Source of the DNA: Trueperaceae bacterium
GTDB lineage: Bacteria > Deinococcota > Deinococci > Deinococcales > Trueperaceae
Length of the DNA stretch: 64,000 bases
NCBI GenBank assembly: GCA_965213705.1
Contig: OZ243913.1
Location: forward strand, 1,408,001 to 1,472,000
Direction: 5' to 3'
Part shown: positions 1 to 64,000 of the stretch, in pieces
Position numbering within the stretch: the stretch's first letter is position 1
Layout of the letters: the number at the start of each line of letters is the position of its first letter
The notes under the pieces: model-generated
Database searches by the model: none
What the model was told of the DNA's origin: nothing
What the model saw: the letters and a program-made list of their open reading frames with translations, nothing else
Made by a program: the position numbers and the translations under genes

Positions 1-794
1 ACTGTGGGCAGCTGCCAGTCTTTGCGCTCGACCTCGTGAAAGTAGCGCTCGGGCGTGCTGAAAACCAGTTCGGGTAAGTCGTCTTCGCGGTTTAGGCGTT
101 CGACGCTTTCGATGTTCGCCTTCGTCGGCCCGCCGCCGTGGTTGCCGACGCCGTAAAAACACATCAGTTCGTTGACGGGCTCGCGCAGTTCTGCGGCGCA
201 GCGGCGCACGTGGTTTTCTAGGTCCGCGCCCCAGGTGCAGTAGGTAAAGGGAATTTGGTAGGTCAAAACCGAGGAGCCGTCATCCGACTTCCACCAGAAC
301 AGTCGGCCCGGCAACTCTTTTTCGTGCGGGCCCGGACGCATAAAGACGTAGTAGTCCAAACCGCTCTTTTTCAAAAGTTGCGGCAGCATTCCGTGGTGCC
401 CGAACGCGTCGACGTTGTAGCCGACCCTGGCGGTGCGGCCGAACTTCTCCTGAAAATAACGCTGCCCGTAGAGCGCCTGCCGCACGAACGACTCGCCGCC
501 CGGGATGTTGCAGTCGGGTTGCAGCCACCAGCCGCCTACAATTTCCCAGCGACCTTCTGCGACTCGAGCCTTAATTTCTTCAAACATCGCCGGGTCACTT
601 TTTTCCACCCACTCGTAAAAGACGGCGGAACTAGAGACGAACAAAAAGTCCTCGAACTCGTTCATGCGGTCGAGGGCCGAGCGGAAACTCGCCTTGACCT
701 CGTGAAAGCCTTCTTGCCAGCGCCACAGCCACACCGGGTCGATGTGGGCGTTGCCTATCATGTGGAGGGTTTGAGTTTTTGTCGCTGTAGTCAT
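1..794 (-). CDS. alpha-mannosidase, glycoside hydrolase family 38 (N-terminal part; runs off the window start)
   Basis: Absent from the ORF track. Manual translation from ATG 794 gives MTTATKTQTLHMIGNAHIDPVWLWRW...GGWWLQPDCNIPGGESFVRQ...NVDAFGH...GVGNHGGGPT, which are GH38 motifs. Confidence 0.9.
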   Translation of the reverse strand, partial: MTTATKTQTLHMIGNAHIDPVWLWRWQEGFHEVKASFRSALDRMNEFEDFLFVSSSAVFYEWVEKSDPAMFEEIKARVAEGRWEIVGGWWLQPDCNIPGGESFVRQALYGQRYFQEKFGRTARVGYNVDAFGHHGMLPQLLKKSGLDYYVFMRPGPHEKELPGRLFWWKSDDGSSVLTYQIPFTYCTWGADLENHVRRCAAELREPVNELMCFYGVGNHGGGPTKANIESVERLNREDDLPELVFSTPERYFHEVERKDWQLPT

Positions 795-915
795 TGAGTG
801 AGGTCTCCGTGGGGAATAGGTGGGGAATAAGGGGTCGGTACGAAAAAGCGAGGCGTAAGAAAATTCAACCGAACGGCTCGTTTACACCTTTACTTTTCTC
901 GTACTGATACTTTTC

Positions 916-1617
916 TCATACCGAGCGTGTAATCCCACCGTCGACGCGAATGTTCTGGCCGGTGATGTACCCAGCACCCTCCGAGGCTAGAAAGGCGATG
1001 ACCTCGGCTATCTCTTCGGTTTTTCCGTAGCGTCCCAGCGGAATGCGGTCGCGGAACTCCGACGTTTCCGGCAAGCTGTCTATAAAACCGGGAAGGACGT
1101 TGTTCATCCGAATGTTTTCTGCGGCGTACGTGTCGGCAAACAGTTTGGTGTAAGCCGCCAACCCCGCCCTGAACACACCGGAGGTCGGAAAAACGGGGTC
1201 GGGCTCGAACGCCGCGAAGGTCGAAATGTTAATGATAACGCCTGCGCCTTGCGCCTGCATGATGGGCGTGACCAACCGGGTGGGGCGGACGACGTTGAGA
1301 AAGTACACGTCCATGCCCTGCCGCCAATCTTCGTCGGAGAGGTCCAGCAAGGGCGCTCTCGGTCCGTGTCCGGCGCTGTTGACAAGCGCGTCGACACGTC
1401 CCCACGTTTGCATGGTTTTGTCGACCAAACGCTTCAGGTCGTCGTTCGACTGGTTCGAGCCCGTCACGCCGACGCCGCTCAGCTCTTCTGCAAGCGCTTC
1501 ACCTTTTCCTGATGAAGACAAAATGGCAATTCGGAAACCGTCTTCAGCTAACTTACGCGCTGCTCCGGCCCCCATGCCGCTGCCCCCAGCCGTGACGATG
1601 GCTACTTTGTGTTTCAA
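916..1617 (-). CDS. short-chain dehydrogenase/reductase (SDR)
   Basis: N-terminal TAGGSGMG Rossmann motif, NSAG, and C-terminal YITGQNIRVDGG; TTG start. Confidence 0.9.
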   Translation of the reverse strand: MKHKVAIVTAGGSGMGAGAARKLAEDGFRIAILSSSGKGEALAEELSGVGVTGSNQSNDDLKRLVDKTMQTWGRVDALVNSAGHGPRAPLLDLSDEDWRQGMDVYFLNVVRPTRLVTPIMQAQGAGVIINISTFAAFEPDPVFPTSGVFRAGLAAYTKLFADTYAAENIRMNNVLPGFIDSLPETSEFRDRIPLGRYGKTEEIAEVIAFLASEGAGYITGQNIRVDGGITRSV

Positions 1618-1758
1618 CAGTGACTCCGTTCAGTGTTGAATTCTGGTCGCTTTTCGAACGTGCTGAGTGTACCGCGAAGTGGAGCCGACTGCACGGAGGC
1701 ACCTGCATAAAGACGAACGTTTGCTTTGAGGTTTTAAGAGTGACTTCGAAGCTCGAGC

Positions 1759-2643
1759 CTACCCCTTCAACCCCGAGGTCGCAATCCCCTCGATAAAGTA
1801 GCGCTGGCCGAGGAAGAAAATGACAATCATCGGCACGGTCAAAATCACCGTCGCCGCCATGACGATTTCCCACTGCGACTCGCCGCCCTGCCCGAACTGG
1901 TCGAGCACCGCCTTGATGCCGCGCGGCATGGTGAAAAGTGCCGTGTCGTAGAGGTAGATGAGCGGTTTGATGAGGTCGGTCCAGCTCGCCTTGAATTCGA
2001 AAATGAACACGACGATGAGCGCCGTTTTGGTCAGCGGCATCGCCACGCGCCACCACAGCCCGAAAAAGCTGGCCCCGTCAATTCGCGCCGCCTCGAACAG
2101 GTCGCGCGGCAGCGACAGGTAAAACTGGCGCAGCAAGAAGATGTAAAACGCAGACCCGAACAAGTTGCCCGCCCACAGCGGCACGAGCGTGTTGACAAAA
2201 CCTAAGCGGTCCCAAACCAGAAACACCGGAATCATGGTGACCGCCGTCGGCAGCATCATCGTCGCCAGCACCAGGCCGAAGAGCGTGTCCCGGCCGGGAA
2301 AGCGAAAATTTGCAAACCCAAAGGCGACGAGCGAACTGCTCAGCGCCACCGTGGTCGCCGCCAACGCCCCGGTGAGGACGCTGTTTTTCAGCCAGGTCAG
2401 GACCGGCGCGGCTTGCCACACCCGGAGGTAGTTGCCCCAGGCAACGGGGTCGGGCAGCCAGGCCGAGCTGAACACCTCGGCGCGCGTCTTGAGCGAGGCG
2501 CTCACCAGCCACAAAAAGGGCGCGGTGAACAGCACCGTGCAGCCTAAGAGCAGGGTTATAAAGACGACGCGCTCGAGCACCCGCCCCCCTCGGTCCGTCC
2601 TCCTCGGCCGCGGCGTGGCGACTTCTCCCTTAGCCAAAGCCAC
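1759..2643 (-). CDS. carbohydrate ABC transporter permease (MalG-like)
   Basis: Hydrophobic helices, EAARIDGAS EAA loop, QRYFIEGI C-terminus. Confidence 0.93.
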   Translation of the reverse strand: MALAKGEVATPRPRRTDRGGRVLERVVFITLLLGCTVLFTAPFLWLVSASLKTRAEVFSSAWLPDPVAWGNYLRVWQAAPVLTWLKNSVLTGALAATTVALSSSLVAFGFANFRFPGRDTLFGLVLATMMLPTAVTMIPVFLVWDRLGFVNTLVPLWAGNLFGSAFYIFLLRQFYLSLPRDLFEAARIDGASFFGLWWRVAMPLTKTALIVVFIFEFKASWTDLIKPLIYLYDTALFTMPRGIKAVLDQFGQGGESQWEIVMAATVILTVPMIVIFFLGQRYFIEGIATSGLKG

Positions 2644-2646
2644 GTC

Positions 2647-3594
2647 CTACCTCCCCTCGTAGTAGACCCAGCGTTTGCTGACTTGCAGCTGGATGAGTGT
2701 AAGAATCAAGATGATGACGAAAAGCAGCCAGGCCATCGCCGAGGCGTAACCCATGTGCAAGAACTCGAACGCCTGCCGGAACAGGTAAATCACGTAAAAA
2801 AGTGCCGCGCCGCTGCCGGCGCTGGCCTGCATCTTGCCGAAAAACATGGTGTAGACCTCGGCGAAAATCTGCAGCGAATAGATGGTGTTGACGACCAAAG
2901 TAAAAAAAATCGCGCCGCTGATAAGGGGCACGGTGACGTGGCGAAACTCTTGCCAAAAGTTCGCCCCTTCGATTTGGGCGGCTTCGTAGAGGGTTTTGGG
3001 CACGTTGCTCAGCGCGGCGTAGTAGATGATGACGGTGCCGCCCACGCTCCACAGGCTCATGAGCACCAGGCCGGGTTTGACCCAGGTGGGGTCGGTCGTC
3101 CAGCCGGGTCCGTCAATGCCCAACAGCTCCAGGCCCCGGTTGACCAGGCCGATACGCGGGTTCAAAAGCCACAGCCAGAGCGCCCCCACCGCGACCGCCG
3201 GGGTCATCGAGGGCAGGTAAAACACGGTCCTGAAAAAGTCCGCCGCCCGCTTGACACGGTTGAGGATGAGCGCGAGGGTGAGCGCGACGATGGTCGCCAG
3301 GGGCACGTAGAGCGCCGCGTAAAAAAACGAGTTGTACAAACTCAGCCGCAGCCGCGGGTCGCTGAACAGCTCTCGGTAGTTGTCGAACCCAATCCACTTG
3401 GGCGGGTTGAGCACGTCGTACTGGGTAAAGGAGAGCCATAAACTGGCGAGCATCGGCCCGGCGGTGAAAACGAGAAAGCCGATAACCCAGGGTGAAATAA
3501 AGGCCAGTCCGGCGAGCGTTTCCGCTCGAGCCAACCGACCCCCACGTTTTTCGCGCGGGGGTCTTTTGGCGCTACCTCTTTCTGCTGAGTCCAT
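2647..3594 (-). CDS. carbohydrate ABC transporter permease (MalF-like)
   Basis: EAAQIEGA loop, GYASAMAW motif, operon context. Confidence 0.93.
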   Translation of the reverse strand: MDSAERGSAKRPPREKRGGRLARAETLAGLAFISPWVIGFLVFTAGPMLASLWLSFTQYDVLNPPKWIGFDNYRELFSDPRLRLSLYNSFFYAALYVPLATIVALTLALILNRVKRAADFFRTVFYLPSMTPAVAVGALWLWLLNPRIGLVNRGLELLGIDGPGWTTDPTWVKPGLVLMSLWSVGGTVIIYYAALSNVPKTLYEAAQIEGANFWQEFRHVTVPLISGAIFFTLVVNTIYSLQIFAEVYTMFFGKMQASAGSGAALFYVIYLFRQAFEFLHMGYASAMAWLLFVIILILTLIQLQVSKRWVYYEGR

Positions 3595-3600
3595 AGGGCC

Positions 3601-4908
3601 TTACTGGTTGTTCCAGGCGTCGTCGAGGGCTTCTTGCGCTTCTCCCTGCGCCTGGTCGAGCGCTTCCTGGGCACCTTGCTCGCCGTTCAGGACGCGGTTG
3701 ACGGCGTCTTCCCAGGCCTGCCGGAACTCCGCGCCCGCCGGGTTGGACGGAATCGCAAAGGCGTTCTCCTGCGTTTCTAAGATGACGTTGACCGCGTTGT
3801 CGAACGCCTCGTTGCCGCTGGGCTGGAAGATATTGCCGAAAATCTCGTCGTCGGCGGGCTTGTTGGCAGTGTAAACGCCCGTGAAGGTTTGCCCGTCGGC
3901 GGCGCGCTGGTCGGCGCGGGTCTGCGCGGCCGCCGCCCAGGAGGCCGGGGCGGTCATCGTTTTCATAAAGGCGCAAGCCGCGTCGGGGTTGTTGGCGCCC
4001 CTCGGAATCGCCCAGGTGTTGCCGGTGGCGAACGTTAGGGGGTCGCCCTGCCGGTCGGTAAACGGCTTGACGGTGATGTTGACGTCCGGCGACGTGTCGG
4101 CTAAGACGTTGACGTACCACTGCTCCATCGGTTTTGCGCCCAGCTGGTCGGCGACGTACTCGTTGTCGGCCCCGAACGAGTCCCAGGTGTCGCGGAAGGC
4201 CGACACTTCTTGGTTGCCCCCGGCAGCCTCCAGCAGACCGACGGTGTAGGCAAGCGCCTCGACCGCTTCAGGGCTGTTGATCATGGCGGTGCGGCCGTCG
4301 TCCGACAACAGCTGCCCGCCGTTCGCCCTGACCCACAGCGGGAAAAAACCGGGCAGCTTGGGGTCGAAACCGATGCGCTCGAGCTGGCCGTCCTCGACTT
4401 TCGTCAGTTGCTGGTTGACCTCGGCCAGCTGGTCCCAGTCCGTGGTGCTTACGTCGTCGGGCGTAACCCCCGCTTCTTCAAGCGCGTCGTTGTTGAGAAT
4501 CAGGACGATGGTGTTGAAAAACTCGGGAATGCCGTAAACCTGGTCGCCCACGGTCACCTGGTCCAGGGCCGTCTCACGGTACTGGCTCAGGTCGATGTCC
4601 ATGCTGGCAACGCACTCGTCCAGCGGCACGATCGCGCCGCGCGTGGCGTAGGTGCTGAGGTCGTCGCGGTTGGTGTAGATGAGGTCGGGCGGGTTGCCGC
4701 TGACCACGGCGGTTAAAAGTTGCTGCCGGTCCAAGCTGCCTTCGGACAGGTTCAGGGTCACGTCGGGATACTGCTCTCTAAACTGGTCGACGCGCACCGA
4801 CGCGATTTCGTCGCCCAGGCCGAAACCCAGCACGGAAAGCTCACCGCTCACCTGGGCAGAGCCCACTGCTCCGACCAGAAACAAGCCCAACAACACGATT
4901 TTTTTCAT
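3601..4908 (-). CDS. sugar ABC transporter extracellular solute-binding protein
   Basis: Signal peptide, SGNPPDL and YGIP motifs, position upstream of two permeases, GGAGG RBS. Confidence 0.92.
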   Translation of the reverse strand: MKKIVLLGLFLVGAVGSAQVSGELSVLGFGLGDEIASVRVDQFREQYPDVTLNLSEGSLDRQQLLTAVVSGNPPDLIYTNRDDLSTYATRGAIVPLDECVASMDIDLSQYRETALDQVTVGDQVYGIPEFFNTIVLILNNDALEEAGVTPDDVSTTDWDQLAEVNQQLTKVEDGQLERIGFDPKLPGFFPLWVRANGGQLLSDDGRTAMINSPEAVEALAYTVGLLEAAGGNQEVSAFRDTWDSFGADNEYVADQLGAKPMEQWYVNVLADTSPDVNITVKPFTDRQGDPLTFATGNTWAIPRGANNPDAACAFMKTMTAPASWAAAAQTRADQRAADGQTFTGVYTANKPADDEIFGNIFQPSGNEAFDNAVNVILETQENAFAIPSNPAGAEFRQAWEDAVNRVLNGEQGAQEALDQAQGEAQEALDDAWNNQ

Positions 4909-5236
4909 GATTTTCCTCCCTTACCTCGGCCGGCGTTTTCGCCAGCCGTTTTGCCAGGACGTAACGACCAAGACCAACACACGGGGTTCAGTCGGAAGGA
5001 CGGCCGCCAGGCATTCAAGGCTCCCTCATCCGGCCGCACCCCACTCGAGAACCACTCCAAAAGACGATAGCGGAGGCCGAACGAGGGAAGGCCGCACCGG
5101 ATACGGGCCTCTCCTTTTCATACTCGCACCCCCTTCGGCGAGACAAAACATCGGACCACAGGCCTCGGCACGCGCCGCACAGGCGCACAGGACAAGTCTG
5201 AACTTGTAAGTGACCGCCATGCTACACCCACCCGCG

Positions 5237-5271
5237 TTGACATGTCAATACTTTTTTAGTTTAATTAACTA
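5237..5271. promoter_or_regulatory. putative divergent promoter/operator between the ABC operon and the ROK regulator
   Basis: Perfect palindrome TTGACATGTCAA (5237-5248) gives a -35 box on both strands. It is followed by an AT-rich dyad TAGTT-N5-AACTA (5257-5271). Confidence 0.5.
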
Positions 5272-5297
5272 TCTTTACAGCTGAGAAGTGTTGCGTC

Positions 5298-5377
5298 GTT
5301 GAAGGCGACAGGTTAGGGCGATAGGTTGAGAGCGGTGGGTTAGAGCGATAGGTTGAAGGCGGTTGTTGAAAGCGGTT
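5298..5377. repeat. imperfect tandem repeat, about 6 x 13-14 nt
   Basis: gttgaaggcgacag/gttagggcgatag/gttgagagcggtgg/gttagagcgatag/gttgaaggcggtt/gttgaaagcggtt. Confidence 0.75.
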
Positions 5378-5413
5378 GCCAGAGGCGGGGGCAGAGGACA
5401 GGTAAAGGCTTAA

Positions 5414-6610
5414 ATGCACAAACGAAGCGTCGCAAACGGCAGCAACCCGGTCCGCGTCCGCGCGCGCAACTTGAGCGTCGTACTCGACGCCCTCCGCAAA
5501 CTTCAACCCGTCAGCCGGACCGAGCTGGCGAGCGCCACGGACCTCACCGCCGCCGCCATGACCCACCTCGTCGCCGAACTCGGTGACCTGGGCTTTATCC
5601 GCGAACAGCGCGCGCCGGACAAGTCGGAGGGAAAACTGCTGGGGCGACGGCCCACGCTGTTGTCGCTCAACGCCGGTGCCGTAACCATCGTCGGCATCGA
5701 AATTTCTCGAGAGTACGTGTTGGGCGTCACCACGAACCTCTCGGGCGAGGTCGGGCGTTCGGAAAAACGCGTCGCCCCGGCAGGGCGTGGGGCCGAGGCG
5801 ACGCTGGAAGTGATGCACGACGTGATAGCCGAGCTGTGGGAGAATTCGCCTTTCGGTATCGGCGTCGGGGTGCCGGGGCCGGTCGACACGGCGCAGGGGC
5901 GGGTGCGCGAACCGCCGAACTTTCCGGGCTGGCGCGACCTGCCGCTTGCCCAGGTGCTGCGCGAACGCTGGGGCGTGCCGGTTTTGATAGACGACGACGC
6001 CAAAACGGCCGCCCTGGGCGAGTACTGGTTCGGCGCGGGCAGGTCCGTAGCAAGCCTGCTTTACTTGTCGGTCGGCTCGGGCGTCGGGGCCGGGCTCATC
6101 GTCCATGGCGAGCTGTACCGCGGAACCCACGAACTCGCCGGGGAAATCGGCCACACCACCCTGGACTTGGACGGCCCCCCCTGCGAGTGCGGCAACCGAG
6201 GCTGTTTGGAGACCTTCGTTTCGACTGGTGCTGTCCGCAAAAAGGCAGTCGCGCTTGGCCTCCAGGACGACCTGGCCCACGTCGAGCGGTGCGCCGCCAT
6301 GGGTGACCGCCGCGCCACCAACCTCAAAGACCGAACCTACCGCTACCTGGCGGCCGCCGCCATCAACGCGGTCAACTTTTACGACCCCGACCTGATCGTA
6401 GTAGGCGGCGAACTCGTGGGCGTTTGGCCGGACTTGGCGGACCAGCTTTTACAGCGCGTCCGCGGGCGCTCGTTCGGATTCGCTTCCAGGTCCGTCGAAA
6501 TCTGCGCTTCCAAGCTCGGGGGCTACGCCAGCGTCGTGGGCGCTGCCGGCCTGGTGATGCAGCACGTCTTCCGGCAGCCCCACCTCGTCGAGGCTGCCGC
6601 TGTGAAGTGA
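5414..6610 (+). CDS. ROK family transcriptional regulator (NagC/XylR-like)
   Basis: N-terminal HTH (SRTELASATDLT), GRRP linker, GEIGH and CECGNRGCLE motifs. Confidence 0.93.
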   Translation: MHKRSVANGSNPVRVRARNLSVVLDALRKLQPVSRTELASATDLTAAAMTHLVAELGDLGFIREQRAPDKSEGKLLGRRPTLLSLNAGAVTIVGIEISREYVLGVTTNLSGEVGRSEKRVAPAGRGAEATLEVMHDVIAELWENSPFGIGVGVPGPVDTAQGRVREPPNFPGWRDLPLAQVLRERWGVPVLIDDDAKTAALGEYWFGAGRSVASLLYLSVGSGVGAGLIVHGELYRGTHELAGEIGHTTLDLDGPPCECGNRGCLETFVSTGAVRKKAVALGLQDDLAHVERCAAMGDRRATNLKDRTYRYLAAAAINAVNFYDPDLIVVGGELVGVWPDLADQLLQRVRGRSFGFASRSVEICASKLGGYASVVGAAGLVMQHVFRQPHLVEAAAVK

Positions 6611-6651
6611 GTCCACAGCGAAGTGAGTCCACAGCGAAGTGAGCCCGCAGC
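6604..6651. repeat. 3 x 16-bp tandem repeat overlapping the ROK stop codon
   Basis: gaagtgagtccacagc twice, then gaagtgagcccgcagc. Confidence 0.9.
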
Positions 6652-7058
6652 CCGTTGACCGCACGGGTTCAGTTAGGGCTCGAGCAGCCGAACCGGAGGG
6701 GACGGGGTGTGGGGCAAGTAGAGGCGTCGGTCGGCAGCCGGTGCAGTGCTTGCCGAACTACTTCGCTTACCCGCCCACGACGCTAAGAGAGGGTGCCTCC
6801 GGCCCGGCCTATGTACCGAACTCCGGCGGCGTGGCCTGGAAGACGTGTTCACCTTTTGCGTGGACGGGTTTGAAGATTTTCTTGGAGCAATTTTCTTGAA
6901 GCAATAGGTAGGAGTCGGGTTGGCGGGGTTAGTGAAAACGTCGAACCCCCAAGTTTGTGTAAGCTTCGACCAAGACAGTTTTCTCCCAACCTTCTAAGCT
7001 TGTGCAGGGGGCGCAACTCAACCATTCTCACCCCCGACAACGTGTAAAGGGAGGCAAG

Positions 7059-7655
7059 ATGAAGAAGATGTTTGTGACACTCAGCCTTGGTTTGCTGTTC
7101 GCCTTGGGCATCGGCTTGGCCCAAGAGACCGGCGGCGAAACCGGCGGCGCCATGATGGGCGAGACCGGCGGCGCTATGATGGGCGAAACGGGCGGCGCCA
7201 TGATGGGCGAACCGACCGTCGACGGCACCATTGAACTCTTTGACGGCGGCATCACCCAGGTGCCCCTCAACATGGCCCTCGCCAACATTCAGGGTTGGGA
7301 GCAAACCCTCCGCGCGGCGGACGACCCCGACCTTACCGCGATCGCCGACAACTTGGCGGAATTAGCCACAGCCTTACAAGCTGAGCCGGTCGACGGTTCC
7401 GCTGTGGCGGACCTGCTCAGCCAGCTCGGCGACCAGACGCGCGAGGCCGCCCAAGGCGCGAGCGTCGAAGCTGCCACGGCCGACCAGTTGTCGCTGCTCG
7501 CCTCGTTGCTCACGCAGGTGGGTGAACAGCTCTCCAGTGGTGAAACGGGCGGGGCCATGATGGGCGAGACCGGGGGCATGGGCGAAACCGGCGGCAGCGA
7601 CATGGGTACCGACATGGACGGCGAGACCGGCGGTAGCGAAACCGGTGGGGGCTAA
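7059..7655 (+). CDS. secreted protein with Met/Gly-rich ETGG repeats flanking a helical core
   Basis: GGGAGG RBS before ATG 7059, signal peptide ending GLA-Q, nine ETGG units, followed by a terminator. Confidence 0.85.
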   Translation: MKKMFVTLSLGLLFALGIGLAQETGGETGGAMMGETGGAMMGETGGAMMGEPTVDGTIELFDGGITQVPLNMALANIQGWEQTLRAADDPDLTAIADNLAELATALQAEPVDGSAVADLLSQLGDQTREAAQGASVEAATADQLSLLASLLTQVGEQLSSGETGGAMMGETGGMGETGGSDMGTDMDGETGGSETGGG

Positions 7656-7678
7656 AGTTTAGTTTCCGCAGGTGTATG

Positions 7679-7715
7679 AACCAAAAGCCGAGGCAATTAG
7701 CCTCGGCTTTTGGTT
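7679..7715. terminator. intrinsic terminator-like hairpin
   Basis: aaccaaaagccgaggc-aatta-gcctcggcttttggtt, perfect 16-bp stem. Confidence 0.85.
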
Positions 7716-7983
7716 TGCCTTGAGCGGGTAGCCAAACAAGGTAGTAGAGGACGCGTTTCGTGCCCGGTTGCGCTCGAGACGTTGTATAACCCCTCGGAGT
7801 AAAACCGCTCGAAAAACGCCGTCCCCGGAAACGGGGTTCGCAACTCGTCGCCGCCAGGCGCGTTCGCTGTTTCCCGGTCGGTGTAGCCAACGCCGAGTCC
7901 CACTCGCAAACCGCGTGGAGGACCACAACCAAAGTCCGGGACTCGCCATCCGCTTTTTCCCGGCTGCAAACCTAGACTGTCGA

Positions 7984-8042
7984 CCCACGCCCGTCAATCC
8001 ACGCCTGCCAGTCCGTGCCCGTCAACCCACACCCGTCAATCC
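7984..8042. repeat. degenerate ~12-nt tandem repeat
   Basis: Recurrent cccgtcaa(t/c)cc units upstream of the ATP synthase promoter. Confidence 0.6.
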
Positions 8043-8072
8043 GGACTGTGGCGTCAGGGACAATTGTCTCAA

Positions 8073-8102
8073 TTGACACTCATTTCCCCGGCTTGCTATG
8101 CT
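8073..8102 (+). promoter_or_regulatory. sigma70-type promoter of the V/A-ATPase operon
   Basis: TTGACA (8073-8078), 18-nt spacer, TATGCT (8097-8102) with a TGn extension. Confidence 0.65.
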
Positions 8103-8212
8103 GACCCGGTAACACGCAAAGTAACCTTTCAGGTTACAAACGCGCGTTTTTTTATGCCTCTAAACAGAGTCGTAAGTTCGAACGCACAGTTATGTGTAGA
8201 GAGGAGGGGCGT

Positions 8213-8533
8213 TTGGAAGCGCAGGGTGAAAAACTACTGCAAGACCTTGTCAGCCAAGAGCAGGCCCTCGTAGCGAAAGTCGAAAGTGCAAGGGCGCAGG
8301 CGGCCAAGATTCTCGAGGACGCCGCTGCCGAAGCCGACGCCGTTCGGGCACAGGCGAAAACCAAAGGTGAAGAGTTTTTGGCGTCCCAAACGAGCCGGGC
8401 CAAGACCGAAGCTGCGACGGCGCGCACCAGTGCGCTGGACCATGCCCAGGCCGACGTCGACAAGGTCAAAGCGCAGGCCGAGGCCAACCTCGACAAGGCC
8501 GTGGCCCTGGTGATGGCGCGGGTGCTGCCGTGA
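8213..8533 (+). CDS. V/A-type ATP synthase subunit G/H (peripheral stalk)
   Basis: Ala/Glu/Lys-rich coiled coil, first gene of the operon; GAGGAGG RBS before TTG 8213. Confidence 0.85.
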   Translation: MEAQGEKLLQDLVSQEQALVAKVESARAQAAKILEDAAAEADAVRAQAKTKGEEFLASQTSRAKTEAATARTSALDHAQADVDKVKAQAEANLDKAVALVMARVLP

Positions 8534-8543
8534 TTGTGACGTC

Positions 8544-10544
8544 ATGATTGCGGCGATGGACCAGCTCACCGTCGTCGGGCGGCGCAGCGTGGCGAACGAC
8601 CTACTGGTGAGTTTGCAAAGTTTGGGCGTGGTGCAGGTCGACCCCCTGGAGACCAGCGAAGACTTGCCGCTCGAGCGCCTGCGCTTGGCTGAGGCCGACC
8701 GGGCGCAAAAAGACGGTTGGGACGCGGCGGTCGCCCGGTCGGCGGGGCTGCTCGACGCGCTGGGGGTGCACAAAGTCAAACCGGCAAGCCGCACCGAAGT
8801 GCCGGGCAAGCTCGACGAGTTGACGGGGGCGCTCGAGGCCGTCGGCAAAAACGTCGACACGCTGTTGGCCGAACGCGGCGAAATCCGCGACGAACTCGAC
8901 GTTGTCGGGACCTACCTGCCGGTGTTCAGAGACCTCGCGCCGACGCTGGCGCAGTTCGACGACAGCCGTTACCTGTTCGCCACCGCTTTCGCGGTCGCGG
9001 CGGACGCGCTCGAGGCGACGCTTCGAAACGTCGAGACCGACCTCGACGGGCAGGTCGTGTTCAGTACGCGCCCGCGCGCCCGGGATGTGCTGGTGGTCGC
9101 GGTCGTTCTCAAAAGCGACGAAGCCGCTCTCAAAGGCGCTATTTCACGAGCGGGTTACGCCGAACTGACGCTGCCCGAGCAGTACGCCGATTTGGGGGTC
9201 GCCAAGGCTGCGCACACGATGGAGGAGCGTTCCCAAGCGCTGCCCAAGCGTTTGCAAACCGTCGACGCGGACCTCGCCAAACTCGCTGAGCAGCACGGTC
9301 CGAAGTTGGCGACCATGAACATGGTCGCGCTCAACCACCAAAGCCGTTTTGAACGTTTGGAGGACATGGCCGAGGGCCGCTACAGTTTTGCGCTGCGGGG
9401 TTGGGTGCCGAGCGAGGAGCGCGCCCGCGTGGTCGAGGCCGTCAAGAAACAGTTCGGCGACGACGTCGTCGTTGAGACCCGGCACGCCGACGACCACCAC
9501 GACTACAACGTACCGGTCAGGCTCGACAACCCGGGTTGGGTCAAGCCTTTTGAGGGTTTGCTGGCCCTGTTCGCGCCGCCCAAGTACGGCAACTTCGACC
9601 CGAGCTGGACGCTGGCGGTGTTTTTCCCACTCTTTTTTGGCGTGGTCATCGGCGACATGGGGTTCGGGCTGTTGTTCGCAGCGCTGGCGCTGTGGATGCG
9701 GGGCCGCGGCGCGGCGGGCAAAGAACTGAGTTTGGGGCCGCTCGGTGTGGTCATCCCGCCGGGGGCGCTCCGGCCCATCAGCACCATCATCTTGTGGTGC
9801 GCGGTGTGGGGAATTGTCTGGGGCTTTTTGTACGGCGAGTTTTTCGGCAACTTTTTGGAATACTGGCCGCACGACAACCCGGTCTTTTATATTCCTGGCG
9901 AGCTGCACGAAGGCAAACCCGCGCACGGGCTGATTCCGGTGCTCATCCCGCGCGTGGCGAACACCACGCCAATCCTGCTGTTGTCGCTCGGTTTCGGCAT
10001 TTTGCAGGTCGTCGGCGGCTGGGCGATTCGGGTTGTGTACGGATTTAAACACCACGACATGAAACACGTCTGGGAGGGTGTCGGCATGATTGGCGGTTTG
10101 GTCGGCCTCATCGTGTTTGCGACGGCCTACCTCACGGACAACGTGACGCCGCTAGTGATAGGTGTTTTGATAGCTGGATTTGCTGTCTACTTTCTGGGGT
10201 TGATTTTGTCGGGGGTGATTCTCATGCTCATCGAAATCTTCTCGAACGCGGGCAACATCTTGAGTTACCTGCGACTGTTCGCGGTAGGGTTGTCGGCGGC
10301 CTTGGTCGCCAACTTGGCGACCGGGTTGGGTTTCGCCCTCGGTGACACCTTGCCCATCATCGGACCCATCCTGGGCATTTTGGTGGCGCTGGCCGTCCAC
10401 TTTATCGCCATTACCCTGACCATCATCGGGCACACCTTGCAACCGCTACGTCTGAACTACGTCGAGTTTTTTACCAAGTTTGGTTTTTACGACGAGAGCG
10501 GGCGACCTTACGCGCCGTTTCGTCTTTTAGGAGGAAGATCATGA
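8544..10544 (+). CDS. atpI: V/A-type ATP synthase subunit I (a)
   Basis: GWVP, GDMGFG, LSYLRLFA and LRLNYVEFF motifs. Confidence 0.95.
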   Translation: MIAAMDQLTVVGRRSVANDLLVSLQSLGVVQVDPLETSEDLPLERLRLAEADRAQKDGWDAAVARSAGLLDALGVHKVKPASRTEVPGKLDELTGALEAVGKNVDTLLAERGEIRDELDVVGTYLPVFRDLAPTLAQFDDSRYLFATAFAVAADALEATLRNVETDLDGQVVFSTRPRARDVLVVAVVLKSDEAALKGAISRAGYAELTLPEQYADLGVAKAAHTMEERSQALPKRLQTVDADLAKLAEQHGPKLATMNMVALNHQSRFERLEDMAEGRYSFALRGWVPSEERARVVEAVKKQFGDDVVVETRHADDHHDYNVPVRLDNPGWVKPFEGLLALFAPPKYGNFDPSWTLAVFFPLFFGVVIGDMGFGLLFAALALWMRGRGAAGKELSLGPLGVVIPPGALRPISTIILWCAVWGIVWGFLYGEFFGNFLEYWPHDNPVFYIPGELHEGKPAHGLIPVLIPRVANTTPILLLSLGFGILQVVGGWAIRVVYGFKHHDMKHVWEGVGMIGGLVGLIVFATAYLTDNVTPLVIGVLIAGFAVYFLGLILSGVILMLIEIFSNAGNILSYLRLFAVGLSAALVANLATGLGFALGDTLPIIGPILGILVALAVHFIAITLTIIGHTLQPLRLNYVEFFTKFGFYDESGRPYAPFRLLGGRS

Positions 10545-10858
10545 AGAAAGTTAATGGAGTTTTAGGATTTTTGGCTTTGTTTGCACTCGCCGCGCTCGGT
10601 TTCGCCCAGGAGGGTGAAGAGGTCGTCACTGTAGGCCGCACCGTCGGCGACGGTCTTATTGCCATCGGCGCAGGCTTGGCTATCGGCATCGGCGCGATTG
10701 GCGTCGGACTGGCGCAAGCCGCCATCGGCAGCGCGGGCGCGGGCACCCTGGCCGAGCGGCCACAGGCTTTCGGTCAAATTCTCATCTACCTCGTCATTCC
10801 GGAAACGCTCATCATTTTCGCGTTCGTTATCGCGTTCTTCCTCTTCGGAGCGATTTAA
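10541..10858 (+). CDS. atpK: V/A-type ATP synthase proteolipid subunit K/L (c)
   Basis: Gly-rich hairpin with the ion-binding Glu in PETL; N-terminal signal-like leader. Confidence 0.93.
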   Translation: MKKVNGVLGFLALFALAALGFAQEGEEVVTVGRTVGDGLIAIGAGLAIGIGAIGVGLAQAAIGSAGAGTLAERPQAFGQILIYLVIPETLIIFAFVIAFFLFGAI

Positions 10859-10861
10859 CCT

Positions 10862-11527
10862 ATGGCGAACCTGTCAGCCCTGCTCGAGAAAGAGGCGAGC
10901 GCGGAAATAGAAGCCATTCTCTCCGAGGCGCGCGCGCGCGCCTCGGAGTTGGTCGCTAAGGCGCGTACCGAGGCCGACGCAGGCGTCGCCCAGCAAGAGC
11001 GCAGCGCCAAGGCGCAGTACGACGCGGCGCTGGTCCGCTCGAGCAGCGGCGCGCAACTCGAAGCCTCGTCCCTCAAACTGCGCGCCCAACACGGGGCGGT
11101 CGAACGCGTGTTCGCGGCGGCCAAGACTTCGTTGGAGGCGCTCACGCAAGACAAAGCGGCGTACGGCGACGTGCTGAACAAACTGTTGACGCAAGCCGTC
11201 GAGGGTCTGGGCGGCGCCGCCAAAGTCGCGGCCGTCGTCGTCAATCCTGCGGACCAAGCGGCAGCTGAAAAAGCTGCCGCCGCCCACGGTCTAGCCGGCA
11301 AGGTCGAGACTTCCGACGCTGTTCGTGGCGGCGTGCGCGTGCGCGCCACGGGCGGCAACGTTACCCTGGAGAACACCCTGTTCGGCCGGTTGGAGGCCGT
11401 GCAAGACGAACTCGCCTCGGACGTGTCGCGGGCGCTGTTCGGGACGCAAGCCGGCGCCCAAAAGAGCGCGCAGAACGTAGCCAAACCCGCGCACGGCGGC
11501 TCGACCGACTCAGCGGCCGAGGTTTAG
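10862..11527 (+). CDS. atpE: V/A-type ATP synthase subunit E
   Basis: Coiled-coil N-terminus, GGVRV...ENTLFGRL C-terminal domain, operon position. Confidence 0.9.
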   Translation: MANLSALLEKEASAEIEAILSEARARASELVAKARTEADAGVAQQERSAKAQYDAALVRSSSGAQLEASSLKLRAQHGAVERVFAAAKTSLEALTQDKAAYGDVLNKLLTQAVEGLGGAAKVAAVVVNPADQAAAEKAAAAHGLAGKVETSDAVRGGVRVRATGGNVTLENTLFGRLEAVQDELASDVSRALFGTQAGAQKSAQNVAKPAHGGSTDSAAEV

Positions 11528-11531
11528 ACCC

Positions 11532-12545
11532 GTGTCGTCGGACTACGGCTACATCAACGCTCGGGTGCGCGGACTGAAGTCCAAGCTGTTGGGGCCGGAG
11601 TTTTACGCGTCCGCCTTGGAGGCCACCGACTACCGCGCTTTTTTGGCGGCGCTGTCGCAGTCGCCTTACTTGCGCGAAGTCGAGGAGGCGCAAGCCCGCT
11701 ACGACGGCCTGAAAGTCGTCGACAAGGCGCTGGCGAGGGACTTTTACACCACGACGCGGAGCATCCTCAACTTTTCAGACGGCTTGCCCCACGACCTCAT
11801 CGCGCTGCTGCTGCTGCGCTACGACCTTTACAACGTCAAGGCCGTCGCCCGCGCCAAACACGCCGGCCGCGAGCTTGAAGCCGTGCAAGAGGTTTTCTTC
11901 CCGGCGGGCACGCTCAAACCTGCGGTGCTGGACACGGTTGCGGGCGCTACAGACATGGCGGCGGCGGCGCAAGCGCTTCTAGCCACGCCGACGCCGCTCA
12001 AAGGGGCGTTTTCCCGCGCGGCGAGCGCGTACCAGTCGGACCAGGACCTGTACGCGCTCGAGCTGGCCTTGGACCGCGCTTACTACCGGATTATTTTCGA
12101 CACCTTGGACCGGGTAAACGCGCCGCGCGACTTTGTGCGCTACATGCGCCGCGAAGTCGACGCTACCAACTTGCGCACCGCGCTCAAACTGCGCGGTAGG
12201 GACACGGCTCGGGACGACCTGTTTATCCCCGGCGGCAAAGAGGTGGGCCGCGCTGTTTTCGACACCGTTGCGGGCGACACCTCGGCGGGCGCGTTGCAAG
12301 TTTTGAACGGCACCGGTTTCGCCCCCGTCGCCGACACGAGTACGCTGAGCGAAGCCGAGGAAGCGATTCGCGCGGTCGTCAACCAAAGCGCCAAGCGTTT
12401 GGCCGCCGACCCCTTGGGCATCGGCGTGGTGGCGAACTACCTGCGCTTAAAAGAAGAAGAAGCGGCGCGGCTGCGCCTGCTGGCGCGCGGCAAGTTTTAC
12501 GGCGTGCCGCGCGACACGCTGTCCAGGGAGTTGGGCTATGCCTAA
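11532..12545 (+). CDS. atpC: V/A-type ATP synthase subunit C
   Basis: YGYINARVRG N-terminus, LDRAYY, D..NLRT.L motifs. Confidence 0.92.
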   Translation: MSSDYGYINARVRGLKSKLLGPEFYASALEATDYRAFLAALSQSPYLREVEEAQARYDGLKVVDKALARDFYTTTRSILNFSDGLPHDLIALLLLRYDLYNVKAVARAKHAGRELEAVQEVFFPAGTLKPAVLDTVAGATDMAAAAQALLATPTPLKGAFSRAASAYQSDQDLYALELALDRAYYRIIFDTLDRVNAPRDFVRYMRREVDATNLRTALKLRGRDTARDDLFIPGGKEVGRAVFDTVAGDTSAGALQVLNGTGFAPVADTSTLSEAEEAIRAVVNQSAKRLAADPLGIGVVANYLRLKEEEAARLRLLARGKFYGVPRDTLSRELGYA

Positions 12546-12864
12546 GATGCTGATTTTGACCGACAGTGAAACGGCCACAGGCTTTCGCCTGGCCGGGGTC
12601 GAGGTGCGCGAGGCGTCCGAAGAAAACGCCTTGAAAGAACTCGAGGGCGTTATCGAGTCTCAACAGTACGGCCTCGTCGCGGTAGACGAACACCTCGTCC
12701 CCGACCCGGTGCGCGCGACCGCTCGCGCCATGCGCGGCCGCGAACTGCCCGTCATCTTACCGATGCCGAGCTTGGGTGCGGCCTTCGGCGAAGGCGGCGA
12801 CGCAACCGAGTACATGAAAGACTTGGTCCGCAGCGCCATTGGGTTCGACATCAAAATAGACTAG
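12538..12864 (+). CDS. atpF: V/A-type ATP synthase subunit F
   Basis: D.ETATGFRLAGV and AIGFDIK motifs. Confidence 0.93.
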   Translation: MPKMLILTDSETATGFRLAGVEVREASEENALKELEGVIESQQYGLVAVDEHLVPDPVRATARAMRGRELPVILPMPSLGAAFGEGGDATEYMKDLVRSAIGFDIKID

Positions 12865-12891
12865 GATTGAGTAAACTTGTTTTAACGGGAG

Positions 12892-12954
12892 AGTTCTTGG
12901 GTATTGGTTTTTAGTTGCTGCTCGAAAAACTGACGACCAAAAACCAACAACTTC
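12892..12954. repeat. heptamer-repeat inverted element, family A
   Basis: gttcttg ggtattg gttttta gttgctg, followed by complementary aactgac gaccaaa aaccaac. Confidence 0.7.
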
Positions 12955-12970
12955 TTTCAAAGGAGGAACA

Positions 12971-14710
12971 ATGGCAATCGAAGGAAAAGTCCAGCGCATC
13001 TCCGGCCCGGCGGTCATTGCCAACGGGATGATGGGCGCGCGCATGTTCGACATCGTGCGCGTAGGTAAAGAGCAACTCGTCGGCGAGATTATCCGTTTGG
13101 ACGGCAACACGGCCTTTGTACAGGTTTACGAAGACACCGGCGGCCTGACCATCGGCGAGCCGGTCGTCTCCACCGAACTGCCCCTGGCCGTCGAACTCGG
13201 TCCGGGCATGTTGAACGGGATTTTCGACGGCATCCAGCGTCCCTTGGACAAAATCAAAGAGGCGTCCGGCACCTACATCGAACGCGGAATTGTGGTCAAC
13301 TCGCTGTCACGCGAGGCGAAGTGGCCGTTCACGCCGAGCCTGAAAGTCGGCGACGAGGTTGCAGGCGGCAGCATTTTAGGCACCGTCCCCGAGTTCTCGT
13401 TCACCCACAAAATCCTCGTGCCGCCCAACGTGACCGGCAAAATCAAAAGCATCAAAGGTGCGGGCGACTACACGCTGGACGACGTTATCGCCACGCTAGA
13501 AGACGGCACCGAACTCAAGCTTTACCACCCCTGGCCGGTGCGCCAGGCGCGCCCCGTGGAGCGCAAGCTCGACCCGGTTACCCCCTTTTTGACGGGGATG
13601 AGGATTCTGGACGTGCTGTTCCCCTTGACGATGGGCGGCACCGCGGCGATTCCGGGGCCTTTCGGCTCGGGCAAAACGGTGACGCAGCAATCCGTCGCCA
13701 AGTACGGCAACGCCGACATCGTCGTCTACGTGGGCTGCGGCGAGCGCGGCAACGAGATGACCGACGTGCTGGTCGAGTTTCCCGAACTCGAAGACCCGCA
13801 GACCGGCAATCCGCTGATGCACCGCACGGTCTTAATCGCCAACACCTCGAACATGCCGGTGGCGGCGCGTGAGGCATCGATTTACACGGGGATTACGCTG
13901 GCCGAATACTTCCGCGACCAGGGCTACCGCGTGTCGGTCATGGCCGACTCGACTAGCCGTTGGGCCGAGGCGCTGCGCGAAATCGCCTCGCGTTTGGAAG
14001 AGATGCCTGCGGAAGAAGGGTATCCGCCTTACCTCGCCTCGAGACTGGCCGCCTTTTACGAGCGCGGCGGCCGCGTGACCACGCTCTCAGGCGAGCAGGG
14101 GGCCGTTTCCATCATCGGCGCGGTTTCCCCGGCGGGTGGTGACTTCTCCGAGCCGGTCACCCAGGCGACACTTCGTATTACGGGCTGCTTCTGGGCGCTC
14201 GACGCCTCATTAGCGCGGCGGCGGCACTTCCCGGCCATCAACTGGAACCGCTCGTACTCGCTCTTTACGGGCATTTTGGAAGACTGGTACGCCGAGAACA
14301 TCGCGCCGGACTTTTCGCAACTCCGCGACCGCGCGGTGACGCTGCTCCAGCGTGAGAACGAACTGCAAGAGGTCGTCCAGCTCGTTGGTCCGGACGCGCT
14401 GCAAGACCAGGAGCGCTTGATTATTGAAATCGGGCGCATCTTACGGCAGGATTTTTTGCAGCAAAACGGTTTCGACCCGGTCGACGCCTCGTGCTCGATG
14501 CCCAAAGCCTACGGGATGCTCCAGATGATGCTGAAGTTTTACGACCAAGCGCAAGAAGCGCTCCGCGGCGGCGCGACCATCGACGATATTCTGCAAGACG
14601 AGGTGACCGAAAAAATCAACCGCGCCCGCTACACGCCCGAAGACGAGTTCGAGGCGTACAAAGAAAACGTGCTGAACGAACTCGAGAACGCCTTCGCGGT
14701 CGCCGCTTAA
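12971..14710 (+). CDS. atpA: V/A-type ATP synthase subunit A (catalytic)
   Basis: Walker [26 protein letters not shown]; 579 aa, no intein. Confidence 0.98.
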
Positions 14711-14720
14711 AGGAGATAAA

Positions 14721-16139
14721 ATGGCTTCAAATTTGCTGAAAAAAGAGTACAGCGAGGTCAGTTACGTCTCGGGGCCGCTGCTGTTTTTGCAAAACGCCTC
14801 CGACTTGGCTTACAACGCAATTGTGCGCATCACCGACAACTCGGGCCGTGAGCGCGGCGGGCAAGTCATCGAAGTGACCGACGAGTTCACCGTGCTCCAG
14901 GTGTTCGAAGAGACCTCCGGTATCGACCTGGCGAGCACAAAAGTGAGCCTCGTCGAGAACGTCGCCCGTTTGGGTGTGGCGCGGGACATGATCGGCCGCC
15001 GTTTCAACGGCATCGGCGCGCCCATCGACGGCCTCCCCGACGTGGTCGCCGACAAGCGCATCCCCATCGGCGGGGCGCCTATCAACCCGGTGGCGCGGCA
15101 AAAACCCGAGGAGTTCATCCAGACCGGCATCTCGACGGTCGACACCCTCATGACCCTGGTGCGCGGTCAAAAGCTGCCGATTTTCTCGGGCTCGGGGCTG
15201 CCCGCTAACGAACTCGCCGCGCAAATCGCGCGGCAAGCGAAGGTGCTCGGTGAAGGCTCGGAGTTCGCCGTCGTCTTCGGCGCGATGGGCGTCACCCAGC
15301 GTGAGCTGACTTTCTTTACGCAAGAGTTCGAGCGCACCGGCGCGCTGGCGCGTTCGGTGTTGTTTTTGAACAAGGCCGATGACCCCGCGGTCGAACGTCT
15401 GCTCACGCCGCGGATGGCGCTCACAGCCGCTGAATACCTCGCCTTCGAGCACGGCTACCACGTCCTCGTCATCCTCACCGACATGACGAACTACTGCGAG
15501 GCGCTGCGCGAAATCGGCGGGGCGAGGGAAGAAATTCCCGGTCGCCGCGGCTACCCCGGTTACATGTACACGGACCTCGCCTCAATTTATGAGCGCGCGG
15601 GCGTGGTGGAAGGCGTTTCTGGCTCGGTCACGCAGATTCCGATTCTGTCGATGCCCGACGACGACGTGACCCACCCGATTCCCGACTTGACCGGTTACAT
15701 CACCGAAGGGCAGATTTATTTAGCCCGCAGCCTCCACAACCAGGGTTACTACCCGCCCATTAACCCGGGTCCGTCTTTGAGCCGACTCATGAACAACGGC
15801 ATCGGCGCGGGCAAAACGCGCAAAGACCACAAAAACGTGGCCGACCAACTTCAGGCAGCTTACGCCAACGGCCTCGACCTGCGCCGACTCGTCGCGATTA
15901 CGGGTGAGGACGCGCTTTCCGAGACCGACAAGCTGTACTTGAAGTTCGCCGACGAGTTCGAGAAAAAGTTCATCGACCAAGGCAACGAAGACCGCGCCAT
16001 CGACGACTCGCTCGACATCGCCTGGACGACCCTGTCGCTGCTGCCCAAGAGCGAACTGACCCGCCTGAGCCGCGAGCAAATCGACAATTACTACGGCGCG
16101 AAAATGGAAGCGATGTGGGGCGCGGGGAAAGGTATTTGA
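14721..16139 (+). CDS. atpB: V/A-type ATP synthase subunit B
   Basis: [38 protein letters not shown]. Confidence 0.98.
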
Positions 16140-16148
16140 GGAAGTAAA

Positions 16149-16209
16149 AGTTCTTGGTTTTAGGTATTAGTTTTTAGACTAAAGACCAACGACCAAGAAC
16201 GAATAACCT
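16149..16209. repeat. heptamer-repeat inverted element, family A
   Basis: agttctt ggtttta ggtatta gttttta, then gactaaa gaccaac gaccaag aacgaat. Confidence 0.7.
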
Positions 16210-16238
16210 TCTTCCCCCTTCTCCTCAAAAGGAGCACT

Positions 16239-16970
16239 ATGGCAGAACAAATCGCACCGACAAGGTCGAACCTGCTCCAACGGCGGGACCAACTGCGGCT
16301 CGCCATACGCGGAGCCGACCTGCTGAAGCGCAAGCGCGACGCGCTCATCTCGGAGTTTTTCGACCTCGTGAAGTCGTCGTTGGAAGCTCGGCGTGCGTTG
16401 TCGAGCACGAGTCAGGAGGCGTATTTCAGCCTCTTTCTGGCTAAAGCCTGGGACGGCCCCGAGGCGGTCGAGAGTTTGAGCTTGGCCGAACAGTCGGGCC
16501 TGGACCTAGAAATCAAGGTGGAGAACCTGTTCGGCGTCAAGGTGCCGCAGGTGCAGCCGCCAACCTTTTCAACCGACCTGCCCTTTTCACCCGTGAACGC
16601 GGGCGCGCGCACCCTGGACGCCGCCGCGCAGTTTCGCCAGCTTACCGAAGCCCTCATCAAAGTGGCCGCGACCGAAACGCGGCTGCGGCGAATAGGCGAG
16701 GAAATCAAAAAGACGAACCGGCGGGTGAACGCCCTGGAGCAACTCGTCATCCCCGGTATCAACGTGCAAATCAAAGACATTCGCAGCGTGCTGGACCAGC
16801 GAGCGCTGGAAGAAATCACCGTGTTGAAGCGTATCAAGGCCAAGCTCGAGGCGCGTGACAAAGAAGACAAGGCCAAGTCTGACGACGCGAAAGCCGACGC
16901 GTCCGCGGCTTATCCCGAGAATACTCCTGAGCAAACGATGGCGCAGCGTGTCGAGGCCCCGGCACCCTAA
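16239..16970 (+). CDS. atpD: V/A-type ATP synthase subunit D
   Basis: PTRSNLL, LLKRKRDAL, KKTNRRVNALE. Confidence 0.96.
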   Translation: MAEQIAPTRSNLLQRRDQLRLAIRGADLLKRKRDALISEFFDLVKSSLEARRALSSTSQEAYFSLFLAKAWDGPEAVESLSLAEQSGLDLEIKVENLFGVKVPQVQPPTFSTDLPFSPVNAGARTLDAAAQFRQLTEALIKVAATETRLRRIGEEIKKTNRRVNALEQLVIPGINVQIKDIRSVLDQRALEEITVLKRIKAKLEARDKEDKAKSDDAKADASAAYPENTPEQTMAQRVEAPAP

Positions 16971-17029
16971 AACCGGCACCGTCTTACAGGCCGGCTCAAG
17001 ACAGGCCCTCCCACAGCAGACCGCGAACG

Positions 17030-17060
17030 AGTCCCCGCCCGGCGGGGACTTTTCGTTTTT
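17030..17060 (+). terminator. intrinsic terminator of the ATP synthase operon
   Basis: agtccccgcc/ggcggggact stem followed by a T-rich tail. Confidence 0.75.
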
Positions 17061-17440
17061 CAACACCTCTCGGTCAAAAAAGGCCATTTGCTGGTACGCC
17101 CACTTAGCTCGGCAGAGGCTTGGTAACCCTTCGCTTTCATGCGGATTCCGATACTACAGCTCCCCTTGGAAGAGGTGTTCGCTTCCTTGTCGCTAGTCCG
17201 TATTTTTTCTCGCTGAAGAGTTCTGAACCGGTAAGACTAACAACGCTTTACCCATGCTCAGCTTTTCCTGGTCACGACCTCTGGTTCAAGATTGCTCGCA
17301 TTTGATTCCGAGAGAATAAATACGGAAAGGGTATCAGGCCGCAGGTGCTTCGGACGCCTCCGCTCTGAGTAACCCGGAGAATCACCTGGAAACGGTATTA
17401 CTTCATTCGCTGCGCTGGCGGAACGTTTTAAACTCAAGGC

Positions 17441-18208
17441 ATGAAAAGATTTTTGTTTAGCCTCGCAACCCTCGTCGCGCTGGTGGCCTGCGCTCCCACA
17501 ACCACGACCGGCCCGACAAACGCTGGAGACGTGCCGGCTGCAGACACGGCGGCTAAGGACACGGCGGCGGACACAGCCTTTACGCTCCCACCCAAACCGC
17601 CGGAAGCGCGCTGGATTATCGCCGTGCCCAACTTTGAAGTGCGCGCGGGCAACGTAACGATAGGTCAGGCCGACCTGAGCGGAGAAGGCCCCGACTTTTA
17701 CAAAGAACTCGGTTCGGGCGTGGCCGATATTTTTGTTACCGAGGCGTTTCGTAGCGAGCAGTTCCGCATCACCGAGCGCGCCGAACTGGACAAAATCATC
17801 AGCGAGCAAGACCTAGCCAGCAGCGGCCGCGTCGACTCGGTGACCGCCGCCGAGGTAGGACGCATCACCGGGGCCGAACTCATCGTGTTGGGCAGCCTGT
17901 CGGAGTTCGGCGTCACGACGACGGGCGGCGGGGGCAAGGTGCTGGGCGTCTTCGGCGGCAGCACCGAGACGGTGACCACCCGTGTTACCGTCGACATCCG
18001 CATCGTCGACGCCGATACCGCGGAGATTTTCGCCATCGGCAGCTCGACGAGCGAACAGTCACAGTCAAACGTGAGGTTCGACCTCGGCAACATCCTGCGC
18101 GCGATTTCGGCCGGGCGCAGCGGCACGACCATCGTCGATATTGCCGTTCGTAACGCGATTCGCGGCGCTATCGACGAGGCGGCTTTGAACCTGCCAGACA
18201 AGCCCTAG
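17441..18208 (+). CDS. CsgG/HfaB family lipoprotein
   Basis: Lipobox LVAC; F.I.ER.ELDKIISEQ.L and G.ITGAELIVLGS motifs. Confidence 0.82.
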   Translation: MKRFLFSLATLVALVACAPTTTTGPTNAGDVPAADTAAKDTAADTAFTLPPKPPEARWIIAVPNFEVRAGNVTIGQADLSGEGPDFYKELGSGVADIFVTEAFRSEQFRITERAELDKIISEQDLASSGRVDSVTAAEVGRITGAELIVLGSLSEFGVTTTGGGGKVLGVFGGSTETVTTRVTVDIRIVDADTAEIFAIGSSTSEQSQSNVRFDLGNILRAISAGRSGTTIVDIAVRNAIRGAIDEAALNLPDKP

Positions 18209-18323
18209 CACCTCACCTGAAGTTCATAAACCGGAGCGTCGCCCTTTACAAGGACGGACAAAAACGGTTAGCATGGCGGTGGGCAGACAAAAAGCCGAAA
18301 ATCTCACAACAGAAAGAGGTACC

Positions 18324-19346
18324 ATGCGTAAACTTTCCGTTTTTCTTTCCCTGTTAACATTTCTCGTTTTGGGAACGTCTTTCGCGCAGACGAGTCTCTT
18401 GGACACCATCAAACAACGCGGCACCTTGGTTTGCGGCGTCAACGGCACCGGCTTGGTCGGTTTCGGCAACGTCGGCGCTGACGGCGAGTGGACCGGTTTC
18501 GACGTGGACTTTTGCCGCGCCATCGCCGCCGCCGTGTTAGGTGACGCCAACGCGGTCGAGTTCCGCGGGCTGTCCGCGCAGGAGCGCTTTACCGCCGTGC
18601 AAACCGGCGAAGTCGACGTGCTCATCCGCAACACCACCTGGACCTCCTCACGCGACACGGCTGCGAGCCTCAACTTCGCGCCGACGAACTTTTACGATGG
18701 CCAGGGTTTTATGGCTCGAGCCGACTCGGGCATCACCACCTTGAACGACCTAGAAGGCCGCCGCATCTGCGTGCAGTCGGGGACCACCACCGAACTCAAC
18801 TTGGCCGACGTACTGGGCGCGCTCGGCATCAGCTTCACGCCGGTCGTGTTCGAAAACAACGACCAGCTCACCGCCGCCTACGACGACGGCGCGTGTGACG
18901 CCTGGACGACCGACCGCTCGGGCCTCGTCGCCTCGCAGACCCGTTTGCGCGAGCCCGACGCCCACACCGTCCTCGACCAGACGATTTCCAAAGAGCCCTT
19001 GGCCCCGTCCGTGCTGGACGGCGATTCGAAGTGGTTTGACGCGGTCAAGTGGGTCGTGTATGGCCTCATCGCCGCCGAAGAGTTCGGTGTGACTTCCGAG
19101 AACGTCGAGAGCGTCGCCGCCGAAACCCCGAACCCCGAGCTGCAACGGATGCTCAACAACGAAGGTGACATCGTCACCCAAATCGGCTTGCCCGCAGACG
19201 GCATCAAACAAGCCATTGCCCAAGTCGGCAACTACGGTGAGATTTTCAACCGCAACCTAGGCCCCGACACGCCCTTCAACTTGGGCCGCGGGCTGAACGC
19301 GCTCTACACCGACGGTGGCCTGATGTACGCCCCGCCCTTCCGCTAA
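18324..19346 (+). CDS. aapJ: general L-amino acid ABC transporter substrate-binding protein (AapJ/BztA-like)
   Basis: GFDVDFCRAIAAA, RNTTWT.SRD, VGNYGEIFNRNLG, YAPPFR; GAGG RBS before ATG 18324. Confidence 0.92.
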   Translation: MRKLSVFLSLLTFLVLGTSFAQTSLLDTIKQRGTLVCGVNGTGLVGFGNVGADGEWTGFDVDFCRAIAAAVLGDANAVEFRGLSAQERFTAVQTGEVDVLIRNTTWTSSRDTAASLNFAPTNFYDGQGFMARADSGITTLNDLEGRRICVQSGTTTELNLADVLGALGISFTPVVFENNDQLTAAYDDGACDAWTTDRSGLVASQTRLREPDAHTVLDQTISKEPLAPSVLDGDSKWFDAVKWVVYGLIAAEEFGVTSENVESVAAETPNPELQRMLNNEGDIVTQIGLPADGIKQAIAQVGNYGEIFNRNLGPDTPFNLGRGLNALYTDGGLMYAPPFR

Positions 19347-19360
19347 GCCCACCGCTTCAT

Positions 19361-19390
19361 AAAAGGGGTGGCGAAAAGCCGCCCCTTTTG
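19361..19390. terminator. hairpin after the substrate-binding gene
   Basis: aaaaggggtggc-gaaaa-gccgcccctttt. Confidence 0.75.
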
Positions 19391-19556
19391 CTATTTCGAC
19401 GTTCGACGGTAAGGCTTATTTTTGAGAGTCGGCCCCGAGACTCGGCGGGACTACCTAGAGCTTACGCGCCGAGAGCCGGACAAAAACAGGCTAAAAAGAA
19501 AGTCCTCAGGTATTTGTTAAACTAAACCACAGCCAACGCACCGTTTCAGGAGGTCC

Positions 19557-21434
19557 ATGTGTCCGGTTTACCCCGACGAGAGGCTGCATCAGACACCCCC
19601 GCAAAGGCTCGAGGCTAGCTCCGTGGCCGCCCGCTCCCTGGACGCGCCCGCCCCAGAGCGCATCCCGTTTTACCGCAACGTCAAGGTTATCGGTACCCTG
19701 GCGCAAATTATTTTCGCCGCTATCGTCCTCGTCGCCGCCGTCATTATGGTGCGCAACGTGACCGTGGCGCTGCAACGCTCGAACCTGCCCGCGGACTTCT
19801 CGTTTTTAGACAACCGGGCCGGCGTGCCTATCGCCGAAACACCGATTCCCTACAGCGCTGCGACTAGCAGCTACCTGCGCGCTTTTATCATCGGTGTGCT
19901 CAACACGCTCAAGGTGGCGCTGGTAGGCGTCGTTTTGGCCTCGCTCCTCGGCACGCTCATCGGCGTGATGCGCTTGTCAAACAACTGGATTTTGCGACAG
20001 CTCGCCACGGGCTACGTGGAACTGATTCGCAACACGCCGCTGGCGGTGCAAATCGTGTTTTGGTTTACGGCCGTGTTGACGCCGTTGCCGCCCCGAAGTT
20101 CAAACCCTATTTTTCTGCCGTTCGGCGGCTACTTGAGCAACTTGGGACTGGCGCTGCCGTGGCTTTATCCTTCTTACAGGTTCGCTGCCTGGTGGCCCTG
20201 GCTTTTGGGCGCGCTTCTCGCGGCGGTCGTCGTTTTCGGCCTGCGGCGGCGCAGCATCGAACGCTCCGAACGGCCCGGCAGCCCCTGGCCCCTGACGCTG
20301 CTCACCTTGTTCGGGGTCGCCGCGGTAGGGTACGCCGTCAGCCTGAGCAGCCCCGGTTTGCCCGAAAACGCGGCGACGAGGTTCAATCCCGGCACCGGCG
20401 TCGTCACCGTTTACCAAGACGCCAACGGCAACGGTGCGTTCGACCGTGACGAACCCACCCTTCCCTTTACGCCCGTCACGGTAACCGTTCCGGAAGCCAG
20501 CCTCACCACCCAAACGCAAAACCTCACCGAGTCGCGCCGCTTCGTCTACAGCACTTTCCGCTTTCCTGCCGTTGCGGAAAGCGAGTTCGCTACGGCCGAG
20601 GTGAGTTTCGTCAACCCCGACGAGGCCGAGGGCTTAGCGGTTGCGTTTGACCGTTTTCCGAGCGAGGGCGTCGTGTACCGCGACACCAACGCCAACGGTG
20701 CCTTTGACCGCGGTGAAGAGATTCAAACCCAAAACGGCAACGCTTCGGGCTACAGCGCCCGGTTGCAACTGACCTTGACCGACTTCGAGCGGCGCGTGGT
20801 CAGCGACCGCGACGGCGAACTGCGCATTCCGCGTTTTACCGCAGGTGCGGCGGGCGCGGCGGCGGAGACGACCCGGAACCTGAGTCCTGGGCAGCTGTTC
20901 GGTACCCCCGGCGGGTCGCAAAGCGAGTCGGAGCTGGTCGTCGACTTAGCTCTCGAGACCTCGGGTCCCCTCGTTTTGAGCAAGCCGAGCATCCCCATCA
21001 GCGACTACTTCGGCGGCGTCAGCTTGTCGGTGAGCTACCTTGCCATGCTGCTGGCGCTCGTGATTTACACGGCAAGTTTTATCGCCGAGATAGTGCGCGC
21101 CGGTATCCAGGCAGTTGCCAAGGGCCAGACCGAAGCCGCCAAAGCCCTGGGCTTGAGTGGCTACCAGACTTTCAACCTCATCGTGTTTCCGCAAGCGCTG
21201 CGAATTATCCTGCCGCCGATGATCAGCCAGTACCTCAACCTCACCAAGAACTCGTCGTTGGGTCTTATCGCAGCCTACGTGGAAATCTTCGCCATCAGCG
21301 CGATTATCGCCAACCAAACGGGGGCGTCGGTGCCGATGACGCTCATGGTCATCGCGTCGTACCTCATTATCAGTTTCGGCTTCGCGTTTGTTCTCAACAT
21401 CGTCAACGCCCGCATGGCGTTGGTGGAGCGCTAG
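19557..21434 (+). CDS. aapQ: amino acid ABC transporter permease (AapQ/BztB-like) with a large soluble insertion
   Basis: YVELIRNTPL, AEIVRAGI.AV.KGQ.EAA, YLNLTKNSSL; 625 aa. Confidence 0.88.
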   Translation: MCPVYPDERLHQTPPQRLEASSVAARSLDAPAPERIPFYRNVKVIGTLAQIIFAAIVLVAAVIMVRNVTVALQRSNLPADFSFLDNRAGVPIAETPIPYSAATSSYLRAFIIGVLNTLKVALVGVVLASLLGTLIGVMRLSNNWILRQLATGYVELIRNTPLAVQIVFWFTAVLTPLPPRSSNPIFLPFGGYLSNLGLALPWLYPSYRFAAWWPWLLGALLAAVVVFGLRRRSIERSERPGSPWPLTLLTLFGVAAVGYAVSLSSPGLPENAATRFNPGTGVVTVYQDANGNGAFDRDEPTLPFTPVTVTVPEASLTTQTQNLTESRRFVYSTFRFPAVAESEFATAEVSFVNPDEAEGLAVAFDRFPSEGVVYRDTNANGAFDRGEEIQTQNGNASGYSARLQLTLTDFERRVVSDRDGELRIPRFTAGAAGAAAETTRNLSPGQLFGTPGGSQSESELVVDLALETSGPLVLSKPSIPISDYFGGVSLSVSYLAMLLALVIYTASFIAEIVRAGIQAVAKGQTEAAKALGLSGYQTFNLIVFPQALRIILPPMISQYLNLTKNSSLGLIAAYVEIFAISAIIANQTGASVPMTLMVIASYLIISFGFAFVLNIVNARMALVER

Positions 21435-21449
21435 CATGATAGGAACAGC

Positions 21450-22664
21450 ATGATAGACGCCAGAAACAGACCCGCACGCACCAGCGGCGCAGTGGGCTGG
21501 CTGCGAGAAAACTTGTTCAGTTCGGTATTGAACACGCTCGTTTCCGTGGTCGTCATCGCCGTGGTGCTGTGGGGCTTGTACGGCCTTGTCACCTTCGCTT
21601 TTTTCGGTGCGCACTGGGAGCGGGTCTGGGCGAACATGAAGCTGTTCGCGGTGTACCGCTACCCGTTCGACCTGTTATGGCGACCCCTCGCAATCGTCGC
21701 TCTTATCATGGGTTTGCTCGGAATGACCGCCGGGGTCTCGCGTCACGCCGAGGGCGAAATCATCCGCGGCGTGTTCTGGTGGGTGTTCAGCTTCGTGGTG
21801 ATCGTCAACGTAGCGGCGCTGTTCGATTGGGAGGCGGTGAGGTGGCTCTGGACGCTCGTCACGGTGGCGAGCCTGGTGGGTTACGGCCTGGGCCGGGCGC
21901 AACCGCGGCTGGTGAGCGCGCTGCCGTGGCTGTGGGGCGCGTCTTTGTTGGTGGGTTACGTGCTGCTGCGGGGGGTGGGCTCGAGCGGCGAGTTGCGCGT
22001 GGTCGAAAACCGTGAGTGGGGCGGCTTTTTGCTCACGCTCATCTTGTCGGTCGTGGGCATCGTGGTGAGTTTCCCGCTCGGCATCGCCCTGGCGCTGGGG
22101 CGGCGCAGCAAACTACCGGCGATAAAATACTTCTGCATCGGCTTTATCGAAATCGTGCGCGGCGCGCCCTTAATCATGTGGCTCTTTATCGCTTCGCTGA
22201 TGGTGCCGCTCATTTTCAACATCGACACGAGCAGCGTCGACGCGCTCACCAAGGCGCTCGTTGCGGTGACGCTGTTCTCGGCCGCGTACATGGCCGAGAA
22301 CGTGCGCGGCGGCTTGCAGGCGGTCGGCAAGGGGCAGGAGGAGGCGGCGCGCGCGCTGGGCCTGAGCGGCTGGCAGACGATGCGCAAAATCGTCTTGCCG
22401 CAAGCCCTGCGCGCGGTGATTCCGGCCATCGTGGGCCAGTCCATTGGGCTGTTCAAGGACACCTCGCTCGTCTTCGTGGTCGGCCTGTTCGACTTTTTCA
22501 ACGTCGCCAACGTCGTCGCCAACCAGCCGCAGTCGTTGACGGTGCCGGGCGGGATTCGGCTCGAGCTGTCGCTGTTTTTGGCAATCATCTACTGGTTTTT
22601 CGCGTTTCGCATGAGCGTGGCGAGTCGGCAGCTCGAGAAACAACTCGGCGTCGGCACCCGCTAG
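21450..22664 (+). CDS. aapM: amino acid ABC transporter permease (AapM/BztC-like)
   Basis: WLRENLFSS, LALGRRS.LP, AYMAENVRGGLQAV, LFKDTSLV. Confidence 0.92.
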   Translation: MIDARNRPARTSGAVGWLRENLFSSVLNTLVSVVVIAVVLWGLYGLVTFAFFGAHWERVWANMKLFAVYRYPFDLLWRPLAIVALIMGLLGMTAGVSRHAEGEIIRGVFWWVFSFVVIVNVAALFDWEAVRWLWTLVTVASLVGYGLGRAQPRLVSALPWLWGASLLVGYVLLRGVGSSGELRVVENREWGGFLLTLILSVVGIVVSFPLGIALALGRRSKLPAIKYFCIGFIEIVRGAPLIMWLFIASLMVPLIFNIDTSSVDALTKALVAVTLFSAAYMAENVRGGLQAVGKGQEEAARALGLSGWQTMRKIVLPQALRAVIPAIVGQSIGLFKDTSLVFVVGLFDFFNVANVVANQPQSLTVPGGIRLELSLFLAIIYWFFAFRMSVASRQLEKQLGVGTR

Positions 22665-22681
22665 GCAAGAGGTTACCTTCG

Positions 22682-22725
22682 GTTCTTAGTTTTTAGTTTT
22701 ACCAACAACCAACGACCAACACCCC
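22682..22725. repeat. heptamer-repeat inverted element, family A (short copy)
   Basis: gttctta gttttta gtttt, then accaaca accaacg accaaca. Confidence 0.65.
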
Positions 22726-22739
22726 TTTCAGGAGGTCTT

Positions 22740-23525
22740 ATGGCAGTCACCGAAAAACCAGGCAAAAACGTTCGCGCCGACGCACCCGACGGCGGCGACC
22801 GCATCATCGAAATCGCCGACCTCAACAAGTGGTACGGCGACTTTCACGTGCTCAAAGACATCAACTTGTCTGTCAACAAGGGTGAGGTGGTGGTCGTCAT
22901 CGGGCCGTCGGGCTCGGGCAAGTCCACGCTGATTCGCTGCGTGAACCGTCTGGAGGAGCACCAAGAAGGCCGCATCTCCGTGGACGGCACCGAACTCACC
23001 GACGACGTGCGCAAAATCGACCAGGTGCGCCGCGAGACCGGCATGGTCTTTCAGCAGTTCAACCTGTTCCCGCACCTCACCGTGATGGAGAACATCACCC
23101 TGGCCCCGATTCGCGTGCGCAAGTGGAAAAAGTCCAAGGCCGAGGAGCGGGCGATGTACTTTTTGGAAAAAGTCCACGTGCCCGAGCAGGCGCACAAGTA
23201 TCCGGGCCAGCTCTCGGGCGGGCAGCAGCAGCGGGTGGCGATTGCACGGGCGCTCACGATGGAGCCCAAAGTGATGCTCTTCGACGAGCCCACCAGCGCC
23301 CTCGACCCCGAGGTCATCGGCGAAGTCCTGGAGGTCATGGTGAACCTAGCCAAAGAGGGCATGACGATGATCGTGGTCACGCACGAGATGGGCTTCGCGC
23401 GCGAGGTCGGCAACCGGGTGGTGTTTATGGACGCGGGCCAAGTCGTCGAGGTCGGGCCGCCCGAGCATTTTTTCACCAACCCGCAAGAGGAGCGCACAAG
23501 GTCGTTTTTGTCGAAGATTTTGTGA
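22740..23525 (+). CDS. aapP: amino acid ABC transporter ATP-binding protein (AapP/GlnQ-like)
   Basis: [35 protein letters not shown]. Confidence 0.95.
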
Positions 23526-23659
23526 CATTTTGCTTGAACCGGCACAAAAAAAAGGCTCGAGCCGTTCGGGACAGGGGCGGGTTTCAAGCTCGCCCCTCCA
23601 GCGTGTTGAAAAAACACGTCCACAGCAACGTTTTACCTGCTTGGACACAAAAAGAGGTT

Positions 23660-23743
23660 ATGAGTGATAGACCTCTTGCAAAAATCCAATTAGACGACGA
23701 AGGTTACCGACTCGTACGGTTGATACTTTCGCAAGAAGTCTAA
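23660..23743 (+). CDS. putative 27-aa small protein
   Basis: AAGAGG RBS just before ATG; translation MSDRPLAKIQLDDEGYRLVRLILSQEV. No family recognised. Confidence 0.35.
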   Translation: MSDRPLAKIQLDDEGYRLVRLILSQEV

Positions 23744-23852
23744 CGTCCAGCGCGAAAAGTTTTACTGCATTTTTTCTTCAAACCGTTACACTCGAGAGAG
23801 TGCTCTCGGTGTCGCCGGAGCCGAGACGGCTTGGGACAAGGAGCTTGGGCGC

Positions 23853-25070
23853 ATGGCAGATTATGGCAGTAGGGGTGGACGCAGCGCTGAGCAAAGCCCA
23901 ACCGGGCAAAACAGGGGCGTGCGCATCGCCGACATGCTCAAAAACATCGTCGCGCAGCGAGCTTCGGACATTCACCTGCAGGCGGGCGCGCCGCCCTACA
24001 TACGCGTAGACGGCAGTCTGCAGGCTTACGAAAGCGTGCCCGTACTGACGCCGCAACAGACCGAACAGATTGCCCTCGCCATGATGTCGGAGCCGCAACG
24101 CGAACTTTTCTTGCACCGGCACGAACTCGACTTTGCCTTTACCATCCCCAACATAGCCCGGTTTCGCTGCAACGTGTTCCGGCAACGGGGCTCGGTCGGT
24201 ATCGTCATGCGCGTGGTGCAAGACAGCGTACCGAGTTTTGAAACGTTGGGTTTGCCCACCGGGGTCGTTACCGAATTCGCCGCCCAATCGCGCGGTCTGG
24301 TGCTCGTCACGGGACCGACCGGCCACGGTAAGTCCACCACCTTGGCCGCGATGGTCGACCACATCAACCGCAAGTATCCCCGCAACATTCTCACCGTCGA
24401 AGACCCCATCGAAGTGCTGCACGCAAACCAGCGCAGCCTCGTCATCCAGCGCGAAGTCGGTCTGGACACCGCCGACTTTGCCGACGCGCTCAAGTACGCG
24501 ATGCGCCAAGACCCCGACGTCATCATGATTGGCGAGATGCGCGACCGCGAAACTGCCGAGGCGGCCATCAGCGCGGCGCAGACCGGCCACCTTGTGCTCA
24601 GCACACTGCACACGCTCGACTCGATTCGCACCATCAACCGCATCATCGACTTTTTTCCGCCTTTCGAACGCCCGCAGGTTCGTATTTTGCTGGCTGATTC
24701 GCTGCTCGGCATTATCAGCCAGCGGCTGTTGCCGAGCAGCGACGGGGGGGGGCGCGTGTTGGCGCACGAGGTGCTTATCAACTCGCCGCTGGTGCGCGAC
24801 TATCTCAAAGACGAAGACAAAACGCCTCTTATCAAAGAGGCGCTTCAAGAGGACAACCTGCGCGGCATGAAAACGTTCGACCAGCACTTGGTCGAGCTTT
24901 ACCTGAGCGGAAAAGTGACGATGGAGGACGCGCTCGCCGCCTCGACAAGCGCTCACGAGTTCAAGGTCATGCTGACGCAGCAGCGCAACGGCGGTGAAGA
25001 CTACCCGTCCAAAAGAGAATCGGAGCGTTTGCGCGGCGGAACCTACCAAGGGCACAGCAGCAGGTTTTAG
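23853..25070 (+). CDS. pilT: PilT/PilU family type IV pilus retraction ATPase
   Basis: ASDIHL, GPTGHGKSTT, EDPIE, RQDPDVIMIGEMRD, TGHLVLSTLH. Confidence 0.9.
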   Translation: MADYGSRGGRSAEQSPTGQNRGVRIADMLKNIVAQRASDIHLQAGAPPYIRVDGSLQAYESVPVLTPQQTEQIALAMMSEPQRELFLHRHELDFAFTIPNIARFRCNVFRQRGSVGIVMRVVQDSVPSFETLGLPTGVVTEFAAQSRGLVLVTGPTGHGKSTTLAAMVDHINRKYPRNILTVEDPIEVLHANQRSLVIQREVGLDTADFADALKYAMRQDPDVIMIGEMRDRETAEAAISAAQTGHLVLSTLHTLDSIRTINRIIDFFPPFERPQVRILLADSLLGIISQRLLPSSDGGGRVLAHEVLINSPLVRDYLKDEDKTPLIKEALQEDNLRGMKTFDQHLVELYLSGKVTMEDALAASTSAHEFKVMLTQQRNGGEDYPSKRESERLRGGTYQGHSSRF

Positions 25071-25173
25071 CGCCCGGCTCGAGCGCACCTCACCAGGCCC
25101 GAAGACCGGAAACCTCAACTGAGTGTTCCGGTGGCGCAACGGGTCCCGTCCGGCACAACGTCAAGCTGCCCCT

Positions 25174-26520
25174 TTAGGCAAAGAGAACGTTGGGCCGCCA
25201 CGGAACCCCGGCGACCACCTCGCCGTGCAGGTCGTAGGCGCTCGCTTCCGTCACCTTCACCTTGACGATGTCGCCGATTTTGACAGTGCCGTCGGAGGTT
25301 GCGAACACCGCGCCGTCGATGTCGGGCGCGTCGTACTTGCTACGCCCCTTGAGGTCACCCGGCAAGTCACCGTAATCGTCTACGATAACCTCCAGCGTTT
25401 GGCCGACCCGTGAGCGCTGCTTCTCAAAGCTAATTTCTTGCTGCGTTGCCATAAAGCGCGCGAAGCGTTCTTGTTTAACCTCTTCCGGTACGCTGCCGGG
25501 CAGGGCGTTGGCCGCCGCGCCCGGCACCTCGCTGTAGGTAAAGCCGCCGACGCGCTCGAGCCGAGCCTCCCGCAGAAAGTCCAACAGCAACTCAAAATCC
25601 TCTTCGGTCTCGCCCGGAAACCCGACGATAAAGGTGCTGCGGATGGCGAGTTCGGGGCAAAGGGTGCGCCACTCCCGAATCGTTTGCAGGTGACTTTCCG
25701 CGCCGCCGGGCCGCCGCATGGCGCGCAGAATTTTGGGGCTGGCGTGCTGCAGCGGCACGTCTAAATAAGGGAGCAGCTTACCCTCGGCCATGAGGGGAAT
25801 GAGGTCGCGGACGTGCGGGTAAGGGTAAACATAGTGCAACCGCACCCACGCGCCCATTTGGGCCAACTCGCTCACCAGCGGGACGAGGTGCGCACGCACG
25901 CTGCGCCCCTGAAACTCACTCTCACAGTAGCCAATGTCCACGCCGTAAGCGCTAGAATCTTGCGCGATGACGAGCAGTTCCTTAGTACCCGAGGCGACAA
26001 GCCGGTAAGCTTCGTACAGCACGTCGCCTGCGTCGCGTGAAACCTGCAACCCGCGCAACTGCGGAATAATACAAAAGCTGCACTTGTGGTTGCAACCCTC
26101 GGCGATTTTTAGGTAACTGTAGTGGCGCGGGGTGAGCTTGACGCCTTGCGGCAAGAGCGTGGTGAACGGGTTGTCGTCGGGCGGCAGCGCGCTGTGGACG
26201 GCGTTCATGACGCCCGCGACGTCGCCCTGCCCGGTCACCGCCAGGACGCCCTTGTGGCGGGCGCGAATCGTCTCCGGCTTTTCGCCCAAACAGCCCGTGA
26301 CGATGACCTTGCCGTTGTGTTCCAGCGCCTCGCCTATAGCGCTCAGCGATTCCTCGACCGCCGGGGTGATAAAGCCGCAGGTGTTGACCACGACGAGGTC
26401 GGCGTCCTCATAGCTCGGCGACACCGCGTATCCCTCGGCGCGCAGTTGCGTCAGGATGCGTTCGCTGTCGACCAGCGCTTTGGGACAGCCCAAGCTTACA
26501 AATCCGACTCTACCCGTCAT
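25174..26520 (-). CDS. rimO: ribosomal protein S12 methylthiotransferase
   Basis: [18 protein letters not shown], radical SAM motif CNHKCSFC, C-terminal TRAM domain with APDIDG. Confidence 0.96.
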
Positions 26521-26588
26521 TCAAACCCGTCATACGCTCAACTCCAAAACCTGTCTCGAGTCCCGAGTATAGCCCAGTCCGGCGCGGT

Positions 26589-27815
26589 TCAAACTTTTTT
26601 GGCGGACGAAGCAACAGACGGGGCGAAAGTTTTCGACGCTCCGACGCTCCGCAGCCACGGTCTGACCTGTCCCGCCAGGTACAAAGACCCCGCGACGACG
26701 ACAATTGCCCCCTCGGGGCAGGCTGCCAGCGCCGCCGCCAGCGCCGTCAGGGGTTCCGGTACGACCCGGCGACCCGGCTCCAAGTCCGGATTCACCTGTC
26801 CCTCGACGCGAGTAACAATCGTCGTCAGGGCGTCCGTCTCGAGCGGTTTCAGCGTCGCCGCGCCCTGCTTTTTGGGCAGCGCCCCGAAGACGAGGAGGTA
26901 GGGCGCGTCCAAGGTGGCGCGCAAGGCCCGCGCGGCTGCGGGGTTGTGGCCACCGTCGACGATGACGGTTTTGCCGCCAAGCTGAAACACCTCGCGGCGG
27001 CCGGGCGGGGGCTGAGAGGCCAGGCCGACGAGTACCGCGTCCTCCGCAACGTTTAAAAGTCGCAACGTGGCCGCGGCGAGGCGGCGGTTTTGCTGTTGAA
27101 AAGGGTATAGAGCCTGCTCAAAGTCAGGCGGCAGCGCAAACAGGGGAGAGCTTGACAAGTGAAAAAGGGGGCTCGAGCGTACCGCGGCCATTTCCGCCAC
27201 CACCTCTAGCGCTTCACCCTGCGCCGCCGTGACGACGGGCACCCCCGGCCGCACCGCCGCGGCCTTGTCACGGGCAATGTCGCGCAACGTCTCGCCGAGG
27301 GTGGCCTGGTGCTCCAAAGAGACGTTGGTAATGACCACGGCTCGAACGTTCTCCAGGGTGATGGTCGCGTCGTTTTTGGCCCCCACGCCCGCCTCGACCA
27401 CGGCCCACTCAACCTGCTCGCGTTCAAAACGGTGCAGGGCCAGGGCGTAACAAAGTTCGAAAAAAGCCGCGTCGGGCTGTAAAAGTTTGAGGGTTCGGAC
27501 AAACTCGAGCACGTCCTGTTCGCTTATGAGTTTCCCGTCGACCATGACCCGCTCCCGAAACTCTTCGACGTGCGGAGAAACGAACGCGCCCGTCCGAAAC
27601 CCCGCCGCGCTCAACCCTACGGCGACCGCCTGCGTCACGCTGCCCTTGCCGTTCGTGCCGACGACGTGAACGCCGTTCGGGGGCGAGCCGAGGTGCAGCG
27701 CCGCGAGAAGCGCGCGCGTTCGTTCAGGGTCGCGCGGCGCACCCGAACGGGTTTGCGCAAAAAGCCAAGCGAGGGCGTTTTCGTAAGTCACCAGGGGGGG
27801 CGTCGGACGGCTCAT
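26589..27815 (-). CDS. folC: folylpolyglutamate synthase/dihydrofolate synthase
   Basis: HVVGTNGKGS, SPH...RER, EAGVG...DAT, DGGHNP, GSLYLAG. Confidence 0.92.
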   Translation of the reverse strand: MSRPTPPLVTYENALAWLFAQTRSGAPRDPERTRALLAALHLGSPPNGVHVVGTNGKGSVTQAVAVGLSAAGFRTGAFVSPHVEEFRERVMVDGKLISEQDVLEFVRTLKLLQPDAAFFELCYALALHRFEREQVEWAVVEAGVGAKNDATITLENVRAVVITNVSLEHQATLGETLRDIARDKAAAVRPGVPVVTAAQGEALEVVAEMAAVRSSPLFHLSSSPLFALPPDFEQALYPFQQQNRRLAAATLRLLNVAEDAVLVGLASQPPPGRREVFQLGGKTVIVDGGHNPAAARALRATLDAPYLLVFGALPKKQGAATLKPLETDALTTIVTRVEGQVNPDLEPGRRVVPEPLTALAAALAACPEGAIVVVAGSLYLAGQVRPWLRSVGASKTFAPSVASSAKKV

Positions 27816-27851
27816 CGGCAGGCTGGATTATAAGCTCAACGCTTCAAAAAA

Positions 27852-27918
27852 GCACCGAGTACCGTGTTAAAAATGTTTTTGACTCGGTACTTTCAACTCG
27901 GTCCTCGGTACTTTCGAC
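27852..27918. repeat. heptamer-repeat element, family B (ACTCGGT)
   Basis: accgagt arm followed by actcggtactttcaactcggtcctcggtactt; 31 of 32 nt identical to 57379-57410. Confidence 0.8.
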
Positions 27919-27985
27919 TTGCCCCTTCCCCTGCATATAGCTTTGCTCATTACGCGCGCCCGCCGAAATAGGTCAATATAGAGAG

Positions 27986-29287
27986 GTGATTACCGACGAC
28001 TTAGCCCGCGAACTCATCGAATCCCACCCGCTCGACACTGCCAGGGTGTTGGAACGGCTCGAGCCTGACGCAGCCTGGGCGGTATTGGCCGGTTTGGACG
28101 AGGACTTGCGCCCGCCCATCGTCGAAGGCTTCAGCCCCGACTACGCCGCCCGGCTGCTGTTCGAGCCCAGTCTGGACACGGCCGTCGACATCGTCCGCGC
28201 GCTGCCCTCGGAGGTCAGCGCGGACATCTTGGAGCACCTCTCGGACGCCGAGAGTGAACGTCTGTTGAGCGCGCTGCCCAGCCTCCATGCCGACGAAATC
28301 GAAGAACTCAGCGAGTACCCCGAAGACACGGTGGGCAGCGTCATGAGCCCGGAATTTGTGGCGTTGCGTGACAGCGCCACCGTCGCCGACGCGCTGACGC
28401 GGTTGCGGCGCTTGGCGATGGTCGGGCGCAACGTGAACTACGTCTACGTCGTCGACGACGCGGGGCGGCTGCGCGGCGTGTTGGTGCTGCGCGACCTCAT
28501 CCTGGCGCAACCCGACACTTCCTTAAAGCGCCTCATGATTACCAACGTGGTCAAGGTTTACACGAGCGACGAACTCGACGACGTCGCCGACGTGCTGCTC
28601 GAGAAACGGCTGATGTCGGTGCCGGTAGTGGACGACGGCGAAACGCTGAAGGGGGTCGTCTTTGCCACCCAACTCGTCAACGAGTTGCAAGAAGAGGGCT
28701 TCGAAGACGCGCAAAAGATGTTCGGGGCCGGTTCGGACGAGCACGCTTCTTCGACGCCGCGCTTCGCCATCCGCAAGCGCTTACCCTGGTTGACGGTGAA
28801 CTTGGCGACGGCCTTTTTGGCGGCGGCCGTCGTCGGCGCGTTCAACAGCGTCATCGCGCAGATTACGATATTGGCGGCCTTTTTGCCGGTCGTCGCCGGT
28901 CAGGGCGGCAACGCGGGCGCGCAGGCCTTGGCCGTCACCCTGCGTTCGCTCGCGCTAGACGAACTCGACGCGCGCCGGCCGCGCAAGCTCATCGTCAAAG
29001 AAGCGTTGGTGGGCTTAACCAACGGCTTAGCGACCGGCGTTTTGGCCGGCGGTTTGGCGGCGCTCTTCAGCGGCAACGTAGCGCTCGGCTTCGTCATCGC
29101 GGCGGCGATGGTCCTGAACCTCGTCATGGCGGGGGTGGCGGGCGCGGCGATTCCGGTCGTGATGGAGCGCTACGGCCAAGACCCCGCGCAGTCGAGCAAC
29201 ATCATCCTGACAACGGTCACCGACATCGTCGGCTTCGCCTCGTTTTTGGGGTTGGCGGTGGCCGCCAAGGGTTGGTTGCTGCGTTAG
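27986..29287 (+). CDS. mgtE: magnesium transporter MgtE
   Basis: MgtE N-domain, CBS pair, RKRLPWL, GGNAGAQ, DPA....I.TT.TD. Confidence 0.95.
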   Translation: MITDDLARELIESHPLDTARVLERLEPDAAWAVLAGLDEDLRPPIVEGFSPDYAARLLFEPSLDTAVDIVRALPSEVSADILEHLSDAESERLLSALPSLHADEIEELSEYPEDTVGSVMSPEFVALRDSATVADALTRLRRLAMVGRNVNYVYVVDDAGRLRGVLVLRDLILAQPDTSLKRLMITNVVKVYTSDELDDVADVLLEKRLMSVPVVDDGETLKGVVFATQLVNELQEEGFEDAQKMFGAGSDEHASSTPRFAIRKRLPWLTVNLATAFLAAAVVGAFNSVIAQITILAAFLPVVAGQGGNAGAQALAVTLRSLALDELDARRPRKLIVKEALVGLTNGLATGVLAGGLAALFSGNVALGFVIAAAMVLNLVMAGVAGAAIPVVMERYGQDPAQSSNIILTTVTDIVGFASFLGLAVAAKGWLLR

Positions 29288-29398
29288 GTTTGGTCGCGGC
29301 CCGCTAAAGTCTGCCCGACTCGAGCCGCGACCGAACCAACGGTTTGGGCGTCGGGGTGTCGCTCATGTCCGACGTTCGCTGCGGCAGCTTCACTTTCC

Positions 29399-30076
29399 TT
29401 AGTTCGCTTTTCCGGGGTCACTTTTTCTGCGTCTGCGTCTCGAGCCCCGGCGGCGTTTGGGCGCTTCGGTTTGGGCGGGTTCGTCCGCATCGACGCGGAC
29501 GAGTGAAGCCTCCAAAGGGTGACCTTCAAAGGGTTGGCTCATCAGCAGGATGGGGTGAGGCGGCTCGGTTGCGACGTACAAGTAGCTGTTGCCCGGCCTG
29601 AGCACGTAGGCGTAGGCCGCCTTTTCGCCCGCGACCGTGTCCAGCGTCGTTTCGCCCAGGCGGTCGACCAAAACGGTTTTGCCGAGCAGCGGCACGCGCA
29701 GCGGGGTCTCGAGCGCGCCCAGGTTGCGAACGTGGTAGAGAAGGCCGAGCGGGTCCTCGAGCGGTTCTAAGTACGGCACCGCCGCGCTGTCGCTCCCGCC
29801 CCGCGTGGCCTTAACAAGACCGTCGTCTACGTCGAACTCGACGATGAAACTGCGGGAGTCGTTGGGCGTCACCGTTTTTTCTTGAAACGAAAAGCTGAAG
29901 AACTGCTCCCGGTGCACCTTGCTTTCTTGCGTTACGGTGCCGTTCAGCAGCCGGTCTTGCACCGTCAGTTTGGCCCCCAGCAGCGCCGTGCGGCCCCGGA
30001 AACTGGTGCTGAGCGTGTGGCTGCCCACGGGCTTGCCCCGCAGGGACAAGCGGTAGTGACAAACTTCGACTGACAT
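29399..30076 (-). CDS. hypothetical protein with basic C-terminal tail
   Basis: 225-aa ORF with host-like codon usage; TAGTCT -10 box just before the ATG. Confidence 0.75.
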   Translation of the reverse strand: MSVEVCHYRLSLRGKPVGSHTLSTSFRGRTALLGAKLTVQDRLLNGTVTQESKVHREQFFSFSFQEKTVTPNDSRSFIVEFDVDDGLVKATRGGSDSAAVPYLEPLEDPLGLLYHVRNLGALETPLRVPLLGKTVLVDRLGETTLDTVAGEKAAYAYVLRPGNSYLYVATEPPHPILLMSQPFEGHPLEASLVRVDADEPAQTEAPKRRRGSRRRRRKSDPGKAN

Positions 30077-30327
30077 AGTTTTAGACTAACATGGTGGATT
30101 GAGAACAAAGCAGAACCTCAACATTCGTTGACAGCCTGAATATTAAGGCTCGTAACCCGCAACCTACATCTTGTCCAAAGATTGTCAAGCAAAACGTTGT
30201 GTTTTTGATGTTGACTAGAGGGTGGTCGGCGTGCGGCAAATGCGCATCTCTACTCCTTTTTACATTTTCGGCAGGACAATTCTGTGTCCTTTGTAGTTTT
30301 CACCTTTGCGGCGTTTAGTTGTGCGAC

Positions 30328-30900
30328 CTAATCGTACATGCCTGGAGGAGCAACTACATCCTCTTCCTCAACAAAAACGTATTTCCCTGCCTCTAAATCG
30401 GTAACAACCTTTGTAAGGAACTCACTCCAACTAGAGGCAAGTACCTGTTCAGGACCCACCTCATGGGAATGGCTAAAAATTTGGCCTACATCCCCTCCAC
30501 TGGCTGGTTGAAGGTCGAGCATGAGGTGGTCGCCTGAATTATCGGTGAGCGGTAAACGAAAACTGTCCCAAAAAACGGGTCTGATATGTTTGTCAATAGA
30601 ATCTTCAACCTTCCAGTCAGCAGTTGCGTACTCACCGCTACGTTGCCAGTCTTTATACATGGCCCATTGGCGTAGCACCCCATCTAATGTCAGTAACTCA
30701 CCGTACCACAGCAAACCACAGTCACCACCATTGTGAAGTAGTAAAGATTCTCGGAAGTCATCAGGCAAAGACAAACCTATCTCGCGTTGAAATGCTTCAA
30801 TTTCTTCTTCAGTTGCTCCGGCATTTAAGGACAACATATTAGGATAGGTGTTTTCTTTGTACCACGCAACAATTCTTTGCCAAGATTCTAAAACACTCAT
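30328..30900 (-). CDS. SMI1/KNR4 (SUKH) family protein in an AT-rich islet
   Basis: LNAGATEEEI...LSLPDDFRESLLLHNG, D.SGDHLMLDL.P, G.VGQI; AAGGAG RBS. Confidence 0.88.
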   Translation of the reverse strand: MSVLESWQRIVAWYKENTYPNMLSLNAGATEEEIEAFQREIGLSLPDDFRESLLLHNGGDCGLLWYGELLTLDGVLRQWAMYKDWQRSGEYATADWKVEDSIDKHIRPVFWDSFRLPLTDNSGDHLMLDLQPASGGDVGQIFSHSHEVGPEQVLASSWSEFLTKVVTDLEAGKYVFVEEEDVVAPPGMYD

Positions 30901-31048
30901 AGTCTGTATATCACTCCTTCACAATCAAGTACGCCAAACTGTCCGTTTGAACATAATAGTCATAGCACCGAAAGATTGCATCTTCACCACATCCTAGACA
31001 ATATCCGGGTTTATGTTAGGCGTCCCCCAAAATCTTGGGCGTTTGTTT

Positions 31049-32143
31049 TCAAAACGGCAGGTCTTGCTTGTCCAACCGTCCGAGTTCGCCGGTCGACTTG
31101 CCCTGGCGCAGGATGTTGATAAACAAGTTGACCAACTCCGGGTCGAGTTCGTGGCCGCTCCTGAGCGTGAGGGCTTGCTCGACCTCGCGCGGGGAGAGTG
31201 CCTGGCCGCGTTCGCTGGACAACAGGTCGAAGGTGTCCGCGACCGCGACGATGCGGCCCAAAATGGGAATCTCTTCTTTGTACAGGCCGTCGGGAAAGCC
31301 CGAGCCGTCCCAGTTTTCGTGGTGCGAGCGGATGCCGGCGGTGGCGGCCATGAGGAGCGGCGAGGAGGCGACTAAGTTCGCGCCGCGCTGCGGGTGCTGA
31401 CTGTCCTCTGTGCTCAAGTCGAGCCCGGAGCCCAGCTTGCCGACGTCGTGAAGCATGGCGGCGTAGTAAAGGTCGGCCAAGCGCTCTTTGTCGAAGCCGA
31501 GCGCGCGGCCGACCGCGAGCGCGTAGGCGGTGACCCGGCTGGCGTGACCGAGTTGGGTGAAGTCTCTGGCCTCGGTGGCCTCGACAAAGGCGCGGGTAAA
31601 CTCGACTAAGCTGCGGCGGGCACGCACCCTGTCCAAGTACTGACCCTGCACCTCGCCTAGTACCGTGCTCCAGCGTTTGGCCGTCTTCAACTCCTCATCG
31701 GAAAAGGCGGGCGTCTTGTGACGGTGCAAAAAGAGAGTGCCGTACGGTTGGCCGTTGCCTGAGACGGGCACCATGATGGTGGACTTGACGTCGCGCAGGC
31801 CCAAGTCGCCGAGCAGGGCGCGAATCTCTTGGGGGTTCGGGGTAAACAGTTCGGGAACCAAGTTGGAGATGATGCGCGTTCGTGAGTCGCGCCACGGCCC
31901 GTTGCTGAGTTTTAGCTCGAGCAGCTCGCCCCCATAGCCTTCGACCGCGTCGAAGCGGACCTGCTCGCCCTCTTCGCGCCGCACCACGTAACCGCGCACG
32001 TCGCCGGGCAGCAGCGTGGTAAGTTGGCGCAACACGAACAAACTGCGCTCGCCGAAGGTCGGCAGTCTGAGCAACTTGTCGACGGCCGCCAAGGGGTCGG
32101 GCGTCCCAGAGGTCTCACTGCCTGTAAAAAAGCGCTTCAGCAT
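31049..32143 (-). CDS. HD-GYP domain protein with N-terminal GAF-like region
   Basis: GHASRV, LHDVGK, HHENWDGSGFPDGL, RIVAVADTFD. Confidence 0.88.
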   Translation of the reverse strand: MLKRFFTGSETSGTPDPLAAVDKLLRLPTFGERSLFVLRQLTTLLPGDVRGYVVRREEGEQVRFDAVEGYGGELLELKLSNGPWRDSRTRIISNLVPELFTPNPQEIRALLGDLGLRDVKSTIMVPVSGNGQPYGTLFLHRHKTPAFSDEELKTAKRWSTVLGEVQGQYLDRVRARRSLVEFTRAFVEATEARDFTQLGHASRVTAYALAVGRALGFDKERLADLYYAAMLHDVGKLGSGLDLSTEDSQHPQRGANLVASSPLLMAATAGIRSHHENWDGSGFPDGLYKEEIPILGRIVAVADTFDLLSSERGQALSPREVEQALTLRSGHELDPELVNLFINILRQGKSTGELGRLDKQDLPF

Positions 32144-32158
32144 ACCCGCCTCGACATA

Positions 32159-32210
32159 GTGTCTCCCAAAACCTGGTGTCTTCCCAAAACCTGGTGTCTC
32201 CCAAAACCTG
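32159..32210. repeat. 3 x 17-18-bp tandem repeat in the HD-GYP leader
   Basis: gtgtctcccaaaacctg / gtgtcttcccaaaacctg / gtgtctcccaaaacctg. Confidence 0.9.
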
Positions 32211-32453
32211 TCTCGAGAGGCCGACCCGCGCGGGTCGGCCCCGGACGCACCTTACAAACTTCACTTTACTGTCAGGACGTGGGACGCGGCTTTACGAAAC
32301 CTAACACCTGCTTTGGCCCGACAACCTCACGTCTTTCGAGGTTTGCTACCAACACCAAACCTCGACCGGGCTGAGCGGGAGCGGATGTTTACCGAAGTGA
32401 ACAAGGTGGCTTGGGTCAGTGTGCCGCTTCTCTCGAGCGGGCATGATGACGCC

Positions 32454-33947
32454 ATGCCGCGTTTGCTGTGGATTGCCGCTCTTTTGGGTCTGGTGAGTTG
32501 TCTGCCTATCCCGACGGTGAGGCTGGACGTGGAGCTGCCCCCCGTCACCTACCGCTCGTCCCCCTCAACGGTGCCGACCGACTACGTCACAGTGCCGGGT
32601 TTCGACGAAGCCCACACGCCGGACGCGCTCGACCGGAGTTACTACCTCCGCTATTACCACGCCGGAGACACGCCCGACACTGTTTTAATTCTTGTTCCCG
32701 GAATTTTCGGCGGCGCGACGAGCATGGACGAACTGGCCCGGCAACTCGTCGCCAGCACGCCGGACTTGGAAGTGTGGGGAGTTGACCGCCGCGCCAACGC
32801 GCTCGAGGACAGGAGCGCGTTTTTGAGAAGCTTGCAGAAACGCGACCCGAGCGCCGCCTACCGCTACTACGTCGAAAACGAGGGCAAACCGGGCGGCTTC
32901 GTGCCCGTCCCGCCCAAAGACCTGAGTTTTATGGGCTACTGGGGTCTGGACGTCCACCTGCGCGACCTGCACGCGGTCGTGTTGCAGGCGCGGCGGCGCG
33001 CCCCGCGGGTCGTTTTGGGCGGCCACTCGCTCGGCGCGAGCCTTGTCGGGCTCTACGCGGCCTACAACTTCGGTACGCCTAGAAACCCCGACCCCGGTGA
33101 CGACCACGTGGACGGACTGCTGCTCATCGACGGCGCGCTCGGCCGGACGGGCGGTTTCGGAATCGACCCAACCCTGACGACGGTGCTGGGCATTTTGCCG
33201 GACGTGCAGGGGCTCGAGACGGGTACGGACGCGCCTTACCTCGGCCTCGGTTTGGGTCCGACGTTTCAGGCGCAGCGGGAAGTTTTGGCGCTGCTGGCGC
33301 GCTTTGCGCCCAACAGGTTGGCCCCCGACGCCTTTGTGGAGTTTCCGGCCACGAACCGGGCCGCCTTTGGAATTCTCGAGACCGACCGCTACGGCCCGGT
33401 CACGGTATTCACCAGTTCCTTGGGCGAAGCGGTCGGCGCGACGTTCGGCGGCAACCTGACCGCGTTCGTGCTGGGCGGCGCGGACAGCGCCACGAGTCGC
33501 ACGGTGACGGGCGTGGCGAACGGCTTCCACCAAGTCGATTGGGCGCGCGGCGACCCCGCCACGGCGCGCACCGACATCGACGCCCTGACGCGGGGTTGGT
33601 CGACGCCCCAAACCAACCGCAGCGAATGGTACTTTCCGCTGCGCTTGGCCGTCGACGTGGGCGAGGCGGGTTTGCGCTTGGATGACGACCCGGGGTTCGT
33701 CCCCAACGCTTCTGTCACCACCCCGACGCTCGCCGTCGGCGCGGGGCGCGGGCTCGTCAAAGACCTCTCCGGTTTCGAGGCCTACAACAACGTGCGGCCG
33801 GGCTCGCTGTTCTCCACGTACATTCTCCCCGGCCTGACGCACTTAGACATCGTCGAGGCCGAAGACAACCCGCTCGTGTCGTTGTTCAAACTGTGGACGG
33901 TGCAGCTCGAGCGGGTTGGAGGAAAGGTTGAACGAGTAGGGGAATAA
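32454..33947 (+). CDS. alpha/beta-hydrolase fold lipoprotein
   Basis: Lipobox LVSC, VPG oxyanion region, GHSLG nucleophile elbow, C-terminal HLD. Confidence 0.82.
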   Translation: MPRLLWIAALLGLVSCLPIPTVRLDVELPPVTYRSSPSTVPTDYVTVPGFDEAHTPDALDRSYYLRYYHAGDTPDTVLILVPGIFGGATSMDELARQLVASTPDLEVWGVDRRANALEDRSAFLRSLQKRDPSAAYRYYVENEGKPGGFVPVPPKDLSFMGYWGLDVHLRDLHAVVLQARRRAPRVVLGGHSLGASLVGLYAAYNFGTPRNPDPGDDHVDGLLLIDGALGRTGGFGIDPTLTTVLGILPDVQGLETGTDAPYLGLGLGPTFQAQREVLALLARFAPNRLAPDAFVEFPATNRAAFGILETDRYGPVTVFTSSLGEAVGATFGGNLTAFVLGGADSATSRTVTGVANGFHQVDWARGDPATARTDIDALTRGWSTPQTNRSEWYFPLRLAVDVGEAGLRLDDDPGFVPNASVTTPTLAVGAGRGLVKDLSGFEAYNNVRPGSLFSTYILPGLTHLDIVEAEDNPLVSLFKLWTVQLERVGGKVERVGE

Positions 33948-34102
33948 CACCCTTTTCGGTTCATGACCTCAGTTAACCCGAGCGGAACGAGAAAAACTGT
34001 TGCGGGTTTCGATAAGGAGCCGAAAAACCCCTTTAAGTTTGGTAGGCGTATTACCGGAGCCCGTACAAAACAAAAGGCTCTTACTCCCTACCTCCAACAC
34101 CC

Positions 34103-35647
34103 CTACTTTTTCTCCTTCAGCAACTGCTCTCTGAGGACGTGCTTCTGCACCTTACCGAGCGCGTTGCGGGGCAGCGCGGCGACGAAGTAGACCTCTTTGG
34201 GCTTTTTGAAACCGGCGATGCGCGTTTTTACGTGCTCGAGCAACTTGGCCTCGCTCACCTCACCGACGACCGCCGCCACGACTTTTTCGCCCAGGTCGGG
34301 GTCGGGCAGGCCCAGCACGGCGACCTCGCGCACGCCCACGACCTCGGCCAAAACCTCTTCGACCTCGCGCGGGTAGACGTTGAAACCGCCCGAGATGACG
34401 AGTTCCTTGGCGCGGCCGTTCAGGGTGTAGTAGCCGTCCACGTCCACGAAGCCCAAGTCGCCCGTCTTGAACCAGCCGTCCCCCGTCCAGGCTTCCGCCG
34501 TCGCGTCGGGGCGGTTCCAGTAGCCCTTCATGAGGTTAGGGCCGCGGATTTGGATTTCGCCGCTTTCACCCGTCGCCAAAACCTCGCCCGTTTGGGGGTC
34601 GGCGACACGCGCTTCTATTCCCTCGAACGGAAAGCCGACCGAGCCCGCGCGCCGCTCGCCGTCGTAGGGGTTGCCCATGTTCATCACGGTTTCGGTCATG
34701 CCATAGCGCTCGAGAATCCGCAAGCCAAAAACTTCTTCTACCTCCGCGTGGGTTTGTGGACTTAGGGGAGCCGAGCCCGAGACGAGGAGGCGCAAGCCGT
34801 CGGGTTTCTCATTGCGAGTTCTGGCAACCTCCAGCAGCCGCGTGTACATCGTCGGCACGCCGAAAAACATCGTCACGTCGCCCTGCAGCATCGTGTTGAA
34901 CACGTCCGCCGCGTCGAACTTGCGCCGCAGCGTCAGCGCCGAACCCTGAACGAGCGTGCCGTGAAAACCGACGCCCAGCCCGTGCATGTGAAAGAGCGGC
35001 AGCACCAGCAAGAGGTGGTCGTCGGGCGTCCACGCCCAAGCTTTCGTCAGTGCGACGCTGTTGCTCACAAAGTTGCCGTGCGTGAGCACTGTGCCCTTGC
35101 TGCGCCCGGTAGTGCCGGAGGTGTAGCCGATGACGGCGAGGTCGTCCCGCGTGAGGGACACGGGCTCCGAACGCGGCTCGCCGCCGGCGAGGTCCGCCCA
35201 GGTTGCGCGGTCGGATTCGAGACTTTCCCCAAGCGTCACGACGGCCTCCACGGCAGGCGTGTCTTCTCTGACTTTCTCGACTTCCGCAAGCCCCGCCGCG
35301 TCGGTGATGACGAGTCGGGCGCTCGAGTCGGTGAGTATGTGCCGCAGTTCCGTAAAGCGGTAGCGCGTATTCACCGGCACCACCACGCCGCCGAGCCACT
35401 GCACGCCCAGGTAAGCGGTGATAAAACTCGGCGAGTTTTCCAGATAAAGCGCCACGCGGTCACCTTTGGTGAGACCGTAAGCGGCCAGCGCGCCCGCGAC
35501 AAAACTCACCTGCTCGTGGACTTGCGCGTAGCTGAACGTTTCGCCCTCGAAGTGCAGCAGCGGCTTGTCGGGCGTGGCCTGGACAGTTCTCAAAAAGGCG
35601 TCGGGGAGGGAAGCTATCTCGGTTCGGGTCGTGTCAGTCTGGGTCAT
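34103..35647 (-). CDS. matB: acyl-CoA synthetase, probable malonyl-CoA synthetase
   Basis: YTSGTTGRSKG, ERYGMTET, LPRNALGKVQK; adjacent to malonyl-CoA decarboxylase. Confidence 0.85.
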   Translation of the reverse strand: MTQTDTTRTEIASLPDAFLRTVQATPDKPLLHFEGETFSYAQVHEQVSFVAGALAAYGLTKGDRVALYLENSPSFITAYLGVQWLGGVVVPVNTRYRFTELRHILTDSSARLVITDAAGLAEVEKVREDTPAVEAVVTLGESLESDRATWADLAGGEPRSEPVSLTRDDLAVIGYTSGTTGRSKGTVLTHGNFVSNSVALTKAWAWTPDDHLLLVLPLFHMHGLGVGFHGTLVQGSALTLRRKFDAADVFNTMLQGDVTMFFGVPTMYTRLLEVARTRNEKPDGLRLLVSGSAPLSPQTHAEVEEVFGLRILERYGMTETVMNMGNPYDGERRAGSVGFPFEGIEARVADPQTGEVLATGESGEIQIRGPNLMKGYWNRPDATAEAWTGDGWFKTGDLGFVDVDGYYTLNGRAKELVISGGFNVYPREVEEVLAEVVGVREVAVLGLPDPDLGEKVVAAVVGEVSEAKLLEHVKTRIAGFKKPKEVYFVAALPRNALGKVQKHVLREQLLKEKK

Positions 35648-35658
35648 AGCGTCACCTG

Positions 35659-37116
35659 TCACAGGGTTTGGGGAAGGGCAGGAACGGGTGGCTCGAGGCT
35701 TTTTTCCCGGTTGCCCGCGTAGCGCCGCAGCGAGGCCGAGGCGGCGACGGTGCCGTCCTGGAAAAACTGTTCGTGGTAGCGTTCCAACTTGCCGGGTTCG
35801 TAAAGGTAGTTGACCATCAGCCCGTAGGACTCCTGCAAGCCGTTCGGCGCGGTGTTGCCCAACCAGTCGAGCCCTTCGACGCGCGCCCCGTTGGTGACGT
35901 GAAAGCGGGCTACCGGGTCCAGCGGCCGCCCGCGCGCGTCCCGCGCCCTGACGAGGTAGTAAGCGCACAGCCCGAGAAAGGGTTTCTGAAGCGCGCTCAC
36001 GCTTTCGAGTCGCCCTGTCCAGTCGTCACGCAGCAGCGCGTCCACCTTGGCTGTCGCAGCGTCGCTCGTCGAGGCGTCCTCCAAACCCTCTTTGTCCACC
36101 GCGCGCGTCAACGCCGCCCATTCCGCCTCGCTGAACAGGGCCGCGCCCTTTTCTTCCCAATGTTCCAGCAGCCAACGCCGGAAACCCGGAATCGGCGACA
36201 GCGTGACGAAGCGCTTTAAGTTCGGCAAACCTTGGGCCAAGTCCTCCATCACCCGCTTGAGCAAAAAACTCCCGAAGCTGATGCCGCGCAAACCGCGCTG
36301 GGTGTTCGAAATCGAGTAAAACACCGCCGTGTCCGCGTCTTCGGGCGTCAGCACCGGGGCGGACTCGTCGAGCAGCTTCTGGACGCTGCCGGGGATGCCG
36401 TGGGTCAGCGCGACCTCGACGAAAATCAGCGGCACGCCCGGCATCTTGGGGTGAAAAAAGGCGTAGCAGCGTCTATCGGCCTCGAGTCGGTTTTTGAGGT
36501 CTTGCCAGGAGCGGATTTCGTGAACCGCCTCGAAGGTGACGAGTTTTTCGAGCAGCGCCGCGGGCGAGTTCCAGCTTATCGCCTCGAAAGTGAGCAGCCC
36601 GACGTCGAACCAGGCTTCGAACAGGCTTTGCAGGTCGGCGTCGAGGGCTGCCAAACCGGGGTCCTCTTTCAAAAACCCGCGCAGGTCGGCCCGCAAGTCG
36701 ACCAAAAAAGTAAAGCCGTCCGGCAGCGCGTTGAAGCGCTTCAAAAGGGTCACCCTGGGCGGCTGCGTCGCCTCTTGCAGCGCGACATAATTTTGCAGCG
36801 TCGGCTCGGCGAGGTACGCTTCCGCGGCGTCGGCCAGCGTTTCGGGGTTCAGGTCGAAACCGTGGGCGAGCAGGCTCAGGAACCGCCGCTTGTCCGCGGC
36901 GTTCAAACTCAGGTACAGGTAGCCGAGTTCGGCGGCCCGCGTTCTGGCCGTCGTCTCGCCGCCCAGGCCGGTCAGGCAAGCCTGCATGAGCGCGAGCACG
37001 TCGTCCTCGACAAGACCGGGGGTGTCCCTGGCAGCGCGGTTGAACGGCAGAAACTCGCGCCAACCGTTCAGGCGCTGCCAGGCGCTGCCGAAAAACCCTG
37101 AGCGGTCCGCGTCCAT
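35659..37116 (-). CDS. matA: malonyl-CoA decarboxylase
   Basis: EAVHEI.SW.DLKNRL, FYSISNTQ.GL.GISFG, TLSPIPGF, DPVARFH..NGA, GLMVNYLY. Confidence 0.93.
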   Translation of the reverse strand: MDADRSGFFGSAWQRLNGWREFLPFNRAARDTPGLVEDDVLALMQACLTGLGGETTARTRAAELGYLYLSLNAADKRRFLSLLAHGFDLNPETLADAAEAYLAEPTLQNYVALQEATQPPRVTLLKRFNALPDGFTFLVDLRADLRGFLKEDPGLAALDADLQSLFEAWFDVGLLTFEAISWNSPAALLEKLVTFEAVHEIRSWQDLKNRLEADRRCYAFFHPKMPGVPLIFVEVALTHGIPGSVQKLLDESAPVLTPEDADTAVFYSISNTQRGLRGISFGSFLLKRVMEDLAQGLPNLKRFVTLSPIPGFRRWLLEHWEEKGAALFSEAEWAALTRAVDKEGLEDASTSDAATAKVDALLRDDWTGRLESVSALQKPFLGLCAYYLVRARDARGRPLDPVARFHVTNGARVEGLDWLGNTAPNGLQESYGLMVNYLYEPGKLERYHEQFFQDGTVAASASLRRYAGNREKSLEPPVPALPQTL

Positions 37117-37368
37117 CAGCTCATGCCCCGCGCACGGTTCGGCAACGGGCGCAAGCCGAGCCCGAGCAGCCTGTTAAACTACTTGTCAATCGGTTGTTCG
37201 TCGCAAGCCTCCCGGTGTTGGACTCGGCTCTTTAGACACCGCCGTCAAGTCCAGGCTAGGGTAGTCGGAGAGGTTTGTCAACGCGGCGTTCGACGTTTGC
37301 AGGAGGTTTGGGTGGTGGGTATCGGGGTGAGTTCGCTGTCTCAGGATGCTACTCGAGTGCAAGCTGGC

Positions 37369-38490
37369 GTGCCACAGAACCGGCCCGTTTGGGAAGAGGG
37401 TGCGGGTCTGAGCTTGCCGAGGCTCGAGACCGACCTGCACGCCGACGTGTGCGTGGTCGGTCTGGGCGGCTCGGGGCTGGCTTGCGTGCTCGAGCTGCTA
37501 AACCTCGGTCAGAGTGTTGTCGGAATAGACGCCCGCACCATCGCCAGTGGCGCAGCCGGGCGCAACGGCGGCTTTTTGCTGGCGGGACTGTCAGCGTTTT
37601 ATCACGACGCGGCGCGCGGGCTCGGGCGTGAGCGGGCCAAAGCGCTTTACCACCTCACGCTCGCTGAACTCGAGCGCATGTCTGCAGCAACACCCGACGC
37701 GGTTCGCCGCCCCGGTTCGCTGCGGATTGCTGTTTCGGCAGAAGAGGTGGAAGACTGCGAACGGCAGTTCAAAGCCATGCGCGCCGACTCCCTACCCATC
37801 GAACGTTACGAGGGTGTGGAGGGCCGGGGTTTGCTCTTTCCCGGCGACGGCGTGTTCAACCCCCTGGAGCGTTGCCGAACATTGGCGAAAAAAGCCCTCG
37901 CTGAGGGCGCACAACTTTTCGAGAACTCAGCCGCTGTTTCGATTTCCGGGGGCGAGGTTGTCACGCCTCGAGCCCGCATCCGCTGCAAAAACGTCGTCGT
38001 CGCGGTGGACGGACTCCTCGAGCGAATACTGCCCGAACTCGTCGGCAGGGTGCGCACCGCTCGGCTGCAAATGCTCGCCACCGCGCCCACGAACGAGGTT
38101 TCTTTGCCCCGTCCGGTCTACGCCCGTTACGGCTACGAATACTGGCAACAACTTCCCGACGGGCGCATTGCCTTGGGCGGTTTTCGAGACGAGGCCGGGG
38201 AGGGCGAGTGGACACACGACAACGAGCCGGGTGACGAAGTGCAAACACGCCTCACCGCTTTTCTCCGCGACCGTTTAGGCGTGACCGCGCCCGTTACAAA
38301 ACGCTGGGCGGCGTCGGTGGGTTATACCGAAAGTATCCTGCCCTACTTCGGCGAGGTGAGGCCGGATGTCTGGGCGGTCGGCGGTTACAACGGCACGGGC
38401 AACGTCGTTGGGGCGCTCTGCGGTCGGGGCGCGGCGCAGCGCGCGGCGGGGGAAAGCTCACCGATAGCCGACCTTTTCCAAACGCGCTAG
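37369..38490 (+). CDS. FAD-dependent oxidoreductase (DadA/PuuB-like); start codon uncertain
   Basis: DVCVVGLGGSG, GAAGRNGG, GGYNGTG. Confidence 0.85.
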   Translation: MPQNRPVWEEGAGLSLPRLETDLHADVCVVGLGGSGLACVLELLNLGQSVVGIDARTIASGAAGRNGGFLLAGLSAFYHDAARGLGRERAKALYHLTLAELERMSAATPDAVRRPGSLRIAVSAEEVEDCERQFKAMRADSLPIERYEGVEGRGLLFPGDGVFNPLERCRTLAKKALAEGAQLFENSAAVSISGGEVVTPRARIRCKNVVVAVDGLLERILPELVGRVRTARLQMLATAPTNEVSLPRPVYARYGYEYWQQLPDGRIALGGFRDEAGEGEWTHDNEPGDEVQTRLTAFLRDRLGVTAPVTKRWAASVGYTESILPYFGEVRPDVWAVGGYNGTGNVVGALCGRGAAQRAAGESSPIADLFQTR

Positions 38491-38498
38491 AATCCGCT

Positions 38499-39398
38499 AT
38501 GGACAAATCTACAGACCTGGACCGCGACCAACTCCAACGAGACATCACCGACCTATACGTCCGCGAGCACAAGGCGCTGGGTGAAGCGGGGACGCTCTCC
38601 CACTTAGAGCGGGGCAAGGAGCTGTCCCAAAAGTTCGACCTCCCCAAAACCCTGCGCGAGGGCGGCGTCCTGGTCTTTCCCCACGTCGGCGTAGCTGACT
38701 GCGGCTACCAGGTCGCGGCTTGCGTCCACGCCGCCCTCGACAGCGGCGCGGACAAGGTCTTGTTCATCAGCGTGCTTCACGCCTTTACCGAGGCGATGGA
38801 ACAAGCCCGGCGCGGCGTCGCCGTGGGTGAGCCGCCGAGCAACTACGAGTTTTGGGGCGTCCAAGGCCCCGGTTTGGAAGGTCGTAAGGAGTGGTTGGGC
38901 GACCACGCGCCGATGAGCTGGCGCTACTTCTGGGAGGCCGAGACCAAGCGGCGCGGCCTGGACAACCCGCCCGAGGTGCTCGAGCGTTTCCCCTACCTAG
39001 CGGGCGGCAAACCCGAAGACTTACCCGGCATCGAAGAACTCCAAGAAATCGCCAAAGACGCCGTCATCGTCTCGACCGCCGACGCCTTTCACCACGGCGT
39101 CGGCTACGGCGACGCGCCCGAAGACTCGTTCGACCACGACGCCGCGGGGCTCGCCAAGGCTAAAAGAGTTTTGGAGGAGGGCATTGCTATCCTCGAGGAA
39201 GCCGACTATTCGGGCTACAACCAGCACTGCGTCCGGGCTAAGAGCGACGCTCGAGACGCTGGGCAAGTGTTCCGCTACCTGCGCGGTCCCATGAAGGGCC
39301 GCGTCATCGACCTGACTTATAGCGACGCGGGCGAGCTTTATAAGTCGCCCGAGCCGACTTGGGTGGCGTCGGCGCTGTTCGAGTGGAAGAAAATGTAA
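38499..39398 (+). CDS. hypothetical protein, possibly Memo/LigB-like fold
   Basis: Host-like codon usage, TAGAAT -10 box before the ATG; PHVG..DCG and STAD.FHHG resemble Memo motifs. Confidence 0.7.
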   Translation: MDKSTDLDRDQLQRDITDLYVREHKALGEAGTLSHLERGKELSQKFDLPKTLREGGVLVFPHVGVADCGYQVAACVHAALDSGADKVLFISVLHAFTEAMEQARRGVAVGEPPSNYEFWGVQGPGLEGRKEWLGDHAPMSWRYFWEAETKRRGLDNPPEVLERFPYLAGGKPEDLPGIEELQEIAKDAVIVSTADAFHHGVGYGDAPEDSFDHDAAGLAKAKRVLEEGIAILEEADYSGYNQHCVRAKSDARDAGQVFRYLRGPMKGRVIDLTYSDAGELYKSPEPTWVASALFEWKKM

Positions 39399-39419
39399 GT
39401 TGTTTAGGAGAAAGGTTGC

Positions 39420-39620
39420 GTGATGATAAAGGTCGGCAGTCGTGTTGTACATGATAACGGTCAAAATTCTTTTGGTCACGGCACAGTCCTTCATATCAAC
39501 GAAAAGTTGGACACTGTGCTCGTCAAGTGGGACACGCATGAAGTAACGCGTCAGACAGCAGACTTGGGAACAGACACCTCGCATGTCAGGTTGAGTAGTT
39601 TGAGCCTTGAGCCGATTTGA
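39420..39620 (+). CDS. small hypothetical protein (SH3/Tudor-like pattern)
   Basis: AGGAG RBS; KVGSRVVH...FGHGTV...VLVKWD; AT-rich. Confidence 0.6.
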   Translation: MMIKVGSRVVHDNGQNSFGHGTVLHINEKLDTVLVKWDTHEVTRQTADLGTDTSHVRLSSLSLEPI

Positions 39621-40153
39621 TGGAGCCCTTGTCTAAGTTGGACGAGACAGTTCTTCCGGCTTTAGAAAATCTGTTTACCTACGTTCAGCGTAGTGGTTGG
39701 CATGGGCGTGAGAATGAGGCGGTGAGCCTATTTGCGTTTTCCCATCTTCTTCCTCTTACCGCACCCGACAAGGTTCTTTATGACCCAGGTCAAATAGCGA
39801 TTGAATGCGCCGTTCTTCAAGTTGACACAGTTTCGCCGAGAAAGAGTGGACGCCACAAAAAGGATGTACGCAAAGACCTCATCCTTTGGCCTAAACCTCA
39901 TCAGACCTACTGGTTTCCCGAAAACAGCTTGCCTCCTCTGGCCGTTATGGAGTGGAAAGTGTTTCGCAGCTCTCCTCGTTCAAGGAAAAAGGATATGGCG
40001 GTCAGCGAGAAAGATGTCGAATGGCTGAAACTCTATTCAAAATACTCGGAGCAAACAGCCTGTTACGCGGTGTCGTTATATCTCGGTGCTCAAACAGGTC
40101 TGTTGTGCTGTAAAGTTCAGAACGGAGATGTTGAAGAACTTTTGCGGCTGTAA
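39617..40153 (+). CDS. hypothetical protein, possible PD-(D/E)XK-like fold
   Basis: Overlaps the upstream stop codon; RKDLILW...AVMEWK; AT-rich. Confidence 0.65.
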   Translation: MMEPLSKLDETVLPALENLFTYVQRSGWHGRENEAVSLFAFSHLLPLTAPDKVLYDPGQIAIECAVLQVDTVSPRKSGRHKKDVRKDLILWPKPHQTYWFPENSLPPLAVMEWKVFRSSPRSRKKDMAVSEKDVEWLKLYSKYSEQTACYAVSLYLGAQTGLLCCKVQNGDVEELLRL

Positions 40154-40216
40154 CGTCTTGAAAAATTGCTTTTTAAGGCCGGAATTGATAGCCGTCACCT
40201 CTGCTATAGTTGGCCT

Positions 40217-40618
40217 GTGTTCCCTCGCGTCCTGGACAAGCACATCGAAATCACCCCCGGCATCGCGGGCGGAAAACCGCGCATCGCAGGACGCCGTATT
40301 ACAGTGCAAAACATCGTCATCTGGCACGAGCGTTTGGGCAAAAGCGCGGACGAAATCAGCAGCGAGTACGACCTGCCTTTGGCGTCTGTCTACGCGGCCT
40401 TAGCTTACTACTTCGACCATGTGGTAAAAATCAACAAAAGTATCAAAGAGGGTGAAGCATTTGCTGAGCAAATGCGCAAGGAGGACGCTTCAGTTCTGAG
40501 TCAAAGGCCGATGGGCTTACATCCGATGAAGCTTTCGGACGAAGCGGTGGCTGAATCCATACGTCCCTTGAGCGACGAAGATTTGGGTTTTTGGCAAGAC
40601 AACGATTTTCCTAAGTGA
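40217..40618 (+). CDS. DUF433 family antitoxin-like protein (orphan)
   Basis: I.ITPGIAGGKPRIAGRRITV...VYAALAYY; TATAGT -10 box before GTG 40217. Confidence 0.85.
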   Translation: MFPRVLDKHIEITPGIAGGKPRIAGRRITVQNIVIWHERLGKSADEISSEYDLPLASVYAALAYYFDHVVKINKSIKEGEAFAEQMRKEDASVLSQRPMGLHPMKLSDEAVAESIRPLSDEDLGFWQDNDFPK

Positions 40619-40665
40619 GTTTCCCGTCTGATTATCTCCGCCTGAGACTTGACCCTAAACAGAGT

Positions 40666-42618
40666 TCAAATCAACCACAACCGCTCATAAGGCTTTAACG
40701 ACAGCGTCCCGTTCGCGTCCACAAACCTCTGCTCGAGCTGGTCGTACGGCTCGCCTAAACCGTAAAAGCGCAGCACGTCCGTGGACATTTCCTGCACCTC
40801 TTCGGTGAAGTTGTATATGCCGAGGAAGTTGCCCAAGGGGTGCCGCCGCAGGTAGGTAAACACGTGCGGGTGACCGGTCGTGACGATTTCGGTGTCGTAG
40901 CTTGAATTCAGGTGCGGCGTCCGTTTGCGCGCCCGCACGATGTGGGTGAGCCCGTAAAACAACCTAGCCTCGACCGAGCCTGGCTGGTGGCGCAGCAGCA
41001 CCCTGTCCCAGGGCATTTTGGGCCGGTGTAGCCAGCGGCTGTCCCCGGCCAGCTCGGGGTCGTCGGCGAAGTCATAGTCGTTCAGCAAACCCAGTTCGTC
41101 GCCCATAAAAATCAGCGGGAGACCGCCGAAACCGCAGATGAGCGCGTGGCCTAACAAGATACGCTCGACGGCGAAGGCGACGTCTTTCTGGTCGCGGTTT
41201 TCAACAGCGGTTTCCAACCCCGCCAAACTCGCAAAGGTGCCGGTGATGCGCCGGTCTTGCGTGACCGGGTTGAACTGAAACACGCCGCCCCTCGCGAACG
41301 ACCCCTCGAACCCCCCCGAGTAAAAGTCCGATAAAAACTTGCGGTGCAAGAAGCCGTTCAAACCGAGCGCCGCGGCGTCCTCGTCGGTGACGGCCCAACC
41401 GATGTCGTCGTGGCCGCGAATGTAGGTGCCCCAGGCAATCGAGGTCGGGGTGCGCGGAAACTCGGCGAGGGTGTGGGTCATGAGTCTCGTATCGCGGCTC
41501 GCCAGCGCCGACCAGAACTGCACCATGAGGCTGTTGTGGTAGGCGATGTTCGACACCTTGCCGTAGTGCCGCCCGACGCCGAAGTAGCGTACCAGGTCGT
41601 CCGGCGAGACGATGGCCTCGGCTTTGTGCGCGACCGCGGGCGTGGCGATGCGCGAGCAGGCGCGCAGGGCTTGCAGCAGGTCGTACACCTCCGTCTGGTT
41701 TTGCGAGTTCGTGCCGAGGCGCTTCCACAAAAACGCGACCGCGTCGAGTCGAAACACCTCGACCCCGCGGTTCGCCAGGTAGAACATGATGTCGGCAATC
41801 TCTAAAAAAACCTCGCTGTTACTCCAATTGAGGTCCCACTGGTACTCGTGAAACGTCGTCCAGACCCACTTGCCCATATCCGGGTAGTAGGTGAAGTTGC
41901 CCGGCGCGAAGTCGGGAAAAATCTCCGGCAGGGTTTTCTCAAAAGCGTCGGGTTCGGTTCTGTCGTCGTACATGTAAAAGTAGTCCTGATACTTTTTGTC
42001 GCCCGCTCGAGCCTTCAAAGCCCACTCGTGCTCCTTGGCGCAGTGGTTGAGGACTAAGTCGATGCACACGCTGATGTTGCGTTCGCGCAAACTCTGGCAG
42101 AGGTTTTCCAGGTCGTCAACCGTGCCGAGTTTGGGGTCCACGTCGCGGTAGTCCACCACCGCGTAGCCGCCGTCGTTCTCGCCCGCGCGCGGTTTGATGA
42201 CTTTCATGAGGTGGAGGTACGTCGCGCCGAGTTCTTCGAGGTAGTCGAGGTGGTCTTTAACGCCGTTCAAGGTGCCCGCGAAGCGGTCGACATAAAACAC
42301 GTAGCCCAACATCGACTCGCGCTGAAACCAGTCGGGCGTGAGGTCGCGCTCGATGTCGAGGGCCTTTAAGGTCTCGGGCCGGTCGCGGTAGGTCTCGGCC
42401 ATGCGCAGCAAAAGCTTTTCCATGAACGCTTCAAAGTCGCGTTTGCGGCCGTAAACCGGGTGAAGACCGTCGTAAAGGTTTTGGAAAAAGCGCTCCAAGC
42501 GCAGTGAAAACAGTTGCCGGTCACGGCTGGCGAGTTGGTTTAGGACGGGCTCGAGCGCGGGCAGCAGCGTTTCGTAAAGATGCCGCGCGTTGCGGGTGAA
42601 AAGTTGGACGTTCTGCAC
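40666..42618 (-). CDS. GH13 amylosucrase-like glycosidase
   Basis: NDGGYAV.DY, DLVLNH, QWDLN, FRLDAVAF, KAEAIV, YIRGHDDIGW. Confidence 0.9.
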   Translation of the reverse strand: MQNVQLFTRNARHLYETLLPALEPVLNQLASRDRQLFSLRLERFFQNLYDGLHPVYGRKRDFEAFMEKLLLRMAETYRDRPETLKALDIERDLTPDWFQRESMLGYVFYVDRFAGTLNGVKDHLDYLEELGATYLHLMKVIKPRAGENDGGYAVVDYRDVDPKLGTVDDLENLCQSLRERNISVCIDLVLNHCAKEHEWALKARAGDKKYQDYFYMYDDRTEPDAFEKTLPEIFPDFAPGNFTYYPDMGKWVWTTFHEYQWDLNWSNSEVFLEIADIMFYLANRGVEVFRLDAVAFLWKRLGTNSQNQTEVYDLLQALRACSRIATPAVAHKAEAIVSPDDLVRYFGVGRHYGKVSNIAYHNSLMVQFWSALASRDTRLMTHTLAEFPRTPTSIAWGTYIRGHDDIGWAVTDEDAAALGLNGFLHRKFLSDFYSGGFEGSFARGGVFQFNPVTQDRRITGTFASLAGLETAVENRDQKDVAFAVERILLGHALICGFGGLPLIFMGDELGLLNDYDFADDPELAGDSRWLHRPKMPWDRVLLRHQPGSVEARLFYGLTHIVRARKRTPHLNSSYDTEIVTTGHPHVFTYLRRHPLGNFLGIYNFTEEVQEMSTDVLRFYGLGEPYDQLEQRFVDANGTLSLKPYERLWLI

Positions 42619-42765
42619 AAGGATTTATCATACAAGCTCAGCGCCACACCGCGGCGTGGAGAGTGTCGAAATTTCAGGATTCACATGCGTGACTTGCGAC
42701 GTTTTCGGTTGGGACGCTCGCTTTTGCTGACACTCGCAACTGCACAACATAGAATGGGGGCAGGT

Positions 42766-42991
42766 ATGTCCCAAGACTTCGACACTTACAAAGCGTCTCA
42801 AGAAAGAGATTGACAGTGAAGACGTTGTCGGCGATTTCAGCGAACGGGAAATCTGGTGGTGCCGGATTGGACACAACATCGGCTTTGAAGAAAATGGTAA
42901 AAACCGTCGGTTCTCTCGGCCGGTTCTCGTTTTCCGTAAGTTCAACAAGCGCTTTTTCTACGGATTTCCGTTGAGTACGAAGGGCTCCTTA
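42766..42991 (+). pseudogene. PemK/MazF-like toxin fragment, frameshifted and truncated by IS630
   Basis: MSQDFDT in one frame, then LKKEID...FSEREIWWCRIGHNIGFEENGKNRRFSRPVLVFRKFNKRFFYGFPLSTK in another, ending at the IS boundary. Confidence 0.78.
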
Positions 42992-44107
42992 TACCAAGCT
43001 GCCCAGCTGACGTCACAGTTGCCCCACAGCTTGTTGCCACCAGGGGGAGTTGGTGAGCTTTCGAAGTGCGGCTGGGTTTTGATGGTAAGTGGTGAGCACA
43101 TCTGTCAAAGCGGCTTCCAGCGCGTCGAGGGAGTCGAAGAGGGTGTTGGCAAGGGCACGCCTGAATTCGAGAAACCACCTCTCAGCGGGGTTGAGTTCGG
43201 GACTGTAAGGGGGTAAAGCTACGGGAACAATGTTGGCTGGGATGTTCAAGTTTTGCTTGATATGGGCAGGGGCGTTGTCTCTAATGAGAATGAGGGTGTC
43301 GTCGGGGTTAGTGCCGACTGAGGTGCTGAAGGAAAAGCTCGAAGCAGTCGCCGTCTAAGCGCGGCAGGTATAAGCAGAAGTCTTCGCCCGTGGCAGGTTC
43401 AACTGCAGCATAAAGCCAGGTCCATTCGTACTTACGCCTAACGTTCCAAAGCGGCCTCACCCCTCGCGGACAGTAGCGCCGTTTGTGCCAAGCAATGAGT
43501 CCAAAGCGCGCTTCGTCCATAGCCAACACCCTCACACGCTGCTTTTTGTGGTTCTGAGGTGTTTGCGGCAGTTTCCCCTTCAACGCCTCAGCGAAGTTTT
43601 TTTGAACGTTTCTTGTACTTCGGCATCTGCTTTTTCATGGCGGTAACGGCCGGTCTTGGCTTTGATGTGGTGCCGTTTAAACAAACGAAGCACGCCTGTT
43701 TCGTCTTGGTAGTGAACATCGTGCTCAGCCAGCAGCTCCCGAGCTTGTTTGTAGCTAGCTATCTCGCCTGCTCCGAGTGCCTTTTGTAGCGCTTGCCAAG
43801 CCGCTTCGTTCACCCACTCACGACGCCCCCGCTCAGAAACGCGATTCTCCAGTAGCTCACCGAGTCCGCCCGAGCGGTAAGCGTTCAGCCAGCGGTGACA
43901 CTGCCTATAGCTGTAATTCAACTCAGCTGCTGCCCCCAAACTTCTGCAACGCCCGCTCTTTAGCAGTCGCAACATCTTGACACGCTGGTTCAGGTGACTG
44001 TAACGGTGCTGCTTCTCCAGCTCTAGTAGCTCAGTCTCGCTTTCCCCTATGACTTCTTGATAATTCAGGCGCATGAGCTACTATGACACGAAACGGGCAG
44101 GATGGTA
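42992..44107 (-). mobile_element. IS630-family insertion sequence (1116 bp)
   Basis: Imperfect terminal IRs TACCAAGCTGCCC / TACCATCCTGCCC (18 of 27 nt match), flanked by TA at 42990-42991 and 44108-44109. Confidence 0.88.
43013..44074 (-). pseudogene. IS630 transposase with a programmed -1 frameshift plus an inactivating 1-nt insertion
   Basis: HTH orfA 43580-44074; slippery TTCAAAAAAAC near 43600; DEARFG, DNAPAH and LPPYSPELNPAE motifs. CAC TAA CCC in place of CAC TAC CCC near 43309 breaks the DDE domain. Confidence 0.87.
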
Positions 44108-44116
44108 TAAGACGTT

Positions 44117-44680
44117 TTAAGGTGACTCAGGAAATTCGGCAGGGAAAGAAACGAACAAAAGATCTCGCCTCTCTAAGAGCAATGTCTTTAAGGCACTCCA
44201 TTTCAGTTCGACCGTTACCTGCTGAGCTGTAACACCTATAGCATGGACACGTCCGCCCAATAGCTCAATTTGTGCTTTAAGCGGGGCATATACCGGAGAG
44301 CGCAGCTTTGCCACCGAGTCTGCCCAGGCCGCATAATACTCAGCTCGCCAAGCTGGATCGACAAATGTTTCCTGATTTCCAGGAGCTGGATCTATTCTGG
44401 GGTCCGCCAGATAGTCGAGGTAAGCCTGATCCGCCGCGAAGCATTGGGTCAAATCCACTGTAGTCTGGGTATCTTGTTGCGAGCCGGCGAGGTACGCCTG
44501 AAGGTGCTCAGATATTCTTGGGCTTAGTTTGCTTGTGATCGCAGGTGCGGTTACGGCGCAAACAGAAGGAGAATTCACCTTATACCAGCTCGCCTGGTCC
44601 TGGTCCATGTCCTCTAACGAGCTTCCGCACGCACTAAGCAACCCAGAGAGTAGGAGAACCATCACAAATTTATTCACCAC
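44117..44680 (-). CDS. hypothetical lipoprotein with foreign composition
   Basis: Lipobox LSAC; lower GC than neighbours; five GATC sites. Confidence 0.75.
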   Translation of the reverse strand: MVNKFVMVLLLSGLLSACGSSLEDMDQDQASWYKVNSPSVCAVTAPAITSKLSPRISEHLQAYLAGSQQDTQTTVDLTQCFAADQAYLDYLADPRIDPAPGNQETFVDPAWRAEYYAAWADSVAKLRSPVYAPLKAQIELLGGRVHAIGVTAQQVTVELKWSALKTLLLERRDLLFVSFPAEFPESP

Positions 44681-44890
44681 GGACCATCCGTGCCAGTGTC
44701 TGTCGCAAAGTCGCTGCTCACAACCTCATCCTCTTTCTCTTCAACTAGCACCTGAGGTTAGTATATTCAGTCACTTCGCCAGCGCGAGAGAAATTTCGAA
44801 CGGATTTTGGACTAGTATCGACAACGACGTTATATAGGGTGCCACGGGTTTTCATCAGCCCAACGCCGATGGTATTTGCATAAGACCTGT

Positions 44891-46024
44891 TCATAAACGA
44901 ATGTTCAAAGCCCCTCGAGCCCCCAGCACCTTTTCCCTCGCCTCTTCAGCCGTGTCCCCCAGCGCCGTCACGTGCCCCATCTTCCGCCCGGCTCGGGCTT
45001 CTTTTTTGCTGTAGAGGTGCAGGTGAACATCTCGAGCCAGAACCTCAGCCCAGTTCGGTTCGCCTGTCTGCCACAGGTCGCCCAACAGGTTCGCCATCGC
45101 CGCGGCGCGTAGCGATTCGGTCGAGCCCAAGGGCAAGCCGCAGACCGCGCGGAGTTGCTGCTCGAACTGGCTCGTCGCGTGGGCTTCAATCGTCAGGTGT
45201 CCCGAGTTGTGAGGCCGCGGCGCGAGTTCGTTGACGAGGAGCGTGTCGTCGTGGGTTACAAAAAACTCGGCGCAAAGCACGCCGACGACGTTGAGGGTTT
45301 CCAGGACGGCTCGAGCGGTCTCGAGGGCCGTTTCGGCGACCTTGGGAGACACGTCGGCGGGGGCTGTGGTGACGTCTAAGATGTGGTTTTTGTGCTCGTT
45401 CGCCAGCACGCCGAAGTGATTGAGTGCGCCCGCAGGGTTGCGCGCCGCGACGACGGAAACTTCTTGCTTGAAGTCGATGAACCTCTCGAGAATCGCCTCG
45501 CCGCCGAGGTCGTCGTAGGCTGAGACCAGTTCGGCCAACGACGCCACGCGCCGCTGCCCCTTGCCGTCGTAGCCGAAGCCTGCCGTTTTGAGAACGGCGG
45601 GAGCGCCCACAGCGTCGAACGCGGACGCGAGGTCTTCCGCGCTGCGAACCATCCTGAACGGGACGACGGGAAAGCCGTTTTGCGCCAAAAACGTCTTTTC
45701 CCGCCCCCGGTTTTGGGTGACGTGCAGCACCTCGGGCGAAGGGTGGACGGGTGTCACGGCTTGCGCGGCAGTAAGCGTTGCCGCGGGAATGTTCTCGAAC
45801 TCGACGGTGAGCACGTCCACGCCGTTTGCAAAGGCGCGAACGGCGTCCAGGTCGTCGTAAGAGGAAACCAGCTCCAAGTCGGACACTTGTCCGGCGGGCG
45901 TGTCTTTGCCCGGCGAAAACACGTGGACCCGGTAGCCCATACGCTTCGCTTCAAAAGCGAGCATCCGCCCGAGTTGGCCGCTGCCGAATACGCCGAGGGT
46001 GGAGCCGGGTAAAACGGGGGTCAC
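44891..46024 (-). CDS. purK: N5-carboxyaminoimidazole ribonucleotide synthase
   Basis: [35 protein letters not shown] start overlaps the purE stop. Confidence 0.96.
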
Positions 46025-46512
46025 AGGGGAAGGACCGACTCGAGCACGCGCTGCGTTTGCGCTTCTCGGAATGCGCGCAACCGCTCGCGCAGTTCGGGGC
46101 GGGTGTTGGACAAAATAGCGACCGCCAGCAACGCCGCGTTCTTCGCGCCCGCCGCGCCAATTGCCAACGTGCCCACCGGAATACCGGCGGGCATCTGGAC
46201 GATGGAGAGGAGCGAGTCTTGGCCGCTCAGCGCGCGGCTCTGCACCGGCACGCCGAGCACCGGCACGAGCGTTTGCGCCGCGACCATCCCCGGCAGGTGC
46301 GCCGCGCCCCCGGCCCCGGCGATGATGATTTCCAAACCTCGCGTTTCGGCCTCTACGGCAAACTGCGCCAGGCGCTCCGGCGTGCGGTGGGCCGAGACGA
46401 CCGCGCACTCGTGCGGCACGGCGAATTCAATCAACAGCTCGTGCGCGTGCCGCATCGTCTCCCAGTCGGAGGTGCTGCCCATGACGACGGCGACGAGAGA
46501 TTTCGCATTCAT
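46021..46512 (-). CDS. purE: N5-carboxyaminoimidazole ribonucleotide mutase
   Basis: [35 protein letters not shown]. Confidence 0.97.
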
Positions 46513-47501
46513 CGGCTTTCTACTTCTGCGGCTTCCGGCAGCACGTCTTGCACGGTCGCACGGCGCAAACGGTCGCGTACGGCCAACCACTCGGGTTCCT
46601 CAAGGACTTCTTCGACATAAATGTGTGTCAGGTTACGCGCGTCGAGGTCGCGCAACGCCGCGTAAAGACGGTGAGCGTAGCCCTCGGGGTCGGTGGGCAA
46701 AGTTCGCCACGGCCCTTTGACCCAGGCCGGCTCGAGCCGCTGCGAGAGAAAACCGACGCTCGCCGGCTCGGTGCGGGCAAGGTTGTCGACCTGTTGCGCG
46801 CTCACCAGAAAGCTCGGTGTGGTCGGGGCGTAGTGGCTCGGCAAACCGCCCGAAACCCTTGTCGCCGAGGTCGTGACGACCTCCGGCGCGTAGCCGAGCA
46901 GGTCTGTGAGCCGTTCGACCGAAACGCCGCCGGGCCGCAAGACTTTCGCCGCACCCGTGCTCAGGTCGAGGATGGTCGACTCCAGGCCGACTTCGCACGG
47001 CCCGCCATCGAGCACGAGGTCGACACTGTCCCCCAGTTCCTCAGCAACGTGCTCGGCCCGGGTCGGGCTGATGCGCCCAAAGCGGTTGGCCGACGGCGCG
47101 GCGACGCCCCCGCCAAAAGCGTTTAGCAAGGCCAGCGCTACCCTGTGACTCGGCACGCGCACACCTACCGTGTCCTGAGCGCCGGTGACGGCGTCGGGAA
47201 CCTGCGTGGAGCGTTTCAAAATAAGTGTCAGCGGGCCGGGCCAAAAGGCGTCGGTTAACTTGTAAGTAAGCTCGGGAACGTCTACCGTCCAAGTCTCTAA
47301 GTGCGCCGCGTCCGGCAGGTGGACGATGAGTGGGTGGTCGGCGGGCCGACCCTTCGCCGCGAAAACCTTAGCCACGGCTTCCGGGTTGAGCGCGTCCGCA
47401 CCCAGTCCGTAGACGGTTTCGGTGGGAAAGGCGACGAGCCGGCCCGCCTTCAACAGGTCGGCCGCGCGCGCTACGGCTTGCGGGGTGGGCTCGAGAATCA
47501 T
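46509..47501 (-). CDS. sua5: L-threonylcarbamoyladenylate synthase (Sua5 type)
   Basis: [40 protein letters not shown] plus a C-terminal Sua5 domain. Confidence 0.95.
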
Positions 47502-47516
47502 CAGGCAAAGCTTACC

Positions 47517-48779
47517 TTAGAGAACGAGGACAATCCGCAGGTCGTTGACGTTCGTGCCCGTCGGCCCGGTGACGAACAAGGTTCGAGCCTCTGCGAAAAA
47601 CGTGTAGCTGTCGTTGCGCGTCAGCAGCTCTCGGGCTCGCGCCCTGCCCACCAAGACCTCAGGCGTCACGAACGCGCCCGCGTTGTTTTCAATCCCGTCA
47701 ATCCCGTCGGTGTCCGCGGCGAGCGCGTAAACGCCCTCTAGGCCGTCCAGCTCCAAGGCCAACGCCAGGGCGAACTCACCGTTGCGCCCGCCGCGGCCCG
47801 GCCCGCGCACCGTCACCGTCGTCTCGCCGCCCGACAAAAGCGCACAGGGTTTGGTAAAGGGTTGTCCGTGCTGCACGACTTGCCGGGCAACAGCCGCGTG
47901 CGTCTTGGCGGCCTCCCGCGCCTCGCCAGTAACGCTGCTGCTCAAGACGTGCGCGGCGACGCCACGGGTCTCGAGAAACCGTGCCGCGGCCTCCAAACTC
48001 CGCTGAGCGTTGCCGACGAGAACGTTGCTCACCCGCTCGAACGCTTCGTCGCCCGGTTTCGGCGTTTCGGGGACCTCGCCCCGCGCGCCGGCCTCGAGAA
48101 AGGCCCTCGCGGCGGGCGCGTTTACGGCGTAGCGGTCCAAGACCTCCAAAGCGTCCGCAAACGTCGTCGCGTCGGGCGCGGTGGGGCCGGAAGCGATTGT
48201 TGAGAAGCTGTCGCCGACCACGTCCGACAAGATGAGCGTCACCACGCGCGCGGGCGCGGCGGCCGCGGCGAGCCTGCCGCCTTTGACGCGTGACAGGTGT
48301 TTTCGCACCGTGTTCATCTCGGCGATGTCGGCCCCCGAGCGGAGCAACTCGTGCGTGAGCGCAGCTTTTTGCGCCAGGGTTATGCCGGCGGGCGCGGTGA
48401 GCAACGCCGAGCCGCCCCCCGAAATAAAGCAGAGCAGCAGGTCGTCCGCGCCCAAGCCTCGAGCCAGCTCCAAAATTCGCTCGGTCGCCCGTCGTCCGGC
48501 CGCGTCCGGAACCGGGTGGGCGGCCTCGACGACCGCTATTTTTTGCGTCGGTACCGCGTGACCGTGGCGGGTGACGACGAGCCCTTCCAAACGCTCCAGC
48601 TCCGGTCCGTAACGCGCCTCGGCCGCCGCCGCCATCCTTGCCGCCGCCTTGCCCGCGCCGACCACGACCACTCGGCCTTTGGGGAGGTCGGGCAAGTACC
48701 CGGCCAGGTGCTTGCCGGGGTGAGCGGCGTCCACCGCGACGAAAAAGGTTTGCTCGAGCAGCTTCAGCGGCGGGGTCAT
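47517..48779 (-). CDS. glycerate 2-kinase (MOFRL/TtuD family)
   Basis: GAGKAA, ISGGGSAL, GGETTV, GGRN.E, TDGIDG, TGPTGTNVND. Confidence 0.93.
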   Translation of the reverse strand: MTPPLKLLEQTFFVAVDAAHPGKHLAGYLPDLPKGRVVVVGAGKAAARMAAAAEARYGPELERLEGLVVTRHGHAVPTQKIAVVEAAHPVPDAAGRRATERILELARGLGADDLLLCFISGGGSALLTAPAGITLAQKAALTHELLRSGADIAEMNTVRKHLSRVKGGRLAAAAAPARVVTLILSDVVGDSFSTIASGPTAPDATTFADALEVLDRYAVNAPAARAFLEAGARGEVPETPKPGDEAFERVSNVLVGNAQRSLEAAARFLETRGVAAHVLSSSVTGEAREAAKTHAAVARQVVQHGQPFTKPCALLSGGETTVTVRGPGRGGRNGEFALALALELDGLEGVYALAADTDGIDGIENNAGAFVTPEVLVGRARARELLTRNDSYTFFAEARTLFVTGPTGTNVNDLRIVLVL

Positions 48780-48807
48780 GGTGGCTCAAGTGTACTTGAA
48801 GGAGGCA

Positions 48808-48856
48808 GTACCGAGTCCTGAGTACCGAGTTGAAAGTAGGTTCACTCGGTACTTTC
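48808..48856. repeat. heptamer-repeat element, family B
   Basis: gtaccgagtcctgagtaccgagttgaaagta, then actcggtactttc. Confidence 0.75.
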
Positions 48857-48892
48857 CTCGAGCGCAACCTCGAAGTGCGTTACAATAGTCAC

Positions 48893-49177
48893 ATGTTCGG
48901 ACTTTTCAGCAGGCAAAACCCCAACTTTAAGGACGACGGCAACTTTCTGCTGGCTCGAGTCCGCACCAGCAAAAACGGCGAGACGATTTCCGTGCGCATT
49001 TCCAAAACGAGCGAGATGAGTCCGGCCCAAAACGGCTACTTCGTCCGCAAAGCGCTGGTGGGGCCGGAGACTTTCGACCAGGCCTCGCTGGAAATCACCA
49101 CCAACCGCAGCCACCGCGTCAAAATCGCCACGGTCGACGGTGGCGAGCTTATCCCGGTCAAAGAGTGGCGGGACTGA
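48893..49177 (+). CDS. small hypothetical protein
   Basis: MFGLFSRQ...; TACAAT -10 box directly before the ATG; host-like codons. Confidence 0.75.
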   Translation: MFGLFSRQNPNFKDDGNFLLARVRTSKNGETISVRISKTSEMSPAQNGYFVRKALVGPETFDQASLEITTNRSHRVKIATVDGGELIPVKEWRD

Positions 49178-49190
49178 GACAAACCGGTGT

Positions 49191-49670
49191 TCAGGGTGCA
49201 ACGACGCTGAAGTCGAACCCTTGCAACGCAATCCTGTCCGCCACGCGCACCCGGTTGGGGTTCGTTTCACGTCCGCGGTAAAGCTGAATGACGAGGGCGT
49301 AGTCTCCCGGTTTGGCCCGCTCGCGCAGTTTGAAACTCAGACCCGTGCTCACGCCTTCGCGCAGCGCTCGGCCTGAATAAGGAACACGGAACACGCTCTC
49401 TTTTTCCTGCGCCGTCGCAAAGACGAGGTGCGCGGCTTGCGGCCAACCCCGCGCGGCGTCCCGCTCGACGACGTTCAAAAACAAGACGCCCTCGTCAACC
49501 GTCTCCGCCGCGTCGCTCAAGGTGATGACAAAGTCGATGTCGGCGGTTTCGCCTTGGCGGTACGTGGCTTGGACATCTGTGGTGACGTTCAAAGTGACCC
49601 GGGGCGACTGGGCTTGCCCCAGCACGAAAAAAGTCAGGGCAAGGGTCAGACCGTAACGCGTTGGTTTCAC
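49191..49670 (-). CDS. hypothetical secreted beta-rich protein
   Basis: Signal peptide; TAAACT -10 box before the GTG. Confidence 0.72.
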   Translation of the reverse strand: MKPTRYGLTLALTFFVLGQAQSPRVTLNVTTDVQATYRQGETADIDFVITLSDAAETVDEGVLFLNVVERDAARGWPQAAHLVFATAQEKESVFRVPYSGRALREGVSTGLSFKLRERAKPGDYALVIQLYRGRETNPNRVRVADRIALQGFDFSVVAP

Positions 49671-49750
49671 GCTTAAAAGTTTAACGCGGTCGCGGCTCGA
49701 GAAACGTTAAACCTTGCACGAGCAATCCGCGCTTGAATCTAAGCACAGCG

Positions 49751-49835
49751 GTCATCCTGAACACGGCGCAACGGAGTGAAAGAACTTCGTCTTTGCCGCA
49801 CCGCCGCAAAATTTTCCGCTACCGCTCAGGACCAT
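49751..49835. repeat. degenerate REP-like palindromic element
   Basis: Ends gtcatcctga...tcaggaccat, with internal cgcaacggagtgaaaga and ttttccgctaccgc. Confidence 0.45.
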
Positions 49836-49885
49836 CGGAAGTGTAGACGCAGGTAGCTTGCCTACAATAGCTTACCTACAAAGCG

Positions 49886-50269
49886 TCACTGCGCGCTCAC
49901 TAAGTCGGGCCGCAACCCCTTCGCTTCGCGCAGGTAGACGTGTTTGATGTTGGCCTGGATTTTTTGCGTGTTGACCTGCATGAGCACGCGCACAGCGCGG
50001 GGCAAGCGGCCGGGTACGGGAATTTCCTGGCTGCACATCAGCGGGACTGCGGTCATGCCGAGCCGCCGCGCCGCCTCCGCCGGAAAGGTGCTGGACAGGT
50101 CGGGCGTGGTGGTAAAAAAGACAGCGGCAAGTGTTTCAAAGTCGTCCAAGTCGTTTGCAGCGAGCATTGCTTGCAAAAGTTCTTCGGTAGCGTTCAAGAC
50201 GAGTTCGGCCTCGTCCCGCTCCACCGTCGTCGCCCCGCGGATGCCGCGCAGCCAATAGGGTTTGTCCAT
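49886..50269 (-). CDS. aroH: chorismate mutase, AroH class
   Basis: RGIRGATT, FTTTPDL...FPAEAAR, HVYLR.A..LRPDL. Confidence 0.95.
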   Translation of the reverse strand: MDKPYWLRGIRGATTVERDEAELVLNATEELLQAMLAANDLDDFETLAAVFFTTTPDLSSTFPAEAARRLGMTAVPLMCSQEIPVPGRLPRAVRVLMQVNTQKIQANIKHVYLREAKGLRPDLVSAQ

Positions 50270-50372
50270 AGCCGAGTCTACCAAACGCCGACGTTGCCAG
50301 GGGGCTCGAGCTTTATCTTCCTCTCGACGTACACAGCCGCTTTTCGGCCGCGGCACCTGCTAAACTGACCTT

Positions 50373-51566
50373 ATGACCATGACGCTCGACCGCCCCCAGC
50401 AAGACCTCTGGTTCGACCTGAACGCAGACCAAAAAGCCATCCTCGGCCCGCTCCGCGAGTTTTTAACTTCGGAGGTCGCCCCCGGCGCAGTTGCCCGTGA
50501 CAAAACGGGTGAATTCCCGCTCGACATTGTCAAACAGCTCGGTGACATGGGCGTGCTCGGGATGCAGGTGCCGGAGAAATATGGTGGAGCAGCCCTAGAC
50601 ACCGCGACGATGGCCCTCATCATCGAAGAAATCGCTGCGGTGGACGGCTCGCTCTGCTTAACGGTCGCCTCGCACAACTCGCTCTGCACCGGGCACATTC
50701 AAATCGCCGGCAACGAGGCGCAGTATGAACAGTGGTTGCCCGACTTAGCGAGCGGCAAAAAACTCGGCGCTTGGGGCTTGACCGAACCCGGCTCGGGCTC
50801 GGACGCGGCGGGCTTGTCGACCAAGGCCGAGGACAAGGGCGACCACTTCGTCATCAACGGCGCGAAGTCGTTTATCACCCAGGGGACGGTCGGCGGCACC
50901 TACGTCGTCGTCGCCCGCACCGACGCGCCGCGGGAGGGCAAGTCCAAGGCTGACGGCATCAGCGCGTTCGTCTTTGACGGCGAAGCGCAAGGTTTGGTGC
51001 GCGGCAAGCCGGAGGAAAAGCTCGGGCTGCACAGCTCGGACACCACGCCGCTGACCTTTGAAAACCTGGAAGTTCCCGCTGCGAACCTGCTCGGCGAGCG
51101 CGGCGACGGCTTCAAAGACGTGATGGACGTGTTGAACGGCGGGCGCATAGGCATCGGCGCGATGGGCATCGGACTCGGCCGCGGAGCCTTGGAGATTGCC
51201 GCGAAGTACGCCCTCGAGCGCGAACAGTTCAACAAACCTATCGCCACCAACCAGGGTATCAGCTTCAAAATCGCCGAGATGGCGCTCGAGCTGGAAGCCG
51301 CCCGGATGCTCGTCCTCAAAGCCGCCGCCCTGAAAGACGCCGGCCGCGACTTCGCGCTGGCCGCCTCGATGGCGAAGCTGAAAGGCTCGGTCGCCGGGGT
51401 GCAGGCTTGCGACTACGCGATTCAGATTTTGGGCGGCTACGGCTACATCAAAGACTATCAAGTCGAGCGCATGTGGCGCGACGCGCGGCTGACCCGCATC
51501 GGCGAGGGCACGGACGAGGTGCAGCACATGATTATCTCGAGGGCGTACCTGAGCCAGTTCCGCTGA
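50373..51566 (+). CDS. acyl-CoA dehydrogenase
   Basis: WGLTEPGSGSDA, GRIGIGA, REQF, QILGGYGY, RIGEGTDEVQ. Confidence 0.95.
   Translation: MTMTLDRPQQDLWFDLNADQKAILGPLREFLTSEVAPGAVARDKTGEFPLDIVKQLGDMGVLGMQVPEKYGGAALDTATMALIIEEIAAVDGSLCLTVASHNSLCTGHIQIAGNEAQYEQWLPDLASGKKLGAWGLTEPGSGSDAAGLSTKAEDKGDHFVINGAKSFITQGTVGGTYVVVARTDAPREGKSKADGISAFVFDGEAQGLVRGKPEEKLGLHSSDTTPLTFENLEVPAANLLGERGDGFKDVMDVLNGGRIGIGAMGIGLGRGALEIAAKYALEREQFNKPIATNQGISFKIAEMALELEAARMLVLKAAALKDAGRDFALAASMAKLKGSVAGVQACDYAIQILGGYGYIKDYQVERMWRDARLTRIGEGTDEVQHMIISRAYLSQFR
51532..51557 (+). repeat. direct repeat, left copy (3' end of the acyl-CoA dehydrogenase gene)
   Basis: ttatctcgagggcgtacctgagccag, identical to 52188-52213. Confidence 0.95.
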
Positions 51567-51637
51567 GCGCTCGCGTGCGCCGGATTGAAATGCCCGACAG
51601 AAATCGCTCGGCATCATCACCTTCGGAGGTGACGATT

Positions 51638-51862
51638 GTGAAACGAGAACAAGTCTTGCAGCGTGACCCGGACGTGCTCGGTGGTACGGCTGTCTTTGCA
51701 GGCACACGCGTTCCTGTCCAAACGCTCATGGACTATCTCAAAGCCGGTGAGACGTTGGAAGATTTCCTCGACGGTTTTCCCAGTGTCAGCCGTATGCAAG
51801 CGGAAGCCTTTTTGCAACTCGCTCTGGAATCGGCCATAGGTGAGAATGCGCGTGCTGCTTGA
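51638..51862 (+). CDS. DUF433 family antitoxin
   Basis: DPDVLGGTAVFAGTRVPV..L.DYL..G; GGAGG RBS. Confidence 0.9.
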   Translation: MKREQVLQRDPDVLGGTAVFAGTRVPVQTLMDYLKAGETLEDFLDGFPSVSRMQAEAFLQLALESAIGENARAA

Positions 51863-52169
51863 TGAGAATATAGACCGGCGGCTGCGCAGGCTGTTCGACC
51901 TCGAGCACGAAGTCGTAAGTGTCGCAGAACACGGCTGGAGTGGCACGAAGAATGGCGACCTGCTTCGCCTTGCAGAGCAAGAATTTGATGCGTTGGTGAC
52001 GATGGACAAAAACATCCAATACCAGCAGCAGTTGGCGAATTTCGATTTGGTAGTCGTGCTGATTACGGCCTGGAGCAACAGGAGACAGGCTGTAGCGCCT
52101 GTCATGCCGGAGGTAAACCGAGCGTTGCGAAAGGGAAAGAAAGGGGAGTTGCAGGTAGTGGCGGCATGA
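51846..52169 (+). CDS. DUF5615 family PIN-like toxin
   Basis: MRVLLDENI, GWSGTKNGDLL, LVTMDKN..YQQ; overlaps the antitoxin. Confidence 0.88.
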   Translation: MRVLLDENIDRRLRRLFDLEHEVVSVAEHGWSGTKNGDLLRLAEQEFDALVTMDKNIQYQQQLANFDLVVVLITAWSNRRQAVAPVMPEVNRALRKGKKGELQVVAA

Positions 52170-52187
52170 CACGGCAGTTGCGCGATG

Positions 52188-52213
52188 TTATCTCGAGGGC
52201 GTACCTGAGCCAG
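52188..52213 (+). repeat. direct repeat, right copy
   Basis: Identical 26-mer; similarity continues to an equivalently placed TGA at 52220-52222. Confidence 0.95.
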
Positions 52214-52224
52214 GTTTGCTGAAC

Positions 52225-52674
52225 ATGAACATCTCGAAAACTCTGAAACTATTCTTGGCGCAGTGCGGTAGTTGCACCCACTCCTTCGGGTTGCCCCTAC
52301 TGAGCGATTCAGCTTACGGCGAATTCGTCCTTAAAGCTACGGAAGGTCGCTTTGCCTATCTGTCTTTGTTTGATGAGCCCATGTGGCGGAATATCGAGAA
52401 CAGTTTGACTTTAATTCCAAGCTACAGCCAGTTATCAAAAGGTAAACAAGCTCGGGTCTTTCAGGAAGTGCTTGCAAAATGTGCTGACCAAATGAATTCG
52501 TTCGGTTCGTCTCCAATCTGCCCTGTCTGCTCTTCACGAGCTATAACTTAAGGCGACTCAACGCCCCTAGGTGACGAAGAGATTCCCGTTGCCACGCTTG
52601 CCGAATTTCTGTCCTTGTCACCTGAAAGGCAAGTCAACTACCTCGAGCAGTTTGTAGAAAAGAGCCAAATTTAA
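52225..52674 (+). pseudogene. CxxC-containing hypothetical gene with an in-frame stop
   Basis: CGSC and CPVC motifs; TAA at 52549-52551 is followed by 40 more open codons (GDSTPLG...EKSQI). Confidence 0.6.
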
Positions 52675-52712
52675 GTGAGTCGTTGGATATGAAACCGAGA
52701 TAGCCCCAGAGC

Positions 52713-52746
52713 TTGCACATCTGTTTTCTGTACATTAAACTGTACT
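52713..52746 (+). promoter_or_regulatory. yefM-yoeB promoter with autoregulatory operator
   Basis: TTGCAC, 17-nt spacer, TAAACT; TGTACA (52729-52734) and TGTAC (52741-52745) match the known YefM operator core. Confidence 0.75.
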
Positions 52747-52747
52747 T

Positions 52748-53005
52748 ATGAGAACCCTGAACTACACAACAGCACGCCAGAACCTAGCCAGCGCGATAGA
52801 CGATGTCATAGACGACCACACGCCTCTTATCATTACTAAAGGGAGCGACAAGGCCGTGGTCATGATGAGCCTGGACGACTGGAATGCTTGGCAAGAAACC
52901 ATGTACTTGCTGCGCAGCCCCGCCAACGCCGAGCGCCTGCTCGACGCCGTCCGCGATTTCGACGAAGGCAAAAACCTTGTTGTCAAAGAGTCGCTGGCTG
53001 AGTGA
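52748..53005 (+). CDS. yefM: Phd/YefM antitoxin
   Basis: YTTARQNLA..ID.V, VMMSLDDW...QETMYLLRSPANA.RL. Confidence 0.93.
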   Translation: MRTLNYTTARQNLASAIDDVIDDHTPLIITKGSDKAVVMMSLDDWNAWQETMYLLRSPANAERLLDAVRDFDEGKNLVVKESLAE

Positions 53006-53262
53006 AGTATGTCTTTCACCAAACCGCTTGGGAAGACTATCTCTTCTGGCTAGGGCAAGACAAGAAAATTCTGAAACGTATCAACCTGTTGATTAAAGAC
53101 ATTGAGCGCAGTCCTTACGCGGGAATAGGCAAGCCCGAAGGCCTCAAACATAACTTGTCGGGTTGGTTGTCGCGGCGGATTACTGACGAGCACCGCATCG
53201 TTTACCGTGTCGAGGGTGATGAACTCCATATCGCCACGTTGCGTTACCACTACTCGAGGTAA
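53002..53262 (+). CDS. yoeB: Txe/YoeB mRNA interferase toxin
   Basis: AWEDYL.W, GIGKPE.LK.NLSG..SRRIT.EHR.VY, RYHY. Confidence 0.95.
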   Translation: MKYVFHQTAWEDYLFWLGQDKKILKRINLLIKDIERSPYAGIGKPEGLKHNLSGWLSRRITDEHRIVYRVEGDELHIATLRYHYSR

Positions 53263-53304
53263 TTCCGACGTGCATCCTTGGGCGCTGCAGAGAAAAGGTT
53301 TTTA

Positions 53305-54123
53305 GTGCAATCCCCTCACCCCACCATCGCCCTGCTTACCGATTTCGGCCTTGCGGACACCTACGTCGGCGCGATGAAAGGCGTCATCGCGGGCATCGCG
53401 CCGAGTGCAAACGTCATCGCCCTGAATCATCACATCCCGCCTCAAGATGTCGCCGCGGGTGCCTACGCGCTGCTGACGAGCTACGCCGACTTTCCAAATC
53501 ACACGGTGTTTTGCTGCGTCGTCGACCCGGAAGTCGGCAGTGGCCGGGACGCGCTCGCCGCTCAGGTCACCGCGCAGGGCGACACCTATTGGTTCGTCTT
53601 TCCAGACAACGGCCTACTCACGCCGCTGTTACAGGAGGTGACGCTCGAGGCCGTCGTCAGCCTCGACAACCCGAAGTACCACCACAAAAAAGCGAGCCGC
53701 ACCTTTCACGGACGCGATATTTTCGCGCCGGTGAGCGCTCACTTGGCGAACGGAGTCGAACTTGCGGCCCTCGGCACTCACCGCGACCCGGACCGAGTGC
53801 GCCGCCTCGAATGGCCGGAAGTCGTGCCGACTGAACACGGTTTCGAGGCTCGCGTCATCCACATTGACCACTTCGGGAACCTGGTAACGAACTTGAAGGG
53901 GCGTCGGCTCGAGCCTGACACTGGCGTCTGGAAGGTCGTCTGTGACAACGTCGTGATAGACGGTATTTCCAGCACTTTCACGGATGTAGAGCTAAACCGA
54001 CCTCTAGCCTACGTCGGCAGCGCGGGGTTTCTCGAGTTGGCGATTCGCCAAGGCAACGCGGCTGCGGCTTGGGGTGTGTCTCGAGGTGAGCGGGTGCGCG
54101 TGGAGCGCTCAAACGACGGTTAG
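53305..54123 (+). CDS. SAM hydrolase / SAM-dependent halogenase family protein (DUF62)
   Basis: LLTDFG..D.YVG.MKGVI, VVDP.VGS.R, PDNGLL, TFHGRDIFAP, IDHFGN; start codon uncertain. Confidence 0.92.
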   Translation: MQSPHPTIALLTDFGLADTYVGAMKGVIAGIAPSANVIALNHHIPPQDVAAGAYALLTSYADFPNHTVFCCVVDPEVGSGRDALAAQVTAQGDTYWFVFPDNGLLTPLLQEVTLEAVVSLDNPKYHHKKASRTFHGRDIFAPVSAHLANGVELAALGTHRDPDRVRRLEWPEVVPTEHGFEARVIHIDHFGNLVTNLKGRRLEPDTGVWKVVCDNVVIDGISSTFTDVELNRPLAYVGSAGFLELAIRQGNAAAAWGVSRGERVRVERSNDG

Positions 54124-55140
54124 GTGTTTCATCTGCGGTCGTTCGTCCAGCACCTCGTCCGGCACTTTGTTCAGGGCGTCGAGGACGGTTTCTGCACCCG
54201 CGCCCGGCAAGTGCGCGTTCTCGCTTAAAAAGCGCCGCCACGCTTTCGCGCCGGGCTTTCCAGCGAACAAGCTCAACATGTGGCGCGTGATGTGTTTCAG
54301 GTAGAGCCCTTCGCGCGTTTTCTCTTCGATGTACGGCAGCATCTTTTCGACGACCTCGCGGCGTGTGGGCGGGAGCGTGCTCGAGCCGTAAAAGGTTTGG
54401 TCGGCCGTCGCGAACAGGTAAGGGTTTTCGTAGGCCGCGCGGCCCAGCATCACGCCGTCGACGTGTTGCAAGTGTGTTCGGGCGTCCTCGAGCGCCTTTA
54501 CGCCGCCGTTGAGTTCAATGGTCAAGTGCGGGAACTCTCGTTTCAACCGGTACACGTCTTCATAGCGTAGCGGCGGCACCGTGCGGTTTTCCTTGGGGCT
54601 GAGGCCCTGCAACCACGCCTTGCGCGCGTGAACGCTGAAGCGGTCGGCCCCTGCTTTGGAGACGGTTCGCACAAAGTTTGCCATGTCTTCATAACGGTCG
54701 AGCGCGTCCACCCCGATGCGGTGCTTGACGGTCACGGGGATGCTCACGGCGTTTTTCATCGCCTCGACTGCCCGCGCCACCGTTTCCGGCTGCGCCATGA
54801 GGCAAGCGCCGAAGTTGCCGCTCTGCACCCGATTCGACGGGCAGCCCACGTTCAGGTTGACCTCGCTGTAGCCCCAAGTTTCGGCCATGCGAGCGCACTC
54901 GGCCAACGCCTGCGGGTCGTCGCCGCCGAGCTGGAGGGCGAGCGGCAACTCTTCACGCGAAAATTCTAGGTGCCGCGCCCGGTCGCCGTGCAGCAGCGCG
55001 CCGGTCGTGACCATTTCGGTGTAGAGGAGAGTCTGCTTCGTAAGCCCGCGCATGAAAAAGCGGTAGTGGCGGTCGGTCCAGTCCATCATGGGGGCGACGC
55101 TGAGGGGCAGGTGTCTGGTGTTCTGTGTTTGTTTGCTCAT
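54109..55140 (-). CDS. dusA: tRNA dihydrouridine(20/20a) synthase
   Basis: SVAPMMDWTDRH, NLNVGCPS.RV, HARKAWL.GLSPKENR.VPPL.Y. Confidence 0.95.
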   Translation of the reverse strand: MSKQTQNTRHLPLSVAPMMDWTDRHYRFFMRGLTKQTLLYTEMVTTGALLHGDRARHLEFSREELPLALQLGGDDPQALAECARMAETWGYSEVNLNVGCPSNRVQSGNFGACLMAQPETVARAVEAMKNAVSIPVTVKHRIGVDALDRYEDMANFVRTVSKAGADRFSVHARKAWLQGLSPKENRTVPPLRYEDVYRLKREFPHLTIELNGGVKALEDARTHLQHVDGVMLGRAAYENPYLFATADQTFYGSSTLPPTRREVVEKMLPYIEEKTREGLYLKHITRHMLSLFAGKPGAKAWRRFLSENAHLPGAGAETVLDALNKVPDEVLDERPQMKHLTVV

Positions 55141-55201
55141 AGCAAATTCTCTACTCAAAAGTTGTGTACTTCGACGAGTATGTTTCTCTTCGTGCGTTTC
55201 T

Positions 55202-55390
55202 CTAAAACTTCGGCTCGAGTCCAGCTTGTTTACACATCGCGTTCGCCGTGATTCTGTCTATCGTGCGGTGACGCTTAACAGGTATCGTCTTCTCACCCTT
55301 GACATAAATAGAGTGGTCGGCACCTTCACGAAGCAAACGAAAACCGCTGTCCTCAAAATACCTCACAAGGTCACGCCGCTTGACCGACAA
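55202..55390 (-). CDS. hicA: HicA family toxin
   Basis: KRRDLV.Y....GF..LREG..H.IY, IPV.RH, ICKQ-like C-terminus. Confidence 0.88.
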   Translation of the reverse strand: MSVKRRDLVRYFEDSGFRLLREGADHSIYVKGEKTIPVKRHRTIDRITANAMCKQAGLEPKF

Positions 55391-55610
55391 GACTTGTCTC
55401 TATGGGCAGTTGTTCGATAAAGCCACCGGCCACCGGAATCTGTTTGTTTTGCTGTCGGTACGCCAAAACCATTTCTTGAAGCGCGTCTTTAAGCATAGCC
55501 CGGCAGTCCTCAATATCTTTACCCTCGCTGATAACTTCGGGCCATTCGACAATCTGGCCCATGTAGCCGGAGTCTATTTTCGTGTACTTTGCTGTGTAAC
55601 TGGTCAGCAT
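55371..55610 (-). CDS. hicB: HicB family antitoxin (short form)
   Basis: Y.G...EWP.VISEG..IE.C...L.DAL; TAGACT -10 box before the ATG. Confidence 0.88.
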   Translation of the reverse strand: MLTSYTAKYTKIDSGYMGQIVEWPEVISEGKDIEDCRAMLKDALQEMVLAYRQQNKQIPVAGGFIEQLPIETSLVGQAA

Positions 55611-55672
55611 AGGCTTAGTCTAGCACCGCCGGGACGGATATTTCATCATTTGAATAAGGTGTAATATCATCG

Positions 55673-55927
55673 TCAAGCAGCTACATCGTCCGTCAGCGCT
55701 CGAGCCTCTAAATAAAGGGTGTCCGGCCCGAAATCCTGTTCGTGCGGCCACTGAACGCCGCCGAAAAAAGGTCTGACCTGTTTGAAGTAGGCCAGACTTT
55801 GCAACTCTTCAAAAACACCTTTGTCCAGATAAGGACGCACGTCGAACACCTTCTCTTCTCCGTTGTCAAAGGATAAAAACAAGTTGAAATTATCTCGCGC
55901 GGCAACTTCAATTACTTTTGGGCTCAT
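55673..55927 (-). CDS. DUF2442 family protein (putative antitoxin)
   Basis: L.L.FDNGE.K.FDV.PYL.KGVF..L, V.WP..QD..PDTLY. Confidence 0.88.
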   Translation of the reverse strand: MSPKVIEVAARDNFNLFLSFDNGEEKVFDVRPYLDKGVFEELQSLAYFKQVRPFFGGVQWPHEQDFGPDTLYLEARALTDDVAA

Positions 55928-55936
55928 GACGTCTCC

Positions 55937-56206
55937 TTACTTTAAAGGGTCGATTTTGAAAACTTGTTCGCCGTTTACGGCCAATTTCCAGTTCGCCATG
56001 AGTTCGTCACGGTGAATTTCAATCCAGGCTTGAAGAAGCTTCATTTTGGACCTCGGCAAGCCCCCTGCCAAAACTTCTCCGTCAGGAATCGAGAGGATAA
56101 CTTCATCATCTTGATACTGCGCGTGAACGTGGGGTCTGTGGTGCTTTTTGTCGTCAAAGTAATACATCAGCACAATCACGCCGTAAAACATTGAGATGAC
56201 CGGCAC
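55937..56206 (-). CDS. DUF4160 family protein (putative toxin)
   Basis: MPVISMFYG.IV.MY..D...H..PH.HA, W.E.H..EL..NW; GTG start 1 nt after the ispH stop. Confidence 0.9.
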   Translation of the reverse strand: MPVISMFYGVIVLMYYFDDKKHHRPHVHAQYQDDEVILSIPDGEVLAGGLPRSKMKLLQAWIEIHRDELMANWKLAVNGEQVFKIDPLK

Positions 56207-56207
56207 C

Positions 56208-57233
56208 TCAGCCGCTCGTAACCGGCGCAGGCACCCGCTTCGCCGGGCGGAAGACGATGTTCTCCCACTCGCCCTCTTCGATAGTTTGCAAATTCGGATT
56301 GCGCGCTTCAAAAAAGGCGCAAATCTCCTGCACGAGGTCGTCCGGCGTGCTCGCCGCCGAGGTCACGCCGACGCTTTTCACGTCCTCCAACCAAGCTTCT
56401 TGAACGTCCTCGACCGTTTCGACTCGGCGGCTGTTGCCCATCAGGTCTTGGGCCAGCTCGACCAGGCGCATCCCGTTCGAGGAGTAGTCCGAAGAGACCA
56501 CCAAAAACAAGTCCACCAGCGGCGCGATTTCTTTGACCGCGTCCTGCCGGTTTTTCGTCGCGTAGCAGAGGTCGTCGGAGGGCGGCGTGTGGAGCTTGGG
56601 AAAACGCTCTCGCAGAATATCAATCGTCTTTTGTACGTCGTCCACACTCAAGGTCGTCTGGGTGAGCACCACGACCTTGTCCGGGTCGGGGACGGTGACG
56701 GTGTAGGGGTCGGCCAAATCGGGGTCGTGCCTGCGGTTGCCGACGACGCTCACGACGGTGGTCGCGTGGGGCGCTTCGCCGCGCGTGCCGATGACTTCCT
56801 GGTGGCGGCTCGAGTCGCCAATCAATAAGACGTGATAGCCCTCGCGCACGTATTTTTTGGCTTCGGTGTGAACTTTTGTGACGAGCGGGCAAGTCGCGTC
56901 GATGGTGGCGAGGCCGAGCTGCGCCGCCCGGTTGCGCACCGCCGGGCTGACGCCGTGGGCGGAGAAGACGACGGTGTCGGAAAGTTTGCCGTTCTGGGCG
57001 TTTACCGCTTCCTCCACACCTTTCAATTCGTCCAAATCCTCGACGAAGTGAACGCCGTGCGACGCTTCCAGACGCTCAATCACAGTGTCGTTGTGGACGA
57101 TAGCGTGGTAGACGCTCAGGTCGCCCTCATTACTTTCCGCCATCTCCTGCGCGGTTTTCTCGACCGCCTCAATCGCCATCACCACACCCGCGCAGTAGCC
57201 GCGCGGTTTGGCGAGGTAAAGCTTTTCAATCAT
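56208..57233 (-). CDS. ispH: 4-hydroxy-3-methylbut-2-enyl diphosphate reductase
   Basis: [44 protein letters not shown]. Confidence 0.97.
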
Positions 57234-57378
57234 GAGGCAAGTATAGCCGGAAGGGGGCTCGAGCTTCGTCGGTCAGCCTGTAGTTTATAGCCGGTAGCTT
57301 GTAAAAAATCCCGTAGGCCATAAACGATAAAGTCCTTACTGCTTTGAAAGTAACTTGACTCCGCAACCCACCTGACCT

Positions 57379-57410
57379 ACTCGGTACTTTCCACTCGGTC
57401 CTCGGTACTT
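57379..57410. repeat. heptamer-repeat element, family B
   Basis: actcggtactttccactcggtcctcggtactt. Confidence 0.8.
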
Positions 57411-57449
57411 GTCCCCCCGACCTCGAGCCCGTGCCGACGCACCCGCGGC

Positions 57450-58574
57450 CTACAACACCGGCTGCGCCTCGTCCTCGGCTTTTTTCTCTTTGACCTCTTC
57501 GACCCAGTAGGGCGAAATCCAACCCCGCTCGGCGGCGTGGCGCGCGGCCGTTACGGTGTCGGGAACGAGGACGAGTTCGCTGCGGTCGCGCCGCAACTCC
57601 TCAGCGAGTTTTTGAACCTCTTCGTCGCGCGCGGCTTCTTCGCTGACGTCGCGGATGTAGATGCAGAGCACGCGGTCGGGGTGGTCGTGGACGACCTCGT
57701 GGTAAATTTCCGGGTCTTCCTGGCCGCTGTCGCCGATGAGGATGAAGGGCAGGTGCGGGTAGGTCGCGAAGATGTGCTCAATCGCGCCCAGCTTGTGCTC
57801 GCCGTGCGAACTCGCGAACAGCTCGGTCTCGCTGATGCCCCAGTCGCGCAGCATCAGGGGGCCTAAAGGAATCTCGTTGACGTCTAAAAAGTCGACCAAC
57901 AAGTCGTAGAGGTTCCAGGGGCTGCTCGAGACGTAGAACAGCGGGTTCGTGTCGCGGTGCAGCGCCGCGTAAAAGGCCGAGACGCCCTCGAAGGGGAGCC
58001 GGGTGCGGGCGTTGCCGAACAAGGTTTTTTTCGCCATCGACAGCAAACTCGTCGCGCCGGTTTGCAAGACGGTGTCGTCCATGTCGCTGATAATGCCGAA
58101 TTCGGCCCGTTCGGGCGGCACGATGACGGTGCCGGTGAAGCGGGTGCCGGTCTGTTTGGCGGGCAGGGGCGACAACAGTTCGAACTCTAACTCTTGGAGG
58201 TAGTCGGGGTTTTCCAGAGGTGTCTCGAGCTGCAAACGCACGTCGAAATAGCCCTCCTCGTCGGTGAGAAGGTCTTGACTCTGGCCCCGAAAACTTACCC
58301 GGACGCGGGCGTTGGGCGTTTCGTCGCTGTCGAAGCGCTTGTAGGCATCGACTAAGTTTTTCCACAGCGAGGTGTCGTCCTCGGGGTCGCTGATGCCCTT
58401 GTCCTCGAGCACGCGGCCTTTTAGATGCAGTTCGTCAGGCGTGCCGTAGCCGAGGTACGGGAAAATCATCAGCCCGTCGCGCAGGTAGGGGCGCTTGACG
58501 CGGTGCTTGGCGCGGCCCAGACCTCTTTCGGCCTCAAAGGCAAGCTTGTGAAACCTGTCTTTCCATTTGCCCAT
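57450..58574 (-). CDS. App1 family phosphatase (DUF2183)
   Basis: ISDMDDT, YVSSSPWNLY, LIGDSGQEDPEIY, IYIR; TATAAT before ATG 58574. Confidence 0.9.
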   Translation of the reverse strand: MGKWKDRFHKLAFEAERGLGRAKHRVKRPYLRDGLMIFPYLGYGTPDELHLKGRVLEDKGISDPEDDTSLWKNLVDAYKRFDSDETPNARVRVSFRGQSQDLLTDEEGYFDVRLQLETPLENPDYLQELEFELLSPLPAKQTGTRFTGTVIVPPERAEFGIISDMDDTVLQTGATSLLSMAKKTLFGNARTRLPFEGVSAFYAALHRDTNPLFYVSSSPWNLYDLLVDFLDVNEIPLGPLMLRDWGISETELFASSHGEHKLGAIEHIFATYPHLPFILIGDSGQEDPEIYHEVVHDHPDRVLCIYIRDVSEEAARDEEVQKLAEELRRDRSELVLVPDTVTAARHAAERGWISPYWVEEVKEKKAEDEAQPVL

Positions 58575-58688
58575 AGCCCGATTATAACAGTCTGGCGGGT
58601 CGGCCTTGCCGGTGGGCAACGTGCTTGACCGCCAACCCAAGTCGGGCACCGGCTCGACGTCTCACTTTCGGCTTGCTAGAATGGGGCC

Positions 58689-60905
58689 GTGAAGTTTCTC
58701 AAGATTCTCCAGGGTTTGTTCCTCACTTTGTTGACGGTGGTCTTGTCGGTGGCCGCCTTGCTGACGGCGTCGGCGTTCAAGTGGGCCGAAGAGTTGCCCA
58801 ACCCCGACAAGCTCGACACCTTCGAATTCACCTCGACCTCACAGATTTTCGCTCGAGACGGCACCACCCAAATCGGTGAGATTTTGCCCTTCACGGGCGA
58901 AGACATCGAAACGAAAAACCGGATTCCCGTAACCTTAGACCAGGTGTCGCCCGCCCTGTTGGAGGCCCTCGTCGCCTCGGAGGACGACCAGTTTTTCAAG
59001 CACTACGGTTTCGACGTGCCCGGCTTACTCAAAGCGACCTATGTGGAGTTTTTGGGTGACGCCGACCGGGGCGGCTCGACGATCACGACGCAGGTCGTCA
59101 AAAACGAACTTCTCAGCGACCTCGCGAGCGAACGGTCTTTGGAGCGCAAGTTCAAAGAACTCATGCTCGCGGTGCAGTTGGAGCGCCGCCTGACCAAGCC
59201 CGAAATTCTGCAGCGCTACGTCAACAGTTCGTTTTGGGGCGGCAACGCCTGGGGCATTCACGCGGCGGCGCGCGCTTATTTCGACAAAGACCCCATCGCC
59301 CTGAGTTTGGCGGAAAGTTTGTACTTGGCGCGCATCGTGCCCGCTCCCAACAGCAACCGTAAAGACTTTTTGGGCGTGCGGGCGGACATGCGCGAAGTCT
59401 TGGACCGCATGGTCGAACGCGGGGCCGTCAGCGCGGCAGCGGCCGAGCGGGCGTGGCTCGAGAAAATCGAGCCGCGCGGCTGGAACGTCACCTACGACGA
59501 CGCGGGCAACGTGCTGAGCGCCGAGCCGACCGGCGAAACGCCCAACACACAAACGAGCGTCAGCTCTAGTTTGTCCGACGAAATTACCTTTGCGGTGCGC
59601 AACTGGCTCACCGAGCGCTACGGCAAAGACCGGGTTTACAACAACGGCGGCTTCAAGGTCTACACGACTTTCGACGTTCAAGCCCAGCGAGCCGCGATGG
59701 AAGCGTCCCGCACCGCCGAAGCGCCCGCGGGCGCACAACTCGCCATCGTGGGTTTAGACCCCGCCACCGGCGAGGTACTGGCGATGGTGGGTGAGCGCAT
59801 CGGTTTGGCCTCCGACGAGACCAGCGATCGCCTCAACCGCGCGTTGCAGTCGTACCGGCAGCCGGGCAGTTCGTTCAAACCCATCGTTTACGCCACCGCC
59901 ATCGAGCAGGCCGGTTTTTCGCAGGCGACGCTTCTGAACGACAAAGAAAGAGTGTTCGAACAGAGAAACCAGCCCAACTACGAACCCTCGAATTCCGACA
60001 AAGAGTATGACGGTCTCAGGACGATTCGCTCGCACATGGACCGCTCGCGCAACATCCCGGCCATCGAGGCGTTGGCAGCAGCCACGCCCGAAGCGGTCGC
60101 GGCGCGGGCGCGCGAACTCGGCTACGGCGACGTGAAGCCCTACTACTCCATCGCCCTTGGCACCACCGAAGCGCGGCCCATCGACCACACGGCGGCCATC
60201 GCGGCGTTCGCCAACGACGGCGTCAAGATGGACCCTTACTTCGTCAGTCGGGTCGAAGACGCGAGCGGCAACGTCGTCTACGAGGCGACCCCGCGCGAGA
60301 CGCGGGTTTGGTCGCCGCAGACCGCCTACATCGTCCTCGACATGATGCACGGCAACGTGACGGACGCTATCGGTTTCAGCAACCGGGCCGGTAAAGAGAT
60401 GGGCGACCGCTGGGTGGCGGGCAAGACGGGCACGACCAGCGACGAGAACAACAACGACAAGGACATCTGGTTCGTCGGCATCACGCCGGGGCTGGTCGCC
60501 TCGGTGTGGATAGGTTACGACGACAACACGCCGTTGCCCAAAAACATGGACGCTGCGTTGACGCGTGAGGGCGGACGCGTGAGCAGTTCGCGGCAACCTA
60601 TCTACGTTTGGAAAGACTTCGTGAAAAACGCGCTCAAGGGCAAACCCAACGCCGAGGGCTTCCCCGTACCTGAAGGCATTGTGTTCAAAACGATGAACCT
60701 AATTACCGGTGTGGTGGGCTCCGGTGGGGTCGAGGCGGCCTTTTTGGCGGACACGGCGCTGCGCAACCGCCCGCTGTCGCCGGAGTTGACGCTGACCATT
60801 CCCGTCGACACCCGCACCGACAAGCGGGCCACAGCCATCACACCGCGCGAGTTTCTCGAGTACCGCGTCATTCGTGCCAACGACATCAGCCGGTACCTGA
60901 ACTGA
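58689..60905 (+). CDS. class A penicillin-binding protein (transglycosylase/transpeptidase)
   Basis: EDDQFFKHYG, GGSTITTQ, RK.KE, QPGSSFKP, SRN, KTG. Confidence 0.94.
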   Translation: MKFLKILQGLFLTLLTVVLSVAALLTASAFKWAEELPNPDKLDTFEFTSTSQIFARDGTTQIGEILPFTGEDIETKNRIPVTLDQVSPALLEALVASEDDQFFKHYGFDVPGLLKATYVEFLGDADRGGSTITTQVVKNELLSDLASERSLERKFKELMLAVQLERRLTKPEILQRYVNSSFWGGNAWGIHAAARAYFDKDPIALSLAESLYLARIVPAPNSNRKDFLGVRADMREVLDRMVERGAVSAAAAERAWLEKIEPRGWNVTYDDAGNVLSAEPTGETPNTQTSVSSSLSDEITFAVRNWLTERYGKDRVYNNGGFKVYTTFDVQAQRAAMEASRTAEAPAGAQLAIVGLDPATGEVLAMVGERIGLASDETSDRLNRALQSYRQPGSSFKPIVYATAIEQAGFSQATLLNDKERVFEQRNQPNYEPSNSDKEYDGLRTIRSHMDRSRNIPAIEALAAATPEAVAARARELGYGDVKPYYSIALGTTEARPIDHTAAIAAFANDGVKMDPYFVSRVEDASGNVVYEATPRETRVWSPQTAYIVLDMMHGNVTDAIGFSNRAGKEMGDRWVAGKTGTTSDENNNDKDIWFVGITPGLVASVWIGYDDNTPLPKNMDAALTREGGRVSSSRQPIYVWKDFVKNALKGKPNAEGFPVPEGIVFKTMNLITGVVGSGGVEAAFLADTALRNRPLSPELTLTIPVDTRTDKRATAITPREFLEYRVIRANDISRYLN

Positions 60906-60930
60906 CCCCGGTTAAGTCTCGAGCCCTTTC

Positions 60931-61833
60931 GTGACCGGTGAAACTCTTACAGCCGTCGTCGGCTTGAGCGTCGGTCACTGGACGCAACCGGGGGCGGCGA
61001 CCGGCTGCACGGTCATTGTCTGTCCGCCCGAGGGCTGTGTGGCCTCGGGCACGGTGCTGGGCGGCGCGCCGGGCAGCCGCGAGACGGCGCTCCTCGCGCC
61101 GGAAAAAACGGTGCAGCGCGTCCACGCCGTCGTGCTGGCGGGGGGCAGCGCCTTCGGGCTGGACGCCGCGACGGGCGTAGTGCGCTGGCTCGCCGAACAA
61201 GGAAGAGGATTTGACACCCCGTTCGCCCGCGTTCCCATCGTCCCGGCCGCCGTTATTTACGACCTGGGAACGGGCCGCGCCGACGTTTTCCCGGACGCGG
61301 CAGCGGGTTATGCGGCGGCCGAAAACGCGACGACCCGCCCGGTCGAGAGCGGGCGGGTCGGTGTGGGGACGGGCGCGACGGTCGGCAAGTACGCAGGCTT
61401 CGACAAAGCCGCGCCGAGCGGTTTGGGGAGCGCAGCCGTCCGGCTGGGTGGCGCAACGGTCGCGGCTTTGGCGGTCAGCAACGCCCTGGGTGACCTTGTC
61501 GACCCCGACACCGGGCGGCGGGTCGCGGGCTCGAGCGCTCACGCGAACTTTCCGGACGCTGCGAAAACGGTTTTCGACGGCGCGAACACCACGCTCGTCG
61601 TCGTCGCCACCGACGCGGCCCTCAGCAAAACGCAGGCTTACGCTCTTTCGCAGAGCGCCCACGTCGGCATCGCCCGCGTCACGCGGCCGTCGCACACGCC
61701 GGCCGACGGTGACACGGCGTTTGTGTTGAGCACGGCAGCGGGCCCGGAAGTGCCGTTATATAACCTCGCGGCTGCAGTTCAAGAGGTGGTTGCGAGAGCT
61801 ATCCTGAACGGGGCCGGGGCGGTGCGGGGCTGA
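60931..61833 (+). CDS. P1 family (DmpA/S58) peptidase
   Basis: VGH, TGCTV, GGAPGSRET, GGSAFGL, GANTTL, H...DGDT.F. Confidence 0.9.
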   Translation: MTGETLTAVVGLSVGHWTQPGAATGCTVIVCPPEGCVASGTVLGGAPGSRETALLAPEKTVQRVHAVVLAGGSAFGLDAATGVVRWLAEQGRGFDTPFARVPIVPAAVIYDLGTGRADVFPDAAAGYAAAENATTRPVESGRVGVGTGATVGKYAGFDKAAPSGLGSAAVRLGGATVAALAVSNALGDLVDPDTGRRVAGSSAHANFPDAAKTVFDGANTTLVVVATDAALSKTQAYALSQSAHVGIARVTRPSHTPADGDTAFVLSTAAGPEVPLYNLAAAVQEVVARAILNGAGAVRG

Positions 61834-61940
61834 AGTGCAGCTCACTCGCGGACGCATCCGGCGACAAACCCCTTGCCACAGGCTTCGGCGCGGCACGACG
61901 CCATACTTTAGCTTCGGCCGAACTGTGAGAGGATAACGCT

Positions 61941-62513
61941 ATGAAAGTCGGCGTTTTGGCTTTACAGGGAGCTTTTCGAGAACACAGGCAAGCGTTGGAA
62001 CGGCTCGGGGCTGCGGTGACGGAGGTACGCTTGCCCGAACACTTGACGGGTTTGCAGGGCGTCGTCATCCCCGGCGGCGAGTCCACGACGATGGTCAAAC
62101 TGATGAAGGCCTACGGCCTCGACAAAGCCATACCGACCTTTTACGACCGGGGCGGGGCGGTGTGGGGCACTTGTGCGGGCGCTATCGCGGTCGCCAGCGA
62201 CATCGTCGGGCATCCCGAACAGCCGCGTTTGGGCCTGCTCGACATCAGCGTCGAGCGGAACGCTTACGGGCGGCAAGTCGCGTCGTTCGAAACCGAGGTC
62301 GAGGTTACAGGTTTGGACGCGCCCTTTCAAACCGTCTTTATCCGCGCGCCGCGCGTTGCTCGGGTGGGTCCGGGGGTCGAGGTGTGGGCGTCCTTAAACG
62401 GCACCCCGATTATGGTCGCGCAGGCTCGACTGTTGGCGACGGTTTTTCACCCCGAACTCACTGGAGACGACCGCGTCCACGAACTTTTCTTGCGGCGTGT
62501 GGTCGGCGCTTAA
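61941..62513 (+). CDS. pdxT: pyridoxal 5'-phosphate synthase glutaminase subunit
   Basis: GVLALQG, PGGESTT, GTCAG, RNAYGRQ..SFE, FIRAP, FHPEL. Confidence 0.96.
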   Translation: MKVGVLALQGAFREHRQALERLGAAVTEVRLPEHLTGLQGVVIPGGESTTMVKLMKAYGLDKAIPTFYDRGGAVWGTCAGAIAVASDIVGHPEQPRLGLLDISVERNAYGRQVASFETEVEVTGLDAPFQTVFIRAPRVARVGPGVEVWASLNGTPIMVAQARLLATVFHPELTGDDRVHELFLRRVVGA

Positions 62514-62525
62514 TGGGGTCGGCGT

Positions 62526-62885
62526 TCAGGTGACGTGAAAAGCAACCCAGCGGCCCAGCAGGACAGCGAGCAGACCCGCCGCGAGGCTACCCAGGCTGTA
62601 GAAGAGGGCGACGTGCCACAGCCCCTTGTCGAACAGCGCGAAGGTCTCGAGTTCAAACGTCGAAAACGTCGTCAGCGCCCCTAAAAAACCGGTGCCGACA
62701 GCCGTCTTGAGTTCGGTAGGCAGGGCCAAAGCCGTGTTGAACAGCAAAAAAGACAGCAAAAACGAACCCAAAATGTTGACTGTAAAGGTGGCGACGGGAA
62801 AAACGCCCAAGCCCTGAAAGCTTACGTTGACCAGGTAGCGGCACACCGCCCCAAGCGCCCCGCCCGCCATCACGCCGAGAATCAT
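62526..62885 (-). CDS. crcB: fluoride efflux channel CrcB/Fluc
   Basis: GGALGA..RY, N.LGSF, GFLGALTTFSTF..E. Confidence 0.94.
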   Translation of the reverse strand: MILGVMAGGALGAVCRYLVNVSFQGLGVFPVATFTVNILGSFLLSFLLFNTALALPTELKTAVGTGFLGALTTFSTFELETFALFDKGLWHVALFYSLGSLAAGLLAVLLGRWVAFHVT

Positions 62886-62929
62886 GTTTGGCTGCCGGGA
62901 AACAAGTTCACGCTCGAGAGTTTAGCATC

Positions 62930-62969
62930 CAAAAAGACTGGGAGGTTCGCCTTCCTCCCAGTCTTTTTG
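62930..62969. terminator. bidirectional intrinsic terminator after ugd
   Basis: caaaaagactgggagg-ttcgcctt-cctcccagtctttttg. Confidence 0.88.
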
Positions 62970-62984
62970 TTTTCTCTTTCGTTT

Positions 62985-64000
62985 TTAGCGTCCGACGCTG
63001 CCGTAGGTAAAGCCGTGTTTTTTGATGTCCGCCGGGTTGAGCAGGTTGCGGGCGTCGAGCAAGAAGTCGCCGCGCATCCGCGCTTTCATGTCGGCCAGGG
63101 GCAGACGCTTGTACTCTTGCCAGTCGGTGACGACGACAACTGCGTCGCAGCCCAGGGCCAAGCACTGCACGTCCTCGCAGTACTCGACCGGCAAGTCCGG
63201 GTACAGTCTGCGGGCGTTGTCGGTAGCGACGGGGTCGTGGACGCGGATGACCGCGCCCCGGTCGTGCAGCTGCTCGATAAGGGTCAGCGCGGGTGCGTCG
63301 CGCAGGTCGTCGGTGTTGCCTTTGAAAGCGAGCCCCAGCAGACCGATGGTGGTGCCGCGCAGGACCTTGAGGTGAGCCTGCAGCCGGTCGATGATGTGCA
63401 GGCGTTGCCGCTGGTTGACCTCGATGGCGGACTCGACGATTTGCATGGGGTAGTCGTAAGCCTTGGCGGTGGTGATGATTGCGCGCGTGTCTTTGCCAAA
63501 GCAGCTGCCGCCCCAGCCGATGCCCGCTTGCAAGTTCTGTGTGCCGATGCGGTTGTCCAAACCGATGGCCCGCGCGACCTCGGTGATGTCCGCGCCGACG
63601 CGCTCGGCGAGACCCGCAAACTCGTTGATAAAGCTGATTTTGGTTGCCAAAAACGAGTTTGCCGCATATTTGGTGAGTTCGGCGCTCGTCGGGGTGGTGG
63701 TGATGAGGGGCGGCAAGGTGTAGCGCTCGGGCCGCGGCGTTTCCAAAGGCGGCTCGAAGGTTTGCTCGAGCAGTGGCGCGTAGAGTTCGCGCAGCAGTCC
63801 GACCGCCGTCGGGTGGTCCGTGCCGATGACGATGCGGTCGGGGTAGAGCGTGTCGTGAATGGCCCGGCCCTCGGCTAAAAATTCGGGATTGGACGCGACC
63901 CACACCGAGGCCTCTGTTCCGGCTACGGCGAGGCTGCGGTGCAAAATACCCTCGACGTGTTTGGCGCTGCCGATAGGCACGGTGGACTTGTTGACCACCA
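62985..64000 (-). CDS. ugd: UDP-glucose 6-dehydrogenase (C-terminal part; start lies beyond the window)
   Basis: KSTVP.G, NPEFL.EG, AE..KYAAN.FLA.KISF.NE, GGSCF.KD, FK.NTDD.R. Confidence 0.93.
   Translation of the reverse strand, partial: VVNKSTVPIGSAKHVEGILHRSLAVAGTEASVWVASNPEFLAEGRAIHDTLYPDRIVIGTDHPTAVGLLRELYAPLLEQTFEPPLETPRPERYTLPPLITTTPTSAELTKYAANSFLATKISFINEFAGLAERVGADITEVARAIGLDNRIGTQNLQAGIGWGGSCFGKDTRAIITTAKAYDYPMQIVESAIEVNQRQRLHIIDRLQAHLKVLRGTTIGLLGLAFKGNTDDLRDAPALTLIEQLHDRGAVIRVHDPVATDNARRLYPDLPVEYCEDVQCLALGCDAVVVVTDWQEYKRLPLADMKARMRGDFLLDARNLLNPADIKKHGFTYGSVGR

Follow-up and report, generated by a model that had tools for sequence, protein, structure and literature searches.

The window, that is, the whole 64,000-nucleotide stretch of DNA analyzed, contains an intact acyl-CoA dehydrogenase gene followed by a small two-gene cassette, a second copy of the gene's own 3' end and further accessory DNA (Table 1). 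The acyl-CoA dehydrogenase, which shares 96% amino acid identity with its orthologue in a genome of the same genus (G001), is the insertion target and likely the homology anchor of the event discussed here. The cassette is an overlapping operon in which the DUF433 gene, with a GTG start and GGAGG upstream at 51625-51629, precedes the PIN-like gene. This is the composition of the PIN-COG2442 pairing, which has been predicted to be a type II toxin-antitoxin (TA) system (PMC2701414), and by its gene content we regard the cassette as a predicted system of that type. Searches of the PDB gave a weak match of the DUF433 protein to 2ga1 (E 0.003) and no match for the predicted DUF5615 toxin, and a scan for promoters and terminators revealed no excess.

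Low-GC accessory DNA extends beyond the second copy of the gene end, through an ORF and a YefM-YoeB pair, and then gives way to a core gene. The Atlas look-alikes of the ORF are unnamed clusters with a low recognition score. The YefM-YoeB pair is missing from the corresponding site of G001, and the region of the SAM hydroxide adenosyltransferase gene on its right shows 84% DNA identity to that genome. Two CTCGAG words, at 52642-52647 and 53253-53258, enclose YefM-YoeB without any longer repeat, the second of them 2 bases before the YoeB stop.

Table 1. Genes and features at the duplicated gene end (positions in the window).
Feature	Position	Strand	Basis or remark
Host acyl-CoA dehydrogenase gene, 397 aa, intact	50373..51566	+	Pfam PF00441/PF02771/PF02770
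Repeat copy 1, working 3' end of the acyl-CoA dehydrogenase gene	51532..51566	+	exact 26-mer 51532-51557, CTCGAG 51536-51541
Inserted unit of 656 bp, bounds set by the empty allele	51562..52217	.	joint possibly up to 5 bases further on
DUF433 (COG2442) predicted antitoxin, 74 aa	51638..51862	+	PF04255, E 9e-17
DUF5615 / PIN-like (PIN_10) predicted toxin, 107 aa	51846..52169	+	PF18480 (E 1e-9), PF18478; overlaps the DUF433 stop
Repeat copy 2, stranded 3' end of the acyl-CoA dehydrogenase gene	52188..52222	+	sequence repeat, order in the empty allele
Low-GC ORF, 107 aa from ATG or 111 from TTG	52228..52551	+	no family in Pfam and NCBIfam scans
YefM-YoeB pair, second TA module of the variable hotspot	52748..53262	+	PF02604, PF06769, TIGR01552, TIGR02116
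SAM hydroxide adenosyltransferase gene, conserved right flank	53278..54123	+	PF01887/PF20257

The initial annotation had described an exact 26-mer at 51532-51557 and again at 52188-52213, and both positions hold, with a spacing of 656 bases. On alignment the match grows to 32 of 35 bases (3 mismatches) and spans both TGA codons, and a search of the 4.25-Mb genome (G000) that tolerated up to 5 mismatches gave no copy besides these two. Translation returns the readings reported there, IISRAYLSQFR for copy 1 and VISRAYLSQVC for copy 2, each followed by its stop. We also agree that DUF433 and DUF5615 are the only families between the copies, according to a Pfam scan, that no long inverted repeat lies at the cassette bounds, and that there is no recombinase at the cassette: in a search limited to PF00589 and PF00239, tyrosine recombinase matches come no nearer than ~73 kb and resolvase matches no nearer than ~270 kb. 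The genome as a whole holds 6 tyrosine-recombinase matches above the cut-off and 3 resolvase matches. The CTCGAG that had been pointed out inside the repeat is present, and is at the same time the hyper-abundant palindrome of the genome and a word enriched at such junctions; in copy 2 (52192-52197) the inner junction lies 4 bases upstream of it.

Assembly artefact can be rejected as the origin of the duplication. Each copy is crossed by contigs of runs X1 and X2, possibly from the source sample, that show 0 differences; in run X3, from another sample, a contig with 76 differences in 686 bases has the cassette together with copy 2. The earlier proposal to look for empty or differently loaded sites led to alleles of both kinds. 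The empty allele comes from another sample (X5), where a contig with a depth of 5.4, and with 3 and 5 differences in its two 72-base sides, joins 51561 to 52218; the intact gene end is there followed directly by the ORF that in the window follows copy 2. Since exactly 656 bp are skipped, we are dealing with a genuine insertion in a variable hotspot. Other alleles are loaded differently: G001 has the gene and then the cassette at 91% identity with a shortened DUF5615 gene, no copy 2, and a CBS-domain gene; in runs X3 and X4 the cassette and copy 2 precede different DNA; loose contig ends show at least 4 further sequences after the stop of the gene; and one X1/X2 contig tracks the cassette to 52194, in the middle of CTCGAG, diverges there without copy 2 and rejoins at 53311. 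From the empty, filled and otherwise loaded alleles it follows that the site is a variable hotspot, that the 656-bp unit is an insertion, and that copy 2 stands at the original position. Thus the earlier reading of an insertion at a gene terminus without a recombinase in cis is upheld, whereas the circle, the single crossover and the recombinase acting in trans that went with it are hypothetical. Pattern scans for more alleles gave 0 matches in metagenome contigs and 1 in genome contigs, the G001 locus, and no downstream tail repeat was present at 29 other loci from the search that gave the G001 orthologue and in three wider cuts of them (best scores 7-13, compared with 26 here).

The genome scan for other duplicated gene ends that the initial annotation had called for shows that this locus has company. 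Self-comparison of G000 yielded 427 direct-repeat matches spaced 150-6000 bases, of which 28 pairs, with three arrays, dense repeat regions and matches longer than 260 bases omitted from the count, satisfied a rule requiring copies 300-1600 bases apart and not both in long genes, an interval GC of at most 0.62 and only small genes inside. A host gene contributes its 3' or 5' end as one of the copies in 17 pairs, whose repeats measure 30-198 bases and are spaced 656-1269 bp. TA families (ParE, Phd-PIN, PIN_3, MazE-PIN, DUF433, HicAB, PemK and RES) occur in 19 of the 23 pairs submitted to the Pfam scan, leaving 4 without. The targets of the 17 gene-end repeats are unrelated and have no consensus; they share at most 14 bases, mostly around CTCGAG, which argues against a single att or recombinase system. 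On their outer side the repeats tend to end at a stop codon or a gene start; their inner limits are variable. The same layout is found in other genera, with repeats of 146 bases in G024, 46 in G034, 38 in G018 and 183 in G014. When compared at 9 other loci, G001 has cassette and repeat in common with G000 at 5 and a single copy at 4. One pair (L048) adjoins an integrase.

Polarizing the copies against the sister genome G001, which has a single gene end, gave a mixed picture: this end is closer in sequence to the distal copy at the FadB locus (10 vs 5 sites) and to the gene copy at two other loci (15 vs 3 and 23 vs 6). At a locus with a 584-aa acyl-CoA dehydrogenase the distal copy is diverged over its first 40 bases, identical over the next 41 and G001-like at the last sites. 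Repeat mismatches fall on the three codon positions as 41/30/67 (n = 138, with 2 of 15 rows read in the wrong ORF), a pattern which cannot separate a donor allele from decay; the third-position share of 67/138 is the expectation for one neutral and one constrained copy. Likely the youngest scar of the genome is a locus (L045:2551-3587; G000 1978850/1979795) at which an HTH gene and a HicAB pair are enclosed by a perfect 92-base repeat, duplicated from the 5' end of an RsmD-like gene. Elsewhere an HTH-PemK pair sits, with no integrase, between a tRNA-like gene, which we took by eye to be a tRNA, and a 51-base copy of its 3' half (L042:2513-3556; G000 1007212/1008205).

The three arrays (L040:2800-7100, at G000 683.3-687.6 kb; L050:2480-4560; L052:2540-6500) consist of 4-6 small modules each, mostly TA pairs, split by locus-specific spacers that usually hold two CTCGAG words 30-45 bases apart. 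No integrase lies within the flanks fetched. G004 (L139) and G001 (L148) have related arrays whose sets of cassettes are not the same. The spacers do not form a dispersed repeat family, as each profile matched only its own array and the related G001 and G004 arrays, nor are they attC-like RNAs, the Rfam matches being tRNAs only. The genome is in general very rich in TA genes, with 51 PIN and 16 DUF433 matches.

No hexamer of G000 is more over-represented than CTCGAG (8,868 copies), which exceeds its reversed control in 31/31 genomes of the family. The excess goes beyond amino-acid needs in the manner of HIP1, given that among Leu-Glu pairs CTC-GAG is found at 2.7 times expectation, CTC-GAA at 0.23 and CTG-GAG at 0.33 times. 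At the other extreme the genome strongly avoids GATC (observed/expected 0.10), and TGGCCA, CCATGG and GAGCTC are avoided too.

The enrichment of CTCGAG at repeat junctions is real. The word lies at a repeat boundary in 11 of the 28 pairs as opposed to 13 of 229 in-gene control pairs (null mean 1.6-1.9, maximum 8 in 5,000 draws), and no hexamer outscored it there. At the inner junctions of the gene-end cases, counted without the tRNA case, one pair whose orientation was unclear and the pairs lying wholly in intergenic DNA, exact CTCGAG occurs in 7/17 vs 4.6% of gene-end windows and CTCGAG within one mismatch in 11/17 vs a null of 16%. These figures call for some caution, since the choice of the 17 cases and of the interval scored was made with the alignments already in view, and since members of one array do not count as independent pairs. 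Where long G000-G001 alignments end in the ordinary way, the word is present in 40 of 424 cases (~9%), significantly less often than at the inner junctions (Fisher p 0.0009). Outside G000 it was found at 12 of 29 non-orthologous pairs vs 7 of 86 controls, a tally without one G004 pair that was a repeat and without five G001 pairs whose orthologues are among the G000 loci; the DUF433 loci of other genera had it in 0 of 7. Given how common CTCGAG is, 7.5-14% of the 8-10-base matches that gene ends share by chance with intergenic DNA include it. Under nulls of such passive microhomology the junction enrichment keeps p values of 0.0001-0.006, or 0.02 for the harshest, and a CTCGAG-anchored search without an alignment threshold returned a modest excess (16 of 43,414 pairs vs 11 of 110,794 for six control words). 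The join can do without the palindrome, given that 10 of the 17 inner junctions lack the exact word. The junction counts suggest an active role for it.

No enzyme tracking CTCGAG emerged among the nucleases and the conserved C5, D12, N6/N4 and Eco57I methyltransferases of the genomes searched. A XhoI-family nuclease is present in one of five genomes, G024, where the gene is broken, and had no match in G000, G001, G004 and G011. In G024 (L078:35-2099) it lies in two frames and adjoins a methyltransferase, whose best match in G000 reaches 23%. No C5, D12 or N6/N4 methyltransferase family is common to G000, G001, G004 and G024. An orphan 559-aa Eco57I-type adenine methyltransferase adjoining dnaG (L224:3936-5615) has matches in 14 of 24 genomes of the family (identity 42-58%, some with stops); its occurrence does not track CTCGAG, with matches in 0/4 genomes of family f5, which is the richest in the word. 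ComEC and DprA are encoded in 3/3 genomes searched, and also in 10-11 of 14 control genomes.

We propose, with a probability of roughly 55%, that the cassette was inserted by homology-anchored capture of transforming DNA, the second join being made at a short match with CTCGAG in the gene tail. DNA from a relative would enter by natural transformation, and the incoming linear molecule would pair by means of RecA through the body of the acyl-CoA dehydrogenase gene. Its far end would then be rejoined inside the recipient's gene tail at a short match containing CTCGAG, either through a nick or through preferred annealing, with no loss of sequence and with the old tail ending up stranded downstream of the cassette. 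The unit could later reach other alleles by ordinary recombination, with the gene as the long arm and the repeat as the short arm. TA cargo would survive between these deletion-prone repeats because its loss would be toxic, and the dominance of TA modules among the cargo may reflect this survival of addictive modules.

Several observations agree with homology-anchored capture. Outer repeat ends that lie where host homology stops, together with variable inner ends, fit a linear fragment anchored by the gene and joined in its tail; the geometry fits one homologous anchor and one microhomology join, and the X1/X2 contig diverges at 52194. The cassette and copy 2 in front of two different loads fit spread via the gene and the short repeat, and at FadB a sister end nearer the distal copy is as expected if the present gene end is donor-derived. 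Against the proposal stand the two loci at which G001 is nearer the gene copy, as well as the lack of an enzyme tracking CTCGAG among those searched. Furthermore, homology-facilitated illegitimate recombination usually ends in deletion of recipient DNA, whereas here that DNA is duplicated.

The geometry observed would also result if a circle with the gene tail and the TA pair, excised in the donor between repeats or between two CTCGAG words, had integrated through a single crossover by RecA, and the mosaic distal copy at the 584-aa acyl-CoA dehydrogenase fits an internal crossover of this kind. Amplification and release of repeat-flanked modules has been hypothesized for restriction-modification (RM) genes, in a passage of PMC2853133 that calls the release unproven. 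We consider the circle unlikely, as repeats of 26-35 bases are at or below the ~30-base RecA threshold quoted in PMC2884548, as no back-joint occurs in the contigs of 7 runs (an insensitive search, since contigs lose rare forms), and as the origin of the first duplication is left without explanation by the circle itself. Quite unlikely, in our view, is a true target duplication with the same resulting geometry, in which staggered nicks or a double-strand break near CTCGAG were filled in around foreign DNA and one of two copies identical at birth decayed. The outer repeat ends speak against it by lying at stops and gene starts, where donor-recipient homology ends, and not at a fixed distance, as do the end replacement at FadB and the absence of a XhoI-type nuclease from G000 and G001. 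Nonetheless, double-strand breakage has been suggested for the same architecture around RM genes (PMC2853133, in the part compared), and the perfect 92-base duplication, the fit of the codon-position pattern to decay of one copy and the gene copy favored at 2 of 3 polarized loci are all in its favor.

Integrative elements regenerate the 3' end of their target gene as attL/attR. The cassette resembles them insofar as the gene is intact and a stranded end copy lies behind the insert, but it has no integrase in or beside it, no common att core, many unrelated targets in its sister loci and the size of a single operon. If it were the remnant of an integrase-bearing island that shrank to the TA pair, or had been moved by a distant recombinase in trans, the recombinase matches elsewhere in G000 could supply the enzyme, and the one like locus that duplicates a tRNA-like 3' end would have a typical integrase target. 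TA islets that remain after loss of mobility genes are indeed described in the part of PMC13617665 considered. This reading, already weakened, is very unlikely when set against 17 targets that are unrelated, differ in length, include 5' as well as 3' gene ends and have no core in common beyond CTCGAG, spacings that cluster at one operon (656-1269 bp), and the absence of a larger or integrase-bearing allele among those of G001 and the 7 runs.

Insertion with long target duplication, the nearest known counterpart of our locus, was reportedly first described in H. pylori. For RM genes the repeats often lie across start or stop codons and the mechanism is unknown, according to the part of Furuta et al. 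(2010, PMC2853133) compared here. Our locus is similar to these RM cases in having an addiction-type module without a mobility gene, unique direct repeats of variable length and an empty single-copy site in a relative (the X5 allele, which lacks the 656 bp), with an insert of two genes that is well within their limit of 20 kb without another mobile element. Their hosts are mostly competent species (PMC2853133). In contrast, the cargo is not an RM system, for DUF433 and DUF5615 take its place as a predicted type II TA pair; ~20 cases occur in one chromosome; and the repeat (26 bases exact, 35 with 3 mismatches) is at the 30-base cut-off of PMC2853133, the range over the 17 gene-end loci being 30-198. 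Moreover, the inner junctions are enriched for one hyper-abundant palindrome, and none is reported in the parts of that paper compared. In homology-facilitated illegitimate recombination, as far as described in the part of PMC2884548 considered, one homologous anchor is likewise combined with one non-homologous join, and competence genes are present here; the join at our locus instead falls back inside the anchor and duplicates host DNA, and a preferred palindrome has no place in that description.

As for the palindrome itself, HIP1 (GCGATCGC) of cyanobacteria has been associated with site-specific recombination and with more efficient transformation (PMC4390886, PMC5861425, PMC9239245, bioRxiv 10.1101/2024.09.10.611283; parts of each). 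CTCGAG is likewise a hyper-abundant palindrome preferred over synonymous codon pairs; it differs in word and phylum, in that no cognate methyltransferase was found, and in being tied to natural cassette junctions rather than plasmid assays. PMC13617665, as far as compared, traces TA islets to entry with a transposon or integrase and loss of the mobility genes, and proposes homologous spread at flanking core genes. Small TA-only inserts, high-turnover spots and the lack of mobility genes are common to both, whereas the entry scar here is a duplicated host gene end, and the term "direct repeat" is absent from the main text of that paper. Within a literature search confined largely to open-access papers without their supplements, we came across no description of CTCGAG as an iterated palindrome of these bacteria, nor of TA cassettes with palindrome-bounded target duplications.

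We conclude that the feature is real, a capture of TA modules in which gene ends are duplicated and the join often falls at a HIP-like palindrome; the known RM architecture is here combined with a new cargo and a palindrome. On the junction sequences, CTCGAG likely marks the splice point of incoming DNA without an integrase. A bolder version, which we hold only tentatively and think rather doubtful, is that the Deinococcales have in CTCGAG their counterpart of HIP1, a joining site that is actively processed. A host enzyme would nick it during transformation so that modules could be captured at any gene end without deletion, and repeated capture would build TA arrays that resemble integrons but have no integrase, their spacers being bounded by CTCGAG. 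How TA systems enter chromosomes without mobility genes, and what role hyper-abundant palindromes play, are open questions that are both touched here. Since there is a clean filled/empty pair of 656 bp, a palindrome 4 bases from the junction and ~20 parallel cases, the mechanism is directly testable, which applies to insertion with long target duplication as well as to the recombination role of HIP-like words. Even if the palindrome were passive, a known and poorly explained architecture of RM genes would be extended to TA pairs.

Elsewhere in the window, HicAB and DUF4160/DUF2442 pairs lie at 55202-56311 between dus and an ispH-like gene, an interval of which part holds other small genes in G001, with no flanking repeat up to 56000. 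At 43013-44074 there are three consecutive minus-strand ORFs, which by eye we take to be a split IS630-type transposase.
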